The notes under the pieces: generated by a model
The model's input: the letters and a program-made list of their open reading frames with translations, nothing else
Told to the model about the DNA's origin: nothing
Databases searched by the model: none
In this document: one piece after another, positions 1 through 64,000 of the stretch
How the letters are laid out: the number at the start of each line of letters is the position of its first letter
How positions within the stretch are numbered: the first letter of the stretch is position 1
From: a virus
Taxonomy: Duplodnaviria; Caudoviricetes
DNA length: 64,000 bases
IMG/VR virus record: IMGVR_UViG_3300042431_000223
Coordinates: 11,006 to 75,005 of that record
Reading direction: 5' to 3' (one strand)
Translations under genes and position numbers: made by a program

Positions 1-3000
1 CTGTAGTTTGCCGTGTTAAAGTCAGCTACACTAGTCAACTCACGTAAGCTTTCTTGCTGTGCAATAACTACTCCAAACTGTAACAAATAAGCTATGTTGC
101 GATAAGCTATGTCCTCAGAAGTAGCTAGTTGTTTGGTAGGGTCAAAGTTAGTTAAGTGTTCTTGGATTTTTGGATTTTGTATCAACAACTCTATAAACTG
201 TTGTACAGACTCTTTCCCTTTTACTTTATTCTCTTTCTGTCCCTGTTGTAAATTTACTATTGCACTTTTTAATTCTATGTCTTTAATAGGATCTATAGAA
301 GCCAACAATAATTTTTTGATAGAAGAATACTTACTAGTGAATCTTTTGTTAATCTTGCTGTCAATCTTAGATCTATTTCCCATCTCAAGAACTAACTGTA
401 CAGGACTAGATTTGATAAAGGCAATTACATCTTTTATAGGCGTTCCTGCAAGAATCATAGCATGAGCTAAAGGACTTGTCTCTTGGTTCATCCCTAAAAG
501 AATAATCCAGTCTTCTTTAGCAATATCTACGTGGCCGTTAATAAATTCACTTAGTACCTTAGATATACGATTACCATCTTGTCCTTTCTTACCTCCTAAA
601 GAAATATTACCGTCAGCATCTCTATTAGCTTTTAGGAAGTACATATTAAGTAGAGGGGATTTGTACTTAAGATTAGCTAACTGAAATTCTTTCTGCATAG
701 TGTTAATCTTAGCATCGATACCTAAAGCATCTTTAGACAAGATATTCTCTGCATAAATCCTCCAAGAGGTCATAGGATTAAATACATTGGTAGTAGAGAT
801 AGTAACTCCGTTTCCTGCGTACTCGGTTAGAACGTTATTGTTGTTAGGAGCAACTAAGTAATCATACAACTGACCTATAGACAAAATCTCTTTTAAGGTA
901 GATACTAAGTTATTAGTTATTCCTTTTTTGTAGTTTTCAATCTCGTTAATCTTTTGATTAATCTCTGCAAGATCACTTCGCACTTGTGAAATAATTCCTA
1001 GAGACTTAAAATCTACAGATTGATTAGTTGCTTTTAAATCAGCAATTGCTCGCGATCTTGTTTCTACTTTTTCAGATAGTTTGTCTAAACCTGCAGCTTT
1101 ATCTTCTGGAGTAATTTCGGACCTATCTAACAACTCATTAAGAGCCTTAACACTTTTATCAACTTCTTTATTAAGTTTTTTAAGTTCTTCCTTTAAATCT
1201 TTTCTACGAGCATAGGCTGGATTAGTTTCCAACTCTTCTCTCAGTAATCTACTTATAGAAACTAAACGTTGCTTTTCTCGTTTTAAGTCGCGTTGCTCTT
1301 CTAACTTACTTTTGTAGACTTCAAGATTAAACTCTTTACTTACTATCTTACCATTCTCATCATAAGCTGTTTCGAAGAAAGTTAACTTATCAATGTCATA
1401 GTCACCTCCAGACTTAACTACAATCTGCGCAGGAAGAATCATAACGGCCCCTGAAGACTCAGGTAAGAACTCTTTTATGATTACATGCTCCATAGACTGA
1501 AAGCCTTGTACAGGAATACGTACTCCTGCCATAGTAATTAAGTCTTTATGTTTTTCTCTCCATAGTGCAGCTAAAGGACTATTAGATTTTAGAATTTCGT
1601 TGAGTGTTTGTAGATTTCCAACAGGTTTATCTTTATAAGTTAGCTTAAGTAACCCTGCATGTTTTTCTGGATTAAATCCAATCTTTACCTCCATAGGTAA
1701 AGTCTTACCTGTAGCAGGATCAAATCGGTAGAACTGTAGTTCATTAGCACCGTACTCAGCAAGTTGTTCTGCTGTAGGTTTAGCAAATCTTCTTCGCTCA
1801 AACCCTACTCCTGCAACTTGGATATAACTTTCTCCATGAACCTTTTGATTAATAACTTTGTTATTGATGAAGTTCAGTAGAGTAGATTCAATTTGACTTC
1901 TGTCTTTAATAGCGTCTAAAGGATATTTAAGATTTCCACTCTCATCTATTTGAATAAATTTACGTAAGGATTCTGGAACCTCATTCTTTTCAAACTCCTT
2001 AGTAATATAACTAGCGAGTTGTAATTGATTTAAATTTGTTATGTTACCTTGAGCATCTCTAGTTATTCCTAACTTTCTTTCTAGTTTAACTTGTTCAAAA
2101 GCAACCATATCTTTAACGGTCTTTTTGAATGTGTCGTATAAATTAGATACTTGTGCTTGAGTTTCTTCACTAAAGTCCTCAGACAGTTGACCAAACTCAT
2201 AGAAATCTCCAAACACAAGTTTCATCATCTGTGTAGATAGAGTACTTGTTTCTTTAAATTTAGGAGCTTGATATTGTTGCTGCCTTAAGTTCTGTAGATG
2301 TATTGAAGTTACATTAGCATTTGACAATGCATCGTTAACTACTTTTATCTTACCATCAGGACTATCTACCTCTTTGTAGAAATCAAGCATTTCTCCAAAG
2401 TCTGCCATCTTAGAACCAGACTTAAAGGTATAGTAGTCTATTTGGTTTTTGTACATTAACTCTAGTTGTTTCTCTAATTGCTTTCCAAGTACAGCACTGG
2501 GAACTATTGGAATTAACGAGTACTTATGTAATGCAATAAGTTTAGGATCTTCTACAATAGACCCATAATGCCCTAATTTTAATGGAGGAAAAGGAACTAT
2601 TCCCTGTTTGTTTATTAGACTGTTTCTTTCTTCTATTAACTCTTCAGCATTAGTTGGATTAGTTTTTAACTCAGAACCAATCTGAGCTATTCTAACTTGA
2701 TCGTTGTACGCAGCTTCTTGTTCGTCACTCCAGCCTTCAGTAGAGATTAAATAGTTTCTATAAAAGTCAAGAGTAATTAAACCTTGAGCATTGCCTTCTT
2801 CGTCACTTTTCTTTACATATGCGCTGTATTCAAACTTATCACTTTTTGCTAGTGAGTCCCATAAACCACTATCGTAGACTTCCTTGTAAGTAGCAAATTC
2901 TTCGTCAGTAAAAGTAAGTACGTCATTATAAACTACAGTTCTTACAACGGGGCTAAATTTGTGTTCTACTCCCGTCATTGCAATACTAATTGCATCTTGG

Positions 3001-6000
3001 TTTATGTCTTCTTCAAAAAATTCCTCTAAAGCACTATCCCAGAAAGGAGGAATACCAGGAGAAGAAGTAAAAGGAATACGTTTAAATACCTCGCGTGCAT
3101 CCTTTGCTAGTTTGTTAAAGTTACCCATGTTACCAACAAACATTTTCATAAACTCAACGTTGTGTATGAAACCGTTCTTAAGGTAAGTTTCTGCTAAATA
3201 TTCAATGTTTTCTTTAGTTACTTTTGGCTTAACTCCTTTAGGCAAAAGCTGGGTATTAATAAACTTAAGTTTGTTTAAACTTGTTACAGCCTCAGATAAT
3301 CTTTCTGCTTGTGAAGCTATCTGGCCTTTAGAGTTTACAGGAAAAGATAAAGTCTTAACTAATTCTTTTGCTAGTTTCTTAGCCTCCTGACTAAAATATG
3401 CATCTAATCTATCTGGTAAAATTTGAACAGCTTGGTCATATAGTCTTTGTATATCTTCTTTAGTCTGTGCGTCTTTTACAGCATTAGCTATTTCAGGAAT
3501 TATAGAAGAAAAAATAAATAAGTTCTTACCTTGTTTATGGTACGTAGTATTCGCTCCTTGAGGATTCTCCATTAAATCTAGAACTCTACTAAACTCACCA
3601 GCTAGGTAGTTAGTCATAGTTTCTAGAAAAACTTTTCTAGCAGCTAAGTCTGCTTCGTCTCCTCCTATGCCTTCTAACTTACTGGGTACAATAGGTACGT
3701 ATATCTTTTCTCCTAATACAGGATTACTAAAAGACATACTAAAAGAACTAGACTTATCACCAAAACGAATGTTTTCCATTTCGGTAGATTGAAAAAATCC
3801 TAAAAAGTCTTGAAGTACTTTATCTCCTGGATGTAAGTCTGTAGTAGTTTGTCCTACTTTACTTTCAAACTTTTTAATCTCTAATCCGTTATAATCCCTT
3901 ACTTCAATATCTACAGGCAAACCAAACTTCTTCCTCTTAGTGTACGAATTTAATGGGTTCGCTTCAATCTCTGCAAGTGTAGTAGGCAATCCAAACAATC
4001 TATTTAACCAAAGAGAACCTATAACGTCAGGATTTCTTCTATAATCAAATCTTTCAAATCCTGGAGTATTAATTAACTCTTCGTAGTTTTTAGCCTCATT
4101 AATAGCTTTAGTAGTTTGAGTTAAGTAAAACCAAGGACCTCTTGTAAACTTCTTTTTGTCATCTGCTGTTAAGTACGAACTTGGTCTAAGTTCAATATCA
4201 AAAGTACTTATGTATTCAATTAGTCGTTTAGCTTCTGTTTCTTTTTTAGCTAAGAATCCTTTAAAAGTATTTGCATCTCGGATTCCTTTTCCAGCAAGCT
4301 TATTCTGTGTAACAAAACTGTTTATAACTTCTTGTACGTCTTCAGAAAAGTTTTGCCCATCAGGAAATACTTGATTGTCTGAGTTAGCTATGTACGTAAG
4401 AGGGCCTTTAATTACTATAGTAGGTTTTCCGTTTTTAGCTAATGCATTATTTATTTGATTAGTTAAAGTAAGTTTAAAGAAAACATTAGAGTAAGGCTTA
4501 AAGTTTTCTACAAACACCTCAATTGTCTTATCGATGTTTGATGGTAAAAAGTAATCTTTGTTTGAAAGTCCTGCACCAAGAGCATTAAGAAACTCAGAAA
4601 ATTTATTAATGTAAAAGTCTTTCTTGTTTCCTGTAAACAATGCTTGTATTTTTTTTGCACTTTCTGCAGGAGTGTTTCTGCTAGACAAAGCATCAATAAC
4701 TGTACTATTACTTCCTCCGAACAAAGGAGTAAAATCAGAAACAAATTTAGCTAGGTTAAACTCAACTCCATTTTCTCCTTGGATTGCGTAATCTTGATTA
4801 AATGCAAAGTATTGTTTATCTAGCTGATTAAATAAATTTTTAATATTTCTATATCCTTTGATTTGTTGTGTTACTATTCCTAGGTTTTTTTCATTGTTAA
4901 TGTTTACTGAGACGGCAATTGTTTCGGGATTACTAAAAATTCTCTTTAGTCCCATTGCAAACATAATTTGCTTAATAGTTTTCAAACTTCCTTTTACTCT
5001 AGGATCAGGAAGACGTTTTATCAATAAGTTAAATTGAGGATGAGTTATTGCTAAGTCCTTAATTGCATCATACTGTTTTGTATAATCGGTAATTCCCGAT
5101 AAAGCCGTACTAATTAAGTTCCAGTTTCTTTGGAAGTCTCCCGACTTAGGTAAGCCAAGTAATCCTCCTTTGATTAAAACTCTTTCATCGCTGTTATAGG
5201 GTCTATTTGCATCAAAGTTAAACTCACCTGTAGCAGCTCTTCTGTATGAAGGTAAAGAAGTAACTAAACCTAAGATACGTTTACTTGATCTTTGTTTTTG
5301 TCCTTTGTTAGTCCAATCTTCTCCTTCTCCAATATCTGCGGCTCCTTCATCTACACCTACAACAGTATCTTGACTTAAGTACCATTCTTTAAATAACTCA
5401 AAGTTATCTGCTATTTCAGTAAGAGCTTTAATTTGTTTTACTTGACTAGGTAAAACATTCTTAGGATCTAGTTGACTAACTAATGTATTTTTTTGGTCTA
5501 AAATAGCTTTTTGTGCTTCTGCCCAACTGTTAGTACTTCCCAACAAGTATTCAAAGGTTTCAAAAATCTCTTGTGACTCAGCTTCAGTAAAATGGACTTC
5601 AACAGGAATACCCCCAATATTTGCATTATAAAAGTTGATTGCTCTGTTTGTAGGAATATTTACACTTTGAATTTTTTGAGATAAGATATCATCTTGGATA
5701 CGTTGACGTTGCTCTATATAATCTAGTACTTGATTTAAGTTATAATTACCTGAATCGTTCTTATGGTACTTAGAAGTAAAGTCAGCAAAGAAAGTATCAG
5801 CTATTATCTTTAGAGCCTCTATCCTATTTCCTTTAGTTATAGGATGAGCCATTAGCTCTTGGTATAATGGATTGTCGATTACTTCGTCTCCAACTTTAAT
5901 CTTATCTAAAGGTTGTTCATTGTTTTTATTCCAAACAAATATTATTGAAGATGGCTTCAAGAAACCTTCGTATTCCTTTTCGTAAGGCGTACCTTTTATA

Positions 6001-6014
6001 CTACAAGCGTTCAT
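1..6014 (-). CDS. Virion (injected) RNA polymerase, crAss-type two-barrel RNAP; 3' end runs off the window (>=2004 aa)
   Basis: ATG at 6014 overlaps the TAA of the upstream gene (TAATG). Spot translations at 6014, ~1560-1380 and 60-3 are all in the same open frame, and the ORF track lists no terminated ORF in this frame. Reads ...GVRIPVQGFQSMEHVIIKEFLPESSGAVMILPAQIVVKSGGDYDIDKL, with DYDID at 1389-1403, matching the DFDID-type catalytic motif of crAss-like RNAPs. Confidence 0.9.
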   Translation of the reverse strand, partial: MNACSIKGTPYEKEYEGFLKPSSIIFVWNKNNEQPLDKIKVGDEVIDNPLYQELMAHPITKGNRIEALKIIADTFFADFTSKYHKNDSGNYNLNQVLDYIEQRQRIQDDILSQKIQSVNIPTNRAINFYNANIGGIPVEVHFTEAESQEIFETFEYLLGSTNSWAEAQKAILDQKNTLVSQLDPKNVLPSQVKQIKALTEIADNFELFKEWYLSQDTVVGVDEGAADIGEGEDWTNKGQKQRSSKRILGLVTSLPSYRRAATGEFNFDANRPYNSDERVLIKGGLLGLPKSGDFQRNWNLISTALSGITDYTKQYDAIKDLAITHPQFNLLIKRLPDPRVKGSLKTIKQIMFAMGLKRIFSNPETIAVSVNINNEKNLGIVTQQIKGYRNIKNLFNQLDKQYFAFNQDYAIQGENGVEFNLAKFVSDFTPLFGGSNSTVIDALSSRNTPAESAKKIQALFTGNKKDFYINKFSEFLNALGAGLSNKDYFLPSNIDKTIEVFVENFKPYSNVFFKLTLTNQINNALAKNGKPTIVIKGPLTYIANSDNQVFPDGQNFSEDVQEVINSFVTQNKLAGKGIRDANTFKGFLAKKETEAKRLIEYISTFDIELRPSSYLTADDKKKFTRGPWFYLTQTTKAINEAKNYEELINTPGFERFDYRRNPDVIGSLWLNRLFGLPTTLAEIEANPLNSYTKRKKFGLPVDIEVRDYNGLEIKKFESKVGQTTTDLHPGDKVLQDFLGFFQSTEMENIRFGDKSSSFSMSFSNPVLGEKIYVPIVPSKLEGIGGDEADLAARKVFLETMTNYLAGEFSRVLDLMENPQGANTTYHKQGKNLFIFSSIIPEIANAVKDAQTKEDIQRLYDQAVQILPDRLDAYFSQEAKKLAKELVKTLSFPVNSKGQIASQAERLSEAVTSLNKLKFINTQLLPKGVKPKVTKENIEYLAETYLKNGFIHNVEFMKMFVGNMGNFNKLAKDAREVFKRIPFTSSPGIPPFWDSALEEFFEEDINQDAISIAMTGVEHKFSPVVRTVVYNDVLTFTDEEFATYKEVYDSGLWDSLAKSDKFEYSAYVKKSDEEGNAQGLITLDFYRNYLISTEGWSDEQEAAYNDQVRIAQIGSELKTNPTNAEELIEERNSLINKQGIVPFPPLKLGHYGSIVEDPKLIALHKYSLIPIVPSAVLGKQLEKQLELMYKNQIDYYTFKSGSKMADFGEMLDFYKEVDSPDGKIKVVNDALSNANVTSIHLQNLRQQQYQAPKFKETSTLSTQMMKLVFGDFYEFGQLSEDFSEETQAQVSNLYDTFKKTVKDMVAFEQVKLERKLGITRDAQGNITNLNQLQLASYITKEFEKNEVPESLRKFIQIDESGNLKYPLDAIKDRSQIESTLLNFINNKVINQKVHGESYIQVAGVGFERRRFAKPTAEQLAEYGANELQFYRFDPATGKTLPMEVKIGFNPEKHAGLLKLTYKDKPVGNLQTLNEILKSNSPLAALWREKHKDLITMAGVRIPVQGFQSMEHVIIKEFLPESSGAVMILPAQIVVKSGGDYDIDKLTFFETAYDENGKIVSKEFNLEVYKSKLEEQRDLKREKQRLVSISRLLREELETNPAYARRKDLKEELKKLNKEVDKSVKALNELLDRSEITPEDKAAGLDKLSEKVETRSRAIADLKATNQSVDFKSLGIISQVRSDLAEINQKINEIENYKKGITNNLVSTLKEILSIGQLYDYLVAPNNNNVLTEYAGNGVTISTTNVFNPMTSWRIYAENILSKDALGIDAKINTMQKEFQLANLKYKSPLLNMYFLKANRDADGNISLGGKKGQDGNRISKVLSEFINGHVDIAKEDWIILLGMNQETSPLAHAMILAGTPIKDVIAFIKSSPVQLVLEMGNRSKIDSKINKRFTSKYSSIKKLLLASIDPIKDIELKSAIVNLQQGQKENKVKGKESVQQFIELLIQNPKIQEHLTNFDPTKQLATSEDIAYRNIAYLLQFGVVIAQQESLRELTSVADFNTANY

Positions 6015-9000
6015 TAGTTACAGGGTGGTGGGTTTTTAGTTTCTGGGGTGTGATCTCTCTCATCTAAATCTTTTGTATCACCTAAAGTTAGACCTAGCGA
6101 ATTTAATATAAGTAACGCATTTTTAGCTTCACTGTCAGTAAATTCTTTGTTAGATTCTTTAATTTGATTAATCTGATTTTCACTAATATTTATAGGCTGA
6201 CTTGCTTTAGGATTAGCTGTCCGAAGGTCTAACTGAGTCATAACGTTCTTGTCGTATGTCAGCTTAATAACTGCATCAGATATGTCACTTTTGTTCTGAG
6301 GTAATACAGGAACTCGGTTTGCAGCTTGCGTCAACATGTTAATTGTGATAACGCCATCATTTACTTCGTACTGAGAAGCGTAAGCATAGATATTAATACT
6401 AACTACAGGCAAGTCAAAGTCTTCTGATAGTATAGCATAGGTAGTCTGTTGACTTCCCCATTTCTTAATGTTTGAAGGTATTTTATCTGTAGAGATATAA
6501 AGACCATTCTTAAAGTGCTGTTCATTTCTAAACTTCTTATTTTTAAAGTCGATAATATGAACTCCTCCATCAGCATCTACTGCTACAATATCCATAGCAC
6601 CTGCTACACCAGCATAACCAGTTGCTAGTTTTTCTGCATCAGTAAACTTACGGTAAACTACAAGTCCTTCGGTAAATAGCTGATATCCGTTGCGGTTTAG
6701 TTCTTTCTTAAATTCCTGAAGTTCTTTTACAGCTGCGTCAAACTGTTCTTGAGTTAGTTCTAGTTTATAACCTTTACCGTCTCTAAGAACTTTACCCATA
6801 CCTTCTGCTTCTTTAATGTACTCTTCTCTAGATTTTAAAGTACGCCCTCCAAGAACGTCACGGCCAATAATATCAAGTAAGTTACCGACAGCAGCACCTA
6901 ACTCCATTAACTCTTTATTTTCTGTAGGCTCTCCAGTTTCAACTCCATTAGTATCTGCGTCTCCTAAAGTTCTCTTAGTAAATCCAGATTGACGCTCATA
7001 CTTCTCCCCATCAATAATGTAACCTACTTTATCAGGATCAGGTATAGTTTTAGCTTTAGCAACTAATTTGTTAAGCGATTCTATTGTTTTGTTTTGGCTA
7101 TCCGCATTAACAATAACTCTAGTTACTTTTTCTGACTTTTTAGTTTCTACAGGAGAAAGACTTTCTGTTACAGGAATCATTTCATCTGTAAAGAATTCGT
7201 AGACAAGACTTCGTGTTATTGTTCCATCTTTATCCTGCTTCTTATCAACTCTAGGTCTTCCATTTAATTGAACTCCTTTATTAACTCTCTCCCCTTCTTT
7301 TACTTTTCCTCTTAAACCGTCCATTGCTTTTTGTTGTGAAGTAACTTCACCTTTACCTTGTTTACTTGTAGGTAAATAAACTAGCAAAGCTTGATTACCA
7401 TTATTTGTTTTATTACCCTCACTATCAAACTTTTGAACACGTCCCTCAGTATCAACTGCTGTAAATGTCAAAGCATTTAAATCTTTAAAGTCAATACCTT
7501 CTGAAGCTATTATAGGGAAAGTTAAAACTGTTTCAGGATCTTTAACATCAAGGAAAGGAAACCATTGTTTATCGAACATTTCATTTCCTTTACTATCAAG
7601 CATAGGATTTCCTTCTGCGTCAAGAATAGGAGTTTTCTTCAAAAATAAAATCCTATCATTCTTAGAAAGAACTTCTACGTCTCTTACAACTCTTCCGTCT
7701 TTTAAATTAATTTGAGCTACTGTCTTAGGTTCCCATTCTCCTTTTGCATTTTTCCTTGCTTTGTTAAGAGCAAAGATTTCAGCTTGAGTTGCATTTTTAT
7801 TGATTTGAGTTTGTTGATTAACGTCTACTCGAGAAACATTTCCAATCATCTGAGAGTCAAACATATAGTTCAATGCAGATGCTTTCATAAATCCTTCTGG
7901 AAACAATCCCATAAACTCTAATTTAAGCTGAGCTAAACGTTCAGGAGTTGGCTTAGATTTAACTTCGTTAAAGATAGTTTCCATCTGCTGTAAAGTAGAT
8001 TCACCAAGAACTTGTTCAATAACAGTAAACAAATCAACAATACTAGTATTAGTAGTTCTATGTTCTTTATCTATAGTTCTAGTTATTTTCTCTTGTACCC
8101 CAGCATGTTTTGCGTCCTTGTGATTTTCGCTATTTGGTATAAATACAGGACTAGTTTCCATTAACTGAGTTTGATTGTTAACTTGACTTACCTGCTCTTC
8201 ATTCTTAGGAGGCTCAGGATTAGTTTCAGCATTAGATGCTTTGTAATTTACTTCAGTTGTACCTACGTTAAAGTCGGTATCAAAAGGAGACACAGGGGCT
8301 TCTATGATTGTTTTAGCTTTTTTGCTTTTCTTTGCTCTAGCGTCTTTTTTCTTTTTAGCAATTAAATCTCTTATACTACTATACCTAGGATCAGTATCAG
8401 GATTCATAGATCCGTAGAAAGTAGTTGGAGATTTAGATGTAACTCCTCCTATCCCTCCTGGGTACTGTAGTATGAAATCTATAAGATCTTGTGGGCTTAT
8501 CTCTTGACCTCCATTTAAATCAGTTGCACGTTGTGCTATTCTATCTAAACTAAATCCTTCTCCTTTCTTACCAAGATAGCCAAAGATAATTGCTTTACCT
8601 TCTCTACCCTGTAAGTTTGCTTTATCTGAAAATGCAACAAAAGAATCTCTAGTTACTCGCATCTCATCTAAAGCTTGGGCAATGGGAGGCAAGTCTCCTA
8701 CACCAGATAAGAAAGCTTCTTTCTCCATTTGATACTCCATGTACAGCTGTTCGTCAGCAATAGCATCTTGTAACTCTTCTTCCCTACGTCGAGCGTCTTC
8801 TTCTCTTTGTATTCTTTCTTGCTCTTCTCTAGCTGCTAATTCTTCTGGAGTTAACCTAGGTTGATTCTCAAGTAAATTTAATTGTCTCCCTCCAGCACTT
8901 CTAGGTTTTTCTATAGCAGCTACATCATCTGTAGAAGCAGCAGTAGATTCTTCTAAATCAACTATTGGATCTTCTATAATAGGCTCTACAACTCTAGGTG

Positions 9001-12000
9001 CAAACTTCAGTTTGCTTGTATCCATGTTTGCTTTAATTAAAAGCATCTCAAACATGTGTGTGTAGTCTTCTTCAAACAGTGGCTTGTCGTTAGCCATTGC
9101 CTCCATTAACTCAAGAGTCTTAACAATGTCTTCGGGAGTAGAACCTGCAGCTTCCATAACAACACGCATTTTAGCTTGTGCGGCTTCTAAAGAATCAGAC
9201 TCTAATATATCTCCTAACAAGTTAGCTATTATAACAGCTCGTTCTTTACTATACTCTTCAGTAGTTACTAACTCTGCTTCAGTTTCATTTTGTGTAGTAA
9301 CCACTTCAGTCTCAGGCATAGATTCTAGCATCTCAACTGCCTCAGTAAATTCTGGAGTAACGTCACTAGGTAAAAGTTCTGGACTAGTTACTTCTATTGT
9401 TTTACCTGTTTCAGAATCTATTTCTTCGGTAGTTACTGTTTCTCTTGCCTCGGTACTAGTATCCGTAGGTTGTGCTGCTTCTCTTCTCTGCCTTCTTTCT
9501 TCTACCTTCTTATCTATGTCTTTTCTGTTTCCGTCTGTAAAGTCTAAGAAACTTCCAGTATCATAAAATACACTTTGAGGAAAACTATCTGCATTCTCAA
9601 TTACCTCAGTTAAAGCAATACCTAAATCATTAGATTGATTAACAATTCCTTGCCACCACTCTGTTTGTTTTTGGTCTCTTTCTTCTTGGTCTTCAATTTC
9701 CAATAATTCTCTTGGAATTACTTTAGTAATTGCTTTTTTAAGAATACCGTCTACCTCTGTTTTTCTATTTGCTATGTCTTCAAATTGATCACTATACTCT
9801 TTAACTATTGCTTCTAGTTCAGCATTTTGCTCGTCGTTTAATTGTTCTATTGCCTCGTCTCTATCATAAGAAGAGTTTTCATCTACTCCTTGTTCCGCAG
9901 TTTGGTTTATGGTATTATAATTTTCTCCTAAAACCGTTTGCAGATACGCGTCTATATGTCTTTCTTGTTCAACTTCTAGTGCTTCAAGTTGTTGGTCAAA
10001 ATAACCATTCAAAAAAGATATTAAATCTTTTCCTCTGTCAGGAGCCAAGTAAGCTTGAGCTAAAGCATTTATTAACTCTTCTTCGCTACTTATACTCTCT
10101 AGGTTAGTTGTAGTATTTGTATTTTCTATATGATCTACAATAGGATTGTAAGTACCTGCTTGTATAGCATTTTCCTCTGCTTGTTTACGTTCTTGTATCA
10201 GAGTAGACAGACTGTCTCTGTACTCCCTCATACTGTCTACAAAGTACTGAGGTCTTTCCTCAGCAATAGCTAATGCAGTAAAGTCATCTACTTCTTTTTC
10301 TACACTTTCTAGATTTGAAGTAGTACTTAATCTTCCTAGTCCTAATTTCTTTTTTACATTATCGTCAAGAACAGCTTTCTTATCTTCGTCTGTCATTTGA
10401 CTATAAAAGTCTGCTCTTTCCTTGTACTCAGAGATTTTTTTGCTAGCCTCTTCTGCTTGTTTTAAAAGTTCTTCTTTTTGTTCTGGAGTGTATGTATTCT
10501 TTTCTAATCCTGTTAACTTTTCTTCTATAGACTTTTGTTTAAGTACATTCTTAAAGTAATCAAACTGAAAGTTAGGATCTTCCATTAAGTCTACTAACTG
10601 AGTTACTTTACCTGCTCTTGCATTTCTCAGTTTACTTATTCCATACTCTTTTTCTACAGATTCAAGTTCTTGGATTTTGCTAATAACTTGAGCAGCTTTA
10701 TCTTGTGACATCTCACCAGCTTTAACTGCCTCTTGTACTTTGTTTTTGTAGTACTGAGAGTTAAGCATAATGTCATACATCTCACCATACTTTCTATTCT
10801 CTTTATATTGCTTAAGTTGGTTTTTTACACCAAAAGGAAAACTAACAAATGCTCCTGCAAATGCACTCTCGATACCTTCTAAAGTAAGTTCTTCTTTAGG
10901 TTTTGCTTGTAGGTTAGCTAGTCCTAAATTACTAGCTGCTACATTTAAGATTTCTGCCGTAACCTCTTCTAATCCTTCTTCTGCTCCTCGACTAATCATA
11001 AGTCTGCCAACAGCTCCTCCTTTTCCTGCTAGGGCTAAAGAGCGAGTTGCTAAATAATCTAACGCTTTGGGAGAAAAAGCATCTCCAAAAACATTTCCAT
11101 ATAATGTTCTATACTGTTGAAAACTTCCTCTCCACGCTTTGCCTAAAACACCTGCTTCTGCAAAATCATCTAAGTAACGCATTTCTGGGAAAACGTTTTC
11201 TGTAAATACTTCAATAGATGTAGTAATACCTGCAACTGCATGTGCTTTTGCACTTGCATTTTCTACACCTCGTTCATACAAATCATTGTAAGTACTTACG
11301 TATGTTTGAGGATAAATTATAGATCCCATAGCTATTGCACCAGGAACCCTTTGACTTAATAGATTAACTAATGGATTTTTACTTGCAGCAGTTACAGTTT
11401 GAAATGCTTTAGAGTAACTGTTGGTAGCTCCTAATATCTGAGTAAATTGTTTTGCTCTGGTAGCAGACATCAAACCTTTACCAATTAGGGTAGTCATTCC
11501 TGCACTTAATCCTCTTCCTGCTAAAGCAGTTATTCCTGTACCTCCAACTAAAGTTGATATAACCAACGGAGTCATTTGTGCTCCTTGATATAATAAAGTA
11601 CTTGGTTGGTAGTGTTTTTCTCCTGATTCATCTATAAATGTATAATCAGCAGTTGTTTGAAATTGTCCTTTTTTGTTTACTCTTTCAAAGTTTACAAGTT
11701 CGTCAACAGTAACCATATTGTTGAATCTTCTTGACTTAGTTTCGAGCCAATCCCATCCTGTCATTTTTCCAACTGCCTCTACCATTTGTCCTGGAATTAA
11801 AGCAGCTCCAGAAAAAAGATGCTGCCCTGTTCTCCAAGTAGTAAATCCTGCTTTCTTCCAATTTGTTTCTCCAAATTGAATCTCAGCTTTTGCTTGCTTT
11901 TTATCTTCTAAGTCTAGGTACGAAGTGAGGAATCCTTTTAACTCAGAATTACTTCTATAGTTTTTAGGATCATGAATTTCTGCAACTTTGGTAATTAGCT

Positions 12001-13402
12001 TCTTGTTAAAATCTACTTCCTTACTTAACAAAGCAAATTGATTTTGCAACTCTTCTGCCTGTTCATCTGTTAAGTTTGGATTCTTACTTTGTTTAATTAA
12101 AGCTTCTTGTTTTTTTACAGAAGAGATAATATCGTTAGTTAACTCATTTATAATGTTTCCGCCAATCTTAGCATGAGACTCAATCAAGTGACCTTTAACT
12201 TGATTATATCTAGTTTCATCTTCTTCATCTCCTGTTAAAGCAGTTCCTTGAAGAAAACGATTTAAAGCCATTTCGTTTAAAACTTGTGGTCCTCCTCTTT
12301 CTATATCTTTTTGAGTTAATGGTTTATCTAAATACTCTTCTTTATAAACATTTTTAAGTAAAGTTGAGATATCGCTATTAACTACTCCTAACCCACCAGC
12401 TTTATTTTTATATCCATCTAGAGATTTTAAAAACTCATCGTCATTTGTATATTGACCTCTTAATGCTTTAATGTTTGCAGTGCTTTTCTTTGCCTCAAAA
12501 GCATTTGCTTTCTCAAGATAAGTATCCTCAATACCTCTTTTTATCTTTTGCAGTTCTGCTATTTGAGTTGTTGTTTGAGGTCGCACTTTAAGATTATATT
12601 CTATAGCCTCATTTGCACTCTCTTTGTCTTGTGATCTACCTGCCGCACCTTCATAATAGACTATATCTTCGTTTAACCTTTTTAGTTTGTTGTTTACTTC
12701 TTCTAATAAAAGGTTTTTACTTTTTTGTAAAGTTTCAGGGTCTTGAGCAGTTAAGAAATTTTTAGTCATATTTTCTAATGACTTAGTTCTTTCTTTACTT
12801 TGTAAATCAGCTTGGGCTTTTTGTTCTGGACTTGTATATTGAGAAAAATCAACAACTTTTCCTACTTTAACTATAGGGCTATCTAAATTCTTGACTGTGT
12901 GAAGTATAGCTTGGTCTAAAGGTTTTACATCACTTTTTAGTCCCCAACCACCATTATATAATTTTTTATCTATGTAGTTTGTATTATCAATAGGAGTAAT
13001 TGCTTCTTGTTGAGCTAGCTCTGCTTTAGTGGGCATAAACTTATCATCAAAGAAAGTTTTAAGTTTCTTTGGTCTAGGAGGCCCAACTAAATTACTTGGC
13101 GCAGTACCTTGAGGAGCCTCAGGCATAGCCATCATATTCTTCAAGTAACTTCCATCTCCTGTGTTACGTGTGTATGTTCCAGCCTGAATACCACTACTTA
13201 AACTAGGCACAGGACCAACTTGCGTTGAAGGACTAGGTAAGGGAGCCGCACTATAACCTCCTTCTAAAGCTTGTTTATTGTAGAAGTTTATTCTAGTTTG
13301 AGCTGCTTGTATATCTACTTTGTCGGCCTCTGAAAATGCTGCACTAGTGCTAACACCTTTTGACATCAAGCCAATAGCTTTAATTGTTCCTGGAGTGTAC
13401 AT
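6014..13402 (-). CDS. Giant virion cargo/ejection protein (2462 aa) with central hydrophobic helices and C-terminal PD-(D/E)xK nuclease-like domain
   Basis: Size and position next to the vRNAP as in crAss-like cargo loci. Gly/Ala-rich hydrophobic segments at about aa 600-860. C-terminal GVAGAMDIVAVDADGGVHIIDFK...QQTTY. Confidence 0.7.
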   Translation of the reverse strand: MYTPGTIKAIGLMSKGVSTSAAFSEADKVDIQAAQTRINFYNKQALEGGYSAAPLPSPSTQVGPVPSLSSGIQAGTYTRNTGDGSYLKNMMAMPEAPQGTAPSNLVGPPRPKKLKTFFDDKFMPTKAELAQQEAITPIDNTNYIDKKLYNGGWGLKSDVKPLDQAILHTVKNLDSPIVKVGKVVDFSQYTSPEQKAQADLQSKERTKSLENMTKNFLTAQDPETLQKSKNLLLEEVNNKLKRLNEDIVYYEGAAGRSQDKESANEAIEYNLKVRPQTTTQIAELQKIKRGIEDTYLEKANAFEAKKSTANIKALRGQYTNDDEFLKSLDGYKNKAGGLGVVNSDISTLLKNVYKEEYLDKPLTQKDIERGGPQVLNEMALNRFLQGTALTGDEEDETRYNQVKGHLIESHAKIGGNIINELTNDIISSVKKQEALIKQSKNPNLTDEQAEELQNQFALLSKEVDFNKKLITKVAEIHDPKNYRSNSELKGFLTSYLDLEDKKQAKAEIQFGETNWKKAGFTTWRTGQHLFSGAALIPGQMVEAVGKMTGWDWLETKSRRFNNMVTVDELVNFERVNKKGQFQTTADYTFIDESGEKHYQPSTLLYQGAQMTPLVISTLVGGTGITALAGRGLSAGMTTLIGKGLMSATRAKQFTQILGATNSYSKAFQTVTAASKNPLVNLLSQRVPGAIAMGSIIYPQTYVSTYNDLYERGVENASAKAHAVAGITTSIEVFTENVFPEMRYLDDFAEAGVLGKAWRGSFQQYRTLYGNVFGDAFSPKALDYLATRSLALAGKGGAVGRLMISRGAEEGLEEVTAEILNVAASNLGLANLQAKPKEELTLEGIESAFAGAFVSFPFGVKNQLKQYKENRKYGEMYDIMLNSQYYKNKVQEAVKAGEMSQDKAAQVISKIQELESVEKEYGISKLRNARAGKVTQLVDLMEDPNFQFDYFKNVLKQKSIEEKLTGLEKNTYTPEQKEELLKQAEEASKKISEYKERADFYSQMTDEDKKAVLDDNVKKKLGLGRLSTTSNLESVEKEVDDFTALAIAEERPQYFVDSMREYRDSLSTLIQERKQAEENAIQAGTYNPIVDHIENTNTTTNLESISSEEELINALAQAYLAPDRGKDLISFLNGYFDQQLEALEVEQERHIDAYLQTVLGENYNTINQTAEQGVDENSSYDRDEAIEQLNDEQNAELEAIVKEYSDQFEDIANRKTEVDGILKKAITKVIPRELLEIEDQEERDQKQTEWWQGIVNQSNDLGIALTEVIENADSFPQSVFYDTGSFLDFTDGNRKDIDKKVEERRQRREAAQPTDTSTEARETVTTEEIDSETGKTIEVTSPELLPSDVTPEFTEAVEMLESMPETEVVTTQNETEAELVTTEEYSKERAVIIANLLGDILESDSLEAAQAKMRVVMEAAGSTPEDIVKTLELMEAMANDKPLFEEDYTHMFEMLLIKANMDTSKLKFAPRVVEPIIEDPIVDLEESTAASTDDVAAIEKPRSAGGRQLNLLENQPRLTPEELAAREEQERIQREEDARRREEELQDAIADEQLYMEYQMEKEAFLSGVGDLPPIAQALDEMRVTRDSFVAFSDKANLQGREGKAIIFGYLGKKGEGFSLDRIAQRATDLNGGQEISPQDLIDFILQYPGGIGGVTSKSPTTFYGSMNPDTDPRYSSIRDLIAKKKKDARAKKSKKAKTIIEAPVSPFDTDFNVGTTEVNYKASNAETNPEPPKNEEQVSQVNNQTQLMETSPVFIPNSENHKDAKHAGVQEKITRTIDKEHRTTNTSIVDLFTVIEQVLGESTLQQMETIFNEVKSKPTPERLAQLKLEFMGLFPEGFMKASALNYMFDSQMIGNVSRVDVNQQTQINKNATQAEIFALNKARKNAKGEWEPKTVAQINLKDGRVVRDVEVLSKNDRILFLKKTPILDAEGNPMLDSKGNEMFDKQWFPFLDVKDPETVLTFPIIASEGIDFKDLNALTFTAVDTEGRVQKFDSEGNKTNNGNQALLVYLPTSKQGKGEVTSQQKAMDGLRGKVKEGERVNKGVQLNGRPRVDKKQDKDGTITRSLVYEFFTDEMIPVTESLSPVETKKSEKVTRVIVNADSQNKTIESLNKLVAKAKTIPDPDKVGYIIDGEKYERQSGFTKRTLGDADTNGVETGEPTENKELMELGAAVGNLLDIIGRDVLGGRTLKSREEYIKEAEGMGKVLRDGKGYKLELTQEQFDAAVKELQEFKKELNRNGYQLFTEGLVVYRKFTDAEKLATGYAGVAGAMDIVAVDADGGVHIIDFKNKKFRNEQHFKNGLYISTDKIPSNIKKWGSQQTTYAILSEDFDLPVVSINIYAYASQYEVNDGVITINMLTQAANRVPVLPQNKSDISDAVIKLTYDKNVMTQLDLRTANPKASQPINISENQINQIKESNKEFTDSEAKNALLILNSLGLTLGDTKDLDERDHTPETKNPPPCN

Positions 13403-13415
13403 TCTTTAATTTTAG

Positions 13416-15146
13416 TTAACCTCTTCCTGTTGTATCTGAAGTGCTTGGATTATAGGAACCTGTTGTTGTAGGCTTATATCCACTTGTTCCTGTTCCTGTT
13501 CCTGTTGTAGTAACTTCTAGTCCAGCTTTTAATTTTTCTTTAGCTTTCTTTGTAGCTTCTTCTTCACTTAACCCTCCTGCTACTCCTTCTGATATTAAAT
13601 CTTTTAGTTTTTTCTGTCCGCTGTTATCAGAAGACTTTCCTCTAGGAGAATACTTCATAGCATCTACAGTCATACCTGACTTAAATATGTCGGTTATAGG
13701 AGCAGACAAGAAATCTTTTACAGAAGTCTGAGTTTGTCCAAGTCCGTTTGCCTTATCAAAGATAATCACATCTTGACTATTTGGATTACTTTCATAACTC
13801 TGATAAATCTTTTGTAAAGTCGTAAGATTATCTATGTAACGTCTTTTGTTAATATCCGCAACTTTATCGTTCTTGCTAATAGCTGCAATAAGAGAATTAA
13901 TCTGTTCAGACTTGCTAGCTTTAGTATCTAACTTAAAGTCTTTAGGAAGTACAGTAGTACTCATAACATTCTTTAAATTGTACAAAGATGCTTGCATTTC
14001 AGGTACAAAGTTTTCTTGTTGGAACTCAAACTGTGCAGTTAATCTTGCTTCTCGTCCAGTAGCACTAATTTGAGCCATTCTGTTTCTATGTTCTAGATTA
14101 GTCATAAAGACTTCATCTTTCTTCAAGTCACTCTTAACTTTTTCTACAGTTAAATTAGCAGCTATACCATTAATGAATCTTCTAGAAAAGAAAGGCAAGT
14201 ATTCTTCCATATCAAATTCATCAGGATTCATATTTGCGTTTTGAGTAGCCGCAGTTATTACCGCATCACTCTCTTGAATGATTTTATCAAGATCGTTAAG
14301 CTCTTGTGTTTGCTCTGCTGTCCTATTCTTTAAAGCGGATAACTCACTCTTTCTGTACATAGCTTTCTTTTTAGTATCTTCAAACATAAGCTTTTCTTGC
14401 TTGTTTGCTCCCACCCAAGTTTGATATAGTACATCTGGACCCAGGCGATACATTTGTGCTTGAGCATGAATTTGTAATTGGTTTTGTTCTTCAGGACTTA
14501 AACTAGCTTCAATACGTCTAGAAATCTCTTCTTGGGTTTTTCTTTCTATCTCTACTTTTTCTATGTACCCTGCTGGGCCTTGACGATAGATAGTTTGCAT
14601 TTGTGCTTGTACATCTTTTTCAATCTTACTCACTTTGTCTTTAACATCTATGTACTGCTGATAGGTCTTACCTTTAGCTACTTTAGTATCTAACCCTCCT
14701 TTCTCAATGTATTGGTTCATGTCGTACATATAAACTAAATCGTTATCTGTACTTCTTAAAGACTTATCCATACCTTCTAGCTCTTTTGCTCGTCTTTGAT
14801 ACTCTAACCCATTGTCCAAAGCATTTTTAATGTATTGGTCATTTTCAAAAGGTTTACCTAAGTTAATAACAGCTTCTACGTTATTTAAGTTAGAAAAATC
14901 TAACCCTGCATTCTCTTGAACATTCTTAACAAGTTTGTTAAGTTCTTGGTCAAAATAATTTCGGGCATTCTCATTTACTATAGTGCTGCGAAGTTTCCCA
15001 TAGTTATCTAGGTTTTGTTTAATTTGCTTACGTCCCTCATCAAACATCTCCTGCTTTTTCATGGCGACTTTAATAAAGTCGTCTGCAGGTAATGCATTTA
15101 CGTATTCATTAGTAACAAATCTATTATGTTGTGCTGCGATAGCCAT
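13416..15146 (-). CDS. Putative virion cargo protein (576 aa, helical/coiled-coil)
   Basis: Long ORF in the cargo cluster, A-rich Bacteroidota-type leader, coiled-coil character, Thr/Gly-rich tail. Confidence 0.6.
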   Translation of the reverse strand: MAIAAQHNRFVTNEYVNALPADDFIKVAMKKQEMFDEGRKQIKQNLDNYGKLRSTIVNENARNYFDQELNKLVKNVQENAGLDFSNLNNVEAVINLGKPFENDQYIKNALDNGLEYQRRAKELEGMDKSLRSTDNDLVYMYDMNQYIEKGGLDTKVAKGKTYQQYIDVKDKVSKIEKDVQAQMQTIYRQGPAGYIEKVEIERKTQEEISRRIEASLSPEEQNQLQIHAQAQMYRLGPDVLYQTWVGANKQEKLMFEDTKKKAMYRKSELSALKNRTAEQTQELNDLDKIIQESDAVITAATQNANMNPDEFDMEEYLPFFSRRFINGIAANLTVEKVKSDLKKDEVFMTNLEHRNRMAQISATGREARLTAQFEFQQENFVPEMQASLYNLKNVMSTTVLPKDFKLDTKASKSEQINSLIAAISKNDKVADINKRRYIDNLTTLQKIYQSYESNPNSQDVIIFDKANGLGQTQTSVKDFLSAPITDIFKSGMTVDAMKYSPRGKSSDNSGQKKLKDLISEGVAGGLSEEEATKKAKEKLKAGLEVTTTGTGTGTSGYKPTTTGSYNPSTSDTTGRG

Positions 15147-15149
15147 AGC

Positions 15150-18100
15150 TTATTTAGTTGATTTTTTAGGAGTGGTAGTTGTGGTTGCTTTTTTCTTAGC
15201 CGTAGTTGCAGGTTTTTTAGCTGCAGTTGCTTTGGTAGTCGTAGAGTTAGTTTTAGTAACTGAAGTAGTACTACCAGGAGCAGGGCTAGACGTAGTAGAA
15301 GTAGTTGTAGTAGTTGCGGCAGGAGTTGTTTTTTCAGTTGTAGTAGTTTTAGTTCCTGTCTGCTCGTTCTTTGTTGTTGTTTTTGTACTACTTGTATTAC
15401 TTGTTGTCTTAGTTGCATTGTCTACTTCAGGTAAACCGTTGTATCCATACTGAGCAAGTTGATCTGCAAACTCTTTAGAAGCATTGTCACTGACTTTAAA
15501 TGACCTAGTATTAGCATCATAATCAAAATTTCTAACAAAGTTGTTATACCAAAACTGCTTTCTTGCTTCTTCTTGTCTCCACACAGCTCTCTTCTGAGAA
15601 GCAGACGCAATCAAAGCTTGACGTTGTGCAGTTACCGCATCATCTGCAGATGCAATAAGGGTATTGTATACTCTATCCAAAGCCTGCATATCGTATATGT
15701 CTTCTTGGAATCTGTTTTGATTATTTACTTGATCTGCAGATGCTCTTTGCTGTGCATCAAAGTTTTGTTTCTCTGCATAAATTCTTTGCTTAGCCCCAAG
15801 AGTAGCAATAAATGCATTGTTAGGATCTGCTCCAGAATTAAGAGCAGCTACATAAGAGTTATCAATGTCTTGAAGTTGAGGTTGAATATTCAACGTCTGA
15901 GGCATTAAATAAGGAGCATTATAATCAGGAATAGCATAAGGGAACATTTGACTTGATGCCATACCATAAATCTCAGGAGCTAATTGAGGATAATCAAAAG
16001 CTTCAGGTTCAAACTTACCTGTACCTGCTCCTTGCAATTTAGTGTTATACTGTTTTCCTTTATCCTTATCTTTAACTACAGTTTCTCCTGGCTTAGTTCT
16101 TTCAGGTAAAGGTTCGTCTTCAAACCCAAGAACTTGTCCTAAATGAGTATTACCAGCTCGTCTATCGTCATCAGATATAGGCATGCCCAAAAAAACTTGG
16201 TCTGCTAAACCTTCAGGAGCAACTCTAAATCCTCTAAGTCTGTCTTTGTCTTTTCCTCTTTTACTTTCTGCTTTCTTTAAAGATGCAATTCCTTTGTAGG
16301 CACTTTGATACTTTTCTATAGCATCTAAGTCTACTTCTGGATTCTCAATTTTATATCTAGTATTTCCTTGAGCGTCTTTATAAGCAACAGGTTTGTTCTT
16401 TAAAAAGAATATACCATCGGGATTAATTTTTCCTTTCGCTACGTCTTCTGCAAATTGGGTAGATTCTATCCAAGTCTTATATTTCTCTGCTGCTTTTTGT
16501 CTCTGAATATTAGGATCATAACCTTTGTCTAATTGAACATCAAACAACTCTTCTTCTCTATTTATGCTTTTATAAAAATTACGTAAAGCAGTTAATTCAT
16601 TATTTCCATTAGATAATAAACTAATTACTTCGTTACCGTCAGATACTCGCAACTCTGGTCTATTTACCTCAGTGTTATACGAGTCTATTAACAAAGGATT
16701 TAACTCTTCGTAAAACTCGTTGTATCTGTTTACTAATAGATTAGTTGGATCATTGCCATACTGATCTGCTAGTTTCTTATTTGCAAAATCTCCTTGTCCT
16801 TCTACATAAAAGGTTCTACCGTTAGGTGCTTTTTTTCTATAAATTGAAGTTGGATCAGTAGCATTAGTTTTAGAAACATTTCCTGTTTCGTCAGCTAAAA
16901 CTTGCTTGTTTTGATTAGTTGCTGTATTTAACTCAGGTTGTGCAGTTGCTCCTAAATTTCCTGGTCCATCTAATCCTTGAGGAGCAGCTGGGTTAGGAGC
17001 TTGAGAAGCAGCTAAATTTTTCTCTGCTTGTACAGTTCTTTCTTGTATCTGTTTAGTTAAAGCCTCGGCTTCGTCTGCTTTAACACTTAAGTTTTCTTCA
17101 TTCCAACTAGAGTAAAGTGTAGGAAAATCTTTAGCCATTCTATTTTCGTACATATAACTGGGATTACTAAACATCCCTTGATTCCTCTGAAATTGTTTTT
17201 GTTGTTCTGGAGTCAAAACTACAGAAGCAGGTGTCTGTGTAGAATTTTCATTAAGTAGTCCTGTTTGTCCGACACGTTTTTCTTGCTCTTTGAACTCTCC
17301 GTTAGAGTTTCCATTCATAGCTTGTTGAATCTGAAATAACTGTTGTAGTTTTTTCATGTTCCTATCCATCATAACTTCTGCAGTAGTTCTATCTACTGCT
17401 TTAGCATGTGGGTTATCAAGAGTTTCTTTGTACTTAGTTATGTCGTATTTTTTAGCTTCTTGAGAAAAAGTCTTACCTACTCCTGGGACTTTTAAATGGT
17501 CTGAGAATACAATAGTGCCTTCAGGGAGTACAAAGTCTTCTCCGCCTTGTGAGTGTTTTTTACCTCCTACTAAGTACGTGTCGAGGTTAGGGAGCATAAA
17601 CATTTCCCCACGTTCTAACTCAGCTTCTTCTGCTCCTGAACTAGTTCCTGTACGTATCTCTGCACCATCCTTAGCATAAATTACAGATTGACTTCCTGGC
17701 CTTCCCATAAACTCATATTCGTTAGGCATGTATCTAGGACGGTCATTTAAGTTTTGAATACGTCCTGCTAAGTCTTCTCTAGTTTGAGCATCGTCGTAAA
17801 CACCTTTAGCAGCAGAAACTAATCCTGTTCCTGTACGAACATAATCTTGCCAAGTTGCTGCATTAGGATTTTTACCTGTTCTAGGTTTTTTTTCTACACT
17901 ACCTAAAGCTTGTTCTGAAGCAGCCTTTACTTCTTGATTAAACTCATCATTCTGGAAATTTCTTAATGAGTTAGGAGTAGAGGTAATAACTTCTGTTTCT
18001 CCAAGAATCTGATCTTGAGTACGAATATCATTAACATCTTGTCCTGCTGTTAAATCAGGAATTCCTGTGATGCCGTAAGCATTAGTTGTTTGAAAATCTT

Positions 18101-18368
18101 CCGCAGACATTGGGAAGTTTTTCTTCATCTTAGCAATCTCTTTCTCAGTATATTGTCTAGTAGCAGGAGATCTTAAAGGAAATTGTTTTCTATATGCTTG
18201 CTCAGCAGCAAATCGTGCCTCAAAATCTCCTGTAAGGTCTGTTACAACTGCTGTTAAATCTCGGCCTTTTAATTCTTCTGTAGGATTTGAAACTACAGGA
18301 TTAGTCTGATACTTCTTTTTAAAAAGCTCAGTTTTTAACCCCTTAACTCTATTTTTTCCAGTATTCAT
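15150..18368 (-). CDS. Putative virion cargo protein (1072 aa)
   Basis: Contains ELERGE...GGKKHSQGG...IVFSDHLK...TFSQEAKKY, a block I recognise from crAss-like cargo proteins. Thr/Lys-rich C-terminal tail. Confidence 0.6.
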   Translation of the reverse strand: MNTGKNRVKGLKTELFKKKYQTNPVVSNPTEELKGRDLTAVVTDLTGDFEARFAAEQAYRKQFPLRSPATRQYTEKEIAKMKKNFPMSAEDFQTTNAYGITGIPDLTAGQDVNDIRTQDQILGETEVITSTPNSLRNFQNDEFNQEVKAASEQALGSVEKKPRTGKNPNAATWQDYVRTGTGLVSAAKGVYDDAQTREDLAGRIQNLNDRPRYMPNEYEFMGRPGSQSVIYAKDGAEIRTGTSSGAEEAELERGEMFMLPNLDTYLVGGKKHSQGGEDFVLPEGTIVFSDHLKVPGVGKTFSQEAKKYDITKYKETLDNPHAKAVDRTTAEVMMDRNMKKLQQLFQIQQAMNGNSNGEFKEQEKRVGQTGLLNENSTQTPASVVLTPEQQKQFQRNQGMFSNPSYMYENRMAKDFPTLYSSWNEENLSVKADEAEALTKQIQERTVQAEKNLAASQAPNPAAPQGLDGPGNLGATAQPELNTATNQNKQVLADETGNVSKTNATDPTSIYRKKAPNGRTFYVEGQGDFANKKLADQYGNDPTNLLVNRYNEFYEELNPLLIDSYNTEVNRPELRVSDGNEVISLLSNGNNELTALRNFYKSINREEELFDVQLDKGYDPNIQRQKAAEKYKTWIESTQFAEDVAKGKINPDGIFFLKNKPVAYKDAQGNTRYKIENPEVDLDAIEKYQSAYKGIASLKKAESKRGKDKDRLRGFRVAPEGLADQVFLGMPISDDDRRAGNTHLGQVLGFEDEPLPERTKPGETVVKDKDKGKQYNTKLQGAGTGKFEPEAFDYPQLAPEIYGMASSQMFPYAIPDYNAPYLMPQTLNIQPQLQDIDNSYVAALNSGADPNNAFIATLGAKQRIYAEKQNFDAQQRASADQVNNQNRFQEDIYDMQALDRVYNTLIASADDAVTAQRQALIASASQKRAVWRQEEARKQFWYNNFVRNFDYDANTRSFKVSDNASKEFADQLAQYGYNGLPEVDNATKTTSNTSSTKTTTKNEQTGTKTTTTEKTTPAATTTTTSTTSSPAPGSTTSVTKTNSTTTKATAAKKPATTAKKKATTTTTPKKSTK

Positions 18369-18429
18369 TAACTTTAAATATTAATTAACTTTATAAGTTA
18401 AGTATACTTGAACTTAAAAAGTGTAAGTA

Positions 18430-18459
18430 CAAATATACTCTATTACCAATAAAAATCAA
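18430..18459 (-). promoter_or_regulatory. Bacteroidota primary-sigma-type promoter (TTG-N19-TATATTTG)
   Basis: Minus strand reads TTGATTTTTATTGGTAATAGAGTATATTTG; the -7 box matches TAnnTTTG. Lies upstream of 18368. Confidence 0.7.
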
Positions 18460-18463
18460 GAGT

Positions 18464-18613
18464 TTACTTACCTTGACCTCTGTACGCCTTCTGATAATTC
18501 TTGCTCTGTTTTAACTTAGAAGATTTAGTCTTAGCGTGTACGCCAGGACGATTTACCTTTGGTTTTTCTTTATGCAGAGAAGAACTTGATGTAGTTTTAC
18601 TTTTAGTTGCCAT
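18464..18613 (-). CDS. Small basic protein, 49 aa (not in ORF track)
   Basis: Own translation: MATKSKTTSSSSLHKEKPKVNRPGVHAKTKSSKLKQSKNYQKAYRGQGK. Fills the gap between two co-oriented genes. Confidence 0.7.
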   Translation of the reverse strand: MATKSKTTSSSSLHKEKPKVNRPGVHAKTKSSKLKQSKNYQKAYRGQGK

Positions 18614-18635
18614 CTTATTAATTATGAATCAATAA

Positions 18636-20750
18636 TTACCACTTAACTTTATTAGCCCAGTACGCAGCGGAAGATTTTCCTTTAGCTATATTCTTTGCGT
18701 GACGTGCTTTAAATGCTTTGTTACGAGCAGAACCATCTGGAGAACCTGATACTCCCTTCTGTCCGAAACGAATTAACTTATAGTTACCATCAACCTTAGT
18801 TACTACGGCATGACTTTTGCCGCCACTAGTAGTTCTCTTTGGTTTGTCTACACCAGAGAATCCCATCTTCTTGTATCGTTTAGGAAACTGTCCTCCATTT
18901 TTCATGTAGTACATTTCTTTCAAACCACCATTACCAAAAGCAGTAGTAGGTGGAGGAGTATAAGCAGGTGTTCCATACATAGGACTTACGTTATGTACAA
19001 TAGCATGCTCTCCAGCACCAATACCTTGTTTAATAGCCTGATTAGAACCTACTTGTAAACCACGAGCAGTACCTGAGATTGCTTGTTGTGCTGCATTACT
19101 CTCAGCATTTAATAGCATAGGCATTGCTTTATTTCTGATTGCTTTACTAGTAGCTCCTGTTAAACCATGTTCTAAACCATGAAGTTTACTTCCAATTCCT
19201 TTACCTAACCCAAAAGAAATTCCAGCTGCACCTAAACCTTTCATAGCATCTCCAATATTTCCATCAGTAGATTGAGCTTCTTCAACACCACGCATACCCG
19301 ATGCTGCCATAGTCTCGGCATAAACCAAGGGATTCATGTAACTATCTACAAAAGATTTGCTTGTAGGTGAAGCTAATCCTGCTGTAACCAAAGGAGAACG
19401 AGTACTAAACAAACCAAGACGATTTCCTGAATTGGCATAGTTAGCATCAACTTGTTCTTTAGTTAACTTACTTGCATCGTAAGTATCGGTATCATAACCT
19501 GTACGAATTCTAGAACCTGTTTGGGTTTTATCTAGATTATACATTGCATCAAGTTCAGATGCTCTTGCATCTGATTTATTAAAAGCACCTACGTAGTCAG
19601 ATATCTTAGCATCATCTCCTAGACCTCCCATAATATCTGCATTGGAACTTTTGATTTGTCTTTGTTTTTCTGCCTCAATTTTAGCTTCGGCTTGTTTAGC
19701 CATACTCTCAGTAACTCTTGCTTTGGTAGCTCGTAACTCAGCTTGACCCGCAGCAGTTTTACTTTTAGCAATCATAGCTTGGTTTTTAGCAATTGTTTTT
19801 CTGTCTACTACATTAGATTGTACTCTAGTGTTATCACCATAAGAACGGTTATCTACTGTAGGGGGAATATATTTAGGAGCTGCTTTAGCTGGAGTTGGTT
19901 GCTGACGTACACTAGCTGCAGATGCTTGTGCAAAATTAAAACCAGGTTTGCTAGAGTCCATTTGAACAGGATTAAACCTTACAGCTCCATTTTGCATTTT
20001 ATAACCATACCTAGATGCAGTTTCTTTAGCTTGACCTACGTTACCTTTAGCAGCAGCCATGAAACGAGCACGTGCTATATCAGCTGGCATTTTACCACCT
20101 GACTGCATTTTCTTTTTCTCGTTAAGACTGTTTCTAAGATTGCTAATTCTATATGCTTCCTCTACTCTACTGTCCATTTCACTACGTGTATTTCCTACTT
20201 CATTTCCAAGCTCATCTATATAAGGTTTACCTAAATCTTGGTTTAACATTTGTTGATGTAACCTATAAGATAAATCTGTATCCATTTGTTTATTTAAATA
20301 GAACTGATTTTTATTTTTAGGATTTAAAACAATCGGAGCATCTTTTCTATTTGTTCGATTAAACATTCTATTGTACTCACCTCCTGACTGCATTGTACTC
20401 ATTGTCATAGCTTCCTGAAGTACGGACTGTCCAGCAGAACTTTGAGGCATCATACCTCCTACTTGCATCATTGCAGGTTGAGCAGATTGATTAATCATAT
20501 CTACTACAGGAGATCCTGACATTCCCCCCATCTGCATGTTAGACCGAATCTTTGCTTGTACGTAACTAGGTAATGCCCTAAAACCTGGATTGTTTACTCC
20601 TCCATCAGCCATGTTTGATTTAATCTTTTTTTCTTGTTTAAGCATTTCAGCAGTAGGTTTTTTACCGCTACCTCGATTGGCCCGAATGTTGTCCCAAAGA
20701 CCTCGTTGTGAGTAAGAGCCATCCTTACGTTTTATCATTTCTTTTTTCAT
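18636..20750 (-). CDS. Mosaic basic protein (704 aa) with repeated MQxGG motifs; probable virion internal protein
   Basis: ORF track. Basic N- and C-terminal modules plus eight MxxGG-like motifs. Confidence 0.6.
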   Translation of the reverse strand: MKKEMIKRKDGSYSQRGLWDNIRANRGSGKKPTAEMLKQEKKIKSNMADGGVNNPGFRALPSYVQAKIRSNMQMGGMSGSPVVDMINQSAQPAMMQVGGMMPQSSAGQSVLQEAMTMSTMQSGGEYNRMFNRTNRKDAPIVLNPKNKNQFYLNKQMDTDLSYRLHQQMLNQDLGKPYIDELGNEVGNTRSEMDSRVEEAYRISNLRNSLNEKKKMQSGGKMPADIARARFMAAAKGNVGQAKETASRYGYKMQNGAVRFNPVQMDSSKPGFNFAQASAASVRQQPTPAKAAPKYIPPTVDNRSYGDNTRVQSNVVDRKTIAKNQAMIAKSKTAAGQAELRATKARVTESMAKQAEAKIEAEKQRQIKSSNADIMGGLGDDAKISDYVGAFNKSDARASELDAMYNLDKTQTGSRIRTGYDTDTYDASKLTKEQVDANYANSGNRLGLFSTRSPLVTAGLASPTSKSFVDSYMNPLVYAETMAASGMRGVEEAQSTDGNIGDAMKGLGAAGISFGLGKGIGSKLHGLEHGLTGATSKAIRNKAMPMLLNAESNAAQQAISGTARGLQVGSNQAIKQGIGAGEHAIVHNVSPMYGTPAYTPPPTTAFGNGGLKEMYYMKNGGQFPKRYKKMGFSGVDKPKRTTSGGKSHAVVTKVDGNYKLIRFGQKGVSGSPDGSARNKAFKARHAKNIAKGKSSAAYWANKVKW

Positions 20751-22000
20751 TTTTTCTTTTTCTTTTTATAAGCGTCTCTGATAGTACTAGGCATAGAACT
20801 AACTACAGTTCCGTTAACTCCTGGAATTGACATTCCTCCTCCTTGAAAAGCTTTATTATAACTAAAGCCTACATTATAGGAACCTGGTTGATCTTTAGAC
20901 TTGCTGTATCCTGCTTTCACACTAAGACCTTTTGCAAGTCTTGCTGTTGCCTCTGCTGATAAGGATTGCAGACCAGCTTCTTTACTGCCTGAAACATCAC
21001 CTCTAAGATTTAAACGATTTTTAAGTAAGGATAACTCTGCATCTGCATTATAACGATATCCTGTTTCTGGATTGTAGTTTCCTCTTACATTATAATTAAC
21101 AGGTCCAACTTCACCACGAACTCCTGCTTGAATATTATACTCAGGGTTTATTCCTTCTAATGAGTATGGTTTTTTTCTATTTATACCAGGAAGGTCTCCT
21201 AATCCTTCAAAGGTTCCTCTACCATAAACATTCAAAGCTTGACCTATAGGACTTAAAGAAAATGCTAATTCATTAATTGTTTCCTCGTCGGTAACGTTTC
21301 TTTTTAACTTTAGTTGGTTTCCTTTTCCTTTCAGAGTTATTTCTTGTTCTTGTGGACTTAATCGTATTCCTAAATTTGGAGAATTATTTTGATAAGTAAG
21401 TCCTGAGTAAAGGCTCTCTAAACTATTTGTTCCAAAAGGATTGTAATTCCCTTCGGTACTAACTCTACCTAAACTACCAAGATCACCCTCAAGTGAATAA
21501 TCAAGTCCTCTTTCAAATGCACTTTTTACATCTTTTGAAATATCGCCAGGCATTCTACTTAATTCCTCAGTTTCCATGTTATTAAATCTTCGTGCAAAAC
21601 GAGTGGCTCCTGAAGATAAATTCAACCATTCTGGAGTTTGTATTGTTGAATTTGAATTCTCTGCCATGTAAGCGTTAAACCTAGCTTGTTGTTCTGGGGT
21701 CATTTGGCTAGGTTTAGCTTTAGCTCCCATTTGCATTTTCTTTTCTAAAACGGCTTCGTCTTCAGAGAAAAAATAATCCTCTCCTGGCAGCATTACTTGG
21801 CTTTGTCCTGATTGCAAACCAATACCCATAATAGGAGAGTCAAAGTAATCTTTCTCTCCTTCGGGTCCTTTCATAGTTATCTCATTAGAAGGAACTACTA
21901 CGTCTCCATCTTGATACCACATACCAGTTTTACGCACAGGAACTTTTTTACCTCCAGAAGCATACTTCTTTTTGTAGTGTTCAAATAAACTAGACTTCAT
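20747..22000 (-). CDS. Putative cargo protein (417 aa) with C-terminal beta-barrel-like region
   Basis: N-terminal VPSNEITMKG...MLPGEDYFF module. The C-terminal half has alternating hydrophobic strands ending VGFSYNKAF. Confidence 0.55.
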   Translation of the reverse strand: MKSSLFEHYKKKYASGGKKVPVRKTGMWYQDGDVVVPSNEITMKGPEGEKDYFDSPIMGIGLQSGQSQVMLPGEDYFFSEDEAVLEKKMQMGAKAKPSQMTPEQQARFNAYMAENSNSTIQTPEWLNLSSGATRFARRFNNMETEELSRMPGDISKDVKSAFERGLDYSLEGDLGSLGRVSTEGNYNPFGTNSLESLYSGLTYQNNSPNLGIRLSPQEQEITLKGKGNQLKLKRNVTDEETINELAFSLSPIGQALNVYGRGTFEGLGDLPGINRKKPYSLEGINPEYNIQAGVRGEVGPVNYNVRGNYNPETGYRYNADAELSLLKNRLNLRGDVSGSKEAGLQSLSAEATARLAKGLSVKAGYSKSKDQPGSYNVGFSYNKAFQGGGMSIPGVNGTVVSSMPSTIRDAYKKKKKK

Positions 22001-22239
22001 TACTTCTTCATTTTGGAGAGTGTCTTAGCAAGGTTAGCTCTTTTAACTGTAGTTGATGAAAACTTTTCTTTGTTAGACAATACTTTATCGCGAAATGCCG
22101 ATGTAGACATTCCTGCTTTTTTTGCTTGAGCTGTAAATGATCCTGGTTTTTTAATAGCTTTTTGGATCCACTTACCGCCCTTCTTCATCTTCATGCCTTT
22201 TTTGGCATAGTACATTTCTTGTAAACTAGAATTATTCAT
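22000..22239 (-). CDS. Small basic protein (79 aa; WIQKAIKKPGSFTAQAKKAG)
   Basis: ORF track; Lys-rich; coupled to the next gene. Confidence 0.7.
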   Translation of the reverse strand: MNNSSLQEMYYAKKGMKMKKGGKWIQKAIKKPGSFTAQAKKAGMSTSAFRDKVLSNKEKFSSTTVKRANLAKTLSKMKK

Positions 22240-22252
22240 CGCAAACTAAAGA

Positions 22253-22630
22253 TTAACTTAAGGTAAGCAAATATAATGTCTTATTAATCAAAGCGATTAT
22301 TTCATCTAAAATATTTTGGATATCTGTGCGATCTAAACCTAAAACATTTCTATGTTTTTTAACATACTCTTTGAACTGTTTAAGGTGTGTTTCAGCATTG
22401 ATATAATCTGATGCAGGTATTTTAATGTTTACTCTTTTTCCAATGCATCCGAAGTAAGACTCAAGCATGCTATCTAACAAATCTAGTAGACCGTCGTAAT
22501 AGCCATTTAAAGCCTTATGCTCAGCATAAGAAGTTGTTTGTAAGTGTGCAAGATGAATGATATCTCTTGATTGGAAAAACTGCCCTAAATACACTTCTGG
22601 TTTTATAGAGCTGATTACTTCTGGTGTCAT
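22253..22630 (-). CDS. Ferritin/Dps-like four-helix protein (125 aa)
   Basis: HLAHLQTTSYAEHKALNGYYDGLLDLLDSMLESYFG resembles the Dps-like HW...H..L...Y......D...E pattern of phage ferritin-like proteins (DUF5856-like, from memory). Confidence 0.65.
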   Translation of the reverse strand: MTPEVISSIKPEVYLGQFFQSRDIIHLAHLQTTSYAEHKALNGYYDGLLDLLDSMLESYFGCIGKRVNIKIPASDYINAETHLKQFKEYVKKHRNVLGLDRTDIQNILDEIIALINKTLYLLTLS

Positions 22631-25600
22631 ATTATTGAGTTAGTGGTTTGTGTCATTTGTAAGTTATTAATGAATTTGTATCGATTAAACTTATCTTGAA
22701 TTAATCTTACCTTACAAAAAGTAGAACGAAGTTTTTGTTTTCCAGTAAGTCTAGTAGTTGTAATTACTGACTTAGGATTAATTACTTTGTCTATTGGATA
22801 TTGAGAACTAATGTCTTCCCACTTTGTACTGAACAAAGTTTGGAAGTTTTCTTTGTTGTTAGTAGCATCCCAAAATCCATTAAAGGTATTTTTTAAGTCC
22901 CGTTTAGTTACTAAAACCTCAGTACCAAATCTACTTATTCTAGGATACAACAATTTTTGACGAGCATCATTAGGTAATTGAGGAATCAAATTAACTAATC
23001 CTGAAGTTTGTTCTTTGTTGTATATAATTGCTTTAGTAAAGTTTGGTGTATTCTTATCGTTGTACGAGCCTAAAGAATAATAATCATTCCTGTTATAATA
23101 CTTGTGAATGTCCTGATGATAAGTAACAGCATTAACTGTACTTGTACTAGGAGAAGTATTTACAGTATACTCAAGAATATAAGGATAGAAACGACCATAA
23201 TAAGTCTGATAAGTTAATGGAGACAAGTTATGATTCCATGTCCCTGTAGGTGTAGCTGTTTGGAAATGGTCTATAAATCCAAGATAGGCACTAGGTAAGA
23301 AAGAGTGGAATGAAATCCATGCTTTCAACAATACACTATAAGAAAGAGTAAACGAGTGGTTCTCAAAATAAGTTAAGTCCCCAAACTGAATTTCAGTATC
23401 GTTATAGTAGAGCTTTTTATTCTCATAGGTAACAGAACCTCTGTATTGTTCTTTTAATCTATAATCTAGTTTAGTTAAAAGCAGTCTATGGAAACGTTCA
23501 TCCCAACCTAAAGAAATACCAATTCCTTTAAATGTATTGTCTACAGGAAAGTTAGGAAAGTCTTTAAGAATCTTAAATGGTAGATTTTCTTTAAACCATT
23601 GCATAGATCCTCTTAGAGAAATTTCATCTATACCTCCACTAGTTACTTGGTACACGTGTCCTCTACGTGCATCTACCCAAAATCCTCCGTGTGTAGTTTT
23701 AACAAATGCTTTATGCTGTGTACCAAGATATCCAATGTCTGCTGTAGACATCTCAATAGGCTTTTGATTAAACATACTAGCATTTCCTATTTCCATAGCA
23801 ATAGGATTGTTACTGTCTAGTGTGATAATAGCATTGTATACCTTAGTGTTGTTCTCAAAACGAGCATATACTTTACCATTCTCAACACCGTTAAGTGCAA
23901 TTAGTTTACCTGTAGTTTTAGGAAAGTCATAGAAATTACCTCTTCTAAAGTTTAACCAAGGGTCTTCTTTACCATAACGTCCTGCTGGATCAGAATAAAT
24001 TACTCTGTTATATAAATCAGTTTCACAATACAACTCAGGATAAACCTCGTTATATGGGAAGTTAGGATTAATTATATTTTGTACAGAGTATGTAGGATTG
24101 TAATGATAGAAGTTATCAAACTTAATTGGTACGTTTACTTCTTGTAGCCACTGGTCAGGAACTTCTCCAAGTTCTTTGGCACCATAAAAATTCTCTTCAC
24201 GATCATTACGGCCATGACGAAAATCTACGTTTACATCTGACTCAACAAAGAAGATAGGAATACCATAAGAGAATAAATAAATCTTCCCTTTAAAGTAAAA
24301 GAATGTATCTCCAGTTACATCATCATCAAGGAATAAATAAGGAGTTAATCCTCCTAGCAAATCATTAATAGTATCTAACAACGAGATTTTAGCAGCAGCT
24401 GTAGCTAATTCTAAAGCAGATTCATATCCAAAATCACCACTTCCAAAATATGCAAGAATTGCTCCTGCAAGTACAGCAGCACTTATCCAAACAGTAATTT
24501 GAAGAAGTTCTGCCTTTAAAGTTGCTTCAATGTCTTGTACCTTTTGTTGATATCCGTAGAAGTATGCAGGATAACCTAAGTTAGGAAACAAGTAATAGTT
24601 GAAAGGAATATCGTCTGGCTTACCTGCTAGATTTTGACGGAAGAAAGCATGCTTACGTTTAAGAGCAAAAGCATTGATAAAAGTATCTCCCCCAAAAGCA
24701 GGGTAGTAAGTTTCAATCATTTCTCCTAAACCATTATTAGGATTAATTCTGATATCTATAGAATAGCCAGTAGACAAATACCTTAGGTTGCTTATAGGTC
24801 CATACTGATTTGGTCTTAGGTTTTTTATAGCCCCATAGTAGGCTCTAGTTGTTTTACTATCGTCTATATCAGTTCTATTAGAATGACTGTGATTACTTGC
24901 CTTGTACCTAGAGTTGTCTATAACTGAGGGATGGTGATGAGCAAAATCGTTATCTAAGGATAAGTAAACACTAGACTCTCTGAATCTATTATGGAAAGGT
25001 TTCTCTCCTTGTCCAAAATTTAAAATTTCACTAGGAGCATAATTACCAAACCTAATACTTCTTCTTTTGTTTCCTGAGTTAGGAATAGTTAAGTATCCAT
25101 TATACTTAGCCATTCCATTGTATTGCCATGCAAAATTTACTTTTGGAGTAAATCTTTCAATAAGCAAAGCAAACATTTCCTTGTCTTGAAAAAAGTTTGA
25201 AGTGTCTAAACCCGAACCACTCATTCCCATTAACACAGAAATTAATCCCGAAATTAAATTAACTTTATCTGTATAGAGTTTTAAAGAACTGTGTTCTTCT
25301 ACTTCTACGAAGTGCCCTAATACGCGACCAATTTCAAGTGTTTCTATTTTAAGTTCGCTACCTATTCTAGGGTAGGAAAAGTGCGTATCGGGGGAATGAA
25401 AAGTAAATCTTTTGTGTTTGTAGGTAATGATATTATTATCAACAAAACCGTGATGTATAAAGTTGTTACTATTTATACTCATAGCTTTATTGTACCACTC
25501 GCTATCTGTTTTAAGATAGGGATCTACATCAACTCCTGAACCTCTCCAGTTAATATCATTGAATGGATAATTTGGATAGTGGTATTCTTTAGTACCATCG

Positions 25601-28173
25601 TTTGTTTTATATAAACCGACATCGTAAAGCAATCCCTTGGCAACAACTGATTTGTGTCCTACTCTGCTAGCATAAACTAACTCAAAGCCACAAATAAAAT
25701 CTTTTGCATACAAAGGTTTATCAGGGTCAGCTGGATTAGCAATCTCTAAAGTATTGATAAGATTGTTAAACGTATCTGCATCTATTCTAACTCCGATTGG
25801 GTAAATATGACTTTGTTGGTCAAACTTAGGATAGACATTTCCTTGAGAGTATAACCCATCATGAATATGATTAACTAAAGAATCAGGAAATTTATGAAAT
25901 CTAATTGGGCTTCCAGCTAGTTTGTTGCCCCAAGCGTCTGTGTCCCAAATATCCTCATTACATGGATATAGCTCAGTAGATTCCCAGTAAGCAAACTCTC
26001 CACGTTTATCATTAAAAATAGCACAAGAGAATTGTTTTTCTAATTCACTAGGTTCGTTTGGTATAACGGTTTGTCCTAATCCTGCTGTATTATAAACTTT
26101 CCATCTTTCTTTTGGAAGCAAAGGATCTAAACAATCACCTTCTTCAATAAAGTAATCTGTATTAGCTGAAGTTATAGAATCAATATCTCCTAATGCTGGA
26201 AGTTTAGCTCTTCCTGGAATATGAAATACTTCAGTGTATTTACCTGACTTTAGTTTAAACTTAATACCAAAGGCATATACTTCATCACGTTGGTAAGTAC
26301 GGAACATATAAGCAATTTCTGGATTGCTATAGTCCCACTTATCTCCATAAGGCATTTTTACGGTTTCCCACTGTAACTTAAGTTTATTAGCTAGGGGTTG
26401 AAAATTATACTGGTATTCTTTTTCAAGATCTGCCAACATTAAAATGTCGTTTTGATTCTCGACTATACCTGCAGTATTATAATAAGGAGTTCTTACTAAA
26501 GGAGAAATAGAACTAAACGTAGATTTATACTCACCTGTGTAGACTATTACATCTTTTAAAAACTGCTGCTGTACTCGATAAGTTCCTATTAAGTAATAGT
26601 TAGTGGTAACTCCTTGAATAGTTTCAGCTACAATTAAGTTAAAAAATTCAAAAATATTAACCTTATGATCAATCTGTACGGTGATTGCATTGTTGGTTAC
26701 ATAGTCTGTAAGATTTGTAAGCTTCTTCTCAAAAATTGGAATAGGTTGGCTAAAGTCAAAGTAATCGGTTAACTCTGCTCCCTCTTCATCTGTGTACGCG
26801 ATAGCAAATTGGTAAGTTCCTGCTTTAAGTTGGCCTCCGTTAGAAACTCTTATAGGACTAATCTTTGGGTGACAAGTATCAGGAAATATGTTAAGTTCCT
26901 TGCAACTCTTTTTAGTTACAAGTTTTTTGCCATCACAGTCCTGAGCCTCTCCACACGCATCTCTGTTTAAAGGAAACTCTAAAGAAAGATATCTTGGAGC
27001 ATTCTTTCTATCTACAAAGTATACTCTAGTTTCACACTGATCTACTCGGTACGTAGCAAAGATTGGATTCTCAATATCAAAATTAAGACAACAATTTTCA
27101 GGAGCAGGGTTTAAACAAGGGTTACAATTTCCTGTAGAAAATAAATTTTCTGAATAAACTTTAACATCAACTCCTGGTTTTCCTTTGCTAATAATTCTCC
27201 AAGAATCCTTAACCATGTTAAAAGATCCATATCCCTCAAAAGTATTTTCAGGAGTTTCAATACCTCTAACTATCCCGTTACAATCTGTATACTCAATTAC
27301 AACTTGACCAGTAGAACCGCCTGGAGGAATTGTAGGATTAATTGTTTCAAGAACTACTGTATAACAATCTTGACAACAATCCTGACAACACTCATCAATA
27401 AGAACAGGTTCATATGTACAACATGTCTTTTCTACAACTAAACTAGAACAAGGAAAAGTATCATTAACTGTAGGATCAGGATGTTGTAAAAAACTAAGAG
27501 GATTATTACCTCCACCTAATTCATTTAACCAATCACTAGTTTCACCAGGATTGTAACATACTACGTGGATTAAATCATCTAATCCATTTGTTTCTATGTA
27601 GTTAGGAAATCCTAGGTCTATATACCACTGCCTACGAGTTTTAAATTCAACACTACTTGTATTAACAGTCAGTCTATTGCCATTACAATCTACATAACGA
27701 AACGTATAGTTTTCAATCATGTTTCCTGTACCATCATCAATTCTTTTTTCTACACGACCATAAAAACAATTTGTAGAGTTTGATGTTATAGTAGTGGTTG
27801 CTTTAACTACTATATCTTTAATTACTTTACCTCCAACACAACCGCAGTCTGTTTCTACAGAATCTAATTCAATGCAATCTTCCCCATTGTTAGTAATTAC
27901 ACCAATTTCTCCTTTACCGTCGGGGCCTAATAAGAATACAACTACTTTGTTCTGCTCAATAATATTTAATAGTCCAACTATGCGGTATCCGTTTTTAATA
28001 GTACTAAAATCGACGCAGATTTGATTGGACATTTCGTTAGTATAGGTAAACGTATTACCGTCATGGGACATTATGTTTGCATTTAACGCCCAAGTCAACT
28101 GACTACCATCTACTTGCCAGTTTATAGAATCTAGGTTTAACCCTTTGGTATTTTGATTACCTTTAATCTCCAT
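22627..28173 (-). CDS. Tail muzzle / tail stabilization protein (1848 aa)
   Basis: Size, N-terminus (KGLNLDS...ALNANI), aromatic beta-rich sequence, and position between ring protein and cargo genes as in crAss-like phages. Confidence 0.75.
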   Translation of the reverse strand: MEIKGNQNTKGLNLDSINWQVDGSQLTWALNANIMSHDGNTFTYTNEMSNQICVDFSTIKNGYRIVGLLNIIEQNKVVVFLLGPDGKGEIGVITNNGEDCIELDSVETDCGCVGGKVIKDIVVKATTTITSNSTNCFYGRVEKRIDDGTGNMIENYTFRYVDCNGNRLTVNTSSVEFKTRRQWYIDLGFPNYIETNGLDDLIHVVCYNPGETSDWLNELGGGNNPLSFLQHPDPTVNDTFPCSSLVVEKTCCTYEPVLIDECCQDCCQDCYTVVLETINPTIPPGGSTGQVVIEYTDCNGIVRGIETPENTFEGYGSFNMVKDSWRIISKGKPGVDVKVYSENLFSTGNCNPCLNPAPENCCLNFDIENPIFATYRVDQCETRVYFVDRKNAPRYLSLEFPLNRDACGEAQDCDGKKLVTKKSCKELNIFPDTCHPKISPIRVSNGGQLKAGTYQFAIAYTDEEGAELTDYFDFSQPIPIFEKKLTNLTDYVTNNAITVQIDHKVNIFEFFNLIVAETIQGVTTNYYLIGTYRVQQQFLKDVIVYTGEYKSTFSSISPLVRTPYYNTAGIVENQNDILMLADLEKEYQYNFQPLANKLKLQWETVKMPYGDKWDYSNPEIAYMFRTYQRDEVYAFGIKFKLKSGKYTEVFHIPGRAKLPALGDIDSITSANTDYFIEEGDCLDPLLPKERWKVYNTAGLGQTVIPNEPSELEKQFSCAIFNDKRGEFAYWESTELYPCNEDIWDTDAWGNKLAGSPIRFHKFPDSLVNHIHDGLYSQGNVYPKFDQQSHIYPIGVRIDADTFNNLINTLEIANPADPDKPLYAKDFICGFELVYASRVGHKSVVAKGLLYDVGLYKTNDGTKEYHYPNYPFNDINWRGSGVDVDPYLKTDSEWYNKAMSINSNNFIHHGFVDNNIITYKHKRFTFHSPDTHFSYPRIGSELKIETLEIGRVLGHFVEVEEHSSLKLYTDKVNLISGLISVLMGMSGSGLDTSNFFQDKEMFALLIERFTPKVNFAWQYNGMAKYNGYLTIPNSGNKRRSIRFGNYAPSEILNFGQGEKPFHNRFRESSVYLSLDNDFAHHHPSVIDNSRYKASNHSHSNRTDIDDSKTTRAYYGAIKNLRPNQYGPISNLRYLSTGYSIDIRINPNNGLGEMIETYYPAFGGDTFINAFALKRKHAFFRQNLAGKPDDIPFNYYLFPNLGYPAYFYGYQQKVQDIEATLKAELLQITVWISAAVLAGAILAYFGSGDFGYESALELATAAAKISLLDTINDLLGGLTPYLFLDDDVTGDTFFYFKGKIYLFSYGIPIFFVESDVNVDFRHGRNDREENFYGAKELGEVPDQWLQEVNVPIKFDNFYHYNPTYSVQNIINPNFPYNEVYPELYCETDLYNRVIYSDPAGRYGKEDPWLNFRRGNFYDFPKTTGKLIALNGVENGKVYARFENNTKVYNAIITLDSNNPIAMEIGNASMFNQKPIEMSTADIGYLGTQHKAFVKTTHGGFWVDARRGHVYQVTSGGIDEISLRGSMQWFKENLPFKILKDFPNFPVDNTFKGIGISLGWDERFHRLLLTKLDYRLKEQYRGSVTYENKKLYYNDTEIQFGDLTYFENHSFTLSYSVLLKAWISFHSFLPSAYLGFIDHFQTATPTGTWNHNLSPLTYQTYYGRFYPYILEYTVNTSPSTSTVNAVTYHQDIHKYYNRNDYYSLGSYNDKNTPNFTKAIIYNKEQTSGLVNLIPQLPNDARQKLLYPRISRFGTEVLVTKRDLKNTFNGFWDATNNKENFQTLFSTKWEDISSQYPIDKVINPKSVITTTRLTGKQKLRSTFCKVRLIQDKFNRYKFINNLQMTQTTNSII

Positions 28174-28175
28174 GA

Positions 28176-29006
28176 TTATTTAATATGGAATTTAACAAAA
28201 CGTTTACGAGTACGTACAATAGCATCTGCCATTTGTTGCTTTGATTTAGTCATCAAATAGTTAAACGCTGCTTGTAGTTTTTCTAACTGTTCTCTCTTGT
28301 AGTACATTAACTTTTCTCCTACCTGCTTAGACGACTCATCCATTACAGAGTGCCACATTTGTTCAAAAAATTTGTACTTTAAGTAAGACTTTATATATTC
28401 TTCTACTTCTTCTACTTCAGGAATCATAGGAATACCGTAATCATCTACAGGTCTAGAAAAGTATTTAACATATACGCAGCCTTCTTGAAAACTAGCACTT
28501 ACTTTTTTGTGTTGGTTTATCTTGATGATATCTGTACTGCTTGATTTAAGGTTAGGGCAATTCTCAGTACAAAGAGACGTAGAGTCTGTATAAACGCGAA
28601 TCCATTTCGGTTCTTTCATTGAAATACGAAAACCTGGAGTAGGTATACTTAAAGTTTCATAAATCTCCATGTTATTACTAGTAACACAAGGATCTCCTTG
28701 AACACTCTTATACCAATAACCCTGCATTGAAGTAACTCCATTATTCCAAAAAACCTCAGAAGAATACATGATTGCGTAATCAAGCAAGTAAAAATCATAA
28801 GGCATTTCCGACTTATAATTCTCAAATCTAATTACAGCTTCTTCTGGTCTAAGAGCTAATACTTTTAATTTACGTAAAGCTTGGTCTATAAACGAAGGAA
28901 TAAGTACTTCACTAACAGCACCTGCTTCAAAGTAAGTCTTTAACTCTTGTTTTACTTCAGCAATTAAAGGTTCTGAGGTTATATACTCTATGTTATCGTA
29001 TTTCAT
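28176..29006 (-). CDS. Tail ring / tubular protein (276 aa)
   Basis: Directly upstream of the muzzle gene. YVKYFSRPVDDYGIPMIP...EEYIKSYLKYK pattern is typical of crAss ring (P22 gp4-like) proteins. Confidence 0.6.
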   Translation of the reverse strand: MKYDNIEYITSEPLIAEVKQELKTYFEAGAVSEVLIPSFIDQALRKLKVLALRPEEAVIRFENYKSEMPYDFYLLDYAIMYSSEVFWNNGVTSMQGYWYKSVQGDPCVTSNNMEIYETLSIPTPGFRISMKEPKWIRVYTDSTSLCTENCPNLKSSSTDIIKINQHKKVSASFQEGCVYVKYFSRPVDDYGIPMIPEVEEVEEYIKSYLKYKFFEQMWHSVMDESSKQVGEKLMYYKREQLEKLQAAFNYLMTKSKQQMADAIVRTRKRFVKFHIK

Positions 29007-29433
29007 TGTTTTTAATTTTTTGTCCTAACATTACTTGATTAGGTTTACTTAACTTAAAATTATAGAATCCAAAGTAAGGATACTTTCTTTCGTACAGATA
29101 GAAGAATATTCGGTACATCATTCCTTCTGTGTGATAATTTTTAAAAGTAGTATAAACCCCATCTTTGCGATATCTCCCCCAATCAATCTTTTTAAAGAGT
29201 TTAGTGGGGGTTACTCTAATTAAAGATAACAGTCCTAGTTTAGGAAACCTTACTTTATATCTACCTGTAATAACTTTCTCAAGTACCTTCTCATTGACTT
29301 TTAAGATAATGCTTCTAAATGCCTCATAGGAAATATCAGTACGACCAGTCTCCTTAACAAACTTAGTATAAGCTGTTTTAGAAGATGGATTAACATCTGA
29401 TTTTAGATTAACCCTTGATTTAGATTGCATCAT
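28993..29433 (-). CDS. IHF/HU-like DNA-binding protein (146 aa)
   Basis: Basic. FRSIILKVNEKVLEKVITGRYKVRFPKLGLLSL resembles the HU helix plus V.L..FG strand. IHF-like genes lie among the tail genes in crAss-like phages. Confidence 0.55.
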   Translation of the reverse strand: MMQSKSRVNLKSDVNPSSKTAYTKFVKETGRTDISYEAFRSIILKVNEKVLEKVITGRYKVRFPKLGLLSLIRVTPTKLFKKIDWGRYRKDGVYTTFKNYHTEGMMYRIFFYLYERKYPYFGFYNFKLSKPNQVMLGQKIKNNEIR

Positions 29434-30049
29434 CTTTGTTGTCGCTGAATGGTTCGTTAGGAAGTTTGTGGAAGTTAATTAAACTTTGGTTAGTCATTTC
29501 AAACAGATTATCTAAAAGATATTCTGGAAACTTAAACTCTTGTTCGTACATACTCATGCAAGGGCTTGCACTTATAGGTTCTGTGAAGTAGGCATACATA
29601 TTAACTACCTCAACGTCGGGATTTAATACATAAAGATAACCATTCCTAATAGTATAGTAGGAACGATTAGTCTTTACTCTTAATCTTGTGTGGTTAATAA
29701 AATCCCTAATTGTGGTGGGAAAAATTTCTTCTGAATTAGACGTATTAAATACCCCTTGAATAAAATAAGAATACAATCCTTCTTCTATTTTCGGTAATTT
29801 TTTCTTCGTTCTTCTAATGTCACAGTTCAAATCACACTCAGCACCAGGAGCTAATATTAGCTCAACGCACTCATAAGCACTATATACATTGTCTGAATTT
29901 AATAACTTACGAAGATTAATTTCCCTGCGAAGAAGCGCACTGGCCTTAGTTTTTAAGGTATTATAAATAAATCTATCAGACATGAAATCATCATCGCTAA
30001 TAAATTTATTAGAAACTCTAATTCTGGATATTACATCTGATATGGTCAT
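29420..30049 (-). CDS. Tail ring / tubular protein (209 aa)
   Basis: MTISDVISRIR...DRFIY start and YYTIRNGYLYV..NP motif; synteny. Confidence 0.6.
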   Translation of the reverse strand: MTISDVISRIRVSNKFISDDDFMSDRFIYNTLKTKASALLRREINLRKLLNSDNVYSAYECVELILAPGAECDLNCDIRRTKKKLPKIEEGLYSYFIQGVFNTSNSEEIFPTTIRDFINHTRLRVKTNRSYYTIRNGYLYVLNPDVEVVNMYAYFTEPISASPCMSMYEQEFKFPEYLLDNLFEMTNQSLINFHKLPNEPFSDNKDDAI

Positions 30050-30073
30050 GGATTACTTTAAGTTACTTTTATA

Positions 30074-30104
30074 CAAATATAATTTAAACTATTACTATTG
30101 TCAA
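30074..30104 (-). promoter_or_regulatory. Bacteroidota primary-sigma-type promoter (TTG-N20-TATATTTG)
   Basis: Minus strand TTGACAATAGTAATAGTTTAAATTATATTTG upstream of 30049. Confidence 0.7.
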
Positions 30105-30191
30105 TTACTTTTAGTTAAACCAAAAGAGCCTAGTTGCCTAGGCTCTTGTTGGGGTTTTGACAGACAACCAACCCAAGTAACTGTCAAGGTC

Positions 30192-32117
30192 TTATAACAT
30201 CACAGAGTACTGAATCTGTGAAAGGTCAATCTCTGCTCTCATAGAAGCAGTAAATAAACTACTTGCTGGAGGGAATATAGGATATGGTATAAGTATAACA
30301 GTTCCACCAGTATCAATTGTAATTCTACCAATAATAGGAGCAGAATCAGGGTCTTGGTATGGTGCAGTTTTTTTACTAAATATTGTTACCAAAAAACTCA
30401 AAGTACCAGCAGGGGGTCTATAACCTGCAGGTAATGTAGCTAAAGGTATTTGAACTCCATTAGTTAAAGAAAAACTTCCAGTTGACACTAGCTCGACACT
30501 ACCTTGAATACTTACTAAAATTCCCTGTTTAGTAGCAACTGGATATCCAGAGCCAGGTAAAGCAGGATAGAGAGGATTAAAAGTATTGTTAGCACCAATA
30601 ATAGACAAAGGAGTTAAAGTGACTCTACTAGGTGTATTAGCTGCTACACTTAAATCAAAGTTTACATTACCTGAAGTTGTACTTGGTGTTATTGTTACAG
30701 AACTATCGGCACTACTTAAAGTAACTAAGGCATTAATGTTTTTATTTACCCAGTTAGTACCATTGTAGTACAAAACATGAGGATCTGAAGGAGTTGTGAT
30801 TATCACATCACCTAAAGAATCTATAGAGCAAGAAGCTAAAGAACTACAAGAAAACGCAGCACTTGGAGCCAACGCAACTACCTTAGATCCACAAGCTGCA
30901 GTACTTACCGTAAAGTCTGCAGAGTAAGAAGTTTTTTCTGCATTAAGTACAGTTACTATCCTTTGCAGCTGAGTTTGAATGCTTGTAGCTGTGTTAGAAA
31001 AACTATAAGGAGCTGAACCAAAACAACCTACCCAATTCAGAGAAACACTATCGGTCTTAATGTAAGAAGGAATAGCATTTACAGTGGTGTCAACAGAACA
31101 TAATTTGGTAGTAAGATATCCAATAGTTGCGTGAACAGAATCAGTAGCGGTACCTCCTAAAGCAGTTAAACAGTTTGCACTGTTATTAAAACGAGTTGTA
31201 CTTCCTAAGAAAGTACTAATAGTACTTATGTTAGTGTTCGTAGTAGTAAGAGATCCATTAAGTGCAGTTGTTATAGAACAGAAGTTATCTACTACCCAAT
31301 CAAACCAAGTACCAATAGAAGCACTAGAGGAAGGTTGAGCAGTCATAGTACAAGACCCAGGAACTGTAACTCCTGTAATTGTAATTCCTCCTGTACCACT
31401 TGCAATGGCACAAAGTTTACTTCCGTACTCAGTTAATATTGCACCTAAGGTAGATACACCAGAAGTCAATCCAGTTACACAAGAAGGTACGGTAAATGTA
31501 GGAGTCTCTACAGTCTTTAAACGAGTGTTTAAAGCACACATAGCTGCAGAAGCACTTTCTGCAAATCCTTGTGCAGTTGTAATAGACGCACCTACAGACT
31601 CTAAATTACCTCCTTGACGAAGACATGCGTAGTTAAATCCACTATACAAAAGTCCAGTTGGAGTTAAGTTACAAATACGATCATGTAAGTTTTTAATTGC
31701 AGCATCTACCGAGTAAGTACTGTCAATAATAGCAGACAGTGTAGTTACGCTAATTGCAATATTGTTTGCAGGAGAAGTTCCTCCTACTGCTGTACCAGCA
31801 ATAGTTAAAGTATCTCCTACTGCATATCCACTACCTCTATTTACAACAATAATAGTGTATGATGTAGACGAAGGACCACGCGTTACACTAAACGTAGCTC
31901 CTGTACCTGAGCCTCCTGTAGCACTAACTACTACGGTGACTTCAGAAACTATAGCAACAGCTGTACCTGAATAGGTAAAGGTGTTAATGGGACCTAAAGA
32001 ACAAAATAGACTTGCTCCTGAGTAAGTAACGCATTTTCCAAAATTCGTGGAAATGCATCCTACTTCAGCACAAGGCTCTATGTTATTAACTCCGTAGCAA
32101 TCAAGACAAGTACTCAT
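30192..32117 (-). CDS. Structural protein, fibre/hub-associated (641 aa, Cys/Ser/Thr-rich)
   Basis: ORF track. Fibre-like Ser/Thr/Gly composition, coiled-coil segments, C-terminal ATLPAGYRP motif common in phage fibre tips. Confidence 0.55.
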   Translation of the reverse strand: MSTCLDCYGVNNIEPCAEVGCISTNFGKCVTYSGASLFCSLGPINTFTYSGTAVAIVSEVTVVVSATGGSGTGATFSVTRGPSSTSYTIIVVNRGSGYAVGDTLTIAGTAVGGTSPANNIAISVTTLSAIIDSTYSVDAAIKNLHDRICNLTPTGLLYSGFNYACLRQGGNLESVGASITTAQGFAESASAAMCALNTRLKTVETPTFTVPSCVTGLTSGVSTLGAILTEYGSKLCAIASGTGGITITGVTVPGSCTMTAQPSSSASIGTWFDWVVDNFCSITTALNGSLTTTNTNISTISTFLGSTTRFNNSANCLTALGGTATDSVHATIGYLTTKLCSVDTTVNAIPSYIKTDSVSLNWVGCFGSAPYSFSNTATSIQTQLQRIVTVLNAEKTSYSADFTVSTAACGSKVVALAPSAAFSCSSLASCSIDSLGDVIITTPSDPHVLYYNGTNWVNKNINALVTLSSADSSVTITPSTTSGNVNFDLSVAANTPSRVTLTPLSIIGANNTFNPLYPALPGSGYPVATKQGILVSIQGSVELVSTGSFSLTNGVQIPLATLPAGYRPPAGTLSFLVTIFSKKTAPYQDPDSAPIIGRITIDTGGTVILIPYPIFPPASSLFTASMRAEIDLSQIQYSVML

Positions 32118-32132
32118 TATAGTTTAAATTAA

Positions 32133-32690
32133 TTATGGGCAACAAGAACAAATTTTAGTTATCATAGCTTGCAATAAACCACGTAAAGTAGTAATGCCTC
32201 CAGCAGGTACACAAGGTTCAGTCAAAATACATTGGCCATTTACAGTTAACCAAGTTTTAAAATCTTGATCTAGTGGCAAATCCATCCAGAATACATTACC
32301 AGAGTCTGTATTTGTGTTTTCATTCTTCAAGTAATTTACTTGTTTCTGTAATGCACAAACTACATTTAACAATTGTATTACTACTTCACTCTGAACATAG
32401 CGATTATCATTGACTTCGTATGTACTAAGAGAAGCAGTATTAACCAAATTAAGACCGCAAGATGCGTTAGCGTTATCAAGCGCAGTTTTGTTAATACCGA
32501 TTTTTGCAACAATATCTTTAAGATTATCATCGAATAAGTGGATAACATCGTTTAAGTACGGAGTACAGGTAAACTCTGTATCTATTGGGCCTCCGTCAGT
32601 TGGAGTGCCTGTATACTTAACACACTTAGAAGGAATAATCTCCCCACAGTTGTTAGGCTCACAGCAAGGTTTATGTGCTTTATTTGTCAT
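32133..32690 (-). CDS. Cys-rich putative structural protein (185 aa)
   Basis: ORF track. The N-terminal CCEPNNCG...KCVKYTG resembles the N-terminus of 30192..32117. Confidence 0.5.
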   Translation of the reverse strand: MTNKAHKPCCEPNNCGEIIPSKCVKYTGTPTDGGPIDTEFTCTPYLNDVIHLFDDNLKDIVAKIGINKTALDNANASCGLNLVNTASLSTYEVNDNRYVQSEVVIQLLNVVCALQKQVNYLKNENTNTDSGNVFWMDLPLDQDFKTWLTVNGQCILTEPCVPAGGITTLRGLLQAMITKICSCCP

Positions 32691-32693
32691 TGG

Positions 32694-32882
32694 TTATAGT
32701 TTAATTTTAAGGTTGAGGGTATCCGTACAATCTAAGCAATGAGCTAATTTTAAAAAACGCATATACTTTCTTGACTTTTTATAATAGGGCTTTGTGAGAT
32801 ACTTAATATGTTGCATCTCTTTTATAGCGGCTTTTGCTAACTTTTCTTTAACAGTCAAGTTCAAATCTTCTGAGTAAGTCAT
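32694..32882 (-). CDS. Hypothetical protein (~62 aa)
   Basis: ORF track gives 32694..32933; the ATG at 32882 (MTYSEDL) is preferred because it reduces the overlap. Confidence 0.5.
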   Translation of the reverse strand: MTYSEDLNLTVKEKLAKAAIKEMQHIKYLTKPYYKKSRKYMRFLKLAHCLDCTDTLNLKIKL

Positions 32883-33357
32883 CGGCTTTTCTATAAAGTT
32901 CAATTGCTTTTTCGGGGTTACATAAGTCAGCATTAGCTTCTGCTCCCCTTAGCAAAAACTCGATTTTATCTAGGTAGTAAAGAATCTTTTCATCTTCACA
33001 GTCCTGCGCATATTTAGCCCATTGTAAAGCTAGTCTGCAATCTATTCTACAAGTTCTTAAGTGATGTCTTGTGCACACACCTGTATCAGGACAAGTAGTT
33101 AGATTTAAAGTGTACAAACCATCGGGCAATTCTACAAAATCGGCAGTCTCACTGGTAGTTAGCCCAAATGAATATGAGTTAAATACATTCACTTCATTTA
33201 ATATGAAGGGAAACTCAAAGGGTATGTCGTAGCCAGGGGCACTAATTTGAATGTTTGCCTCATCTAAAGTTTCAGGATAGTATGAGGTATCTAGGATTGA
33301 CATATAAGCACAATCCTTAGCTTTTAAAACTTCTATATTTCTTTGTAAGTTAGCCAT
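32848..33357 (-). CDS. Putative tail hub-type structural protein (169 aa)
   Basis: ORF track. LPDGLYTL Ig-like strand followed by a helical C-terminus; synteny. The hub label is an inference. Confidence 0.45.
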   Translation of the reverse strand: MANLQRNIEVLKAKDCAYMSILDTSYYPETLDEANIQISAPGYDIPFEFPFILNEVNVFNSYSFGLTTSETADFVELPDGLYTLNLTTCPDTGVCTRHHLRTCRIDCRLALQWAKYAQDCEDEKILYYLDKIEFLLRGAEANADLCNPEKAIELYRKADDLLRRFELDC

Positions 33358-33370
33358 GTGGTTTTAGTAT

Positions 33371-33393
33371 AAAAGGGGAGATTTCTCTCCCCT
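33371..33393 (-). terminator. Intrinsic terminator
   Basis: AGGGGAG/CTCCCCT stem followed by a T-run on the minus strand, just after the 33399 stop. Confidence 0.75.
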
Positions 33394-33398
33394 GTTAA

Positions 33399-33863
33399 TT
33401 ACATTATTGCGAATCCAATAGTTACGATTCCGTTAAGAGCAGCTGCTGTATCAATGTTACGAACAGTAATCTTAAATGAACCTGCAACAACATCATCTAC
33501 AAGAATTGCTGGAAAACCAGTACTTCCTGTATAGTCTAAAATGTTAGCAAGAACAACAGAATCTGCTTTAACAAAGATATTGTTTACTGTAAACTGACCT
33601 GCGGTAGTTGATAGTGCTGTAGTTAAACTTACAGTAACAACATCACCTGCTGGTTGGTTTAAAGTAACAGCTGTAGTTATGCTAGATGCTTGAGTTACAA
33701 TTCCTTTAGTAAGGGTTACAAACTTAGCACAGCATGTAGGAGTCTTAAGCAAGTTAACAACGAACTTCTCAAGAGACGCACCAGGAACTTTACCACCAAT
33801 AGTATCTTTATTAGTGACAGTTTCATAGTACGTACCTGTTTTTAAAATTAAATCTTTTCCCAT
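33399..33863 (-). CDS. Putative capsid decoration/structural protein (154 aa)
   Basis: ORF track; beta-rich Thr/Val/Ala composition; flanked by terminators. Confidence 0.5.
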   Translation of the reverse strand: MGKDLILKTGTYYETVTNKDTIGGKVPGASLEKFVVNLLKTPTCCAKFVTLTKGIVTQASSITTAVTLNQPAGDVVTVSLTTALSTTAGQFTVNNIFVKADSVVLANILDYTGSTGFPAILVDDVVAGSFKITVRNIDTAAALNGIVTIGFAIM

Positions 33864-33891
33864 GAGTGTTTTTATTTATTTTTTGTTGATT

Positions 33892-33916
33892 AAAAAGGGG
33901 GAGGGTTACTCCCCCT
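33892..33916 (-). terminator. Intrinsic terminator
   Basis: AGGGGGAG/CTCCCCCT stem followed by T5 on the minus strand after the 33938 stop. Confidence 0.75.
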
Positions 33917-33937
33917 ATTCGTTATTCTTTACTCAGA

Positions 33938-35344
33938 TTAGATCTGGAAGTAGTTGAAGAACGCTGCAATGTTAGCACTACTAATAACGGTGTTTGCAGT
34001 TTCGTTAGCAGTATCTACCATAATCAACAACTCATGACTATTGATTGATTTCTTCTCAAATCCTACTGGAGAGTCATCCAAGAATTTGATAGAAAGTACG
34101 TTGTATAACAAAGTACTGTTCACATACAAATATTGGTTTACATCCTCGTTGTAGATAGGATTCCAGTAGTAAACAGACTCAGCCACGTTAGGCAAGTTGT
34201 TACGGAAGAAATGACGCTCCAACTCAGCCATTGCACTACCCACACCAATTGGGTACTTAATGTCTTGAGTTTTAGTTACAGCCCAAGGACCAATAATATC
34301 TTCGATATCAAAGTCTTGAGTAGTAAACGGTGCTTTAGCTACTAGTACGTTGAAACGAACCAAGTTGAATACATAAGGAACTGCATCAGGAACACAAGCG
34401 TTTCCAAAAGCGTCCAAAGCTTTACCTTCCAATTTGATACCACAAGCAGTTACTGAACTAGCAGTTACTAACTGTCTTTCCCACGCAATACCGTTGAAAG
34501 TAGGCATGTCGTTTACGTTTGCAATCAAAGGAGTTGCAATCTCGAACATGGTGTTACCAGTAGTGTTTGCATCATCAGCACCGTCAGCATCAGCAGTCAC
34601 GGTGATAGTACCGTAAGTACCTGATGGGTAGTAAGGTTGCAAAGTAGAACTAATGTAAGTTGCAGCAGCACCCGAAGCAAAAGTATCAGGAACAGTCAAA
34701 GTGTATTTGAAAGTAGGAGCACTACCTTTAAATACATGAGTTGCAGTTACATACTTACTCAACAAAGGGTTAGCATTTACTTTTCTAACTAACTCTTGGA
34801 TATAGTCGTAGCAGTTTAAAGCATCACAACCACCACCGCACTCGGTACATTTAACAGTTTTAACTGAAACTGATTCTTGAATCATTGGTTGGTATACACC
34901 TTTAGACCAATATTCGTCAATCTTCAAAGTTAAAACATACTCTTCGTCACAAGCAAAAGTAGGTGATTTAAAGTCGTTAACTTCATCAAAACCTACGTAA
35001 GTAATTTGCTGTCTAGTTACAGAAGGATTTTCTGCAGCTACATAAGACACTTGAGTTACTTTACCTTTACGGATAGTAGGAGACTTAAAGCTACCAAATT
35101 TAGAAGCAACACCAACTGCTGAGGTACCCATAGCAACGATAACCTCTTTAAAAGGTTGAGTTGCAGATGGAGTAGGAGCACCAGCAGTATAGTTTACTGA
35201 TTGCCATCCTGCTAATTGGTCAGTACCTGACACATAAGTAGGAGTAAAAACGCCAAGGATACGAGCACCTAATTGGTCGAATCCGTTTCCAGTTGTAGTG
35301 TATTTGTTAGTAGGAACAAATACTTGGGTGAAATCGTAGTTCAT
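33938..35344 (-). CDS. Conserved structural protein, probable auxiliary capsid protein (468 aa)
   Basis: Position three genes downstream of the MCP, own terminator, codon usage resembling the MCP gene. The label rests on crAss-like synteny. Confidence 0.55.
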   Translation of the reverse strand: MNYDFTQVFVPTNKYTTTGNGFDQLGARILGVFTPTYVSGTDQLAGWQSVNYTAGAPTPSATQPFKEVIVAMGTSAVGVASKFGSFKSPTIRKGKVTQVSYVAAENPSVTRQQITYVGFDEVNDFKSPTFACDEEYVLTLKIDEYWSKGVYQPMIQESVSVKTVKCTECGGGCDALNCYDYIQELVRKVNANPLLSKYVTATHVFKGSAPTFKYTLTVPDTFASGAAATYISSTLQPYYPSGTYGTITVTADADGADDANTTGNTMFEIATPLIANVNDMPTFNGIAWERQLVTASSVTACGIKLEGKALDAFGNACVPDAVPYVFNLVRFNVLVAKAPFTTQDFDIEDIIGPWAVTKTQDIKYPIGVGSAMAELERHFFRNNLPNVAESVYYWNPIYNEDVNQYLYVNSTLLYNVLSIKFLDDSPVGFEKKSINSHELLIMVDTANETANTVISSANIAAFFNYFQI

Positions 35345-35361
35345 TTTTTTATATTTTTAGT

Positions 35362-36078
35362 TTATTCTGAGTTTTTAACACTTCTGTCCTCTGCAAAAAC
35401 TGCTTGAGCTTGATTGTCTAATGATTGCGCAGCAAATTTACTAGCTAAATTCAGGATGTCTGGTTTAGCGTAGTACGGCAGTTCACAGTCTTGCTTACTA
35501 GAATCCATTCCATCTAGTTTGATGTAGCCTTCTGAATCGATTAGCTTTGGATACCTTAGATAAGTCAAGTAAAGATTTTCAAGTTCAAACGTGTCGTCAG
35601 TATATACCGTGATGTTATCTTGGCCTATTGTTGCAAATGTGTTTCTCCATTCAAAGGAGGGGCTAAAGTTTGCATCAAAGTATAGTGTCGACAGATCGTT
35701 TTGTCTTATCAAATCTACTGATAAACCTGTTTTGCATTCTCCCTTCCTAGCTCCTGCATGAGACATTACGTACATCATGTAGTCAGGAAGAGTTTTTAAA
35801 TCAGCTTTATAGCCTTTGTGAAGAACGTCTGTTGTTTTAATTAATGGTAAAGAAGCATCATCGACTTTCAAAGTTTGAAGATCGTCAATCCTCTTTCTAG
35901 TTCCCTCGTACCCGTCTCTAAAAATGTTGTTTTCTCCTATCTTAGATTTAATCCATGAGAGTTGCCCCTGGTTCAAGAAAACCAAAATATCTTCCAATGG
36001 AATCTGCACGTTATCTTGGCGATCCATTTTATTTAAGTTTAACTTAAACTCGTATATCAACTCTTCTACTGGTATCAT
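35362..36078 (-). CDS. Tail ring protein (238 aa)
   Basis: EFKLNLNK...EDILVFLNQGQ and YLTYLRYP...CELP motifs, typical of crAss ring proteins. Confidence 0.65.
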   Translation of the reverse strand: MIPVEELIYEFKLNLNKMDRQDNVQIPLEDILVFLNQGQLSWIKSKIGENNIFRDGYEGTRKRIDDLQTLKVDDASLPLIKTTDVLHKGYKADLKTLPDYMMYVMSHAGARKGECKTGLSVDLIRQNDLSTLYFDANFSPSFEWRNTFATIGQDNITVYTDDTFELENLYLTYLRYPKLIDSEGYIKLDGMDSSKQDCELPYYAKPDILNLASKFAAQSLDNQAQAVFAEDRSVKNSE

Positions 36079-36079
36079 C

Positions 36080-37021
36080 TTACAATACGGTTAACTTCAT
36101 TTTATTTTTTACTTTATCTTTAAAGGCATCGTACACATCAGAGTTCTTAGGGTCAGCTAAAATCAACTCAAGTTCTTCAATTGATTTAGCCCACACATGC
36201 TCTCCTTCATATACAATAGAACCTTTAACTCTAACTACGTTGTAGTCAATCAAATCACGGATAAGAGTTTTGATTGCCAAAATCTCTTCACTGTAATTGG
36301 TGATTTTCGTAAACGCAGCAATTGGGTCCTGTTCAAGTGCTGTTGCAGGAATTCTCAAATATTCATCAAGAGCATTGTAGATTTCCTCCTCGCTTGCATC
36401 TCCTGGTAATCCTAAGCCAAGCAACTTTTGAACTTTCTTACGTTTAACTGCTGTCATTTTATCTAATGCAGCAATCGCACTGTTAATTTTCTTTTTGCGT
36501 TCAAAAGCACTCTTAGATTCAACTTCTCCATCATGTACATAGAAACGTACAATAGAGCCGTCAGACTTTCCAGTTTCAATGTCTTCAATATTACGAGCAA
36601 CCATATCAGTTTCCATTAACCAAAAGAAGTTAACAGCATCTCTAGGATTCTCTAGGTTAAAAACATTGTCACCATCTTCTAAGGTAAAACCATTGTCTTT
36701 TATTTCGTCATAGAACGTACTTGTGGGATCAAGAGATTCATCTAGGATAGATTCGTAGTAAGTCTTCAAAAACTTAATCCGTTGAATTTCTTGTTCTCTC
36801 ACTTCAGGGTCTTCAATCGCACGCAACTTCATTGCGTTCTCATCAAGTCCTGTTCTTATTACTCCACGTGAGTCAACACGAGGGTAAAATTTTTTTGATG
36901 TACCTGGGATGAAATTAAATCCCTCCCTGTACAGTGATCCTTCTAAACTTCTTTCGTTAGCAGGTTCTTTGCGGTAAGGTTTAATAATTTTCGTACCGCG
37001 TGCAATTTGTTGGCCTTTCAT
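36080..37021 (-). CDS. Conserved crAss-like protein downstream of MCP (313 aa), function unknown
   Basis: ORF track; synteny. Confidence 0.55.
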   Translation of the reverse strand: MKGQQIARGTKIIKPYRKEPANERSLEGSLYREGFNFIPGTSKKFYPRVDSRGVIRTGLDENAMKLRAIEDPEVREQEIQRIKFLKTYYESILDESLDPTSTFYDEIKDNGFTLEDGDNVFNLENPRDAVNFFWLMETDMVARNIEDIETGKSDGSIVRFYVHDGEVESKSAFERKKKINSAIAALDKMTAVKRKKVQKLLGLGLPGDASEEEIYNALDEYLRIPATALEQDPIAAFTKITNYSEEILAIKTLIRDLIDYNVVRVKGSIVYEGEHVWAKSIEELELILADPKNSDVYDAFKDKVKNKMKLTVL

Positions 37022-37059
37022 TTTTTTGGTTGGTTTGTTTTAGTTAATCTTATATCTTT

Positions 37060-37084
37060 AAAGGGGGAGTTTTAAGGCTCCCCC
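37060..37084 (-). terminator. Intrinsic terminator after major capsid gene
   Basis: GGGGGAG/CTCCCCC stem followed by TTTA on the minus strand. Confidence 0.7.
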
Positions 37085-37101
37085 GTCAAAGACCGCTTAG
37101 A

Positions 37102-38631
37102 TTACAAGCGTGGGTATTCTTTAATGATTACAGTTCTAGTTGGATCTTCCAAGAAGATACCTGCAAAATCCTTCATAATGTAAGTGCTATAAGGATCCTT
37201 ATTTGCAATTACAGTTTGTTGGCTTCCGAATCCTACTGAACCTGGGATGTACTGATAGTACATGTTAGGACGAGTAGACAATTTCACCTCACGGATACCT
37301 GAATCTTCTTGACCTGATACGTCAAGTACGATAAAGATTGGAGGAGTTTTCTTATTAGGACCAAGCTCCAAGAAAGTAGCATGCATGTTCAACTGTTCCA
37401 ATTCTACGAACTCAACAGGACCAGTTTCGGTAGTCATGTAGTGGTCAAATTGGAAAGCATAACCTTGCTTCAAACGATCTTTACCGTCCAAGAATTTGTC
37501 AGCAGATACCATAAAGTTTGCACTGTTGAAATCCTTTTTGATAGCAGTAGAAGCCAATTCCATACCTGCACGGTTGGTATAAACTTTTACGCTACGGTCT
37601 TTTACAAGTACACGGTTGTAGAACAAATCTCCAATTGCAGTACGAATTAAGTTTAAGCTGAACTGACCACGGTCGTATTGGATTACGTTACCAAGGTGCA
37701 ATTGCTGCCACAAACCTTGCTTCATACGAGTTGAGCGGCCTTTTTCGTCTTTGGTTTGACCTTGACGACCCCACATCAACATGTTTGCTTTCATGCGCAT
37801 CATTTCCATACGCAACAAACGAGATACAGTTGGTTCCCAACCTACAATCTTTGTCTTCTCTGCTTCAGCAGTAGGATCAGTCAAAGTGTAGTAAGTCAAG
37901 TCCATAGGATTACCAGTTGCGTCAGTCTGCATACCAAGTTTAGTAGCATCAGCCCAGTCAGTAATAGTGTGTTCTACACCATATTGACTCAATACGTCAG
38001 CCATAACTTCCAAGTGACCGTCAAACAATCCTAAGCTAGAGAACGAAGTGGTATACTCGCCCAATACGTTACCTACTTTGAAGTACTCAGTACCTACTAC
38101 TAAGAAACGTTGGTTAACAAAATCAGTGCTGTTAGCAGCAACTGCACGGCAACGATACTTGAAACCGTTCTGGTAACGCTCAGCTTCACCTACGATTTGT
38201 ACCAAAGTTTCTTGCTCGTAACGGTGTGCAGAAATGATATCGTTTACAACAAAACCTTGTTTGTCAAATACGATCTCAAACTCCTGGCCATCAATACCTG
38301 GTCTTGCTTGAGCAGTAGCCAAGTTGATAATAACTTTAGGAAGTTCTGCACGCTTCTTGATTTTGTAGGTAAAGATACCGTTAGGATCGTTCACCATGAA
38401 TGGCTTACCATTCTTCATCACCAAGTCTAACAAATCGTTAGAATACAAGCGAGTGTCAGTGAAAAGACGCAACATGATTTTGTCATACTGGTCAGGCTTA
38501 GTTTTTAACATAGACTCGACAAAGTTCTTGTCAGTCAGTTTACCCAAACTATTCTTAGAATAGTATGAGCTTGTAACGTGCGCATTCGCTATGACGCGAC
38601 CGTTAACTCTTGGAATGTTTTGATTAGGCAT
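37102..38631 (-). CDS. Major capsid protein (509 aa)
   Basis: Size, position after portal and scaffold, strongly biased codons, MKQGLWQQL...VKVYTNRAG and LEDPTR motifs resembling crAss-like MCPs. Confidence 0.85.
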   Translation of the reverse strand: MPNQNIPRVNGRVIANAHVTSSYYSKNSLGKLTDKNFVESMLKTKPDQYDKIMLRLFTDTRLYSNDLLDLVMKNGKPFMVNDPNGIFTYKIKKRAELPKVIINLATAQARPGIDGQEFEIVFDKQGFVVNDIISAHRYEQETLVQIVGEAERYQNGFKYRCRAVAANSTDFVNQRFLVVGTEYFKVGNVLGEYTTSFSSLGLFDGHLEVMADVLSQYGVEHTITDWADATKLGMQTDATGNPMDLTYYTLTDPTAEAEKTKIVGWEPTVSRLLRMEMMRMKANMLMWGRQGQTKDEKGRSTRMKQGLWQQLHLGNVIQYDRGQFSLNLIRTAIGDLFYNRVLVKDRSVKVYTNRAGMELASTAIKKDFNSANFMVSADKFLDGKDRLKQGYAFQFDHYMTTETGPVEFVELEQLNMHATFLELGPNKKTPPIFIVLDVSGQEDSGIREVKLSTRPNMYYQYIPGSVGFGSQQTVIANKDPYSTYIMKDFAGIFLEDPTRTVIIKEYPRL

Positions 38632-38655
38632 TGTATTTTAGTTTATGTGTCTTAT

Positions 38656-39879
38656 TTATCTACCGAAGAAATTATTAAAGAGTTGGGTCTCTTTTCTAGG
38701 TTCTCCTTTGGTTCCTTTTTTAGACTTGTTTTGTAGTTCCTTGAAGATTGAGTTAGTCTCTTCGCTGATTCCTTTTTTCTTAACTGGAGTTAAGTCTAAG
38801 TCAGCTTGAACTAATCTCGCTACTGCTAAAAACTTTTGAGGATCTTCTTGACGCATCTTAGCTAGAGTATATTCAAACTCACTGATTTTTTGTCCGTTAG
38901 GCAACTGATAACTTCTATTAGTTACATAATCAAACAATTCAGAAGCTTGGTTTTGATTAATAGGATATCCATTAATCTCTCCTGCTTTAATTGCTCCTTC
39001 AAGAGTTTTAATGTAAGACTCTTGTCGTACATTTTCTCTCTCCATGTTTTCTCTTTGACGTTGAGCACTTTGTTCTGCCATAACTTCTCTTTCTTGGCGA
39101 CTACGTTCTAATAGTTTAGTGTAGTATCTTTCTGAGAAATTCTCAAGTTTATTAGTCTTGACAGCATACTCTAGTTGCTCTTCGATTTCATCGGCATCTA
39201 AACCTGTACGGCTTAGGTACTCTCTGAAGATAGCTTCTTGGTTTTGCGGATTTGTTAAGTCTACATTTTCAAGGGCTATCTGCTCGCTGTACTTCGCTAA
39301 GTACTGCTGTACGGGAACTTTGTTAATGAAAAGGTCTTTAACCAATTCAATACCTTCTTGCCCGTAAGCTTCTAAAGCAATGTCCTCAAGTTGTTTCCAC
39401 GCTTTGTTCTCTACAGTAGTAGACATCATCTCCAAAAAGGTTTCTTCTGTCCACTCTAATTGGTCGGGATCTACATCTGCACCTAAGTCAAAATGACCTG
39501 AGCGAAGTAATCCTTTACCAAATGCCTCATAGTAGTTAATGTCATCTGAATCATCATCATCGGCTAAATCATCTGCTGGTGCAGGAGAGTCGTCTGAGTC
39601 ATCATTGTCATCACTATCATCTGCATTACCATCATCGTCATCGTCTGTCGAAACTGGTGCAGGTGCAGGTGCAGGTGCAGGTGGATTAGGTTCAGACTTC
39701 TTGTTTTTCATTGGCAAGTCGTCATCCTCTAAATCCATCTTGTCGCCTCCTAAAATATCAGGCGCAAGATTAGCGTTAGGATCAAACTGAGGATCTGAAA
39801 TCGGATCGTCAGCAGCAAAATTTTCAAAGAACTCTAGGTTGTCTAAACCTAGTTGGTCATCGTTTGGGTTGTTATTCAT
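38656..39879 (-). CDS. Putative scaffolding protein (407 aa)
   Basis: Very acidic Asp-rich/PAPA N-terminus, coiled-coil C-terminus, lies between portal and MCP. Confidence 0.7.
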   Translation of the reverse strand: MNNNPNDDQLGLDNLEFFENFAADDPISDPQFDPNANLAPDILGGDKMDLEDDDLPMKNKKSEPNPPAPAPAPAPVSTDDDDDGNADDSDDNDDSDDSPAPADDLADDDDSDDINYYEAFGKGLLRSGHFDLGADVDPDQLEWTEETFLEMMSTTVENKAWKQLEDIALEAYGQEGIELVKDLFINKVPVQQYLAKYSEQIALENVDLTNPQNQEAIFREYLSRTGLDADEIEEQLEYAVKTNKLENFSERYYTKLLERSRQEREVMAEQSAQRQRENMERENVRQESYIKTLEGAIKAGEINGYPINQNQASELFDYVTNRSYQLPNGQKISEFEYTLAKMRQEDPQKFLAVARLVQADLDLTPVKKKGISEETNSIFKELQNKSKKGTKGEPRKETQLFNNFFGR

Positions 39880-39908
39880 GACAATTAGTTGGTTGGTTTG
39901 TCTGGTTT

Positions 39909-39938
39909 CAAAGTTATAGTATTAAAAAATTAACACAA
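39909..39938 (-). promoter_or_regulatory. Bacteroidota primary-sigma-type promoter (TTG-N19-TAACTTTG)
   Basis: Minus strand TTGTGTTAATTTTTTAATACTATAACTTTG upstream of the scaffold-MCP genes. Confidence 0.55.
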
Positions 39939-39982
39939 TAGGTTAAAAAAAGTGAGTGTGTGAATATAGATAAAAGAGAATC

Positions 39983-42433
39983 TTATTTCTTTTTATCGTA
40001 CTTATTCTTGTTTTGTTTAGCTATCTGAAGCTTAGTATCTATGTCTTTTTCCTTTAAGTCTAATTCTCTATTCTTAAGTTTAACCTGCTCGTCATTCTTC
40101 ATCTGTTCAAAACGCATCTTAGATTGTTCTTTAGCTACGTTGGTTTGTTGGATAAGTAAGGGAGTCAAATCTTTTTCTTGTGAGAATGAACCTTCGTTAG
40201 CAATACCACGTAAACGTTCTACGTCAAGTCTATTCTGACGGTCAAGTTCCTTATTCATATCCTCACGACGAGCTTCTTCTGCTTTCTGTTGAGCGTCCAT
40301 TTGCATCTTAGCTTGGAACTGCTGATTCTGCATTTCCATTTGTTGCTGTTGTTGTTGCATTTGTTGTTGCTGCATAGAAGACTTACGCTCTTGCACTCCT
40401 TCTAGAACTTTACGTAAAGAACGTTCTGACGCTGCTGTGTACAGGTCAAAGATTTCTAAAAGCTCTGCTCCATTCTGAAGGGCAGGTTGTGCTAAACTAC
40501 GAAGTTGCTCTAAAGTAACTCTGTCCTCAGCATAAGAAGTCACAAACACGAAAAGTTCGCGAAGTAACTCATTCTTAGTTATACGTAAGAATACAGTTTC
40601 TAACTCTGAGTTTAGATAATTTAAAGTTGAAGTAGGTTTCTGTAACTCTGTGTATTGAGCCATCTCAAGCATTGTTTGGTAGACTTGTTGCATTACATTA
40701 TCATGCCAAGCAAACCAAGTTTCTGTTTGAGAAAATGATTGGGTTAAACCTTCTTTAGTTGCAGTTGCAGTTTCAGAAGGAGTAATAGAACCTAAACGCT
40801 GACGAGTCACACCAATCAACTCATAAGCTTCTGTACGAAGAGCTTGTGCTAGTTGGATACGAGATTGAATCTCAGCAGTTCTAGTTAAGTCTACACGAGA
40901 CAACTGGTTAAATTGAACTGCACCTCCTGTGTTCTCTGGGGATGTATCAATAAACAATGTACCTCTGTTCTTAGCGTTCCATAACATTGTTTCAATAGGA
41001 TCTTGAGAGTCTTTTTTAGGAACTACTTTCATATCTCCTAAGAATACTACCCCAATCTCTTTCTCTAGTAATTCCCATAATTGGTTCATACAAATGTTGT
41101 AGAGTACTTGGTACGGCTTAAGAAGGTCAAGCAAAGATTTACCTTGAGTATTACGAGTTGTATTAACTATACCTACAATCGGAGGCGTTTGACTATACTC
41201 TAAAGGTTCTACGTCAATGTAAATGTCGGCACCAATCTTAATGCCTTTCCACCACTCGTTAATCCATAACTCATCCAAGGCAATATCTCCCATTGTCTTG
41301 TCGTACTTGTAATCTTCAGAAACAAACTGTTCTTGTAAGTATCCCTCTTCGTCAATGTATTGACGTTTGTAGATTTTCTTTTTAGACTGCCAGTAACAAG
41401 TAACTACTGTATATGCATGCTGTGAGTTAAACGAAAATACGTTATGGTCAATACCGCCATTAGCAAAGTCACCTACGTTCTCAAATGTTAATTGCCACAA
41501 GGGATCATTAGGATCTGGAAGTGCAGGAGACAATGGAGAGTATTCGTTGTTACGAAGATTCTGTAAAGAACGACTATTCAAGTGTTTTACTTCTTCACCT
41601 GAAAGATTATATCTTTCTACAATCTCACTCATAGACAGTACTTCAATAGTACCTAATGCCCAACAATCTGATGTATACATAGCGTTACGATTTGCTAAGT
41701 ACCATACGTTAGAAGGGTTTTCTACTTTATAGTTAAAACCTATACGTGAGTTGTCTGGGTAAAAATGATGAAATTCTTGTCCTGTAATTAAAAAGTCTAA
41801 AAAAGCTTGACTAGACTTTTCTTTTAGTCTGAAGGCATACTTCAAAGCATTAAGAACTTTGTTGCCCCATTCTTCTGCAGTTGATGTGTAATCCAAAATC
41901 TTATTTTGAATTTCAGTCATCATCTCAGCTTGAATTTGTTCTACCTGTTCAGGAGGCATTCCTTCTAAACTAGCCATCATCTTGTTCATAAAGAACTCTT
42001 TAATCAAGTCCGTTCTGAAGTCGATGTTCTCATCTATACTAGCATCATCAACCGCTTTTACTTTATACTTAAAAGGTCTATTAATTAACTCTCCTTTTAG
42101 TTGATTAATAGGAGGATTGACAATTGGATAGTGTCTTAAATGCTGTGGGATATCTGGCTCTTGGTCAGGAGTATCTGTTAAGTAATTTAAGATTTCTTGA
42201 ATCTGAGGTTCGTTATTGTAATCGTCAAAGTTAAACTCTCCGTTAAACAGACGGTAGTTTTTGCGGAACTTAACATTTTGACGGTACTGTGCAAAAGCAA
42301 TATTTGCAAAATAATCTAAGGTCGATTTAATCCACTGAGGCTTCTTTTTTCTAGAACTAGAAACAAATTGTTCTGGGTAAAAGTATGCGTGGTTAAGTGG
42401 ATCTGTGTACTCTTTGAGTGCTTCTATAATCAT
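39983..42433 (-). CDS. Portal protein (816 aa)
   Basis: Adjacent to terminase. HYPIVNPPINQLKGE, EWWKGIKIG, YELIGVTRQRLG and a poly-Gln C-terminal coiled coil are typical of crAss-like portals. Confidence 0.85.
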   Translation of the reverse strand: MIIEALKEYTDPLNHAYFYPEQFVSSSRKKKPQWIKSTLDYFANIAFAQYRQNVKFRKNYRLFNGEFNFDDYNNEPQIQEILNYLTDTPDQEPDIPQHLRHYPIVNPPINQLKGELINRPFKYKVKAVDDASIDENIDFRTDLIKEFFMNKMMASLEGMPPEQVEQIQAEMMTEIQNKILDYTSTAEEWGNKVLNALKYAFRLKEKSSQAFLDFLITGQEFHHFYPDNSRIGFNYKVENPSNVWYLANRNAMYTSDCWALGTIEVLSMSEIVERYNLSGEEVKHLNSRSLQNLRNNEYSPLSPALPDPNDPLWQLTFENVGDFANGGIDHNVFSFNSQHAYTVVTCYWQSKKKIYKRQYIDEEGYLQEQFVSEDYKYDKTMGDIALDELWINEWWKGIKIGADIYIDVEPLEYSQTPPIVGIVNTTRNTQGKSLLDLLKPYQVLYNICMNQLWELLEKEIGVVFLGDMKVVPKKDSQDPIETMLWNAKNRGTLFIDTSPENTGGAVQFNQLSRVDLTRTAEIQSRIQLAQALRTEAYELIGVTRQRLGSITPSETATATKEGLTQSFSQTETWFAWHDNVMQQVYQTMLEMAQYTELQKPTSTLNYLNSELETVFLRITKNELLRELFVFVTSYAEDRVTLEQLRSLAQPALQNGAELLEIFDLYTAASERSLRKVLEGVQERKSSMQQQQMQQQQQQMEMQNQQFQAKMQMDAQQKAEEARREDMNKELDRQNRLDVERLRGIANEGSFSQEKDLTPLLIQQTNVAKEQSKMRFEQMKNDEQVKLKNRELDLKEKDIDTKLQIAKQNKNKYDKKK

Positions 42434-42532
42434 AACAATGGATGTTAATGTATTAACTTGTAAAGTATAACTAGCGGTAAAAATAATACCAAATCTTAAT
42501 TTTGGTACTCAAAATTTTAAAATAACTATACT

Positions 42533-44542
42533 TTAGCGTCGGAATGGGCTACCGCTAGTCCTAAAAAGTTGTCTAGATTTCGTTGTTTTAAAGTAATCTT
42601 TCATACGAGCGTCTTCTGTAGAGGACACTAATACAGACTTACTGTTTAAAGACTTTGCCATAGCTAGGGTAAGGCCAAAGGAAATAACTCGGTCGACGTT
42701 TAACTTGGGAGTAAACTTAATTAATTCTTTTAAAAGTAAAGGATCTAAAATTCTAGTAACTCCAAGTCTTTCTTTAATTACGTTTCCTGCCTCATCTGTC
42801 TCTCGGTCTATTACCTCAGTAATGTATTCTATAATCAAAGAGTTTAAGTAATCCTTAATGTCAGTAGTCATGTGAATTCCATACTCACGATTTACCGCAC
42901 TATTAGGGTGAATGTCGTTTAAGAATGAAGGTGTACGCTCTAAGTAAAATGCAGACTCATTCTTTTCAATACAATGCTGAATAAATCCCATATCCATGTT
43001 TTCACAAAGAGTCTTTGCATTGTAGTACTTAAGAAGCATTTTAGTTGTTTCATACCAAGTTTCTATTTTCTTAGGACGACCTGTGTAGGCAGCCACTACA
43101 ATGTTAGACCAACCTTCCCCAGCAATATCATGTACTCTCTTATATATGTAAGTAGAGCCTAATGAGGTAGAGTACTTGGCTTGAGATTGTTTGTATGGGT
43201 CAGTTCCTGCTGTGTACAGTCCGTAGGGTGCACCTAATATAGGATACTCCCAAATCTGTATGCAACCCTCAAGATTGTCTGTTGGTTTAGAAGGAAAATT
43301 GTTTACAGGTTTTTTGTCCGTAAACTTGTGGGCAATAGTTCCATCAGACTTTTTAACTAACTCTACATAGTCTGGGTTAGCGTCCAAAGAAGTTATCTTT
43401 TGTAACTGTTCTTGTAACAGATCTACAGGAAAGATGTTTTGAGAAAGTTCTAAAAAGCATTCTTCATGATTTAATGGATAATACATTACCTCTTTAAGAT
43501 ATGCCTCTAAACCACTTGACTTCTTAATTTGCTCTCTAGACTTTAAAATTAGTTCCTTTCCTTTTTGCTCATCAGATACCCATATTGTTATATTGTCTAA
43601 TTCCGATGAATCTGGACTTTGCAAGTAAAGACCAAAAGGTTTAGGTTCTTTAGGAACCTTCAAAGACTTAGTACCTGGAATAAATAAACCGTAAGATTTA
43701 CCTGAATCTAATGACTCAACAGGAAGAAAGTTATACGCTTCAGGGTTATTGAAGAGTTCTTCAAGATCCCCTGCTTTAGTCATATCTCCCGAAGTCCCAA
43801 TGACAAAAGGAGAACAACGCCATCCATATGGGCTGTCAAAACAAGGAGTAGTTGCCGCCAAACAATTGAGAATCTTTCCTTTTCCTCCTTCCTCCAAGAG
43901 AAAAGAAGATAAAGTAAGACCAGCAGCTGCTTCCGTATTGTTGCCCTCATCGAAGTTTCGGATGTGAAATTTGGACCATTCATGTCTTACGTTTTGTTTG
44001 TCTTTGTATCCAAGAGTTACTTGTCGTTTCCAGTCGTCTTCAATACGTGGAAACTTAAAGTACTCGGGTAAATTCCGTAAACCTAAGTCTACGTATTCTG
44101 TTATGATTTTTAAGTCAGGTCCGTTAAGTGCAGAGATTAAATTGTCGCTACCTTTTTGAGTAACTGATTTATGGGTAATATACGATGAAGTCAATACCGA
44201 CTTGGATATACGTCGACTACCTACCATCACAACTCCTTTCTTACCGTCAGGATGATTTTCTGCTTTATGGATAGCTTCGTCTACTGCTAGGTACGTATCC
44301 CAAAGCTGAGGACGGTCAAGTTTTCGAACCTGCCGTTTACCTACTATAGTATCTACGTAGATAGACCAATAATTTAAGTGCCAATAAATAAAAGGAGAAA
44401 AGTAAAAACCATTTATAGTTATTCCTTCAGTTATCTTTTTGTCCTCTGCTTCCCAAAAAGAAACATACTCTGACGATTCTTTGTCAGGGACAGATTTCAT
44501 ATTAACAAAAAACTCTGGACTGTCCGTATACATATTAACCAA
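42533..44542 (-). CDS. terL: Terminase large subunit (669 aa)
   Basis: ATPase motifs GSRRISKS and FLLEEGGK, VIGTSG coupling motif, nuclease domain YTAGTDPY...NVDRVISF. Confidence 0.9.
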   Translation of the reverse strand: MVNMYTDSPEFFVNMKSVPDKESSEYVSFWEAEDKKITEGITINGFYFSPFIYWHLNYWSIYVDTIVGKRQVRKLDRPQLWDTYLAVDEAIHKAENHPDGKKGVVMVGSRRISKSVLTSSYITHKSVTQKGSDNLISALNGPDLKIITEYVDLGLRNLPEYFKFPRIEDDWKRQVTLGYKDKQNVRHEWSKFHIRNFDEGNNTEAAAGLTLSSFLLEEGGKGKILNCLAATTPCFDSPYGWRCSPFVIGTSGDMTKAGDLEELFNNPEAYNFLPVESLDSGKSYGLFIPGTKSLKVPKEPKPFGLYLQSPDSSELDNITIWVSDEQKGKELILKSREQIKKSSGLEAYLKEVMYYPLNHEECFLELSQNIFPVDLLQEQLQKITSLDANPDYVELVKKSDGTIAHKFTDKKPVNNFPSKPTDNLEGCIQIWEYPILGAPYGLYTAGTDPYKQSQAKYSTSLGSTYIYKRVHDIAGEGWSNIVVAAYTGRPKKIETWYETTKMLLKYYNAKTLCENMDMGFIQHCIEKNESAFYLERTPSFLNDIHPNSAVNREYGIHMTTDIKDYLNSLIIEYITEVIDRETDEAGNVIKERLGVTRILDPLLLKELIKFTPKLNVDRVISFGLTLAMAKSLNSKSVLVSSTEDARMKDYFKTTKSRQLFRTSGSPFRR

Positions 44543-44852
44543 ATTTACTCATCTTACCATTTACTTCTTGAGAACCTCTTATCTCAAGCTTGGCTTCTTC
44601 TTTTTCACGTAATTTGTCTACTACGTCTAACAACGCAAGATACTCTTTCATTGTATCTCGGATAGATTTTATTTGCTGTTCAATGGAAGCAATTACCATT
44701 GGGATAGAACCTCCTTTAGAAGTCGGCTTCCATTCCACACGGTCTTTCAAAGAATTAAGAGGATTCTTATCTACATACTCTCTCCACTCTCCTAATTTTT
44801 CTTCTGCCCAGTCTAACTCAGCAGAAATATAAGATTGTTTTTTCTGTGCCAT
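44535..44852 (-). CDS. Helical protein upstream of terL, possible small terminase subunit (~105 aa)
   Basis: Overlaps the terL start; coiled-coil. ATG at 44852 is preferred to the ORF-track start 44876. Function inferred from position only. Confidence 0.45.
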   Translation of the reverse strand: MAQKKQSYISAELDWAEEKLGEWREYVDKNPLNSLKDRVEWKPTSKGGSIPMVIASIEQQIKSIRDTMKEYLALLDVVDKLREKEEAKLEIRGSQEVNGKMSKFG

Positions 44853-44856
44853 ACTA

Positions 44857-45057
44857 TTAACTATCGTACTTTGCAATAAACTCAGCTATAGGAAGATTAC
44901 CAAAGTCTTCTAGAACGCGAGCATAAAAATCATCGTTGCGTCCTGTTTTACCATACGAGTATCCTACCTTCCAAAAAATCTTAGTTACAGTAAATAAGTT
45001 ATCTTGAAAAGTAGGATTACTCTCAGGCTTGGTTTGTTTGGTTGGTTGTTTTGTCAT
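44857..45057 (-). CDS. Hypothetical protein (66 aa)
   Basis: ORF track; co-oriented and tightly packed. Confidence 0.55.
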   Translation of the reverse strand: MTKQPTKQTKPESNPTFQDNLFTVTKIFWKVGYSYGKTGRNDDFYARVLEDFGNLPIAEFIAKYDS

Positions 45058-45060
45058 AGA

Positions 45061-45216
45061 TTAAGATTTAATCTCTTCTAGCTTAGTGTCAGCTGGAAGA
45101 TAATAAACTTCTACCCCACACTTGGTGCCTTTGTTTCCTCCGCAACCGTTAAGAATACGAAGTGATTTCTTCAGGTTAGAAATACCTGTTTTTGATTTTA
45201 AAAATGGTTTTTTCAT
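45061..45216 (-). CDS. Small basic protein, 51 aa (not in ORF track)
   Basis: Own translation: MKKPFLKSKTGISNLKKSLRILNGCGGNKGTKCGVEVYYLPADTKLEEIKS. Fills the gap exactly. Confidence 0.6.
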   Translation of the reverse strand: MKKPFLKSKTGISNLKKSLRILNGCGGNKGTKCGVEVYYLPADTKLEEIKS

Positions 45217-45227
45217 ATAATATAGTT

Positions 45228-45602
45228 TTAAGGTTTCTTAATCCACTTTAGCTCTAGTTTCTTTTGAGAGTTTTTAGAGTTCCAGTCTTTAATACCACAG
45301 TCACAAGTAAGACAAGCAGTCTTTAACTCGATAACACAACCACATAACGAACAATGAAAGTCGGATCTTCCTGTCGAGTATGGCTTGCCGTTGAGAGAAT
45401 GATATTCGGGAGATACTGTTGCATTTCTTGAATTGTAGGGACAGTTAAGACATATATCCATTCTTTCACTAATACGTTCCTTATCATCATCATTTAGTAA
45501 ATTGAATTCTTTCAATGTCTTGTTGCTGATGCCTTCCACTATCTTGTCCGCGTTCTTTACTCCCTGCTTCAGCAAGTTCATGTAATTTGCAAATGGATTC
45601 AT
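45228..45602 (-). CDS. Cys-rich putative zinc-binding protein (124 aa)
   Basis: CLNCP...HCSLCGC...CLTCDC. Confidence 0.65.
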   Translation of the reverse strand: MNPFANYMNLLKQGVKNADKIVEGISNKTLKEFNLLNDDDKERISERMDICLNCPYNSRNATVSPEYHSLNGKPYSTGRSDFHCSLCGCVIELKTACLTCDCGIKDWNSKNSQKKLELKWIKKP

Positions 45603-46053
45603 ATAATTGGTCTAATCGGGTTTGTTGAAAATCTATTAATCTTTGCCTCTGTTTATAGTACATTGGCTTATCAAATATAGGCTCTTTTAAAAGTATTTCG
45701 ATTTTCTCTAAGCCTTCTTCGTATAACTTTTTGTAGTTGTCATAAATATCATTCATAAAACGCGCTCTGGTTTTAGTATGATACTTAGGAAACTTAACCA
45801 TAAACTGAGCCATCTCTCGGTACCGTACTATGTTATAGTACAAGATGTTTGGAATGCATGCTGGGTTTGCTCTAAACATTCCAAGTCCTTTAAGATATAC
45901 TTGTTTAGTTTCGGTTTTCTTCAAAGAGTCTACTATCTCAGCTATGTACCAAGAATATACTTCATCTACATCTGCACTTTTGCATTCTAGTTCGCGTGCT
46001 ACTGTGCTGTAGAGTCCAAATACTTTTAACTCTATTTGAAGATCTTTCCTCAT
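45490..46053 (-). CDS. Putative HU/IHF-like protein (187 aa)
   Basis: VARELECKSADVDEVYSWYIAEIVDSLKK...VYLKGLGMF matches the HU N-terminal pattern. The 3' end overlaps the next gene by 113 nt. Confidence 0.5.
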   Translation of the reverse strand: MRKDLQIELKVFGLYSTVARELECKSADVDEVYSWYIAEIVDSLKKTETKQVYLKGLGMFRANPACIPNILYYNIVRYREMAQFMVKFPKYHTKTRARFMNDIYDNYKKLYEEGLEKIEILLKEPIFDKPMYYKQRQRLIDFQQTRLDQLYESICKLHELAEAGSKERGQDSGRHQQQDIERIQFTK

Positions 46054-46430
46054 ACAGGAGTGTTCTCTGTTACACTAGGTTCTTCAGTTGTTGCTTTTTT
46101 AAATTTTCCTTTAGCTTCTAAAACAAAGTAAATAGTTAACCCAGCTTGAGTATCACTTTCAGGTTTCAATTTAGGATTGACGTTGTTCTTTAAAAGCAAC
46201 TGCTGCTTTCTAAGTTTAGTAATAGTGTTTGAAATAACTTGTGTGCTTGTGCCAAACTTGTCTGCAATTTCTTTTTTAGTTTCGGAAGTTAAAGCTTTTC
46301 GATAACTAGAGTATGCCAAGATTGTTACAGATAAATCTGACAATCGGTATCCTGCAAGTCTTAATAATACGTCAATGTAATCCTTGTGAATGTAAATAGG
46401 GTCGGGATATTTCCGCAAAAGTTTTTTCAT
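46050..46430 (-). CDS. Winged helix-turn-helix DNA-binding protein (126 aa)
   Basis: TKKEIADKFGTSTQVISNTITKLRKQQLL. Confidence 0.65.
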   Translation of the reverse strand: MKKLLRKYPDPIYIHKDYIDVLLRLAGYRLSDLSVTILAYSSYRKALTSETKKEIADKFGTSTQVISNTITKLRKQQLLLKNNVNPKLKPESDTQAGLTIYFVLEAKGKFKKATTEEPSVTENTPV

Positions 46431-46460
46431 ACTGTGGTTGGTTGTCTGTTACAACTAATG

Positions 46461-46490
46461 CAAATATACCACTACAATATAAAAAGTCAA
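46461..46490 (-). promoter_or_regulatory. Bacteroidota primary-sigma-type promoter (TTG-N19-TATATTTG)
   Basis: Minus strand TTGACTTTTTATATTGTAGTGGTATATTTG upstream of 46430. Confidence 0.7.
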
Positions 46491-46579
46491 GTCATAAGTT
46501 ATAACTAATTAAGTTAAAACAAAAACTTAACACAAAAAGTTAAGATACTGTTAATCTGGGAGAACCCAGTAAATACGGG

Positions 46580-47020
46580 CTACAGCTCCTTAATCAAATC
46601 AATTAAGCACTTCTCTACAGCTCTAGAATATGCTTTTTTATTGTGAGGAATTTCTTCAACCGTTAAGAACATTGCATTAACATATACAGTCTTTACGTTC
46701 CTAGAATAATGTGTAATGTTATTAGCTGTGATAGACATATTGACTACATAATCCCTTTTTAATAACTGTATTCCTATAATGTTTATAAGCCGTTGGGGTA
46801 ATGCAATTGTATTAATTGCTAGTTCTACTTTAATGCCTGTGTCACACAAAGCATATTTATTTGCAATTAATTGTTCTGCCGTAGCTACTACTCCAAAATC
46901 AACAGGTCTACCTGCTATAGTACGTAGGTGGGTGTGGTTGCGCACAGTGTCAATCTTATAACATTGAGCGTTTAGTGTAACTGCAAATGCAGTCAGTAGG
47001 ATTATAATTAGTTTTTTCAT
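46580..47020 (-). CDS. Secreted protein with Sec signal peptide (146 aa)
   Basis: MKKLIIILLTAFAVTLNA-QCY; alpha/beta mature domain. Confidence 0.7.
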   Translation of the reverse strand: MKKLIIILLTAFAVTLNAQCYKIDTVRNHTHLRTIAGRPVDFGVVATAEQLIANKYALCDTGIKVELAINTIALPQRLINIIGIQLLKRDYVVNMSITANNITHYSRNVKTVYVNAMFLTVEEIPHNKKAYSRAVEKCLIDLIKEL

Positions 47021-47022
47021 GG

Positions 47023-48006
47023 TTAATAAGTTACTTGTCCTGAGTATCCTGGAGCAATAAGATATAGATTTAGTGTGCCTCCTGTAGTAAGGGTTGAAGT
47101 CGTAAATGTACTTACTCCAGGATAAGTTGTGCGTACATTTACTTTAGATGCAACTATGGCATTATATTGAGCAAGTGTAAAGATTCTTACATCAGGCGCA
47201 CTTCTCCATCGATTAAATCTTCCTGACTTTCTAGCAGATAAATAATACTTGTCTGCTATGTTTATTCTTCCATCATCATTAAGATCAAATCTATGATAGG
47301 AAAGACCGTTAATTGTAGTCTTACCTAAGATAATATTAGAAATGCTTTGTATGTCTGTATTGGTGTAAGCCTGAACTCTAGTAGGAGCGTCTACCTCAAT
47401 GTAATACTCTTTGGAGGGGTCGTAGGCTTCTGAGATAGAGTAATACCCTGCAGAGTTAGTGTAGATTGTTTTGTAAAGTGTCCACGAAGAAGTAGTTACT
47501 ACATAATTAAATTCTAATACATAGGGAAGACTAACATTGTTAGGTAAGTCATTCCATCTACCATTAGATACAAACTGTACGTAGTCTTCGTTACCTGCGT
47601 TGTTTGGTTCTCCAGAGTTCCAGTTTTTATAAGAGTAAGTTTCTCCTGTTACCCATCTCCAAGTTCCCTCAGTTACTTCGTCTGTAAGTCCTATCCATCC
47701 TGAAGGCCAAATATTAAATATAAAACTTTGTTCTGCTGCACTAGTAATAGTTACTAAATAACCACCCATAGCTGCGCAGTTAGCCCTAGCAGTAGTCCAA
47801 GTAGCACTACCTGTAGAACGATAGTAAGAGTGTCCGTTATAATTTTGTTGGTTAGTAAATCCTGCAATAGTAGAGTTTGTTCTTCTGTAGAGTTTAACAG
47901 GTACGTTAGCTGCTCCAGAACCATTTGCATTATAGAGATACCCCGAATAATTAAATTGGGCTATTAGGGGAGTCGAGAATAAAAAAAGAACAATCAGCCA
48001 TCTCAT
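47023..48006 (-). CDS. Secreted C-type lectin domain protein with dockerin-like Ca-binding domain (327 aa)
   Basis: Signal peptide ...LIA-QF. CTL motifs NGHSYY, WTTARANCAAMGGYLVTITSAAEQ, WIGL, WNSGEPNN, EDYVQF, WND. Then DLNDDGRINIAD. Confidence 0.8.
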   Translation of the reverse strand: MRWLIVLFLFSTPLIAQFNYSGYLYNANGSGAANVPVKLYRRTNSTIAGFTNQQNYNGHSYYRSTGSATWTTARANCAAMGGYLVTITSAAEQSFIFNIWPSGWIGLTDEVTEGTWRWVTGETYSYKNWNSGEPNNAGNEDYVQFVSNGRWNDLPNNVSLPYVLEFNYVVTTSSWTLYKTIYTNSAGYYSISEAYDPSKEYYIEVDAPTRVQAYTNTDIQSISNIILGKTTINGLSYHRFDLNDDGRINIADKYYLSARKSGRFNRWRSAPDVRIFTLAQYNAIVASKVNVRTTYPGVSTFTTSTLTTGGTLNLYLIAPGYSGQVTY

Positions 48007-49388
48007 ATCTTTAATTTACCTCCCATTAAGATTTGATAGTTTACTATATCTTGATTTGCGATATATGTACCTCCCGCAGTCAAGCCAAATTTAAAAGTCT
48101 TAGTTATAGAGTAATTAATGTTTAGGAACGGAACTATAATAGGCTGAGACTCAAATAAACTTTCAGTGTAGTATTTTGTGTATGGTGCGTACACACTAGC
48201 TGCGATAATGGTAGCATCAATATGTTTAGTTAGTTGTCCTTTATACATAAAACCACCAATTAATAAAGTAGAGATTACTTCTTCTTTAAATAACTCTCCA
48301 TAAGAAGCGGCTGCTCCATACAGAGCTGTAAAGTTCTTTAACGAATTTACTCTTACAAAGAGCAGTGAGCCGTTGTAAGACCGAGGCATTAAGTTAATTC
48401 CAGCAGATAATACGTTAATGTGCTTATGCCCTTTTTTGTTAACGCCCATCCAAGATTGCATAGCATTAAAGTTTCCAATCTTTGCATTAACCATATAGTC
48501 AGCAGACAATCCAATTGAAGCTGTGCCATCTCCTTTAACACGAGTGAAAGACATAGTACCACGTGCATCTTGTGCTTGGTCTTTGACTGTCTGAACACCA
48601 ACAATGTCTCCTGTAACTAGGATAGCTGGTTTCTGTGTTTCTACTTTACCTTTTGCTGCTGACTTTGCAGATGCACTTCCACCTGCTTGTTGTGTTTCAG
48701 ATTTTTGTTCTTCTATTTTTTCAGGGGTTTTTTCTTCGGCTGGAGTTTCGCCTTCTCCTCCACTTCCACCACTTCCACTAGAACCTCCTTTAGATTTGCT
48801 TCCAACACTTACTTGTCCTTGCGACGTATTGGACCCTTGTCCAGATGATTCCCCACCTTGACCAGAGTTATCCCCAGAATTACCAGTAGAATTATTACCT
48901 CCATTACTACTAGACTTGTCGTTCGAACCTTCATTTTTACTGTCTGTTGTATTTGTTGTTCCTGAAGATGTTGTACTACCTATAGAAGTACTTGATCCCA
49001 TAGAAGTTGAAGATAAATCTAAACTAGATATTGAGTTTAAATTCATCACACTACTAACTAAAGATGTTACTGTATTAGTTGAAGTAGTGGTTGTAGTTGT
49101 TGAAAATACTCCTTCGCAGGGTTTAGAGTTCCGAAAATTCAAGTAGGTAGTATTTAACCAGTTGTCAAATGTACCGTCTTGAAGTTCTGCGTAACTAAAA
49201 CTTCTAACTTGCCTATAGTAACTAATCACTATAGGAGAGTTCATATCTGCGAATATAAACTTTAGCTCTTTTGTACACGGATCTGTGTACGAATATGTAA
49301 AGGACTGAGCGTTTAAACCCAGTCCTATACACATAAACAAGATTAATATGTTAACTCTTAAAGACACCGTTTCTAATAAGGTTTTCAA
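48003..49388 (-). CDS. Secreted protein: N-domain, Ser/Gly/Thr linker, putative outer-membrane beta-barrel (461 aa)
   Basis: Signal peptide ...GLGLNA-QSF, low-complexity linker, C-terminal ~200 aa of amphipathic strands ending YQILMGGKLKI. Confidence 0.55.
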   Translation of the reverse strand: MKTLLETVSLRVNILILFMCIGLGLNAQSFTYSYTDPCTKELKFIFADMNSPIVISYYRQVRSFSYAELQDGTFDNWLNTTYLNFRNSKPCEGVFSTTTTTTSTNTVTSLVSSVMNLNSISSLDLSSTSMGSSTSIGSTTSSGTTNTTDSKNEGSNDKSSSNGGNNSTGNSGDNSGQGGESSGQGSNTSQGQVSVGSKSKGGSSGSGGSGGEGETPAEEKTPEKIEEQKSETQQAGGSASAKSAAKGKVETQKPAILVTGDIVGVQTVKDQAQDARGTMSFTRVKGDGTASIGLSADYMVNAKIGNFNAMQSWMGVNKKGHKHINVLSAGINLMPRSYNGSLLFVRVNSLKNFTALYGAAASYGELFKEEVISTLLIGGFMYKGQLTKHIDATIIAASVYAPYTKYYTESLFESQPIIVPFLNINYSITKTFKFGLTAGGTYIANQDIVNYQILMGGKLKI

Positions 49389-50040
49389 TCACTTTGGTAG
49401 TTGCTGTTTCAAGCGACTTTCGTGTTGCCTTACCTACGGTACTTTGAGAAAACTTCATATCGTCTAGAGATTTTAAGAATGACTCTCCTACTTTTATAGA
49501 TTCGCCTTCACCAGAACCAATGTAAATTTGTCCTGTTTTAGCGTCTACAAATCGAACTTGCAAACGGATAAAAGTAGTTACCACTACTTTAGCTTTTCCA
49601 CCTTGTACGGTCTCGTCCTCGTCTACTGCAAAATCAGCAACGGTTACATAAACAAAGTAGTGAGCAGCTTTAATTTTTCCTTTGCCGTCAATAGGTTCTT
49701 CAAAGACTCCTTTTTTAGAAGCTTTGAACTGAGTTACCATCCTTTCCTTGATTTCACCCTTCTCTTCAGTAAATACAAAACGATTTGTCTCATCTAAATA
49801 ATCTAATACGGATTCTGCAAAACCTAAACCTACATTCTTCTCTTGAAGACTTGGGTACATAGCCAACACTTTAGTCATGTCCATGCTAATTACTTGTACG
49901 TTCTTCTTAATAGAATCAGTATATCCAGACACGCTAGAAATATCTTTTTTCTCAATAACCTCATCCTCGGTTGTGGTCTTCATAGAACCACAACCATAGA
50001 TAAGGATTATTAACAGTAGGCTACCAAGGATCTTCTTCAT
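49351..50040 (-). CDS. CsgG-like lipoprotein (~229 aa)
   Basis: Real start is probably the ATG at 50040 (MKKILGSLLLIILIYG-C lipobox). TNRFVFTEE, AAHYFVYVTVADFAVDE, IRLQVRFVDAKTGQIYIGSGEG resemble the CsgG/curli assembly family. Confidence 0.65.
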   Translation of the reverse strand: MKKILGSLLLIILIYGCGSMKTTTEDEVIEKKDISSVSGYTDSIKKNVQVISMDMTKVLAMYPSLQEKNVGLGFAESVLDYLDETNRFVFTEEKGEIKERMVTQFKASKKGVFEEPIDGKGKIKAAHYFVYVTVADFAVDEDETVQGGKAKVVVTTFIRLQVRFVDAKTGQIYIGSGEGESIKVGESFLKSLDDMKFSQSTVGKATRKSLETATTKVIENLIRNGVFKS

Positions 50041-50338
50041 CAGCTTGGGGTTTAGCGGCAGGAGTTGGAGCAGGAGCAGCTGCAGGTGCAGCTTTTTCTT
50101 TGATGATAATGGTTTTACCTCCACCATCAGTGTTTGCTTGTTGCTTCTGTTCGTTGTTCGTAGTGATGTTAATCACAGGTGCAGGGGCTGATACAGCAGT
50201 AGGAGTCTCAGCTTTTTCTTCGCCTCCACCTAAGTGAGTAGCAAACCAAGCACCACCTGCAGTAATTGCAGTAGTGATTGCTCCAATAATGGCTTTTTTA
50301 GCAGCGGACATACCGCCTTCTTCTTTTTCTTCTGACAT
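50021..50338 (-). CDS. Single-pass membrane protein with Pro/Ala-rich tail (~105 aa)
   Basis: ATG at 50338 (MSEEKEEGG) preferred. One hydrophobic helix AIIGAITTAITAGGAWFATHL. The 3' end overlaps the lipoprotein start by 20 nt. Confidence 0.65.
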   Translation of the reverse strand: MSEEKEEGGMSAAKKAIIGAITTAITAGGAWFATHLGGGEEKAETPTAVSAPAPVINITTNNEQKQQANTDGGGKTIIIKEKAAPAAAPAPTPAAKPQADEEDPW

Positions 50339-50342
50339 AATA

Positions 50343-50693
50343 TTATGGATTAGTTGTGTTTGACAAAGATACACCATCTTCCTCATCTACTTTTTGGATA
50401 AGCATTTTGTCTCTGTCTTCAGAATTGAACCAGTAGTCAACTACTTTGTTCAAGTTACCGACAAATGCTCCTAAGAGGATAAGCAACATTTCTTTCCAGT
50501 CTTCTCCAATAGATGCTCCCAAGAAGACAGCAGCATTAATACCGACAATGATTAGGGTAAACAAGCCTAACACAATGGCAGTGATTCTCCAACGGTTAGC
50601 TTGCATTTGTTGTAGCATGTAGTAGAAACGATTGTTATCTGGTACTGCTACGGGCTCTGCTTGGCCAAAACCAAGTTTGTCTTTTAGTTTCAT
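50343..50693 (-). CDS. Two-TM membrane protein (116 aa)
   Basis: Two hydrophobic helices (ITAIVLGLFTLIIVGINAAVFLG; MLLILLGAFVGNL). Confidence 0.7.
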   Translation of the reverse strand: MKLKDKLGFGQAEPVAVPDNNRFYYMLQQMQANRWRITAIVLGLFTLIIVGINAAVFLGASIGEDWKEMLLILLGAFVGNLNKVVDYWFNSEDRDKMLIQKVDEEDGVSLSNTTNP

Positions 50694-52579
50694 ATGATTA
50701 ATAGTTTAGAATCTAGGACTTGTTTTTCTGTTTTAAGAGTTAAGATATAAACTCCGTCAGGTAATCTTTCCAAATCTACACTGTATCTATAACTTCCTAC
50801 AGGCATGTGCTTGTCTAGAATATTTTGGACTAACTGACCTATTTCATTGTACAAAGACAAGTTTACGTCAGACTCTTCAGCTATCTTGAATTGTACTTGA
50901 ATGGCACCTTCAGAAGGATTTGGAAAAGCAATTAAATCACTTACTTGGTTCATGGATACAGTTCCTTTTCTACGAACCTCAATGATACCCATAGTAGGCG
51001 TAATTACCATGTCTCTTGCTTTGTCATCACCTACGTATTTTTCAGATGTCCAGATAGCTGCAGTAGCCCAAGAGTCTTGAGGTTTCTTAGCAATAAACTG
51101 AAGCGTAAATACAGCCTCTCCGTCATTCAATAGATTAGAATTGGTTAAGTCTGCGCCGCCCCAAGAAACAATTCCATTAGAACGGTTAGTGTAAGAAGTC
51201 CATTTCATAATCTTTTCAGTTACTTCTACGTTCTTAAATTCTAAGTAAGCAGTGTCGTACTTAAGATCTAACTGAAGAGCACCCAAAGATTTTCCATTTG
51301 TAAGAACTTTAACTGGTACGTTTACTAAGTTTCCACTCTCAACGGTAATTTTCGGCATGTTAATTTCTACTTTATCTAAAGTAGGATTGTCGTAAGATAC
51401 TGTTTGGTCAATAATGTATTTCTTAGCATTTGCTTGGTTGACAATCTTAATAGGAGTCAAACGAGCCATCTTAAATCCAGTAGAGTTTGCATCCCCTTTT
51501 ACTGCTACGTAATAGGTGATAGAGTCTCTACCATCAATAGTGTAATTAAAGTTATTTACTGTAGCATAAGTTGAAGTTAAGTTAGATGTAGCTCCGTTAA
51601 TTGAGTTGTACTCAGCAACAGTAAAGAACATTACATCTTTCTTAGAGTTAGGCCAAGAAGTAAATCTACCTGCTAATCTTCCGTATACTGAGTATACGTC
51701 GGCAATATTAATGTCTCCAGTAGTTCCGTTTACGTCCATTGTATAGTAGTCAAATCCTGTTGGAGTGTATTGCCCTAAAATAGATTGGTTAATCTTCTGT
51801 GCATCCGCAGTAGAGAATACGTTACCTGGAGTCATTGTGTCTCCTTTAACGACCATGCGGACATCCCAATATGTAGTATCTAAAAATTCTCTAAACACAA
51901 CATGTCCTACAGAGTTAGTTGCTTTAGCATCTACTTGAGTCCAAGACCCAGTTGGTGCTTTCTTTTCTAAAGACACCCACAAGTTCTTAGCATCAGAACC
52001 TGTTACGTTCTTAAATTTAGCAGCAAAGCGAAGAACCTTCTGATTGAAACGACCACCATAAGAATAAACTACTAACGTAGTATCGTTACCCCAGTTAGTA
52101 GCAGCTTTGTTTGCAAATGATTTCACACCTGCAACTTTCATAGTTTTGATAGAATCTAAGTTGTTCCATACAGCACTACTAGCATGCGTAAATGTCAAGT
52201 CAAAAGTTGCTCCGTTAGAATAGTTAAAAGTAGCACTAGAACCTGTGTACGCTAAAGTTACAGTTAAGAATCCTTGTGCGTTACTATCTACATACTGAAG
52301 ATATTGGTCTGAAGTAGAAATTTTCAAGGAAGGTACTACAGCAGTAAATGCAGTGTTATCGTAGAATATACGAAACTGCATACCTGTGATCTTTTCAGAA
52401 GTAGAAGTGTTATAGAAGTGAAGGGGTGCTACAGTCTGTCCTACAGTAGTTGTAGCCACTTGATAACCTGAGTCAATAACAACCCAATGTCCCGTACCTG
52501 GAGAAGTGTTTGCACTTTGTGCAAATAAGTCAGTAGCCAAGGTTATTACCCCGACTACAAATAGAATTAATTTTTTCAT
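50690..52579 (-). CDS. T9SS-sorted protein with cohesin-like and dockerin-like domains (629 aa)
   Basis: Signal peptide ...DLFA-QS. Cohesin-like VNVPVKV...LGALQLDLKYDTAYLEF, and a similar N-terminal ITGMQFRIFYD. Ca-loop DVNGTTGDINIAD. C-terminal AFPNPS...LYNEIGQLV...LPDGVYILTLKTE..SKLLII matches the T9SS type A sorting domain. Confidence 0.8.
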   Translation of the reverse strand: MKKLILFVVGVITLATDLFAQSANTSPGTGHWVVIDSGYQVATTTVGQTVAPLHFYNTSTSEKITGMQFRIFYDNTAFTAVVPSLKISTSDQYLQYVDSNAQGFLTVTLAYTGSSATFNYSNGATFDLTFTHASSAVWNNLDSIKTMKVAGVKSFANKAATNWGNDTTLVVYSYGGRFNQKVLRFAAKFKNVTGSDAKNLWVSLEKKAPTGSWTQVDAKATNSVGHVVFREFLDTTYWDVRMVVKGDTMTPGNVFSTADAQKINQSILGQYTPTGFDYYTMDVNGTTGDINIADVYSVYGRLAGRFTSWPNSKKDVMFFTVAEYNSINGATSNLTSTYATVNNFNYTIDGRDSITYYVAVKGDANSTGFKMARLTPIKIVNQANAKKYIIDQTVSYDNPTLDKVEINMPKITVESGNLVNVPVKVLTNGKSLGALQLDLKYDTAYLEFKNVEVTEKIMKWTSYTNRSNGIVSWGGADLTNSNLLNDGEAVFTLQFIAKKPQDSWATAAIWTSEKYVGDDKARDMVITPTMGIIEVRRKGTVSMNQVSDLIAFPNPSEGAIQVQFKIAEESDVNLSLYNEIGQLVQNILDKHMPVGSYRYSVDLERLPDGVYILTLKTEKQVLDSKLLII

Positions 52580-53034
52580 TGTCTATATTTTTGCAGTTTT
52601 TCATAAAGATTTGTCAGTAACCATGACTCAGGGGTTGGAATTTTTTGGATGAAGGATAACTCGTACATGTAGCATTTATATTCTTCTTCCGCTTCACTCA
52701 TGACAATGCCTTCTTTTGCGTAGAAAAGATGTTGACTCTCATGAACTAAAACGCAAGCTAAGTTGTTAATTGAATTTAACTTAATGTCTGCGTCTGCTAC
52801 AAGTATGGTATAGCGACCTTCAACTATACCTGTGGAAGAAAAAGAACTGTTCCAAAAATCAATCCGCTCACATACTTCAGTAAAAACTATGTACTTATCG
52901 ATATCATAGTTTTTAATTAGGCTGATTGCCGAATCAATTTTTAAGTCCCAGCCATCCCCTGCCTTTGACAATGTTTGACAAAAGCAGGAGTTGACTAAGA
53001 AAAGAAGACTACAAAGGGCCTTCCAATTTTTCAT
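52576..53034 (-). CDS. Secreted zincin-like metallopeptidase (152 aa)
   Basis: Signal peptide ...SCFC-QT; LVHESQH (HExxH) with downstream EEE. Confidence 0.55.
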   Translation of the reverse strand: MKNWKALCSLLFLVNSCFCQTLSKAGDGWDLKIDSAISLIKNYDIDKYIVFTEVCERIDFWNSSFSSTGIVEGRYTILVADADIKLNSINNLACVLVHESQHLFYAKEGIVMSEAEEEYKCYMYELSFIQKIPTPESWLLTNLYEKLQKYRQ

Positions 53035-53685
53035 TTATTTTTTTGCCTTAGCTGCTTTTGCTGCTTTCTTGGCTTCTCCAGTTGCTTTATCTGCGGCAAT
53101 AAAGTCACCAGACTCAATCAAAGTGTAAGTGAAAGAGTTACCGTGGATACCACGAGCCTGTTTACAGATTTCCATAAACTGGTTAAAATCTTTCTCACGT
53201 TTGAATACTTGACATCCTTCAGACCAGTTTTCTACAAAGGTAGAATCTGCACCTGCTTTGTGGATGTTGATACCGTACACACCTTCAGTGATTTTAGACT
53301 CATCATAAGTCATGTCTTTGTTAGCGTCACGGTAAACTTTTACGTTTGCTTTTTGTTTCAACGCTTCGTACTTTCCTTGGTGTAACCCAATAGCGTGGCT
53401 TCCACGATATTGACCAGCAACTAGACGCGCTACTCCGCCAGGGTTATGGAATTGCATAACACCTTTTGTTCCAGGATCTGTAGTAGCTTGCCATTGATGA
53501 AATACCCATTTACCTGCTACTTTGTAAGCAACAGTCATAGTGTCATCAAATAGGTTGGTAACATCATTTCCAGTAGAAGAATTACGTACACCTATGATAT
53601 TTACATCATAGTCTTTTGCGCCATCAAAGTAAACATAGCCCTTGGCTTTTACTGCGGCTTCGATTTGTTCTCTAGTATAGTTCAT
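53035..53685 (-). CDS. Putative endolysin, L,D-transpeptidase (YkuD)-like (216 aa)
   Basis: GINIHKAG...NWSEGCQVF His/Cys motif; adjacent to a holin-like gene. Confidence 0.65.
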   Translation of the reverse strand: MNYTREQIEAAVKAKGYVYFDGAKDYDVNIIGVRNSSTGNDVTNLFDDTMTVAYKVAGKWVFHQWQATTDPGTKGVMQFHNPGGVARLVAGQYRGSHAIGLHQGKYEALKQKANVKVYRDANKDMTYDESKITEGVYGINIHKAGADSTFVENWSEGCQVFKREKDFNQFMEICKQARGIHGNSFTYTLIESGDFIAADKATGEAKKAAKAAKAKK

Positions 53686-53687
53686 AA

Positions 53688-53936
53688 TTATTCTTCAGTT
53701 TTAGGTTGAGGCTTTTTCATAATCTTCTCAACAGAAGTTAAACCTAAACAACCAAATGCAAGTAATGCTACAGCATCTACTAACGGAGTAGATGGAGCAA
53801 AGTGAGCCTCTGTAAAAGAGTTGGCGTACAACGTTGCGCAAAGAGTAAGAGTACACATTAATCCGCACAAACGTTTCATGGAGACATTGCCTTTTTCATC
53901 TTTGAAAAGACCTCCAATAAAATTTACAAATTTCAT
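53688..53936 (-). CDS. Putative holin (82 aa, two TM)
   Basis: KDEKGNVSMKRL, two hydrophobic helices, basic C-terminus. Confidence 0.6.
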   Translation of the reverse strand: MKFVNFIGGLFKDEKGNVSMKRLCGLMCTLTLCATLYANSFTEAHFAPSTPLVDAVALLAFGCLGLTSVEKIMKKPQPKTEE

Positions 53937-53959
53937 AAATATAGTTCTTTGTCCTAAGA

Positions 53960-53989
53960 CAAATATAAACTTTTGAAAAAATAAGTCAA
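53960..53989 (-). promoter_or_regulatory. Bacteroidota primary-sigma-type promoter (TTG-N19-TATATTTG)
   Basis: Minus strand TTGACTTATTTTTTCAAAAGTTTATATTTG directly upstream of the holin. Confidence 0.7.
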
Positions 53990-53991
53990 GT

Positions 53992-55734
53992 TTATTCTAA
54001 TCGCAAAAATGCTTCAAGTTGCTCTCCAGTGGTTTGAGGAGTGGCTACATTCTTAAGTCGCATACCTATGCTATTCTCAACTGTGATGTTGGCAACTAAG
54101 TAATCCCAAACAGAAGCAGCGGTAAGTACAGCATTTCCAAAAGTATTATCTACTGCTACTCCATAGGTTACTTGGTTAGGATGAGGCATACGCAAAGTTC
54201 CTGTCTGACTTCCTATTGAGTAAACTGTTCCAAATCTTACATTAGCTGGGGTAGGATTGTCTGCTATAGTTGCAGGAGAAACTAATTGAGTTGCAGGAGC
54301 AATTGCACCAGGTGATACTGCGCCATTAGTTGTTTCGTCTCTAAATTCAAAATAAGAGTTAGTAGTAGGGATTAGGTGCATTCTTGTACAAGTTAAAGGA
54401 GCACCTCCATAAGGTCCTGAAACAAACGGACCTGAAAATAAATTAATTGCTCCAGAAGAAGTGCTATGTACGCCGCTAGTTTCAAAAGGAGCGGTGTGTT
54501 GTGCGTATATTGTTCCAATAACACTTAAAAAATGAGCTTGTCCAGAAACAATACCTGCACCTGATCCTATTGCTCCTGAGCTTTGTCCTCCGTAAACATT
54601 ACCAGTTACATAAATAGTTGCACCTGCTCCTACAGAAATACCAGCATCATTACCAAATCCTCCGTAGATATTTCCAGTAACGTTTACTGTACACACAGTA
54701 TTAACTACTAAATGTTGTGCATTTTGTGAACCGCCTGGTCCAAGTTTATTTGGGTTAATATCTCCCACTATATTAAGAACAGCACCAGCACTTCCAGTAG
54801 TCATTAATATTCCGTGCGATCCTGACCAATTACCTGTTACACCTCCAAGAAAATTAGTTGTACCTGTTGAAAAAATAACCAAACAATGCCTAGCACCACC
54901 AAACGATACAATTCTAGTACTACCTACTATATTAAGTGTACAATTTCCTGTTTTTGCAATAACTCTACTACTGTCGACTCCAAAATTAGTCAGATTTGAA
55001 TTAACATTAACTACAGCAGGTGAGGCAGCTGAAACAGTTAAAGGAGCTGTGGCTGATCCTCCCGTAATACCTATTAGACTAGTACATGTAATAGTTACTG
55101 AAGAGTTAGCTATAAATCCACCACCTGCTACGGAAGATCCATTAAAATCTCCACTTTCAAATAGTCTTATTGTACCCATACTAGCAAACTCACCTCCGTT
55201 TATAGCAGTTATATAAAATCTATACTTAATATAAGATGTTGTATGAGTTAGTAACGGACTAGCATAGTTTTGAGTAGCATTACTAGTGACCGTATGTAGT
55301 GTTATCCAAGTTGAACCATTCCACCCCTGAAATTCAAAATTTCTTGGAGTACTTGCTAGAGTCCACCATCCAATAAAACTATAACTTGTAATTAATTTAG
55401 TAGTTGGAAATTCATAAGCTATCCATTGAGGCATGGCAGTTTGATTAGGAGACAACCAACCATTTCCCCCAAATCCAACCCAAGCTGCTCGGGCAGAATC
55501 ATAATCCCCACTAGAGGTAACTATACCACTAGGAGTCGTAAAACCTGTCATTATTGGGACAGCACTTACGGCTACCTGTGCGGCATTTGTGAGCGTATCT
55601 ATATTAACATTTTGATCTATAGTTACTGTAAAATTATTAGATGCAATAGTATCACCAACTTTAGGTAAAGAGCCTGCATTCCATGTTGCTGGATTAGACC
55701 AGTTCCCATTTGCGACTGCTACTTTTAATCCCAT
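53992..55734 (-). CDS. Fibre/receptor-binding protein with discoidin (F5/8 type C)-like domain (580 aa)
   Basis: QWIAYEFPTTKLITSY...PRNFEFQGWNGSTW, followed by Gly-rich beta-helix-like repeats. Paralog of the next gene. Confidence 0.7.
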   Translation of the reverse strand: MGLKVAVANGNWSNPATWNAGSLPKVGDTIASNNFTVTIDQNVNIDTLTNAAQVAVSAVPIMTGFTTPSGIVTSSGDYDSARAAWVGFGGNGWLSPNQTAMPQWIAYEFPTTKLITSYSFIGWWTLASTPRNFEFQGWNGSTWITLHTVTSNATQNYASPLLTHTTSYIKYRFYITAINGGEFASMGTIRLFESGDFNGSSVAGGGFIANSSVTITCTSLIGITGGSATAPLTVSAASPAVVNVNSNLTNFGVDSSRVIAKTGNCTLNIVGSTRIVSFGGARHCLVIFSTGTTNFLGGVTGNWSGSHGILMTTGSAGAVLNIVGDINPNKLGPGGSQNAQHLVVNTVCTVNVTGNIYGGFGNDAGISVGAGATIYVTGNVYGGQSSGAIGSGAGIVSGQAHFLSVIGTIYAQHTAPFETSGVHSTSSGAINLFSGPFVSGPYGGAPLTCTRMHLIPTTNSYFEFRDETTNGAVSPGAIAPATQLVSPATIADNPTPANVRFGTVYSIGSQTGTLRMPHPNQVTYGVAVDNTFGNAVLTAASVWDYLVANITVENSIGMRLKNVATPQTTGEQLEAFLRLE

Positions 55735-57548
55735 TACTCGTTATTATTTAATGTGGTTTGAATTTGTGTTCCAGTAGTTTCAACCGTAGCAGCGTTTTTA
55801 ACTCTTCTTCCTATACTGTTTAGAGTATTGATGGAAGTTAGTGGGACAGCCCATATAGCGTTGGGATCTAGTACTGCTGTGCCGACTGTGTTATCTACAG
55901 GTACGTTGTTTGCTACGTTACTCGCTGCAGGTACTACCATAGTTCCTGTGAGCGAACCTGCCGCATAAACTACTCCTTGTCTTACATTAGAAGCTGCTGG
56001 TGCGTCTATTGCAGTTCCTGGAGATACTAACCTTGTAATAGGAGCAGGTCCAGCAGGAGGTAATGCCCCGTTAGTAGAGTTGTCTCTAAACTCGTAGTAA
56101 GAACCAAGGGTTCTTTGGTAGTGCATACGAGTGACGCTGAAAGGTTGTATTGCTTCTGGTGAACTTATAAAAGGTCCAGTAAGTATATTTATATTACTTG
56201 CTCCTGTTGAAACAAAACCCGCATTTCTAAAACCTGCTATGATAGGTCCTATGTGTTTATAATACGATGGTGTTCCACTAACTATTACCGCATTGGAAGC
56301 ACCTGTCATAGCCGTAGAACCTGGATCAGAAGAAACAGTACCAACGATGTTAATTGTACAGTTGTTGTTTACGGCCAGAGCCCACCAGTTTGTATTTGTT
56401 CCAGTTGTATTCGCAATATACAGATTACCCGTAATATTGATTATTGCACTAGTTGCACTAATAGACACCCCACTATTTGCTGTGTTGAAATTGCAGTACG
56501 CATTTCCAGTCATGTTTAAGGTTGTACCCGTACTCAAAACAACCGTTTCTTTTTGAGTACCTCGTGTTTCAACATCTCCAACTAAATTCAACACGCTTCC
56601 AAATGCGGTAATTCTAATTGCAGTTGCATTACCCACACTTCCAGCAAAGCCGTTGACCTTTCCATTTACATTTAATATTGCCGCAGCTGTTACATTTATA
56701 GCGTTAGTAGAGGAATTAGACGTTGATCCATTTATTGTTCCGTTTATTGTTATGTTTCCTGCTCCTGAGATTAAAAATCCATTTATATTGTTTGCAGTTA
56801 TTCCTCCAAAAATCCCATTAATTACAACACTTCCCGTACCTGAATAAGTAAGAAGAGTTGTTGAACCAATTGATATACCATTTCCAGTATTAGTACAAGT
56901 AACAGTTAATCCGTCATTAAGTATAAATGTTCCTCCTGCTACTGCACTAGCTAAAGCAAGAGAGTTAGCAAGTGTTAGCTCATTTATCAACATATAGCCT
57001 TGGCTATAAGGAGCTAACATATACATTCTATACTTATTATATGCCGTAGTATTTGTAAAATTATAAGTTGTAGCTGTTCCTACTTTAGGAGCATTTACAA
57101 TAGATTGCAAGACTATCCAAGAAGACCCATTCCATGCTTGAAATTCCCAAGTAACGGGAGCATCTGTATTATTAGCAAGAAGAACATATCTATTTACAAC
57201 AGTAGGAGAAGGGAACTCGTACTCAAGCCATTGTGGAGGACCAGAAGTACTAGATGCCCAACTAGTACTATTGTTTTTATCAAAAGCTCTCCAAGCAGGA
57301 TACAAAGCAGGATTTAATACAGTACTTGCACTAACTACACCAGATGGAGTAGTGTCAGAAGTCATAGCAGGAACAAGACCTGGATCTGTTTGAGCAGTAT
57401 TAGTTAATGAGTCAACATTAATATTCTGATCAATAGTTATTGTAAATCCGTTAGATGCAACAATATCTCCAGGAGAAGGCAAAACACCCCCGTTCCAAAT
57501 TGCAGGATTACTCCAGTTACCAGATGCTATTGCTCCTCTTAATGGCAT
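55734..57548 (-). CDS. Fibre/receptor-binding protein with discoidin-like domain (604 aa), paralog of 53992..55734
   Basis: QWLEYEFPSPTVVNRY...PVTWEFQAWNGSSW; shared N- and C-terminal blocks. Confidence 0.7.
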   Translation of the reverse strand: MPLRGAIASGNWSNPAIWNGGVLPSPGDIVASNGFTITIDQNINVDSLTNTAQTDPGLVPAMTSDTTPSGVVSASTVLNPALYPAWRAFDKNNSTSWASSTSGPPQWLEYEFPSPTVVNRYVLLANNTDAPVTWEFQAWNGSSWIVLQSIVNAPKVGTATTYNFTNTTAYNKYRMYMLAPYSQGYMLINELTLANSLALASAVAGGTFILNDGLTVTCTNTGNGISIGSTTLLTYSGTGSVVINGIFGGITANNINGFLISGAGNITINGTINGSTSNSSTNAINVTAAAILNVNGKVNGFAGSVGNATAIRITAFGSVLNLVGDVETRGTQKETVVLSTGTTLNMTGNAYCNFNTANSGVSISATSAIINITGNLYIANTTGTNTNWWALAVNNNCTINIVGTVSSDPGSTAMTGASNAVIVSGTPSYYKHIGPIIAGFRNAGFVSTGASNINILTGPFISSPEAIQPFSVTRMHYQRTLGSYYEFRDNSTNGALPPAGPAPITRLVSPGTAIDAPAASNVRQGVVYAAGSLTGTMVVPAASNVANNVPVDNTVGTAVLDPNAIWAVPLTSINTLNSIGRRVKNAATVETTGTQIQTTLNNNE

Positions 57549-57550
57549 AA

Positions 57551-57847
57551 TTAAAGTCCTTTATCGTTGATAAACTCTTGTAGACCTTCCATTATCTTGC
57601 CTACCGCAGATGCAATTTCAGGATCTGATTCAGCTTCTTTGAATACGTCTAGGTATGAAACAGCTTTTGCGTAGTCAGGAAGTTGTTCGATACCTCCATC
57701 TAGTTGTCTGTAAGGAGTAAGACGCATAGCAACAGATGCTCCAATTTGTCCTCCTTCTTTAACTAAAGGAGAGATAGCCAAATTAACTAAGAGAAGAGGA
57801 TATTCTACTCCGTCTACAATGGTTGGTTTAGTTGATTGTATAGGCAT
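57551..57847 (-). CDS. Hypothetical protein (98 aa), possible fibre chaperone
   Basis: ORF track; lies between fibre genes. Confidence 0.55.
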   Translation of the reverse strand: MPIQSTKPTIVDGVEYPLLLVNLAISPLVKEGGQIGASVAMRLTPYRQLDGGIEQLPDYAKAVSYLDVFKEAESDPEIASAVGKIMEGLQEFINDKGL

Positions 57848-57851
57848 AATG

Positions 57852-59156
57852 TTATGAATATGAATGAGTTAGGCGACCTGTCCAGGTCACATTGTTTGCT
57901 GTGGTAGTTAAGACGTTTCCATCTGTGAGGACTTGAATCCTTGTTATTTTCCAAACTGCGTTTGCTTCAGGACTTAACTGAGGGGCTCTTCCTACGTAAG
58001 AATATACTCCTTGGTAGTCATGACGAACAGTCGCAGTAGATGAGGTGGTATTAACCCACTTAGTACCGTTATAGGACAAAGTTTGTCCTGTTTGGAGGCT
58101 AGTAAGTTGAACGTCTGATAGGTTAGCGATTTGAGAAATCAACCCAGTAAGTTGAGAACCATCAATTGCAGGAAGCTTTCCTAACCCGTCTAATCTAACT
58201 AATTGGTTTACTCCATTAAACGTATTTCCTTGTTGGGTTACGTTTGCCGATAGTCTCGCATCTGGGAGTAATCCGCTTGTTATGTTTGAAGCAATTGTAG
58301 CATTTACGTTAGGTACGTTATCCAATCCTACCTGTGCCTTAGTGACGTTGTGAGGATTAGACGTATTTGCTATGTGTGCGTTTGTTGTGCCCTTTGCACT
58401 AATTATTTGACTTTGCAGCTTACCTAATCCTTGTAAAAGATTATCTGTTCCTTCTACCTGAACATCAGCTCCACTGCTAAATCCCGTAAGGACAGTAGTG
58501 CGAACTCTAGCTGGAGTAAAGTATTGGTTAGTGCCTTCAGCTAAATTGGTTGTTGTCTTAGTAGCTAACGAAGCATCAAACTTTGTTTCTGTATAATAAA
58601 AATTACTAACTCCCTGAGTTATAGTATCAGTAGTAAGTATAACATCTCCTGTTAACGTGTTTACACTTCTTACATTACCCGTACTATTAATTGTCAATGT
58701 TCCCAATCCTGGGTTATAGTTTAGAGTAACATTGGCACCTGCTTTCAACAAGTCTGCTACTCTAGTATCAATTCTTGTATTGGTAATGTATTTATTAGTA
58801 GTGCCCTCAGGGATATCGTCTGTGTTCAGACTTACGAATCCTGTTTTAGTATTGACACTTCTTACGTCTCCTAGTGCGCTAATTGTAATGGTCTCGGCTA
58901 AATCATTTATGGTAAAAGAAACTCCAGTACCAGCTTGGATCATTTGGAAAACCTTAGACTTAACCCGAGAGTTTGTATAGTAAAGATTCCCTCCCTCAGG
59001 CAATGAGTCCGTGCTCTTTCCTAAAAAAGCAGCAGCCGTAACTGTACTTACATCAGCGATAGATGTAATACCTGCCTTTATAACAACAACTTTATCAGTA
59101 TTGATAAGAGAAGATGCTAAAGGTAATTGGGTGGTTCTTGTTTCTTTGGTTGCCAT
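57852..59156 (-). CDS. Fibre protein with internal repeats (434 aa)
   Basis: Four T-D/N-x-x-(E/Q)G...Y(Y/F/I)T repeats, two VRSVNTxTG repeats, HIANTSNPHNVTKAQVGL phage-tail repeat. Confidence 0.7.
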   Translation of the reverse strand: MATKETRTTQLPLASSLINTDKVVVIKAGITSIADVSTVTAAAFLGKSTDSLPEGGNLYYTNSRVKSKVFQMIQAGTGVSFTINDLAETITISALGDVRSVNTKTGFVSLNTDDIPEGTTNKYITNTRIDTRVADLLKAGANVTLNYNPGLGTLTINSTGNVRSVNTLTGDVILTTDTITQGVSNFYYTETKFDASLATKTTTNLAEGTNQYFTPARVRTTVLTGFSSGADVQVEGTDNLLQGLGKLQSQIISAKGTTNAHIANTSNPHNVTKAQVGLDNVPNVNATIASNITSGLLPDARLSANVTQQGNTFNGVNQLVRLDGLGKLPAIDGSQLTGLISQIANLSDVQLTSLQTGQTLSYNGTKWVNTTSSTATVRHDYQGVYSYVGRAPQLSPEANAVWKITRIQVLTDGNVLTTTANNVTWTGRLTHSYS

Positions 59157-59494
59157 TAAATTAAAAGCCTTTCGTCATTTTCTGTTATTAAGTAACCGTT
59201 TTCGCCTATTCCGTCGTAAAGAAGATAAGCTACTGTTCTGTAAGGTTCCGTAAAATACATAGCCCCATTGGGTAAGCCAGAATTGGTTCTAATGTAGGTT
59301 ATGTAATTTCCGTCTACGGAATCAATGTGCAGTTCTTTTCCTATGAGAGTAACGCCATCTAATAAGTGTACTTTAGCTCTAATTACACTAAAGTCATAGT
59401 TATTCATGGTTACATTTACACTTCGCTTACTCTTTATGAGTGTAACTAGCTCACCAGCATAGCCATTACCCATAAAGTCAAGTCTTTCTCTCAT
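59156..59494 (-). CDS. Hypothetical protein (112 aa), first gene of the late arm
   Basis: ORF track; directly after the promoter at 59500-59529. Confidence 0.55.
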   Translation of the reverse strand: MRERLDFMGNGYAGELVTLIKSKRSVNVTMNNYDFSVIRAKVHLLDGVTLIGKELHIDSVDGNYITYIRTNSGLPNGAMYFTEPYRTVAYLLYDGIGENGYLITENDERLLI

Positions 59495-59499
59495 ACTTA

Positions 59500-59529
59500 C
59501 AAATATATAACTCTATTAATTAAAGTCAA
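59500..59529 (-). promoter_or_regulatory. Bacteroidota primary-sigma-type promoter (TTG-N19-TATATTTG)
   Basis: Minus strand TTGACTTTAATTAATAGAGTTATATATTTG. Confidence 0.7.
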
Positions 59530-59862
59530 CTCCTAATTTGGTTTAGGCACACTACCCCTTAATAAGGATTATACTTCTTAGGTACAGCCGAAGGTTTTAA
59601 GATTTACTACTTTTTATTTTAAGGTATGTTAATATAACCCCCTGTAGTCCCCCAAAGGTAATATCAAAATCCAAAAAGAACCTAAAAGAAGATTTCAACA
59701 TACATAGAAGTAAAGGTTCCCCCGAAGGGCACGTCTTTTTCCGATAGATACTGACCTTCATAAACTCTATCGTAATTCTCCTATAAAAAAACACAACTCT
59801 TTATACCTGTTTATAAGTCAAAGTAAACCTAAAAGTTTAAATCTTAGCTTTACTTTTGTTCT

Positions 59863-60474
59863 ATGTTAAATGCAAACATCCCTCACTTTAAAGCATTAGT
59901 TAAACGTTCTTACCTTACAAAGAACGAAGAAGATACCGAATACGATAACGTTTATGTCTTTGCTGTACAAAGCGTAGCAGGAAAGATCCTAACCTTCCAC
60001 GTTTTAACCGACTACGGTATGCTTAGATCTAGAGTTCCGTTAAGTTCAGTTTATCTTAAAGAACCTACTGACGATATCCCCTATCACTTCAAACAATTAT
60101 GGGATTGCTTTAGTGAAAACTTAAGTGTAGTTCATTATGACTTCTTAAGTGAGCATCGTTGCCAGGTACTGCTAAAGGATAAAACTAAAGTATGGGCAAC
60201 TTATTTATTTACCGTAGACTGGTTTAACAATCCATATAGTGACGAACCTTCAGACTACAAAGCAGGACACATTCTTGTTGCAGACGACGGATATCTAATG
60301 TGTATGCCCAATAACAGAATATACTGGAAAGACTCTAACTGGGTAACTAAAGATTTCCCTCTTCACCCTACTTCGTACAAAGTAGACACAGAACTACCAA
60401 GTGTAGAGAACCAAAGCGATAGATGGATAGCAGAAGACACAGACTCATACTACTATGACATGAATAAAGACTAG
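59863..60474 (+). CDS. Conserved phage hypothetical protein (203 aa)
   Basis: ORF track; normal globular composition (MLNANIP...RSRVPLSS...QLWDCFS). Confidence 0.75.
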   Translation: MLNANIPHFKALVKRSYLTKNEEDTEYDNVYVFAVQSVAGKILTFHVLTDYGMLRSRVPLSSVYLKEPTDDIPYHFKQLWDCFSENLSVVHYDFLSEHRCQVLLKDKTKVWATYLFTVDWFNNPYSDEPSDYKAGHILVADDGYLMCMPNNRIYWKDSNWVTKDFPLHPTSYKVDTELPSVENQSDRWIAEDTDSYYYDMNKD

Positions 60475-60648
60475 TTAATCTGGGATGCGAAAGCTTGGGT
60501 GTGTTATCGGCCCCAAAATTTTTAACCCCCCGTATCACATCATATCTATGAGAGGGTGGGGGATGTAATATAGTATCCCCCCACGTCGGCAACCCGAACC
60601 GACGTACCCCCGTCAGTTTTGCAGAGGTTTATTCTGTTCTATTCTGTC

Positions 60649-60963
60649 ATGATAGATAAATTTAGAAAATTAGTTGCTGTCGCGGAAGAGATGGCAACTT
60701 CGTGGAACGAGAATGAGGTGTGTGTGGATGCAGTTGAAATTCAAGTGGAAGGACATGGAGGCATCGTGCGTCTCGGAAGGATGAGAGAATATGCTGTATA
60801 TCATCCAGACGAGAATCAATACATGCCTGAGTATGCTATGGATTACGATAGCTACTACTACACTTGGATAGATGGTAGGTGGGTGAAGGATGAGCCAATG
60901 ATAGTAGAAGCAAGGAATCCTGTGTGGACAGAAGAGGAAGAGTGGGATGAGTTGCCGTTTTAG
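60649..60963 (+). CDS. Acidic early hypothetical protein (104 aa)
   Basis: The ATG at 60649, after a pyrimidine tract, is preferred to the ORF-track start 60619. Confidence 0.7.
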   Translation: MIDKFRKLVAVAEEMATSWNENEVCVDAVEIQVEGHGGIVRLGRMREYAVYHPDENQYMPEYAMDYDSYYYTWIDGRWVKDEPMIVEARNPVWTEEEEWDELPF

Positions 60964-61008
60964 TGAGAGAGCCTACCTTCGGGTAGGTTTTTTCTTTCTT
61001 CTTCTACT

Positions 61009-61266
61009 ATGATGAACGTAGCTAAAGTATGTTCAAACTTGCCGATGGTAAGAATGAACGATGAGACACTCCTTGATGAAAGAAGTTTAATCGAGGTAAC
61101 AATGGAAGATGGTTCAGGATTTTCCTGGAACATGAAAATGATGGTGAATGATAAAGTGTACAATGCGTACGCAAGATTCACAAACCCTTCATGTAGAATC
61201 GAGTCAATGGTAATTGAAGGAGTACAAGTAAACTTTCATGGTATCATGGCAAAAGTAAACTTGTAA
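61009..61266 (+). CDS. Early hypothetical protein (85 aa)
   Basis: ORF track; preceded by the hairpin/leader element. Confidence 0.7.
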   Translation: MMNVAKVCSNLPMVRMNDETLLDERSLIEVTMEDGSGFSWNMKMMVNDKVYNAYARFTNPSCRIESMVIEGVQVNFHGIMAKVNL

Positions 61267-61310
61267 GAAGAAAACCTGTCCTTCGGGGCAGGTTTATTCT
61301 TTCTTATTCT

Positions 61311-61481
61311 ATGAAGAATGTAACATCTCTCGCAATAGTATTGTTGGTATTAGGATTGATATCAACAATAGGTTCTTACTTGGTACAAGAAGAAGGACTA
61401 AAAGCATGGTTCTATGCATTGGCTTTACTTGGCCAAAGTGTTGGAATACTTGTAATTTGGTTAGAAAATAAGGAACGTTAA
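61311..61481 (+). CDS. Small two-TM membrane protein (56 aa; not in ORF track)
   Basis: Own translation: MKNVTSLAIVLLVLGLISTIGSYLVQEEGLKAWFYALALLGQSVGILVIWLENKER. The leader motif lies directly upstream. Confidence 0.7.
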   Translation: MKNVTSLAIVLLVLGLISTIGSYLVQEEGLKAWFYALALLGQSVGILVIWLENKER

Positions 61482-61506
61482 GTTCCTTTTTTTTCTTTCT
61501 TGTTCT

Positions 61507-61713
61507 ATGGACAATACAGAAGCAACAATCGCAGATGTAGTTACACTTCGTGGCGAAGTCTACCACTACACACATGGCATGTCGTACAGAGAGTTCTGTG
61601 ACAGGAACCCAAACCTTGAAACAAGAAAGGCATGGGATGAAACGACAAGCGATGCAATGGACGCGTACTACGACTGCAAAGAGTACACAGAAAAGAAAGC
61701 AATGGGACAATAG
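61507..61713 (+). CDS. Early hypothetical protein (68 aa)
   Basis: ORF track; leader motif. Confidence 0.7.
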   Translation: MDNTEATIADVVTLRGEVYHYTHGMSYREFCDRNPNLETRKAWDETTSDAMDAYYDCKEYTEKKAMGQ

Positions 61714-61742
61714 TCCCATTGTTTTTTCTTTCTTATTCTACC

Positions 61743-62003
61743 ATGATAGATACACATAAACCACACGTTAAGATTACACAGTACGATCCAGAGAATAGTG
61801 TACTGTTACTACACATTACTTCTGATTTAGGTAATCTAACTGAATTAGTTGTTGACAGTGAATCATTTGCCAATTGGTCAAATGGTATGCTGATTCAAAG
61901 ATGCTTTCCTGAACTTGATTTAGTTACTCGTGAACTATTGATATCAGGAATGGATCCGATAACTCAACAAGAGTTCTTCGGCATTGAAGAAGAAGAGTCC
62001 TAA
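61743..62003 (+). CDS. Early hypothetical protein (86 aa; WSNGMLIQRCFPEL...RELLISG)
   Basis: The ATG at 61743, after the leader motif, is preferred to 61719. Confidence 0.7.
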   Translation: MIDTHKPHVKITQYDPENSVLLLHITSDLGNLTELVVDSESFANWSNGMLIQRCFPELDLVTRELLISGMDPITQQEFFGIEEEES

Positions 62004-62031
62004 CGGACTCTTTTTTTTTCTTTCTTATTGT

Positions 62032-62151
62032 ATGAGAGTTATCGTTATTATATTGATGATTGTAGGATTAGCATCCTGCGCATCAGGTCGTGGACATAGT
62101 TGTAGTAAAGCTAATAAGAACTATTGGCATAATCAACATGCAAACTTTTAA
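62032..62151 (+). CDS. Mini-lipoprotein (39 aa; not in ORF track)
   Basis: Own translation: MRVIVIILMIVGLAS-CASGRGHSCSKANKNYWHNQHANF; LASC lipobox. Confidence 0.65.
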   Translation: MRVIVIILMIVGLASCASGRGHSCSKANKNYWHNQHANF

Positions 62152-62257
62152 AGACTCTTCGGAGTCTTTTTCTTTTCCTTTGTACGGAGAAGAGTCAACC
62201 ACAACCATCTTAAGGAGTAAACAGAGTACGCGGTAGAATTTTTTTCTTTCTTATATT

Positions 62258-62446
62258 ATGGAGAAATATGAATATGTATTCGATGCCTTGGAATCTATCG
62301 TAGTAGATATCCAAGAAGAGTTAATGGAGTCAGAAGACGACTCGCACAAAGAACTACTTAAGCTTGAGGCATCTTTCCTCTTTAACGTAGTAGCCTTGCT
62401 ACACGAAGCTAAAAAGTATCGAGTGCAGATTGAGAAAGGGTCCTAA
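62258..62446 (+). CDS. Early hypothetical protein (62 aa)
   Basis: ORF track; leader motif. Confidence 0.7.
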   Translation: MEKYEYVFDALESIVVDIQEELMESEDDSHKELLKLEASFLFNVVALLHEAKKYRVQIEKGS

Positions 62447-62470
62447 CGGACTTTTTTTCTTTTTGTTTAT

Positions 62471-62614
62471 ATGTCTAATCTAAAACTCAAACCATTACCA
62501 ATCGTCAGAAAATTCCCGAGTGGAACCATTCTTGGACGCATGTACAACGAGAATAACGAATTAGTTAAACTTCGTATCAAACAAGCAGATGCTATATTCT
62601 GGATCTCATTGTAA
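62471..62614 (+). CDS. Early hypothetical protein (47 aa; not in ORF track)
   Basis: Own translation: MSNLKLKPLPIVRKFPSGTILGRMYNENNELVKLRIKQADAIFWISL. Bounded by hairpin elements. Confidence 0.6.
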   Translation: MSNLKLKPLPIVRKFPSGTILGRMYNENNELVKLRIKQADAIFWISL

Positions 62615-62657
62615 GAATAGCCCTGCATACGCAGGGTTTTTTCTTTTCTTTTCTACT

Positions 62658-62975
62658 ATGAGTAATAATACAATAACCATCGAGAAATCCAAGTACCGCG
62701 CGTTACTTGAAAGAGTGTTCCAATTAGAGATTGTAGAACACGGTACACCGTTATCCGAAGCCATCGGTTCAAGAATCGAGTACTACGGATCACACATGAG
62801 ACGCAATGAGATGACGTTAGCTCAAATGCGCTCAGTATTTACAGACATCGCTCTATTATCTGACTACGTAGAGTTAGTAGCAAGCGATGAACAAGAAGTC
62901 CAAGAAGATTTAATCAGGGAAATTGGCAAGGTAGACTTGCGCAAAAACCATGATGATGACACCTTCGGACACTAA
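62658..62975 (+). CDS. Early hypothetical protein (105 aa)
   Basis: The ATG at 62658, after the leader motif, is preferred to 62589. Confidence 0.7.
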   Translation: MSNNTITIEKSKYRALLERVFQLEIVEHGTPLSEAIGSRIEYYGSHMRRNEMTLAQMRSVFTDIALLSDYVELVASDEQEVQEDLIREIGKVDLRKNHDDDTFGH

Positions 62976-63030
62976 CTATTAAACAGAATTAGCCTTACTT
63001 CGGTAAGGTTTTTTCTTTTCTCTTTTACCT

Positions 63031-63369
63031 ATGAGTACCACATTTAACGTAGCTAAGTCTTTGGAAGATATGCTACAAGAAAAACTTTCATCGTTGGAAA
63101 CAACCATGCGCTTTGCTATCAAGTATCAACTTCGTTACTACGAAAGTTGTAAAGAAAAGACTTTGAATCAAGTCTTAGGCAATAGCCAATCTGACTACAA
63201 CTTAGTACAGCACTTCAAGTATCAGGCTACAGTTAAAACAGTTCTTACAGAAATGGAAAGAACTTACTTGGAATACTTCGGTAAACCTTGGGACTACGTA
63301 GAGCCTGCACCCGAAGTAATAGAACCTGTTCGTACTAAGAAACGCGGTCGTCCTTCCAAAGCCAAGTAA
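63031..63369 (+). CDS. Early protein with C-terminal AT-hook-like motif (112 aa)
   Basis: Ends RTKKRGRPSKAK. Confidence 0.7.
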   Translation: MSTTFNVAKSLEDMLQEKLSSLETTMRFAIKYQLRYYESCKEKTLNQVLGNSQSDYNLVQHFKYQATVKTVLTEMERTYLEYFGKPWDYVEPAPEVIEPVRTKKRGRPSKAK

Positions 63370-63405
63370 CACTAACCCCTTCGGGGGTTTTTTCTTTTCC
63401 CTTAC

Positions 63406-63690
63406 ATGAAACTACTTACTCTCATCATAGGAATGTTCCTTGCCACTTCGGTACAGGGACAGAGCAAGCAACTACCAAAGATGTCTTCTGACGACTCTGC
63501 CTTCGTTTTAACTGTAGTTAAAGATATGAAACCCATATCGTACACAGCTACAAAAACTCATCATGGCGTCGTATTAGTAATGGTCTACAAAGACTATACA
63601 CTAATCGAAACACTCGTTGACGGATTCGTTGAAGACTTGGTAGAACTTACTCCAAAAACAGTTTATGTATATCCAAGGGAATCGGAATGA
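63406..63690 (+). CDS. Early secreted protein (94 aa)
   Basis: Signal peptide MKLLTLIIGMFLATSVQG-QSK. Confidence 0.7.
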   Translation: MKLLTLIIGMFLATSVQGQSKQLPKMSSDDSAFVLTVVKDMKPISYTATKTHHGVVLVMVYKDYTLIETLVDGFVEDLVELTPKTVYVYPRESE

Positions 63691-64000
63691 TTCTCTTGGG
63701 TATTTCATTTACTCCGAGCCTACCACAACCATCTTCTTCGCTAATCACAGTACTCGGCCAATTTTTTCTCTCCTATTATACCTTACAATCCTTATACGTA
63801 TATCATAATGGTCCGTAACAACCATCTTACCCTCTAAATAGAGCAGTTAGCCGTAAGTTTTCGTTTAACTAACCTACGAGAACCTTAAACAAAAAGTTAA
63901 ACAAAAGGTCAATGGTCTCAAAAATCACGGGGGTAAGACAAATAAAAGTTAAACAAACGTAATTACCTGACCTCCCTTCGGTCGGTCTTACGCCTTACGG

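Follow-up and report, generated by a model that had tools for sequence, protein, structure and literature searches.

Phage clusters of the CsgG/CsgF ('curli', type VIII) kind are known from pelagimyophages and from the Methylophilales phage Melnitz (PMC7029224, PMC9004378), and the roles proposed for them are cell aggregation by 'sibling capture' (PMC7029224) and, for phage Melnitz, the timing of lysis (PMC9004378). T9SS type A sorting domains have been found on cargo encoded in flexible regions of 'Cryophage' genomes, for which secretion through the host system is presumed (Bellas et al. 2020, PMC7468147). The eight-gene cassette analysed here (g1 to g8, positions 46580-53034 of the window, that is, of the whole 64-kb stretch of DNA under study) matches no described system. 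Like the phage CsgG/CsgF clusters, it is a small conserved cluster of lytic aquatic phages that includes a CsgG-family gene and no curli subunits. The hosts of those clusters, however, are SAR11 or OM43 rather than Bacteroidota, and they include CsgF and a CsgG that is modelled as a pore, whereas the cassette has no CsgF and its CsgG-like protein, g5, is without both membrane hairpins; g5 is accompanied instead by a separate barrel and two proteins of the inner membrane, by a cohesin protein with a T9SS signal, and by a lectin and an HExxH protein. With the 'Cryophage' cargo it shares a T9SS type A sorting domain, on g2, but that cargo consists of single variable enzymes or PA14 proteins, while g2 is a cohesin scaffold in a fixed multi-gene envelope module beside lysis genes.

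The window belongs to a 75,005-bp contig without a terminal repeat, so that the genome is probably incomplete. Judging from the sequence, including terminase (phrog_6681, 1e-96), portal (phrog_6547, 1e-97) and major head protein (phrog_11589), its source is an uncultured crAss-like phage infecting Bacteroidota. A first-pass annotation had recognised eight contiguous genes encoding five proteins with signal peptides, one with a lipobox and two inner-membrane proteins, and this holds for every product: g1, g2, g6, g7 and g8 carry signal peptides, g5 a lipobox that is present in 57/57 distinct orthologues of the window's own clade, and g3 and g4 two and one membrane helices, respectively. Among all of the contig's 57 ORFs, membrane segments and N-termini of hydrophobic character cluster in this block. 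Predicted cleavage exposes Gln in all five signal-peptide proteins, as in the Bacteroidetes Q-rule (PMC5837995), and would thus fit a Bacteroidota host. The extent of the block, by contrast, has to be revised, since it does not start at g1: a holin-like gene (53688-53936) and an endolysin gene (53035-53685) precede g1 in a ten-gene block, co-oriented on the minus strand with gaps of at most 4 nt. The holin-like gene comes first, 2 nt upstream of the endolysin gene, whose stop codon abuts the g1 start with zero gap. Further on, g1/g2, g2/g3 and g6/g7 overlap by 4 nt, g4/g5 by 20 nt and, provided that the uncertain TTG start of g6 is correct, g5/g6 by 38 nt; g3/g4 and g7/g8 are separated by 4 and 2 nt. 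Tail-fibre genes flank the block on one side and terminase on the other, and in the crAss-like lineage the cassette sits within the late structural and lysis block. The holin-like protein (82 aa, two membrane helices, charged C-terminus) has no family match in profile searches and occurs beside two unrelated endolysin types; the endolysin of the window (216 aa; phrog_3000, 1.3e-35; phrog_33083 'endolysin', 2.1e-13) has no signal peptide.

The T9SS signal and the lectin proposed by the first-pass annotation were both recovered in profile searches. Besides its signal peptide, g2 (50690-52579; 629 aa) has two stretches that resemble cohesin, a calcium-loop region that resembles dockerin and, at the C-terminus, a T9SS type A sorting domain, and its matches to Cohesin (8e-13), Por_Secre_tail (1.2e-10) and TIGR04183 (6.3e-9) all exceed the curated cut-offs. 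g7 (47023-48006; 327 aa) is a secreted C-type lectin with EPN and WND motifs (Lectin_C, 3.3e-18) and no sorting domain. The C-terminal half of g7 is a paralogue of g2 residues 210-344 (BLASTP, 5e-18), and this common module carries a calcium loop of the DxNxDGxIxxxD type. The assignment to dockerins, which the first-pass annotation had also raised, stands less firmly: a dockerin-like region does exist in g2, but the Dockerin_1 match of g7 (0.028) lies below the family cut-off and there is one loop instead of the usual duplicated pair. In the cultured Flavobacterium phage immuto, two genes take the place of g2, and both encode a signal peptide; one secreted product holds the cohesin and the sorting domain, the other the dockerin-like half. 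The ensemble recalls cohesin-dockerin assemblies, such as cellulosomes and non-cellulosomal cohesin/dockerin proteins, unlike which it includes no carbohydrate-active enzymes and relies on T9SS anchoring rather than on a sortase or an S-layer homology domain.

Profile and fold agree in placing g5 (49351-50040; 229 aa, conserved start MKKILG, lipobox IYGC) in the CsgG family. Pfam CsgG is matched by 17/45 g5 relatives (best, 1.9e-25), the g5 profile matches E. coli CsgG (7.5e-5), and the AF2 model (pLDDT 81) retrieves CsgG with Foldseek (6.9e-7) and VIA (Z 12.4), the best viral structural match being a phage protein named CsgG. The first-pass annotation had further inferred a pore or barrel of the phage's own, but a pore cannot rest on g5 because this protein lacks the two transmembrane hairpins that make CsgG a pore: in the profile alignment to E. 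coli CsgG, the equivalent of the first hairpin is charged and falls short by about 6 residues (DEDETVQGGKAK), and only about 16 residues occupy the site of the second, which has about 35 in CsgG. Relatives of g5 are also found fused to caspase or kinase domains, which points to a general periplasmic module. The channel, if there is any, would be g6 (48003-49388; 461 aa), in which a signal peptide, a small two-Cys N-domain and a Ser/Thr/Gly-rich linker of about 150 aa precede a C-terminal barrel. A beta-barrel had been proposed at first reading, and the AF2 model agrees with moderate confidence, predicting 12 strands at residues 255-459 (pLDDT 70-78 there, 54 overall); VIA matches it to CymA (Z 16.5), OmpG (16.1) and PelB (14.7), and Foldseek to TamA, intimin, KdgM, FapF and autotransporter barrels.

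Since the g5 fold also matches PelC (Z 9.5) and LptE (Z 8.6), the PelB match of g6 comes from the PelBC structure and the two genes are adjacent and overlapping, g5 and g6 may form a complex of the PelC-PelB or LptE-LptD type. The cassette has, however, no sequence relationship to Pel or Lpt and no polysaccharide or LPS genes nearby, and the 12 strands predicted in g6 compare with 16 in PelB and 26 in LptD.

The remaining products are small. g4 (50021-50338; 105 aa, conserved start MSEEK) is a single-pass membrane protein whose periplasmic stretch is rich in Pro and Ala; PVINIT is a conserved motif of it, Trp is its last residue, and it has no coiled coil. g3 (50343-50693; 116 aa, two membrane helices) ends in a highly conserved acidic tail, DYWF..DKML.QK.DEEDGVSLS, and has homologues in at least 2078 clusters, none of them named. 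g1 (52576-53034; 152 aa) is secreted and has no sequence match in Pfam, NCBIfam or PDB, the only atlas leads being DUF6647 and eCIS_core (0.93 each). In its alignment HESxHL is invariant, and EE..CY.YE is a second motif; of the 'peptidase' announced by the first-pass annotation, the HExxH motif is therefore real, and that motif makes g1 a putative small zinc peptidase. g8 (46580-47020; 146 aa), also secreted, is the least conserved member; hhalign against the g5 family aligned its last helix only (probability 3.8%), and no known fold could be assigned to it.

Hundreds of phage contigs from aquatic sources, belonging to unrelated lineages, contain the cassette as a unit. More than 280 viral contigs carry it, including complete genomes with terminal repeats and one cultured phage. 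Loci fetched from crAss-like and Immutovirus-like phages are collinear in 80/80 cases, the homologues immuto_13-19 of phage immuto among them; the eight genes do travel together, and the segment is not the host-derived assembly chimera that the first-pass annotation had allowed for. A search of 185,579 species genomes gave only 11 matches, all in metagenome bins and with a phage-like context where cassette or lysis neighbours are present, and true bacterial homologues (34-36% identity) have no cassette around them. Conservation is high: median identities are 92.5% for g3, 89.5% for g5 and 93.5% for the holin-like protein, versus 80.7% for terminase and 78.0% for portal, and in a marine version g3 is 45% identical while g5 is only 34% identical. 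The lectin position is variable in other loci, and it is the one most often swapped. The cassette is nonetheless accessory, as it is present in 27/37 close terminase relatives and absent from 10/37. Moreover, in a second large clade, clade B (g5 about 45% identical to that of the window), and in phage immuto, the signal peptide of g5 is of the ordinary kind and the protein is not lipid-anchored, and clade B g2 is devoid of the sorting domain; neither the use of the T9SS nor a lipid anchor is thus common to all versions of the module.

Linkage to lysis genes was overlooked at first reading. An endolysin or holin homologue lies within 3 kb of the cassette in all 42 loci that could be evaluated (those with at least 3 kb on both flanks), across five arrangements, two unrelated endolysin types and two holin types; in clade B, a lysis gene lies within 4 kb of g5 in 45/59 loci. 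In one locus (L090) the holin-like gene is inside the cassette, with the endolysin after g5 and a small barrel-like ORF. The seat of the module is the slot behind the endolysin. In relatives without the cassette, this slot holds small spanin-like membrane proteins in at least 7/10 cases, which, like i-spanins, combine a single membrane helix with a periplasmic part that is helical or a coiled coil. The commonest of them (alt93) occurs in 0/27 cassette carriers versus 5/10 non-carriers (Fisher p = 5.8e-4, a value that ignores kinship), and four genomes that carry the cassette, with a completeness of 84-100%, have none of these spanin-like slot proteins.

Several readings of the cassette can be set against these data. 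That it encodes parts of the virion, or that the segment derives from a host or from misassembly, is scarcely credible: a location between tail-fibre genes and terminase might suggest it, but no product is without a Sec signal, lipobox or membrane helix, and the distribution described above is that of a phage module. A self-sufficient curli-type secretion pore formed by g5 is very doubtful, family membership notwithstanding, given the missing hairpins, the fusions of g5 relatives and the lack of any CsgA/B/E/F-like neighbour in profile searches. An uptake device, in which g2 and g7 would bind surface glycans and feed the g6 channel, with g5 as lipoprotein partner and g4 as a TonB-like protein, is improbable. 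The g6 barrel does resemble sugar-specific channels (CymA and OmpG, also KdgM and NanC), g4 combines a membrane helix with a Pro/Ala-rich spacer, and in Immutovirus-like phages the cassette adjoins replication and nucleotide-metabolism genes; but the similarity of g6 is generic to outer-membrane barrels, profile searches found neither a TonB C-terminal domain in g4 nor an ExbB/ExbD-like partner, and the late block of the crAss-like lineage would be a poor time for uptake.

Two readings are of closer standing. In lysis-independent surface display, the main reading of the first-pass annotation, a T9SS-anchored cohesin scaffold bearing a glycan-binding lectin would decorate the infected cell, and those parts that have no sorting domain would use g5-g6 as their own gate or anchor in the outer membrane; the purpose might be receptor masking on cell and debris, superinfection exclusion or clumping of neighbouring cells. 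The domains of g2 and g7 and their common module speak for it, as do the separate proteins of immuto, which fit non-covalent docking, the swapping of the lectin, expected of strain-specific glycan recognition, the moron-like mobility of an accessory cassette, and the precedents of T9SS cargo (PMC7468147) and 'sibling capture' (PMC7029224). It leaves unexplained the lysis linkage through five rearrangements and two endolysin swaps, the holin-like gene inside the L090 cassette and the alternation with small spanin-like proteins; clade B g2 lacks the sorting domain, the dockerin match is below cut-off and no PADLOC model matches the cassette. Surface display is nearly as likely as a role coupled to lysis, which the first-pass annotation had placed last in its list, as an 'unconventional outer-membrane lysis step', and which is now at least as well supported. 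Besides the contiguity with holin and endolysin, the linkage and alternation just named, and the conservation of g3, g5 and the holin-like protein above that of terminase and portal, there is the lysis-timing proposal for phage Melnitz (PMC9004378) and a likeness to Rz/Rz1-type spanins, inner-membrane and lipoprotein partners whose genes often overlap (PMC6139136), as do g4, with its periplasmic extension, and g5 downstream of holin and endolysin. Against it, neither protein is like known spanins, since g4 is devoid of a coiled coil and g5 is globular, 213 aa long and not always lipidated, and six further genes complete the unit; a device for outer-membrane disruption would need neither a T9SS-tagged cohesin protein nor a lectin. 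The immuto endolysin lies 28 kb from the cassette, and no lysis gene was recognised near the marine versions. A second lysis-like locus of the lineage, with a holin family 4_1-like gene and a 129-aa protein (signal peptide, coiled coil, C-terminal membrane helix), is retained whether the cassette is there or not. In other phages, too, accessory surface genes such as lambda bor adjoin lysis genes, so that linkage alone is no proof of a lysis role.

The reading that I favour, with a probability of roughly 0.4, is that of a mobile, lysis-coupled envelope module, exchanged among phages of aquatic Bacteroidota, whose targets at burst are the outer membrane and the cell surface. The cassette, the holin-like gene and the endolysin gene would be expressed as one late block, and Sec would export all eight products from the cytoplasm, as their signals suggest. 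g3 and g4 would remain in the inner membrane, g4 spanning the periplasm via its Pro/Ala-rich stretch, while g5, a ring-type CsgG fold hung from the outer membrane, and the g6 barrel would form an outer-membrane complex whose layout is that of PelC-PelB or LptE-LptD and not that of the CsgG pore. The host T9SS would take g2 to the cell surface, where it would hold the lectin g7 through the common module. As holin and endolysin fire, the complex would act on the outer membrane and the surface layer, and may thus supply or assist the outer-membrane disruption that is the task of spanins in other phages.

The 75,005-bp viral contig, of which the window covers 64 kb, carries no terminal repeat, so that the genome is probably incomplete. 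The matches of its terminase (phrog_6681, 1e-96), portal (phrog_6547, 1e-97) and major head protein (phrog_11589) identify a distant crAss-like phage. Among cultured phages, the one whose terminase best matches that of the window (42533-44542) is Lbo-JY46, a phage of the cyanobacterium Leptolyngbya (39% identity); the matches in gut crAss-like phages and in Cellulophaga phages come behind it, at about 30%. The eight genes of the envelope cassette, g1 to g8 (46580-53034, about 9% of the contig), proved to be real minus-strand ORFs, with junctions between a 38-nt overlap and a 4-nt gap. By ortholog alignment, the start of g4 was set at MSEEK (50338) and that of g5 at MKKILG (50040), which yields the lipobox IYGC. 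The exported or membrane nature that the first-pass annotation had assigned to all eight products holds: signal peptides are found in g1, g2, g6, g7 and g8, a lipobox in g5, two membrane helices in g3 and one in g4. Each of the five signal peptides is followed by Gln, the Bacteroidetes 'Q-rule' of signal peptidase I substrates (PMC5837995), and Q-rule signal peptides are known from Porphyromonas phages (PMC10367356). The host of the cultured relative, phage vB_FspM_immuto (immuto), is Flavobacterium sp. LMO8. Among the contig's 57 ORFs, export and membrane signals cluster in the cassette block. A 94-aa ORF of the opposite-strand early region (63406-63690, plus strand), whose signal peptide ends in ..VQGQ, is a predicted exported protein outside the cassette.

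The gene block extends beyond these eight genes. An endolysin gene (53035-53685, minus strand; phrog_3000 1.3e-35, phrog_33083 'endolysin' 2.1e-13) abuts g1, and a holin-like gene encoding 82 aa with two helices (53688-53936, minus strand) lies 2 nt before it. The products of g1, g3, g4, g8 and the holin-like gene gave nothing above noise in Pfam, PHROGs, NCBIfam and PADLOC. A sigma-70 and terminator scan was at chance overall (36 promoter-like sites versus 38 expected). Two copies of the promoter-like pair TTGACT-16 nt-TATATT on the minus strand bracket the ten-gene block, one shortly before the holin-like gene (53989-53962) and one shortly after g8 (46490-46463); Bacteroidota promoters deviate from this consensus. 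Directly upstream of the lysis block, positions 53992-57548 hold two adjacent paralogous tail-fibre-like genes of 580 and 604 aa (phrog_17517), for which relatives with a terminase identity of 73-93% show an identity of only 31-50%; judged from these identities, this is a fast-evolving host-recognition region.

The association with lysis genes is recurrent. An endolysin or holin homologue was found at most 3 kb from the cassette, and usually within a few hundred bases, in 42 of the 42 evaluable loci, namely those flanked on each side by 3 kb or more of sequence. Five orders occur: a holin-like gene and a 216-aa lysin precede the cassette, or the cassette is followed by a GH19 lysin, a 126-aa gene and a family 4_1 holin, by a family 4_1 holin and a GH19 lysin, by a holin-like gene and a GH19 lysin, or by the 216-aa lysin. 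In a second freshwater clade of loci, a lysis gene lies within 4 kb of g5 in 45 of 59 cases, and in one locus (L090) a holin-like gene stands between g3 and g5, with a lysin after g5 and a small barrel-like ORF. Exceptions are immuto, whose lysin is 28 kb from the cassette, and the marine version of the cassette, near which no lysis gene was recognised.

With g5 alone as a query, 124 IMG/VR contigs were retrieved at 81-100% identity, 80 of which were fetched. That the cassette genes travel together was borne out, since their order is constant across the 80 loci: g2, g5, g6 and g7 are present in all of them, g4 in 78, g8 in 72, g3 in 67 and g1 in 57, many absences corresponding to loci whose contig ends inside the cassette or less than 1 kb from it. 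A crAss-like terminase is present in only 27 of the 80. Complete genomes of 166-176 kb, one with terminal repeats, contain the cassette and lack that terminase; with immuto they share 63% identity in DnaB and a similar gene neighbourhood. Immuto itself carries a diverged cassette (immuto_13-19), with identities to the window of 44% for g5, 51% for g7 and 25% for g6. Marine TARA contigs carry a version with g5 at 34%, and the second freshwater clade, in which g5 shares about 45% identity with the window protein, adds 156 contigs. A scan of 185,579 species genomes with a narrower g5 alignment, the wide one being too diverse, gave 11 matching loci, all in metagenome bins. A bacterial origin of the whole cassette was considered and rejected: the bacterial g5 homologues (L094, L095) have ordinary bacterial surroundings, from which the other genes are missing. 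Given this spread over phage backbones, and true bacterial homologues devoid of the other genes, the cassette is phage-specific, ancient and exchanged between unrelated backbones. Among 50,697 phage records, a nucleotide search returned the immuto lectin as the only match, and g5 and g6 protein searches of phage records returned four immuto records only. Searches for the g5, g6 and g3 families each gave from about 830 to more than 2,000 clusters of proteins (90% identity), which places the module among the commoner gene sets of freshwater viromes that lack an explanation.

Conservation across the cassette is uneven, and parts of it exceed the terminase and the portal. Over loci that also have terminase and portal, median identities are 93.5% for the holin-like protein, 92.5% for g3, 89.5% for g5 and 86.8% for g2, compared with 80.7% for the terminase and 78.0% for the portal; g4, g6 and g7 are at about 77%, g1 at 67% and g8 at 51%. 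The cytoplasmic tail of g3, DYWF..D.DKML.QK.DEEDGVSLS, is nearly constant between freshwater and marine versions (window 50343-50693; L083:2038-2352; L090:6902-7474), while g5 fell to 34% identity. This tail, which is without known family, is the most constrained piece of the module.

CsgG is built with two amphipathic transmembrane beta-hairpins per subunit, which together form a 36-strand pore. The proposal that g5 is CsgG-like stood as regards family and fold, and failed as regards the pore. Taken alone, g5 matches no Pfam family and, by phmmer, no PDB sequence, CsgG being reached by profile only. An exhaustive search of 1.84 billion representatives yielded 155 relatives; among 45 that were aligned, 17 match Pfam CsgG (PF03783, best 1.9e-25) and seven match LpoB, and the family profile matches E. 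coli CsgG (3x2r) at 7.5e-5. The AF2 monomer model (pLDDT 81) has CsgG 4uv2 as its best Foldseek match (6.9e-7) and, by VIA, aligns with 6lqh_A at Z 12.4 (rmsd 2.9 A over 146 residues), CT253 (Z 10.7) and PelC (Z 9.5) coming after CsgG; Cj1090c, the FlgT ring, LptE and PqiC are, like these two, further structural matches below CsgG. In the profile alignment with E. coli CsgG, however, the equivalent of the first hairpin is about 15 residues long versus about 21, and charged (DEDETVQGGKAKVVV), and the segment from strand 5 to the last helix has about 16 residues versus about 35, leaving the second hairpin without room. As judged from this alignment and the monomer model, both membrane hairpins are missing, so that g5 appears to be a CsgG-family periplasmic core and not a CsgG pore; that it forms such a pore by itself, as its family might suggest, is unlikely. 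Neither the curli partners CsgE and CsgF nor the subunits CsgA and CsgB were found among the other nine block proteins with Pfam, PHROGs and NCBIfam. In bacteria, relatives of the g5 domain are fused to or stand beside caspase (Peptidase_C14) or Ser/Thr kinase domains (P0151, P0177, P0184, P0248; L095:8827-10899), which marks the core as a general module. A g5-g6 fusion as a Rosetta stone was looked for and rejected, as the long g5 relatives carry caspase or kinase domains instead; P0251 alone among them has a weak OMP_b-brl match, which it combines with CsgG and FlgT_C.

The beta-barrel claim for g6 is upheld by a model of moderate confidence. Although no Pfam family is matched and the overall AF2 confidence is 54, it reaches 70-78 over twelve consecutive strands (residues 255-459), and all structural matches are outer-membrane barrels, with Z up to 16.5: CymA (Z 16.5), OmpG (16.1) and PelB (14.7) by VIA; TamA, intimin, KdgM, FapF and autotransporter barrels by Foldseek. 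The model fits the 12-strand class of outer-membrane barrels, in which a signal peptide precedes a closed antiparallel barrel whose last strand is hydrophobic or aromatic. Its signal peptide is followed by a small two-Cys domain, a long Ser/Thr/Gly linker and the C-terminal barrel, a layout that recalls an autotransporter, by analogy only. The C-terminal residue is F in the immuto and marine orthologues; the window protein ends in KLKI. As for the inner-membrane protein g4, its helix is followed by a Pro/Ala-rich periplasmic part that contains a short PVINIT motif and ends in Trp, and in which no coiled coil is readable. In g1, an alignment of 25 sequences shows an invariant HESxHL motif and, downstream, EE..CY.YE, with H98, E99, H102 and E117/E118 invariant, which makes g1 a candidate zincin metallopeptidase, a class with HExxH and a third ligand; no family match was obtained in Pfam, NCBIfam or PDB sequences, including with the g1 profile against PDB. 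A second CsgG-like fold was considered for g8 and set aside as unproven, hhalign aligning the last helix only, with a probability of 3.8%; the g8 profile has no match among PDB sequences.

The T9SS, cohesin and lectin domains of g2 and g7 were recovered above the curated cut-offs. Residues 552-628 of g2 match the T9SS sorting domain (PF18962, 42 bits, cut-off 27, 1.2e-10; TIGR04183, 35.7 bits, cut-off 23, 6.3e-9), which is also present in immuto_15 and the marine homologues; with its N-terminal Sec signal and this C-terminal domain, g2 is predicted to be T9SS type A cargo. It also matches cohesin (PF00963, 49.2 bits, cut-off 24.1, 8e-13) in two stretches, the best being residues 405-521. Residues 68-163 of g7 match the C-type lectin family (PF00059, 66.8 bits, cut-off 22.6, 3.3e-18), and its translation shows EPN and WND motifs; the sugar specificity is presumed from established CTLD knowledge. 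Dockerin_1 (PF00404) scores 15.1 bits in g7, below the 22.9 cut-off (E 0.028); a single dockerin-like calcium loop is present in g7 (DLNDDGRINIAD) and in g2 (DVNGTTGDINIAD), with no second repeat seen in either. The C-terminal half of g7, calcium loop included, and residues 210-344 of g2 are paralogous (E 5e-18). In immuto, g2 is divided between two genes, of which one encodes a dockerin-like protein and the other the part with cohesin and sorting domain; both products have a signal peptide. The g2 of the second clade lacks the T9SS sorting domain and is followed by a separate lipoprotein of 117-123 aa (L158:8035-8388; L090:6201-6572), whose end (..YDLTLTDVSGVTIKKPLIIN) looks like the last sorting-domain strands.

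Within the phage backbone of the window the cassette is an accessory element: of the 37 close terminase relatives whose upstream sequence is long enough, 27 have it and 10 lack it. Four of these ten (L194, L207, L216, L222) have homologues of the holin-like gene and the endolysin followed, in the cassette slot, by two small genes, one for a 93-aa protein built like an i-spanin, with a single membrane helix and a coiled coil, and one for a signal-anchored protein of 146 aa that also has a coiled coil. In a fifth (L213), relatives of both genes are present and no lysin is recognisable. In L210 and L217, a more distant endolysin homologue precedes two genes, whose products are a membrane protein of 101-104 aa, helical in its periplasmic part, and a signal-anchored protein of 121 aa. 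The 93-aa gene occurs in none of 27 relatives with the cassette versus five of 10 without it (Fisher p = 5.8e-4, a value that ignores shared ancestry). Nor do the small slot genes occur in four genomes that carry the cassette and have a completeness of 84-100%, or in the 160 cassette loci obtained with g5 as the query. The i-component of a two-component spanin has an N-terminal helix and a periplasmic coiled coil, of which g4 has the helix alone. The 20-nt overlap of g4 and g5, 2.6 kb behind the endolysin, is reminiscent of an o-component; that component, however, is a small outer-membrane lipoprotein, whereas mature g5 has about 213 residues, is globular, and is without a lipobox in the second clade and in immuto. 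About 10 kb before the window start lies a second lysis-like locus (L229; G000:C1:379-1352), with genes for a 139-aa protein 62% identical to the Phage_holin_4_1 match of another locus (L042) and for a 129-aa protein that combines a signal peptide and a coiled coil with a membrane helix at its C-terminus. This locus belongs to the phage backbone and is kept in relatives with and without the cassette.

The cassette may be viewed as a mobile module of the lysis region that would act on the envelope late in infection, with g3, g4, g5 and g6 as a putative trans-envelope core and g2 and g7 as a surface set, g1 and g8 being assigned to neither. The linkage to lysis genes, the interleaving with them, the alternation with small genes in the same slot and the overlap of g4 and g5 point to a role at lysis, in disrupting the outer membrane or assisting its disruption, to which I give a probability of roughly 40%. 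Display at the cell surface independently of lysis, for masking, exclusion or adhesion, is an alternative only slightly less probable, which would account for the lectin and the possibility of swapping it, the cohesin scaffold, the routing by T9SS and the fact that the cassette is accessory; morons such as lambda bor also adjoin lysis genes. The role at lysis has a more elaborate version, in which a novel outer-membrane disruption machine of Bacteroidota phages, a trans-envelope complex of g3 and g4 in the inner membrane with a g5 ring and a g6 barrel in the outer one, would replace spanins and be coupled to a T9SS-displayed lectin/cohesin coat handling the surface layer or debris at burst. 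I consider this version rather unlikely.

CsgG/CsgF clusters have been described in pelagimyophages and phage Melnitz, for which 'sibling capture' and the timing of lysis were put forward as hypotheses (PMC7029224, PMC9004378), and 'Cryophage' provides a phage-borne T9SS cargo (PMC7468147). The eight-gene unit is not described in these papers or in PMC10367356, and full-text literature searches found no account of a phage CsgG/T9SS/cohesin cassette. New here are a g5 without the CsgG hairpins, a lysis linkage counted across arrangements, the accessory status with slot alternation, and the split g2 of immuto. How Bacteroidota phages breach the outer membrane is poorly known, and so is their effect on the T9SS-built cell surface. 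A module whose g5 is 81-100% identical between unrelated phage lineages, and which is tied to lysis genes in lake phages, merits testing, and Flavobacterium sp. LMO8 with immuto is a cultured pair with the cassette, which makes the question directly testable. If the role at lysis is true, a spanin substitute made of a CsgG-fold ring and a barrel would be new biology; if surface display is, so would be a phage-made lectin coat put up via the host T9SS.

Follow-up and report, generated by a model that had tools for sequence, protein, structure and literature searches.

Small early genes of this phage are separated by compact composite elements, in which a hairpin and a T-run lead directly into a strand-specific pyrimidine motif of ~20 nt. 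The window analyzed here, a stretch of 64,000 nucleotides of viral DNA, contains 13 copies of this motif on the plus strand between 60.6 and 63.8 kb. From the sequences, we give an even chance to the reading that hairpin terminators are fused here, via the shared T-run, to a compact promoter for an injected crAss-type RNA polymerase (RNAP), which would produce monocistronic mRNAs that are leaderless or carry leaders of 2–4 nt. A preliminary description of this DNA had listed ten elements of hairpin, T-run and pyrimidine tract, and all the details that it counted hold. The number of hairpins stays at ten, while the number of motif copies rises from ten to 13 with the addition of those at C0 60634, 62246 and 63768 (see below).

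Structure of the elements

The features are given in window coordinates, with C0 denoting the first C of the motif and +12 being counted from C0. All ten hairpins have a GC stem with a T-run after it.

3..6014, minus strand: virion RNA polymerase homologue, N-terminal 2004 of 2792 aa, with DYDID at residue 1538.
60649..63690, plus strand: cassette cargo, eleven small ORFs of 39–112 aa, almost all ORFans.
60627..60651, plus strand: variant copy before the first cassette (104-aa ORF); C0 60634, G at +12 (60646), ATG at +15.
60972..61011, plus strand: element 1; hairpin 60972–60987 with TTCG loop, T-run 60988–60993, C0 60994, A at +12 (61006), ATG 61009 (+15).
61275..61313, plus strand: element 2; hairpin 61275–61292 with TTCG loop, interrupted T-run, C0 61299, ATG 61311 with its A at +12.
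61472..61509, plus strand: element 3; hairpin 61472–61486 with the upstream stop in the loop, T8, C0 61495, ATG 61507 with its A at +12.
61700..61745, plus strand: element 4; 9-bp hairpin 61700–61721 with a stop in the loop, C0 61728, A at +12 (61740), ATG 61743 (+15).
61995..62034, plus strand: element 5; hairpin 61995–62010 with TAAC loop containing a stop, T9, C0 62020, ATG 62032 with its A at +12.
62153..62186, plus strand: element 6a; hairpin 62153–62166 with TTCG loop, T5, C0 62172, A at +12 (62184), no ORF.
62239..62260, plus strand: element 6b; no GC hairpin, T7, C0 62246, ATG 62258 with its A at +12.
62440..62473, plus strand: element 7; hairpin 62440–62451 with TAAC loop containing a stop, T7, C0 62459, ATG 62471 with its A at +12.
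62621..62660, plus strand: element 8; hairpin 62621–62636, T6, C0 62643, A at +12 (62655), ATG 62658 (+15).
62993..63033, plus strand: element 9; hairpin 62993–63008 with TTCG loop, T6, C0 63015, A at +12 (63027), ATG 63031 (+16).
63376..63408, plus strand: element 10; hairpin 63376–63387 with TTCG loop, T6, C0 63394, ATG 63406 with its A at +12.
63762..63782, plus strand: hairpin-free variant copy with CTCT for CTTT; C0 63768, A at +12 (63780).

The cargo ORFs have nearly no family matches. The ORF behind element 5 (39 aa) is lipoprotein-like, and the 62-aa ORF behind element 6b is conserved in six lineages. Element 6a is followed by ~55 nt of non-coding DNA before the next T-run, and the sense fold of element 6b amounts to −0.9 kcal/mol. 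The spacer 5′ of the copy at C0 60634 is structured and rich in C-tracts but is not a T-run terminator, and the arrangement of this copy recurs in the relatives G001, G006 and L145. At the other end of the block, conserved non-coding DNA extends from the copy at C0 63768 to the end of the contig.

The hairpins resemble intrinsic terminators

The loops of the ten hairpins are all 4–5 nt in size, with the sequence TTCG in five and TAAC in two, and the distance from stem to ATG is 18–22 nt in nine of the ten. The stop codons of the preceding ORFs are located 0–40 nt before the hairpin or within its loop, as is the case for four of them (stops ending at 61481, 61713, 62003 and 62446). An intrinsic terminator was defined by five or more consecutive T/U that begin 0–2 nt past a GC-rich stem-loop, and all ten sites show this structure on the coding strand after a stop. 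A terminator scanner finds 16 such terminator-like sites, compared to 2.8 ± 1.4 in shuffles, and nine of the ten coding-strand sites of hairpin and T5 in the entire 75-kb contig are within the 2.5-kb early block.

The hairpins also carry the marks of selection at the RNA level, namely stable tetraloops, G-U pairs and a compensatory change. Loops of the UUCG and GNRA types are present, G-U pairs are found in the stem extensions, and the orthologous stem 3′ of the 104-aa ORF shows a compensatory change from A-T to G-C. The sense strand folds more stably than the antisense strand in 37 cases, compared to 15 for the reverse. Pairing between purine and pyrimidine runs lengthens several stems to 13–20 bp; in element 4, a purine run pairs with the T/C tract and the stem can be extended to ~20 bp. 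The stem sequences are unrelated to one another and have no shared conserved bases. The best reading of the GC hairpin and U-run would be an intrinsic-type RNA terminator of the preceding unit.

Consensus and register of the pyrimidine motif

The motif has the consensus T5-10, C, TTT, YYY, N, T, W, N, Y, R, Y. In the window, 11 matches to this pattern are in register (0.91 ± 0.84 expected), a number reached by none of 100 shuffles. Over seven related lineages, the early strand carries 68 unique copies and the opposite strand 4, although some of these entries are orthologues and the copy counts overstate the independent events. The motif matches 11 times on the early strand of the relative G001 and 0 times on the other. 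The corresponding numbers for G006 are 9 and 0, and 0 and 2 when the pattern is shifted one base out of register.

A purine is located at +12 in 65 of the 68 copies, with pyrimidines at +11 (63 of 68) and +13 (65 of 68). With an unconstrained seed, in lineages kept apart from forming the idea, the purine is found in 23 of 23. In 39 copies no ORF starts at +12, the ATG being at +14 to +30 or there being no ORF whatever, and the purine is kept in 36 of them. The motif is thus anchored to the Y-R step rather than to the start codon. The T at +8 is near-invariant and positions C0–T3 are also conserved, while +7 and +10 are free to vary, showing that the conservation is positional and not merely compositional.

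The distance from C0 to the purine is constant. The T-run is 5–10 nt long, and as a result the spacing between hairpin and motif is loose. This run has two possible roles, in the terminator and in the motif, which sequence alone cannot tell apart. A hairpin adjoins 51 of the 68 copies and is absent next to 17, and some terminators lack the pyrimidine motif, indicating that hairpin and motif are separable.

This anatomy contradicts a hairpin promoter of the N4 type, with the GC hairpin extruded from supercoiled DNA and recognized by the virion RNAP, which was the form of promoter that the preliminary description had suggested by analogy. Inverted repeats do lie 5′ of most early genes, and the homologous RNAP of phage phi14:2 prefers single-stranded templates. 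However, the hairpin is dispensable, its distance to the purine varies by 5 nt, its loop has 4–5 nt instead of 3, and no stem bases are conserved. Moreover, the G-U pairs, the UUCG loops and the better sense fold indicate sense-strand RNA, and the polymerase is of the two-barrel rather than the T7-like class. We regard such a promoter as highly improbable here. The other part of that suggestion, a virion-RNAP promoter giving short-leader or leaderless monocistronic mRNAs, is favored in a compact form.

The leaders of the early genes (−18 to −1) are 91% T+C, 7% A and 3% G, compared to 52% A in 26 late genes, which bears out the contrast between T/C-rich early and A-rich late leaders noted previously. 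Such a composition would also suit a translation leader on a polycistronic read-through RNA from one upstream promoter, the U/C tract being an S1-type ribosome loading site that is unstructured, as expected from its paucity of purines. The virion RNAP would then ignore the hairpins, which would stop host RNAP alone or stabilize the RNA. There are 43 copies (of 68) within 16 nt of an ATG, Bacteroidota make no use of Shine-Dalgarno pairing (PMC6847099), and no early promoter motif was found in phi14:2 (bioRxiv 10.1101/2020.03.07.982082). On the other hand, the purine stays in register even in copies with the ATG at another position or with none, no ORF lies within 34 nt of 18 copies (a conserved ORF-less cassette included), and the conservation of T8 and C0–T3 is one of position. 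In addition, leaders of late genes and replication genes in this phage are A-rich, the opposite of the early type, and ten successive strong terminators would need to be ignored. A translation leader therefore appears unlikely to us. The earlier proposal that the terminators silence the genes for host RNAP and are read through by the virion RNAP is possible but unneeded, and it leaves the fixed Y-R register and the ORF-less copies unexplained.

The Y-R step could also be a cleavage site, with an endoribonuclease of host or phage origin acting between Y11 and R12 of a polycistronic early RNA. The resulting mRNAs would be protected by a hairpin at the 3′ end and would have a 5′-terminal AUG, as with RNase III on the T7 early transcript. 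The constant distance of a cleavage-like step from a conserved motif, the hairpin at every 3′ end and the stems that reach 13–20 bp by purine/pyrimidine-run pairing are consistent with this possibility. However, a strong terminator just 5′ of each site would deprive the nuclease of its substrate, and a sequence requirement of 20 nt is unusual among known endoribonucleases. The hairpin-free copies and those heading long operons suit a start signal better, and we consider processing to be rather improbable.

Conservation and cassette exchange

The phage is uncultured and crAss-like, and has no close isolate. A comparison with related phages, called for in the preliminary description, finds the motif in seven lineages with 10–14 copies per genome. 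The Y-R-Y register and the invariant positions are kept in all seven, while stems and cargo turn over. Judging from the sequences compared, the motif is restricted to a single sub-lineage; it is absent from the relatives G004, G005 and G007 (60–68% identity in a flanking protein). One copy in the relatives precedes a conserved ORF-less unit of ~120 nt, which ends in a hairpin and T-run, and in two lineages every frame of this unit is interrupted by stops. In a 107-kb relative, motif copies are also located 5′ of each long replication operon.

The homology breakpoints between the window and G001, at w60995, 61740, 62014 and 62485, fall at elements, and L081 and L085 have the same hairpin followed by different cargo. 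These breakpoints support the idea, also put forward earlier, that the elements may double as PeSL-like recombination junctions for cassette exchange. The mosaic breakpoints, and the T-run expected 3′ of any intrinsic terminator, could be taken as signs of plain terminators, with the tract as a recombination scar or compositional by-product that has no role in expression. The invariant positions and the Y-R-Y register, maintained in seven lineages despite the turnover of stems and cargo, argue against such a by-product, as do the hairpin-free copies, the strict orientation and the arm-specific use. We find it very unlikely.

Host promoters and the virion RNA polymerase

No TAnnTTTG sequence is present on the plus strand of w60600–63700, in agreement with the earlier observation. 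A Bacteroidota sigma-A promoter is defined by this sequence as its −7 box, whether or not a TTG element lies upstream, and none was found on the plus strand of the early block. Matches of the sigma-70 type number 7 where 11.6 ± 3.2 are expected, which is below chance, and none is in a gap of the plus strand. In comparison, intergenic regions of the leftward arm contain host-type TTGAC-N17-TATATTTG promoters, and clear TAnnTTTG-type matches are found there and also before a 203-aa gene. The early gaps had been thought to leave no room for a promoter. This is correct for sigma-type promoters only.

The polymerase homologue encoded in the window matches the RNAP genes of 98 crAss-like records in a tblastn search, and by its sequence it is a crAss-type two-barrel homologue, not a T7-like enzyme. 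It is presumed to be the reader of the pyrimidine motif. Host RNAP with an alternative or phage-supplied specificity factor might read the motif in its place. The motif is lineage-specific, and an element starting at −12 with Y at −1 and R at +1 resembles the geometry of the −12 to −5 box of Bacteroidota promoters (PMC9723704). However, the motif is unlike the TAnnTTTG box or the variants given in that study, and the genes are the very first of an arm that is rifampicin-resistant in phi14:2. Moreover, a phage-encoded factor would have to be injected to be available ahead of all phage gene expression. We assign a low probability to a specificity factor, and infer that the virion RNAP, rather than another enzyme, reads the motif.

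A possible mechanism for early transcription

The early block may be an array of self-contained mini transcription units, in which the T-run of each terminator doubles as the upstream part of the ~20-nt pyrimidine motif, the putative early promoter for the injected two-barrel virion RNAP. RNA synthesis would begin at the fixed purine, located 12 nt past the first C, and this purine would be the 5′ end of the RNA. In about half of the units it would be the A of the ATG, producing a leaderless mRNA. Such leaderless copies are predicted for 6 of 13 in the window and 29 of 68 overall, and all of these ORFs start with ATG. Most of the remaining units would have a leader of 2–4 nt and a few would have leaders of 15–18 nt, and some units may yield short non-coding RNAs. 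Leaderless translation requires a 5′-terminal AUG, so that every small gene would need to be its own unit. The crowding of a terminator and a start signal into every gap of 25–55 nt would follow from this requirement. The common T-run could also let the scarce injected polymerase re-initiate at the site where it terminates, and the repeated signals would serve in addition for recombination between cassettes. That the motif (roughly −18 to −1) is the recognition sequence of the two-barrel RNAP, with +1 at the fixed purine, leaderless one-gene mRNAs and hand-over at the T-run, has in our estimate a little less than an even chance.

The only crAss-like phage in which early transcription has been studied experimentally is phi14:2 (bioRxiv 10.1101/2020.03.07.982082). 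Its injected RNAP, which is resistant to rifampicin, transcribes the entire rightward arm, and primer extension identified no common motif 5′ of the early 5′ ends. In vitro, the enzyme is efficient on single-stranded or denatured DNA, but it does not transcribe double-stranded M13 DNA and transcribes native phi14:2 genomic DNA weakly (same study). With no motif found and poor transcription of double-stranded DNA, it is not established that enzymes of this class use a sequence promoter. Leaderless mRNAs are only ~5.5% of the mRNAs in a flavobacterium (PMC9723704), which also counts against the proposed mechanism.

The motif provides a precise candidate for the recognition target of a crAss-like injected RNAP, predicting both the start nucleotide and the positions to be mutated. 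Natural controls exist in the lineage, as hairpin-free copies, motif-free hairpins and ORF-free copies. If the mechanism is correct, this would be the first promoter for the crAss-type class of virion RNAPs and a phage program of leaderless mRNAs in hosts without Shine-Dalgarno pairing, and PeSL-style cassette shuffling would not be bound to host-type promoters. If the tract is instead a translation or processing signal, it would still be an undescribed, position-specific RNA element.

Comparison with known systems

In phage T7, RNase III processing hairpins lie between all early cistrons, and the RNAs end in a stabilizing 3′ stem. These sites are long, irregular stems without U-runs, and they act on a single long RNA that starts at host promoters further upstream. 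In contrast, the stems here are short, GC-rich and followed by a U-run, as in terminators.

The arrangement is similar to that of coliphage N4 in that the first genes are presumably read by an injected RNAP, with inverted repeats beside the early starts, and in the preference for single-stranded templates (PMC4496689), known here from the phi14:2 homologue. The N4 signal is a template-strand DNA hairpin of 5–7 bp with a 3-nt loop, conserved loop and stem bases and a fixed ruler to +1, and is read by a T7-like single-subunit RNAP (PMC4496689). The ten hairpins of the window do not have this structure. Here the hairpin is not indispensable, its distance to +1 is not fixed, and the enzyme is of the crAss-type two-barrel class.

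As in phi14:2 (RNAP gp66), the rightward arm lies opposite a leftward arm bearing host-type promoters, the giant virion RNAPs are homologous, and the early arm has stretches of non-coding DNA close to its start, which in phi14:2 are transcribed early (bioRxiv 10.1101/2020.03.07.982082). However, the early region of phi14:2 has A-rich leaders and only three sites of hairpin plus T-run in 12 kb, and no common early motif was found in it, compared to the sharp motif with 10–14 copies per genome found here.

In the PeSL cassettes of T4-type phages, small early ORFans are likewise arrayed with a composite terminator/promoter motif in every gap, and this motif varies slightly among phage lineages (PMC2839356; PMC4122927). 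In both systems a stem-loop lies immediately 5′ of the start signal (51 of 68 copies here), and the breakpoints of indels or replacements among relatives are found at the elements. The PeSL element contains a sigma-70 promoter (−35, N17, −10) for host RNAP and a Shine-Dalgarno sequence (PMC2839356; PMC4122927), and therefore needs ~60 nt or more. In comparison, the gap from stem to ATG here is 18–22 nt, with a pyrimidine tract in place of sigma-type boxes and a Shine-Dalgarno sequence, the mRNAs are predicted to be leaderless, and the presumed reader is the injected two-barrel RNAP.

Organization of the genome and its two arms

The window is the terminal 64 kb of a 75-kb virus contig (GC 36%) from an uncultured, deep-branching crAss-like phage. 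A Pfam search of the window recognizes the major capsid and muzzle proteins of Crassvirus, and the closest match of the capsid among GenBank phage records is just 27% identical. No phage GenBank record was matched in a megablast search with the region. All the structural genes are oriented leftward, as far as w59761 (w, window position). The first gene of the rightward arm, which starts at w59863, encodes 203 aa, and eleven small ORFs (60649-63690) lie behind it. The small cassette ORFs are nearly all ORFans. The contig end at 64000 falls immediately before a C/G-homopolymer hairpin found in the relatives, and thus represents a break in the assembly and not the genome end.

Some of the small products have recognizable features. 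The 39-aa peptide (w62032-62151) looks exported, with a lipoprotein-type signal, as does the 94-aa protein (w63406-63690), with an N-terminal signal peptide. The product of the 56-aa ORF (61311-61481) is a membrane peptide with two helices, and it has a weak match to a holin family.

The 203-aa gene (w59863-60474) matches PHROG 3704, annotated as 'ferredoxin' in the host-takeover category. It is a cosmopolitan moron, present at 349 IMG/VR loci with 69-85% identity, in unrelated phages, some of them high-GC. The relatives fetched through this gene are thus mostly unrelated phages, and they were left out as uninformative.

The Bacteroidota -7 box with an upstream TTGAC is located in seven leftward intergenic regions, and also before the 203-aa gene. 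The leftward sites are:

w59507, 53967, 46468, 39916, 30081, 22275 and 18437, minus strand: near-identical, intergenic host-type promoters (TTGAC, ~17 nt, TATATTTG)

Hairpins and leaders of the early block

The array of hairpins and pyrimidine leaders in the early block is a solid observation. All ten of the GC hairpins with T-runs reported in the preliminary description are present, five with TTCG loops and two with TAAC loops. Nine of them run into an ATG, at a distance of 18-22 nt from the stem. In four cases the upstream stop codon lies within the hairpin, as had been noted, and these stops are in the loop. The reported difference in the leaders also holds, with 91% T+C in the early leaders versus 52% A in the late ones. 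Likewise, the TAnnTTTG host box was described as not seen here, and the Bacteroidota -7 box is indeed missing from the + strand of the block.

Terminator-like sites number 16, versus 2.8 ± 1.4 in shuffled sequences, and sigma-70-like promoter matches are rarer than chance (7, with 11.6 ± 3.2 expected). The entire contig has 10 coding-strand hairpin-plus-T5 sites, and 9 of them are within the early 2.5 kb. The assignment of the hairpins as putative terminators is well supported at the level of sequence. A reading of the elements as integron-attC-like was rejected, as the stems are short, terminator-type hairpins. An Rfam search of w59400-64000 and of the relatives' arrays found no credible families.

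The spacer before the first cassette, the unit of hairpin, motif and small ORF, covers 174 nt (w60475-60648). It is rich in C-tracts and conserved in relatives, and neither of its two GC hairpins has a T-run. The metagenome contigs L145 and L149 both stop inside it. Contig ends of metagenome matches were examined as evidence for RNA ends, and are ambiguous because repeats likewise break assemblies.

A pyrimidine motif downstream of the hairpins

Downstream of the hairpin lies a motif with the pattern T5-10, C, TTT, YYY, N, T, W, N, Y, R, Y, numbered here from its first C (C0), so that the fixed purine is at +12 (R12). The in-register pattern has 11 matches in the window (0.91 ± 0.84 expected), 9 of which fall within w60989-63027, + strand. 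The window contains 13 motif copies in total, among them:

Ahead of the first cassette, + strand: variant motif copy
C0 62246, + strand: motif copy without a hairpin
C0 63768, + strand: variant motif copy without a hairpin, ahead of conserved non-coding DNA

The converse case is found in relatives, which carry hairpin-plus-T-run terminators with ordinary A-rich leaders behind them. Moreover, T-run lengths range over 5-10 nt, so the position of the hairpin is loose relative to the remaining motif. The hairpin and the pyrimidine motif are two modules rather than one.

The motif is common to six more lineages among IMG/VR and JGI contigs (G001, of 107 kb, L006/L085, G006, L145, L146 and L147). 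The stem sequences diverge between lineages while the motif is retained, and the orthologous stem behind the 104-aa ORF shows a compensatory change from A-T to G-C. On the early strand the in-register pattern has 11 matches in G001 and 9 in G006, and on the opposite strand it has 0 in both. An off-register control in G006, with the pattern one base out (N8 spacing), gave 0 matches on the early strand and 2 on the other. In G001 the rightward arm opens with 6.5 kb of the array. Each long replication operon of this relative also has a single motif copy ahead of it, and the internal genes of these operons have A-rich leaders.

The motif was not found in three other relatives (G004, G005 and G007; 60-68% identity in a flanking protein), the leaders of which are A-rich. 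The motif-less locus L143 (G004:C1:19000-36000) belongs to a complete 114-kb genome. An A-rich word, AAACTAAAT, occurs there six times, always on the early strand. It is frequently behind a short T-run, at a variable distance from start codons, and may be another dialect of an early signal.

The register at +12

The idea of a Y-R register was formed on three lineages and then tested on three new ones. The seed used for this test was unconstrained downstream, and replaced a relaxed regular expression that demanded Y-R at +11/+12 and was circular for the register. In the new lineages, R12 is present in 23 of 23 copies, a pyrimidine at +13 in 23 of 23, and a pyrimidine at +11 in 21 of 23.

Across seven lineages (81 kb), there are 68 unique motif copies on the early strand versus 4 on the opposite strand, and 65 of the 68 have R12. 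ORF starts fall at +12 in 29 of these copies, at +14 to +16 in 14, and at +27 to +30 in 7; the other 18 have no ORF start within 34 nt. Of the 39 copies in which no ORF begins at +12, 36 keep R12, and the purine fraction among them is 0.10 at +11 and 0.08 at +13. The T at +8 is almost invariant, and positions +7 and +10 are free to vary. The retention of R12 without a start codon, together with the near-invariant T, indicates that the motif is position-specific and anchored to the Y-R step, not to the start codon.

We give the reading of the pyrimidine tract as a promoter about an even chance. The tract could also possibly function as a translation leader, or as an RNA-processing site. Both of these roles need transcription through ten strong terminators, however, and they explain the ORF-independent register less well.

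ORF-less units and non-coding repeats

Between the motif copy at C0 62172, which belongs to element 6a (hairpin 62153-62166), and the next T-run lie ~55 nt that contain no ATG. Three relatives (G001, L146 and L147) carry, behind a motif copy, a conserved stretch of ~120 nt without an ORF, which ends in a hairpin plus T-run. This ORF-less unit is a candidate early small RNA. It contains an internal hairpin and a core of strong conservation, and in two lineages every frame is closed by stops. Rfam gave no match to the unit, and it was not found within the 64-kb window. Its positions, between the motif copy and the hairpin plus T-run, are:

L010:9816-9960, ~120-nt ORF-less unit
L146:2891-3030, ~120-nt ORF-less unit
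L147:5391-5525, ~120-nt ORF-less unit

In the ORF-less stretch behind element 6a (w62153-62246), an alternative partner for the terminator stem's 5' arm is an 8-nt complement ~30 nt downstream, and a purine run can pair with the pyrimidine tract. These pairings are a possible alternative-structure switch.

The non-coding region w63881-63987 is 78-89% conserved across five lineages, above the flanking ORFs. It contains three direct, perfectly conserved copies of the 12-nt word AAGTTAAACAAA, and its predicted structure is weak (-6 kcal/mol). The repeats may be protein-binding (iterons or operators) rather than structured RNA. An 11-nt word, ACAACCATCTT, occurs three times in the non-coding parts of the block (w62200, 63723 and 63820), with related words, CATCTTAAG, at the equivalent places in relatives.

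A possible mechanism of early transcription

The leftward arm encodes a 2792-aa protein with the motif DYDID at residue 1538. A tblastn search with that region matches RNAP genes in 98 crAss-like phage records. The corresponding catalytic motif is DFDID in gp66, the RNAP of phi14:2, a crAss-like phage. The identity of the protein as an RNAP is based on the motif and the tblastn matches; sequence searches of the giant proteins against PHROGs, Pfam and PDB gave nothing, and did not recognize this homologue.

w3-6014, minus strand: part of the virion RNAP homologue inside the window

In the simplest reading, the pyrimidine motif would be an early promoter for the injected RNAP, with the fixed purine as +1, and the hairpins would be terminators that overlap this promoter in the T-run. 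Leaderless mRNAs would then be made from half of the small genes, and most of the others would have leaders of 2-4 nt. A 5'-terminal AUG needs one transcript per gene, which would explain the presence of a stop and a start signal in every gap. We infer that terminating polymerases may re-initiate on the spot through the shared T-run. The host-type -7 box of the 203-aa gene is just 4 nt upstream of its ATG, so that its mRNA would be leaderless as well. Leaderless mRNAs exist in flavobacteria, as a minority of about 5.5% (PMC9723704).

Comparison with known systems

The hairpins had also been proposed as promoters of the N4 type, but they differ from these in each defining feature that can be tested here.

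In phi14:2, an injected, rifampicin-resistant RNAP transcribes the entire rightward arm, and the leftward arm is read by the host RNAP from sigma-70-like promoters (bioRxiv 10.1101/2020.03.07.982082). The signals in the present genome mirror this dichotomy of the arms, and the leftward TTGAC/TATATTTG promoters look like the phi14:2 middle/late promoters that have been described. On the other hand, the hairpin and motif architecture was not found upon inspection of the phi14:2 early region.

The suggestion of gene shuffling at PeSL-like junctions is supported by a comparison of gene-content breakpoints. G001 is homologous to the window in a mosaic pattern, with breaks (w60995, 61740, 62014 and 62485) in or at the edge of the elements. 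One orthologous hairpin has an ORF behind it in one lineage and the ORF-less unit in another. The breakpoints, the swap of cargo and the ORFan cargo of the present elements match the shuffling behavior described for the PeSL cassettes of T4-type phages (PMC4122927), whereas the promoter type, the size and the leader differ between the two.
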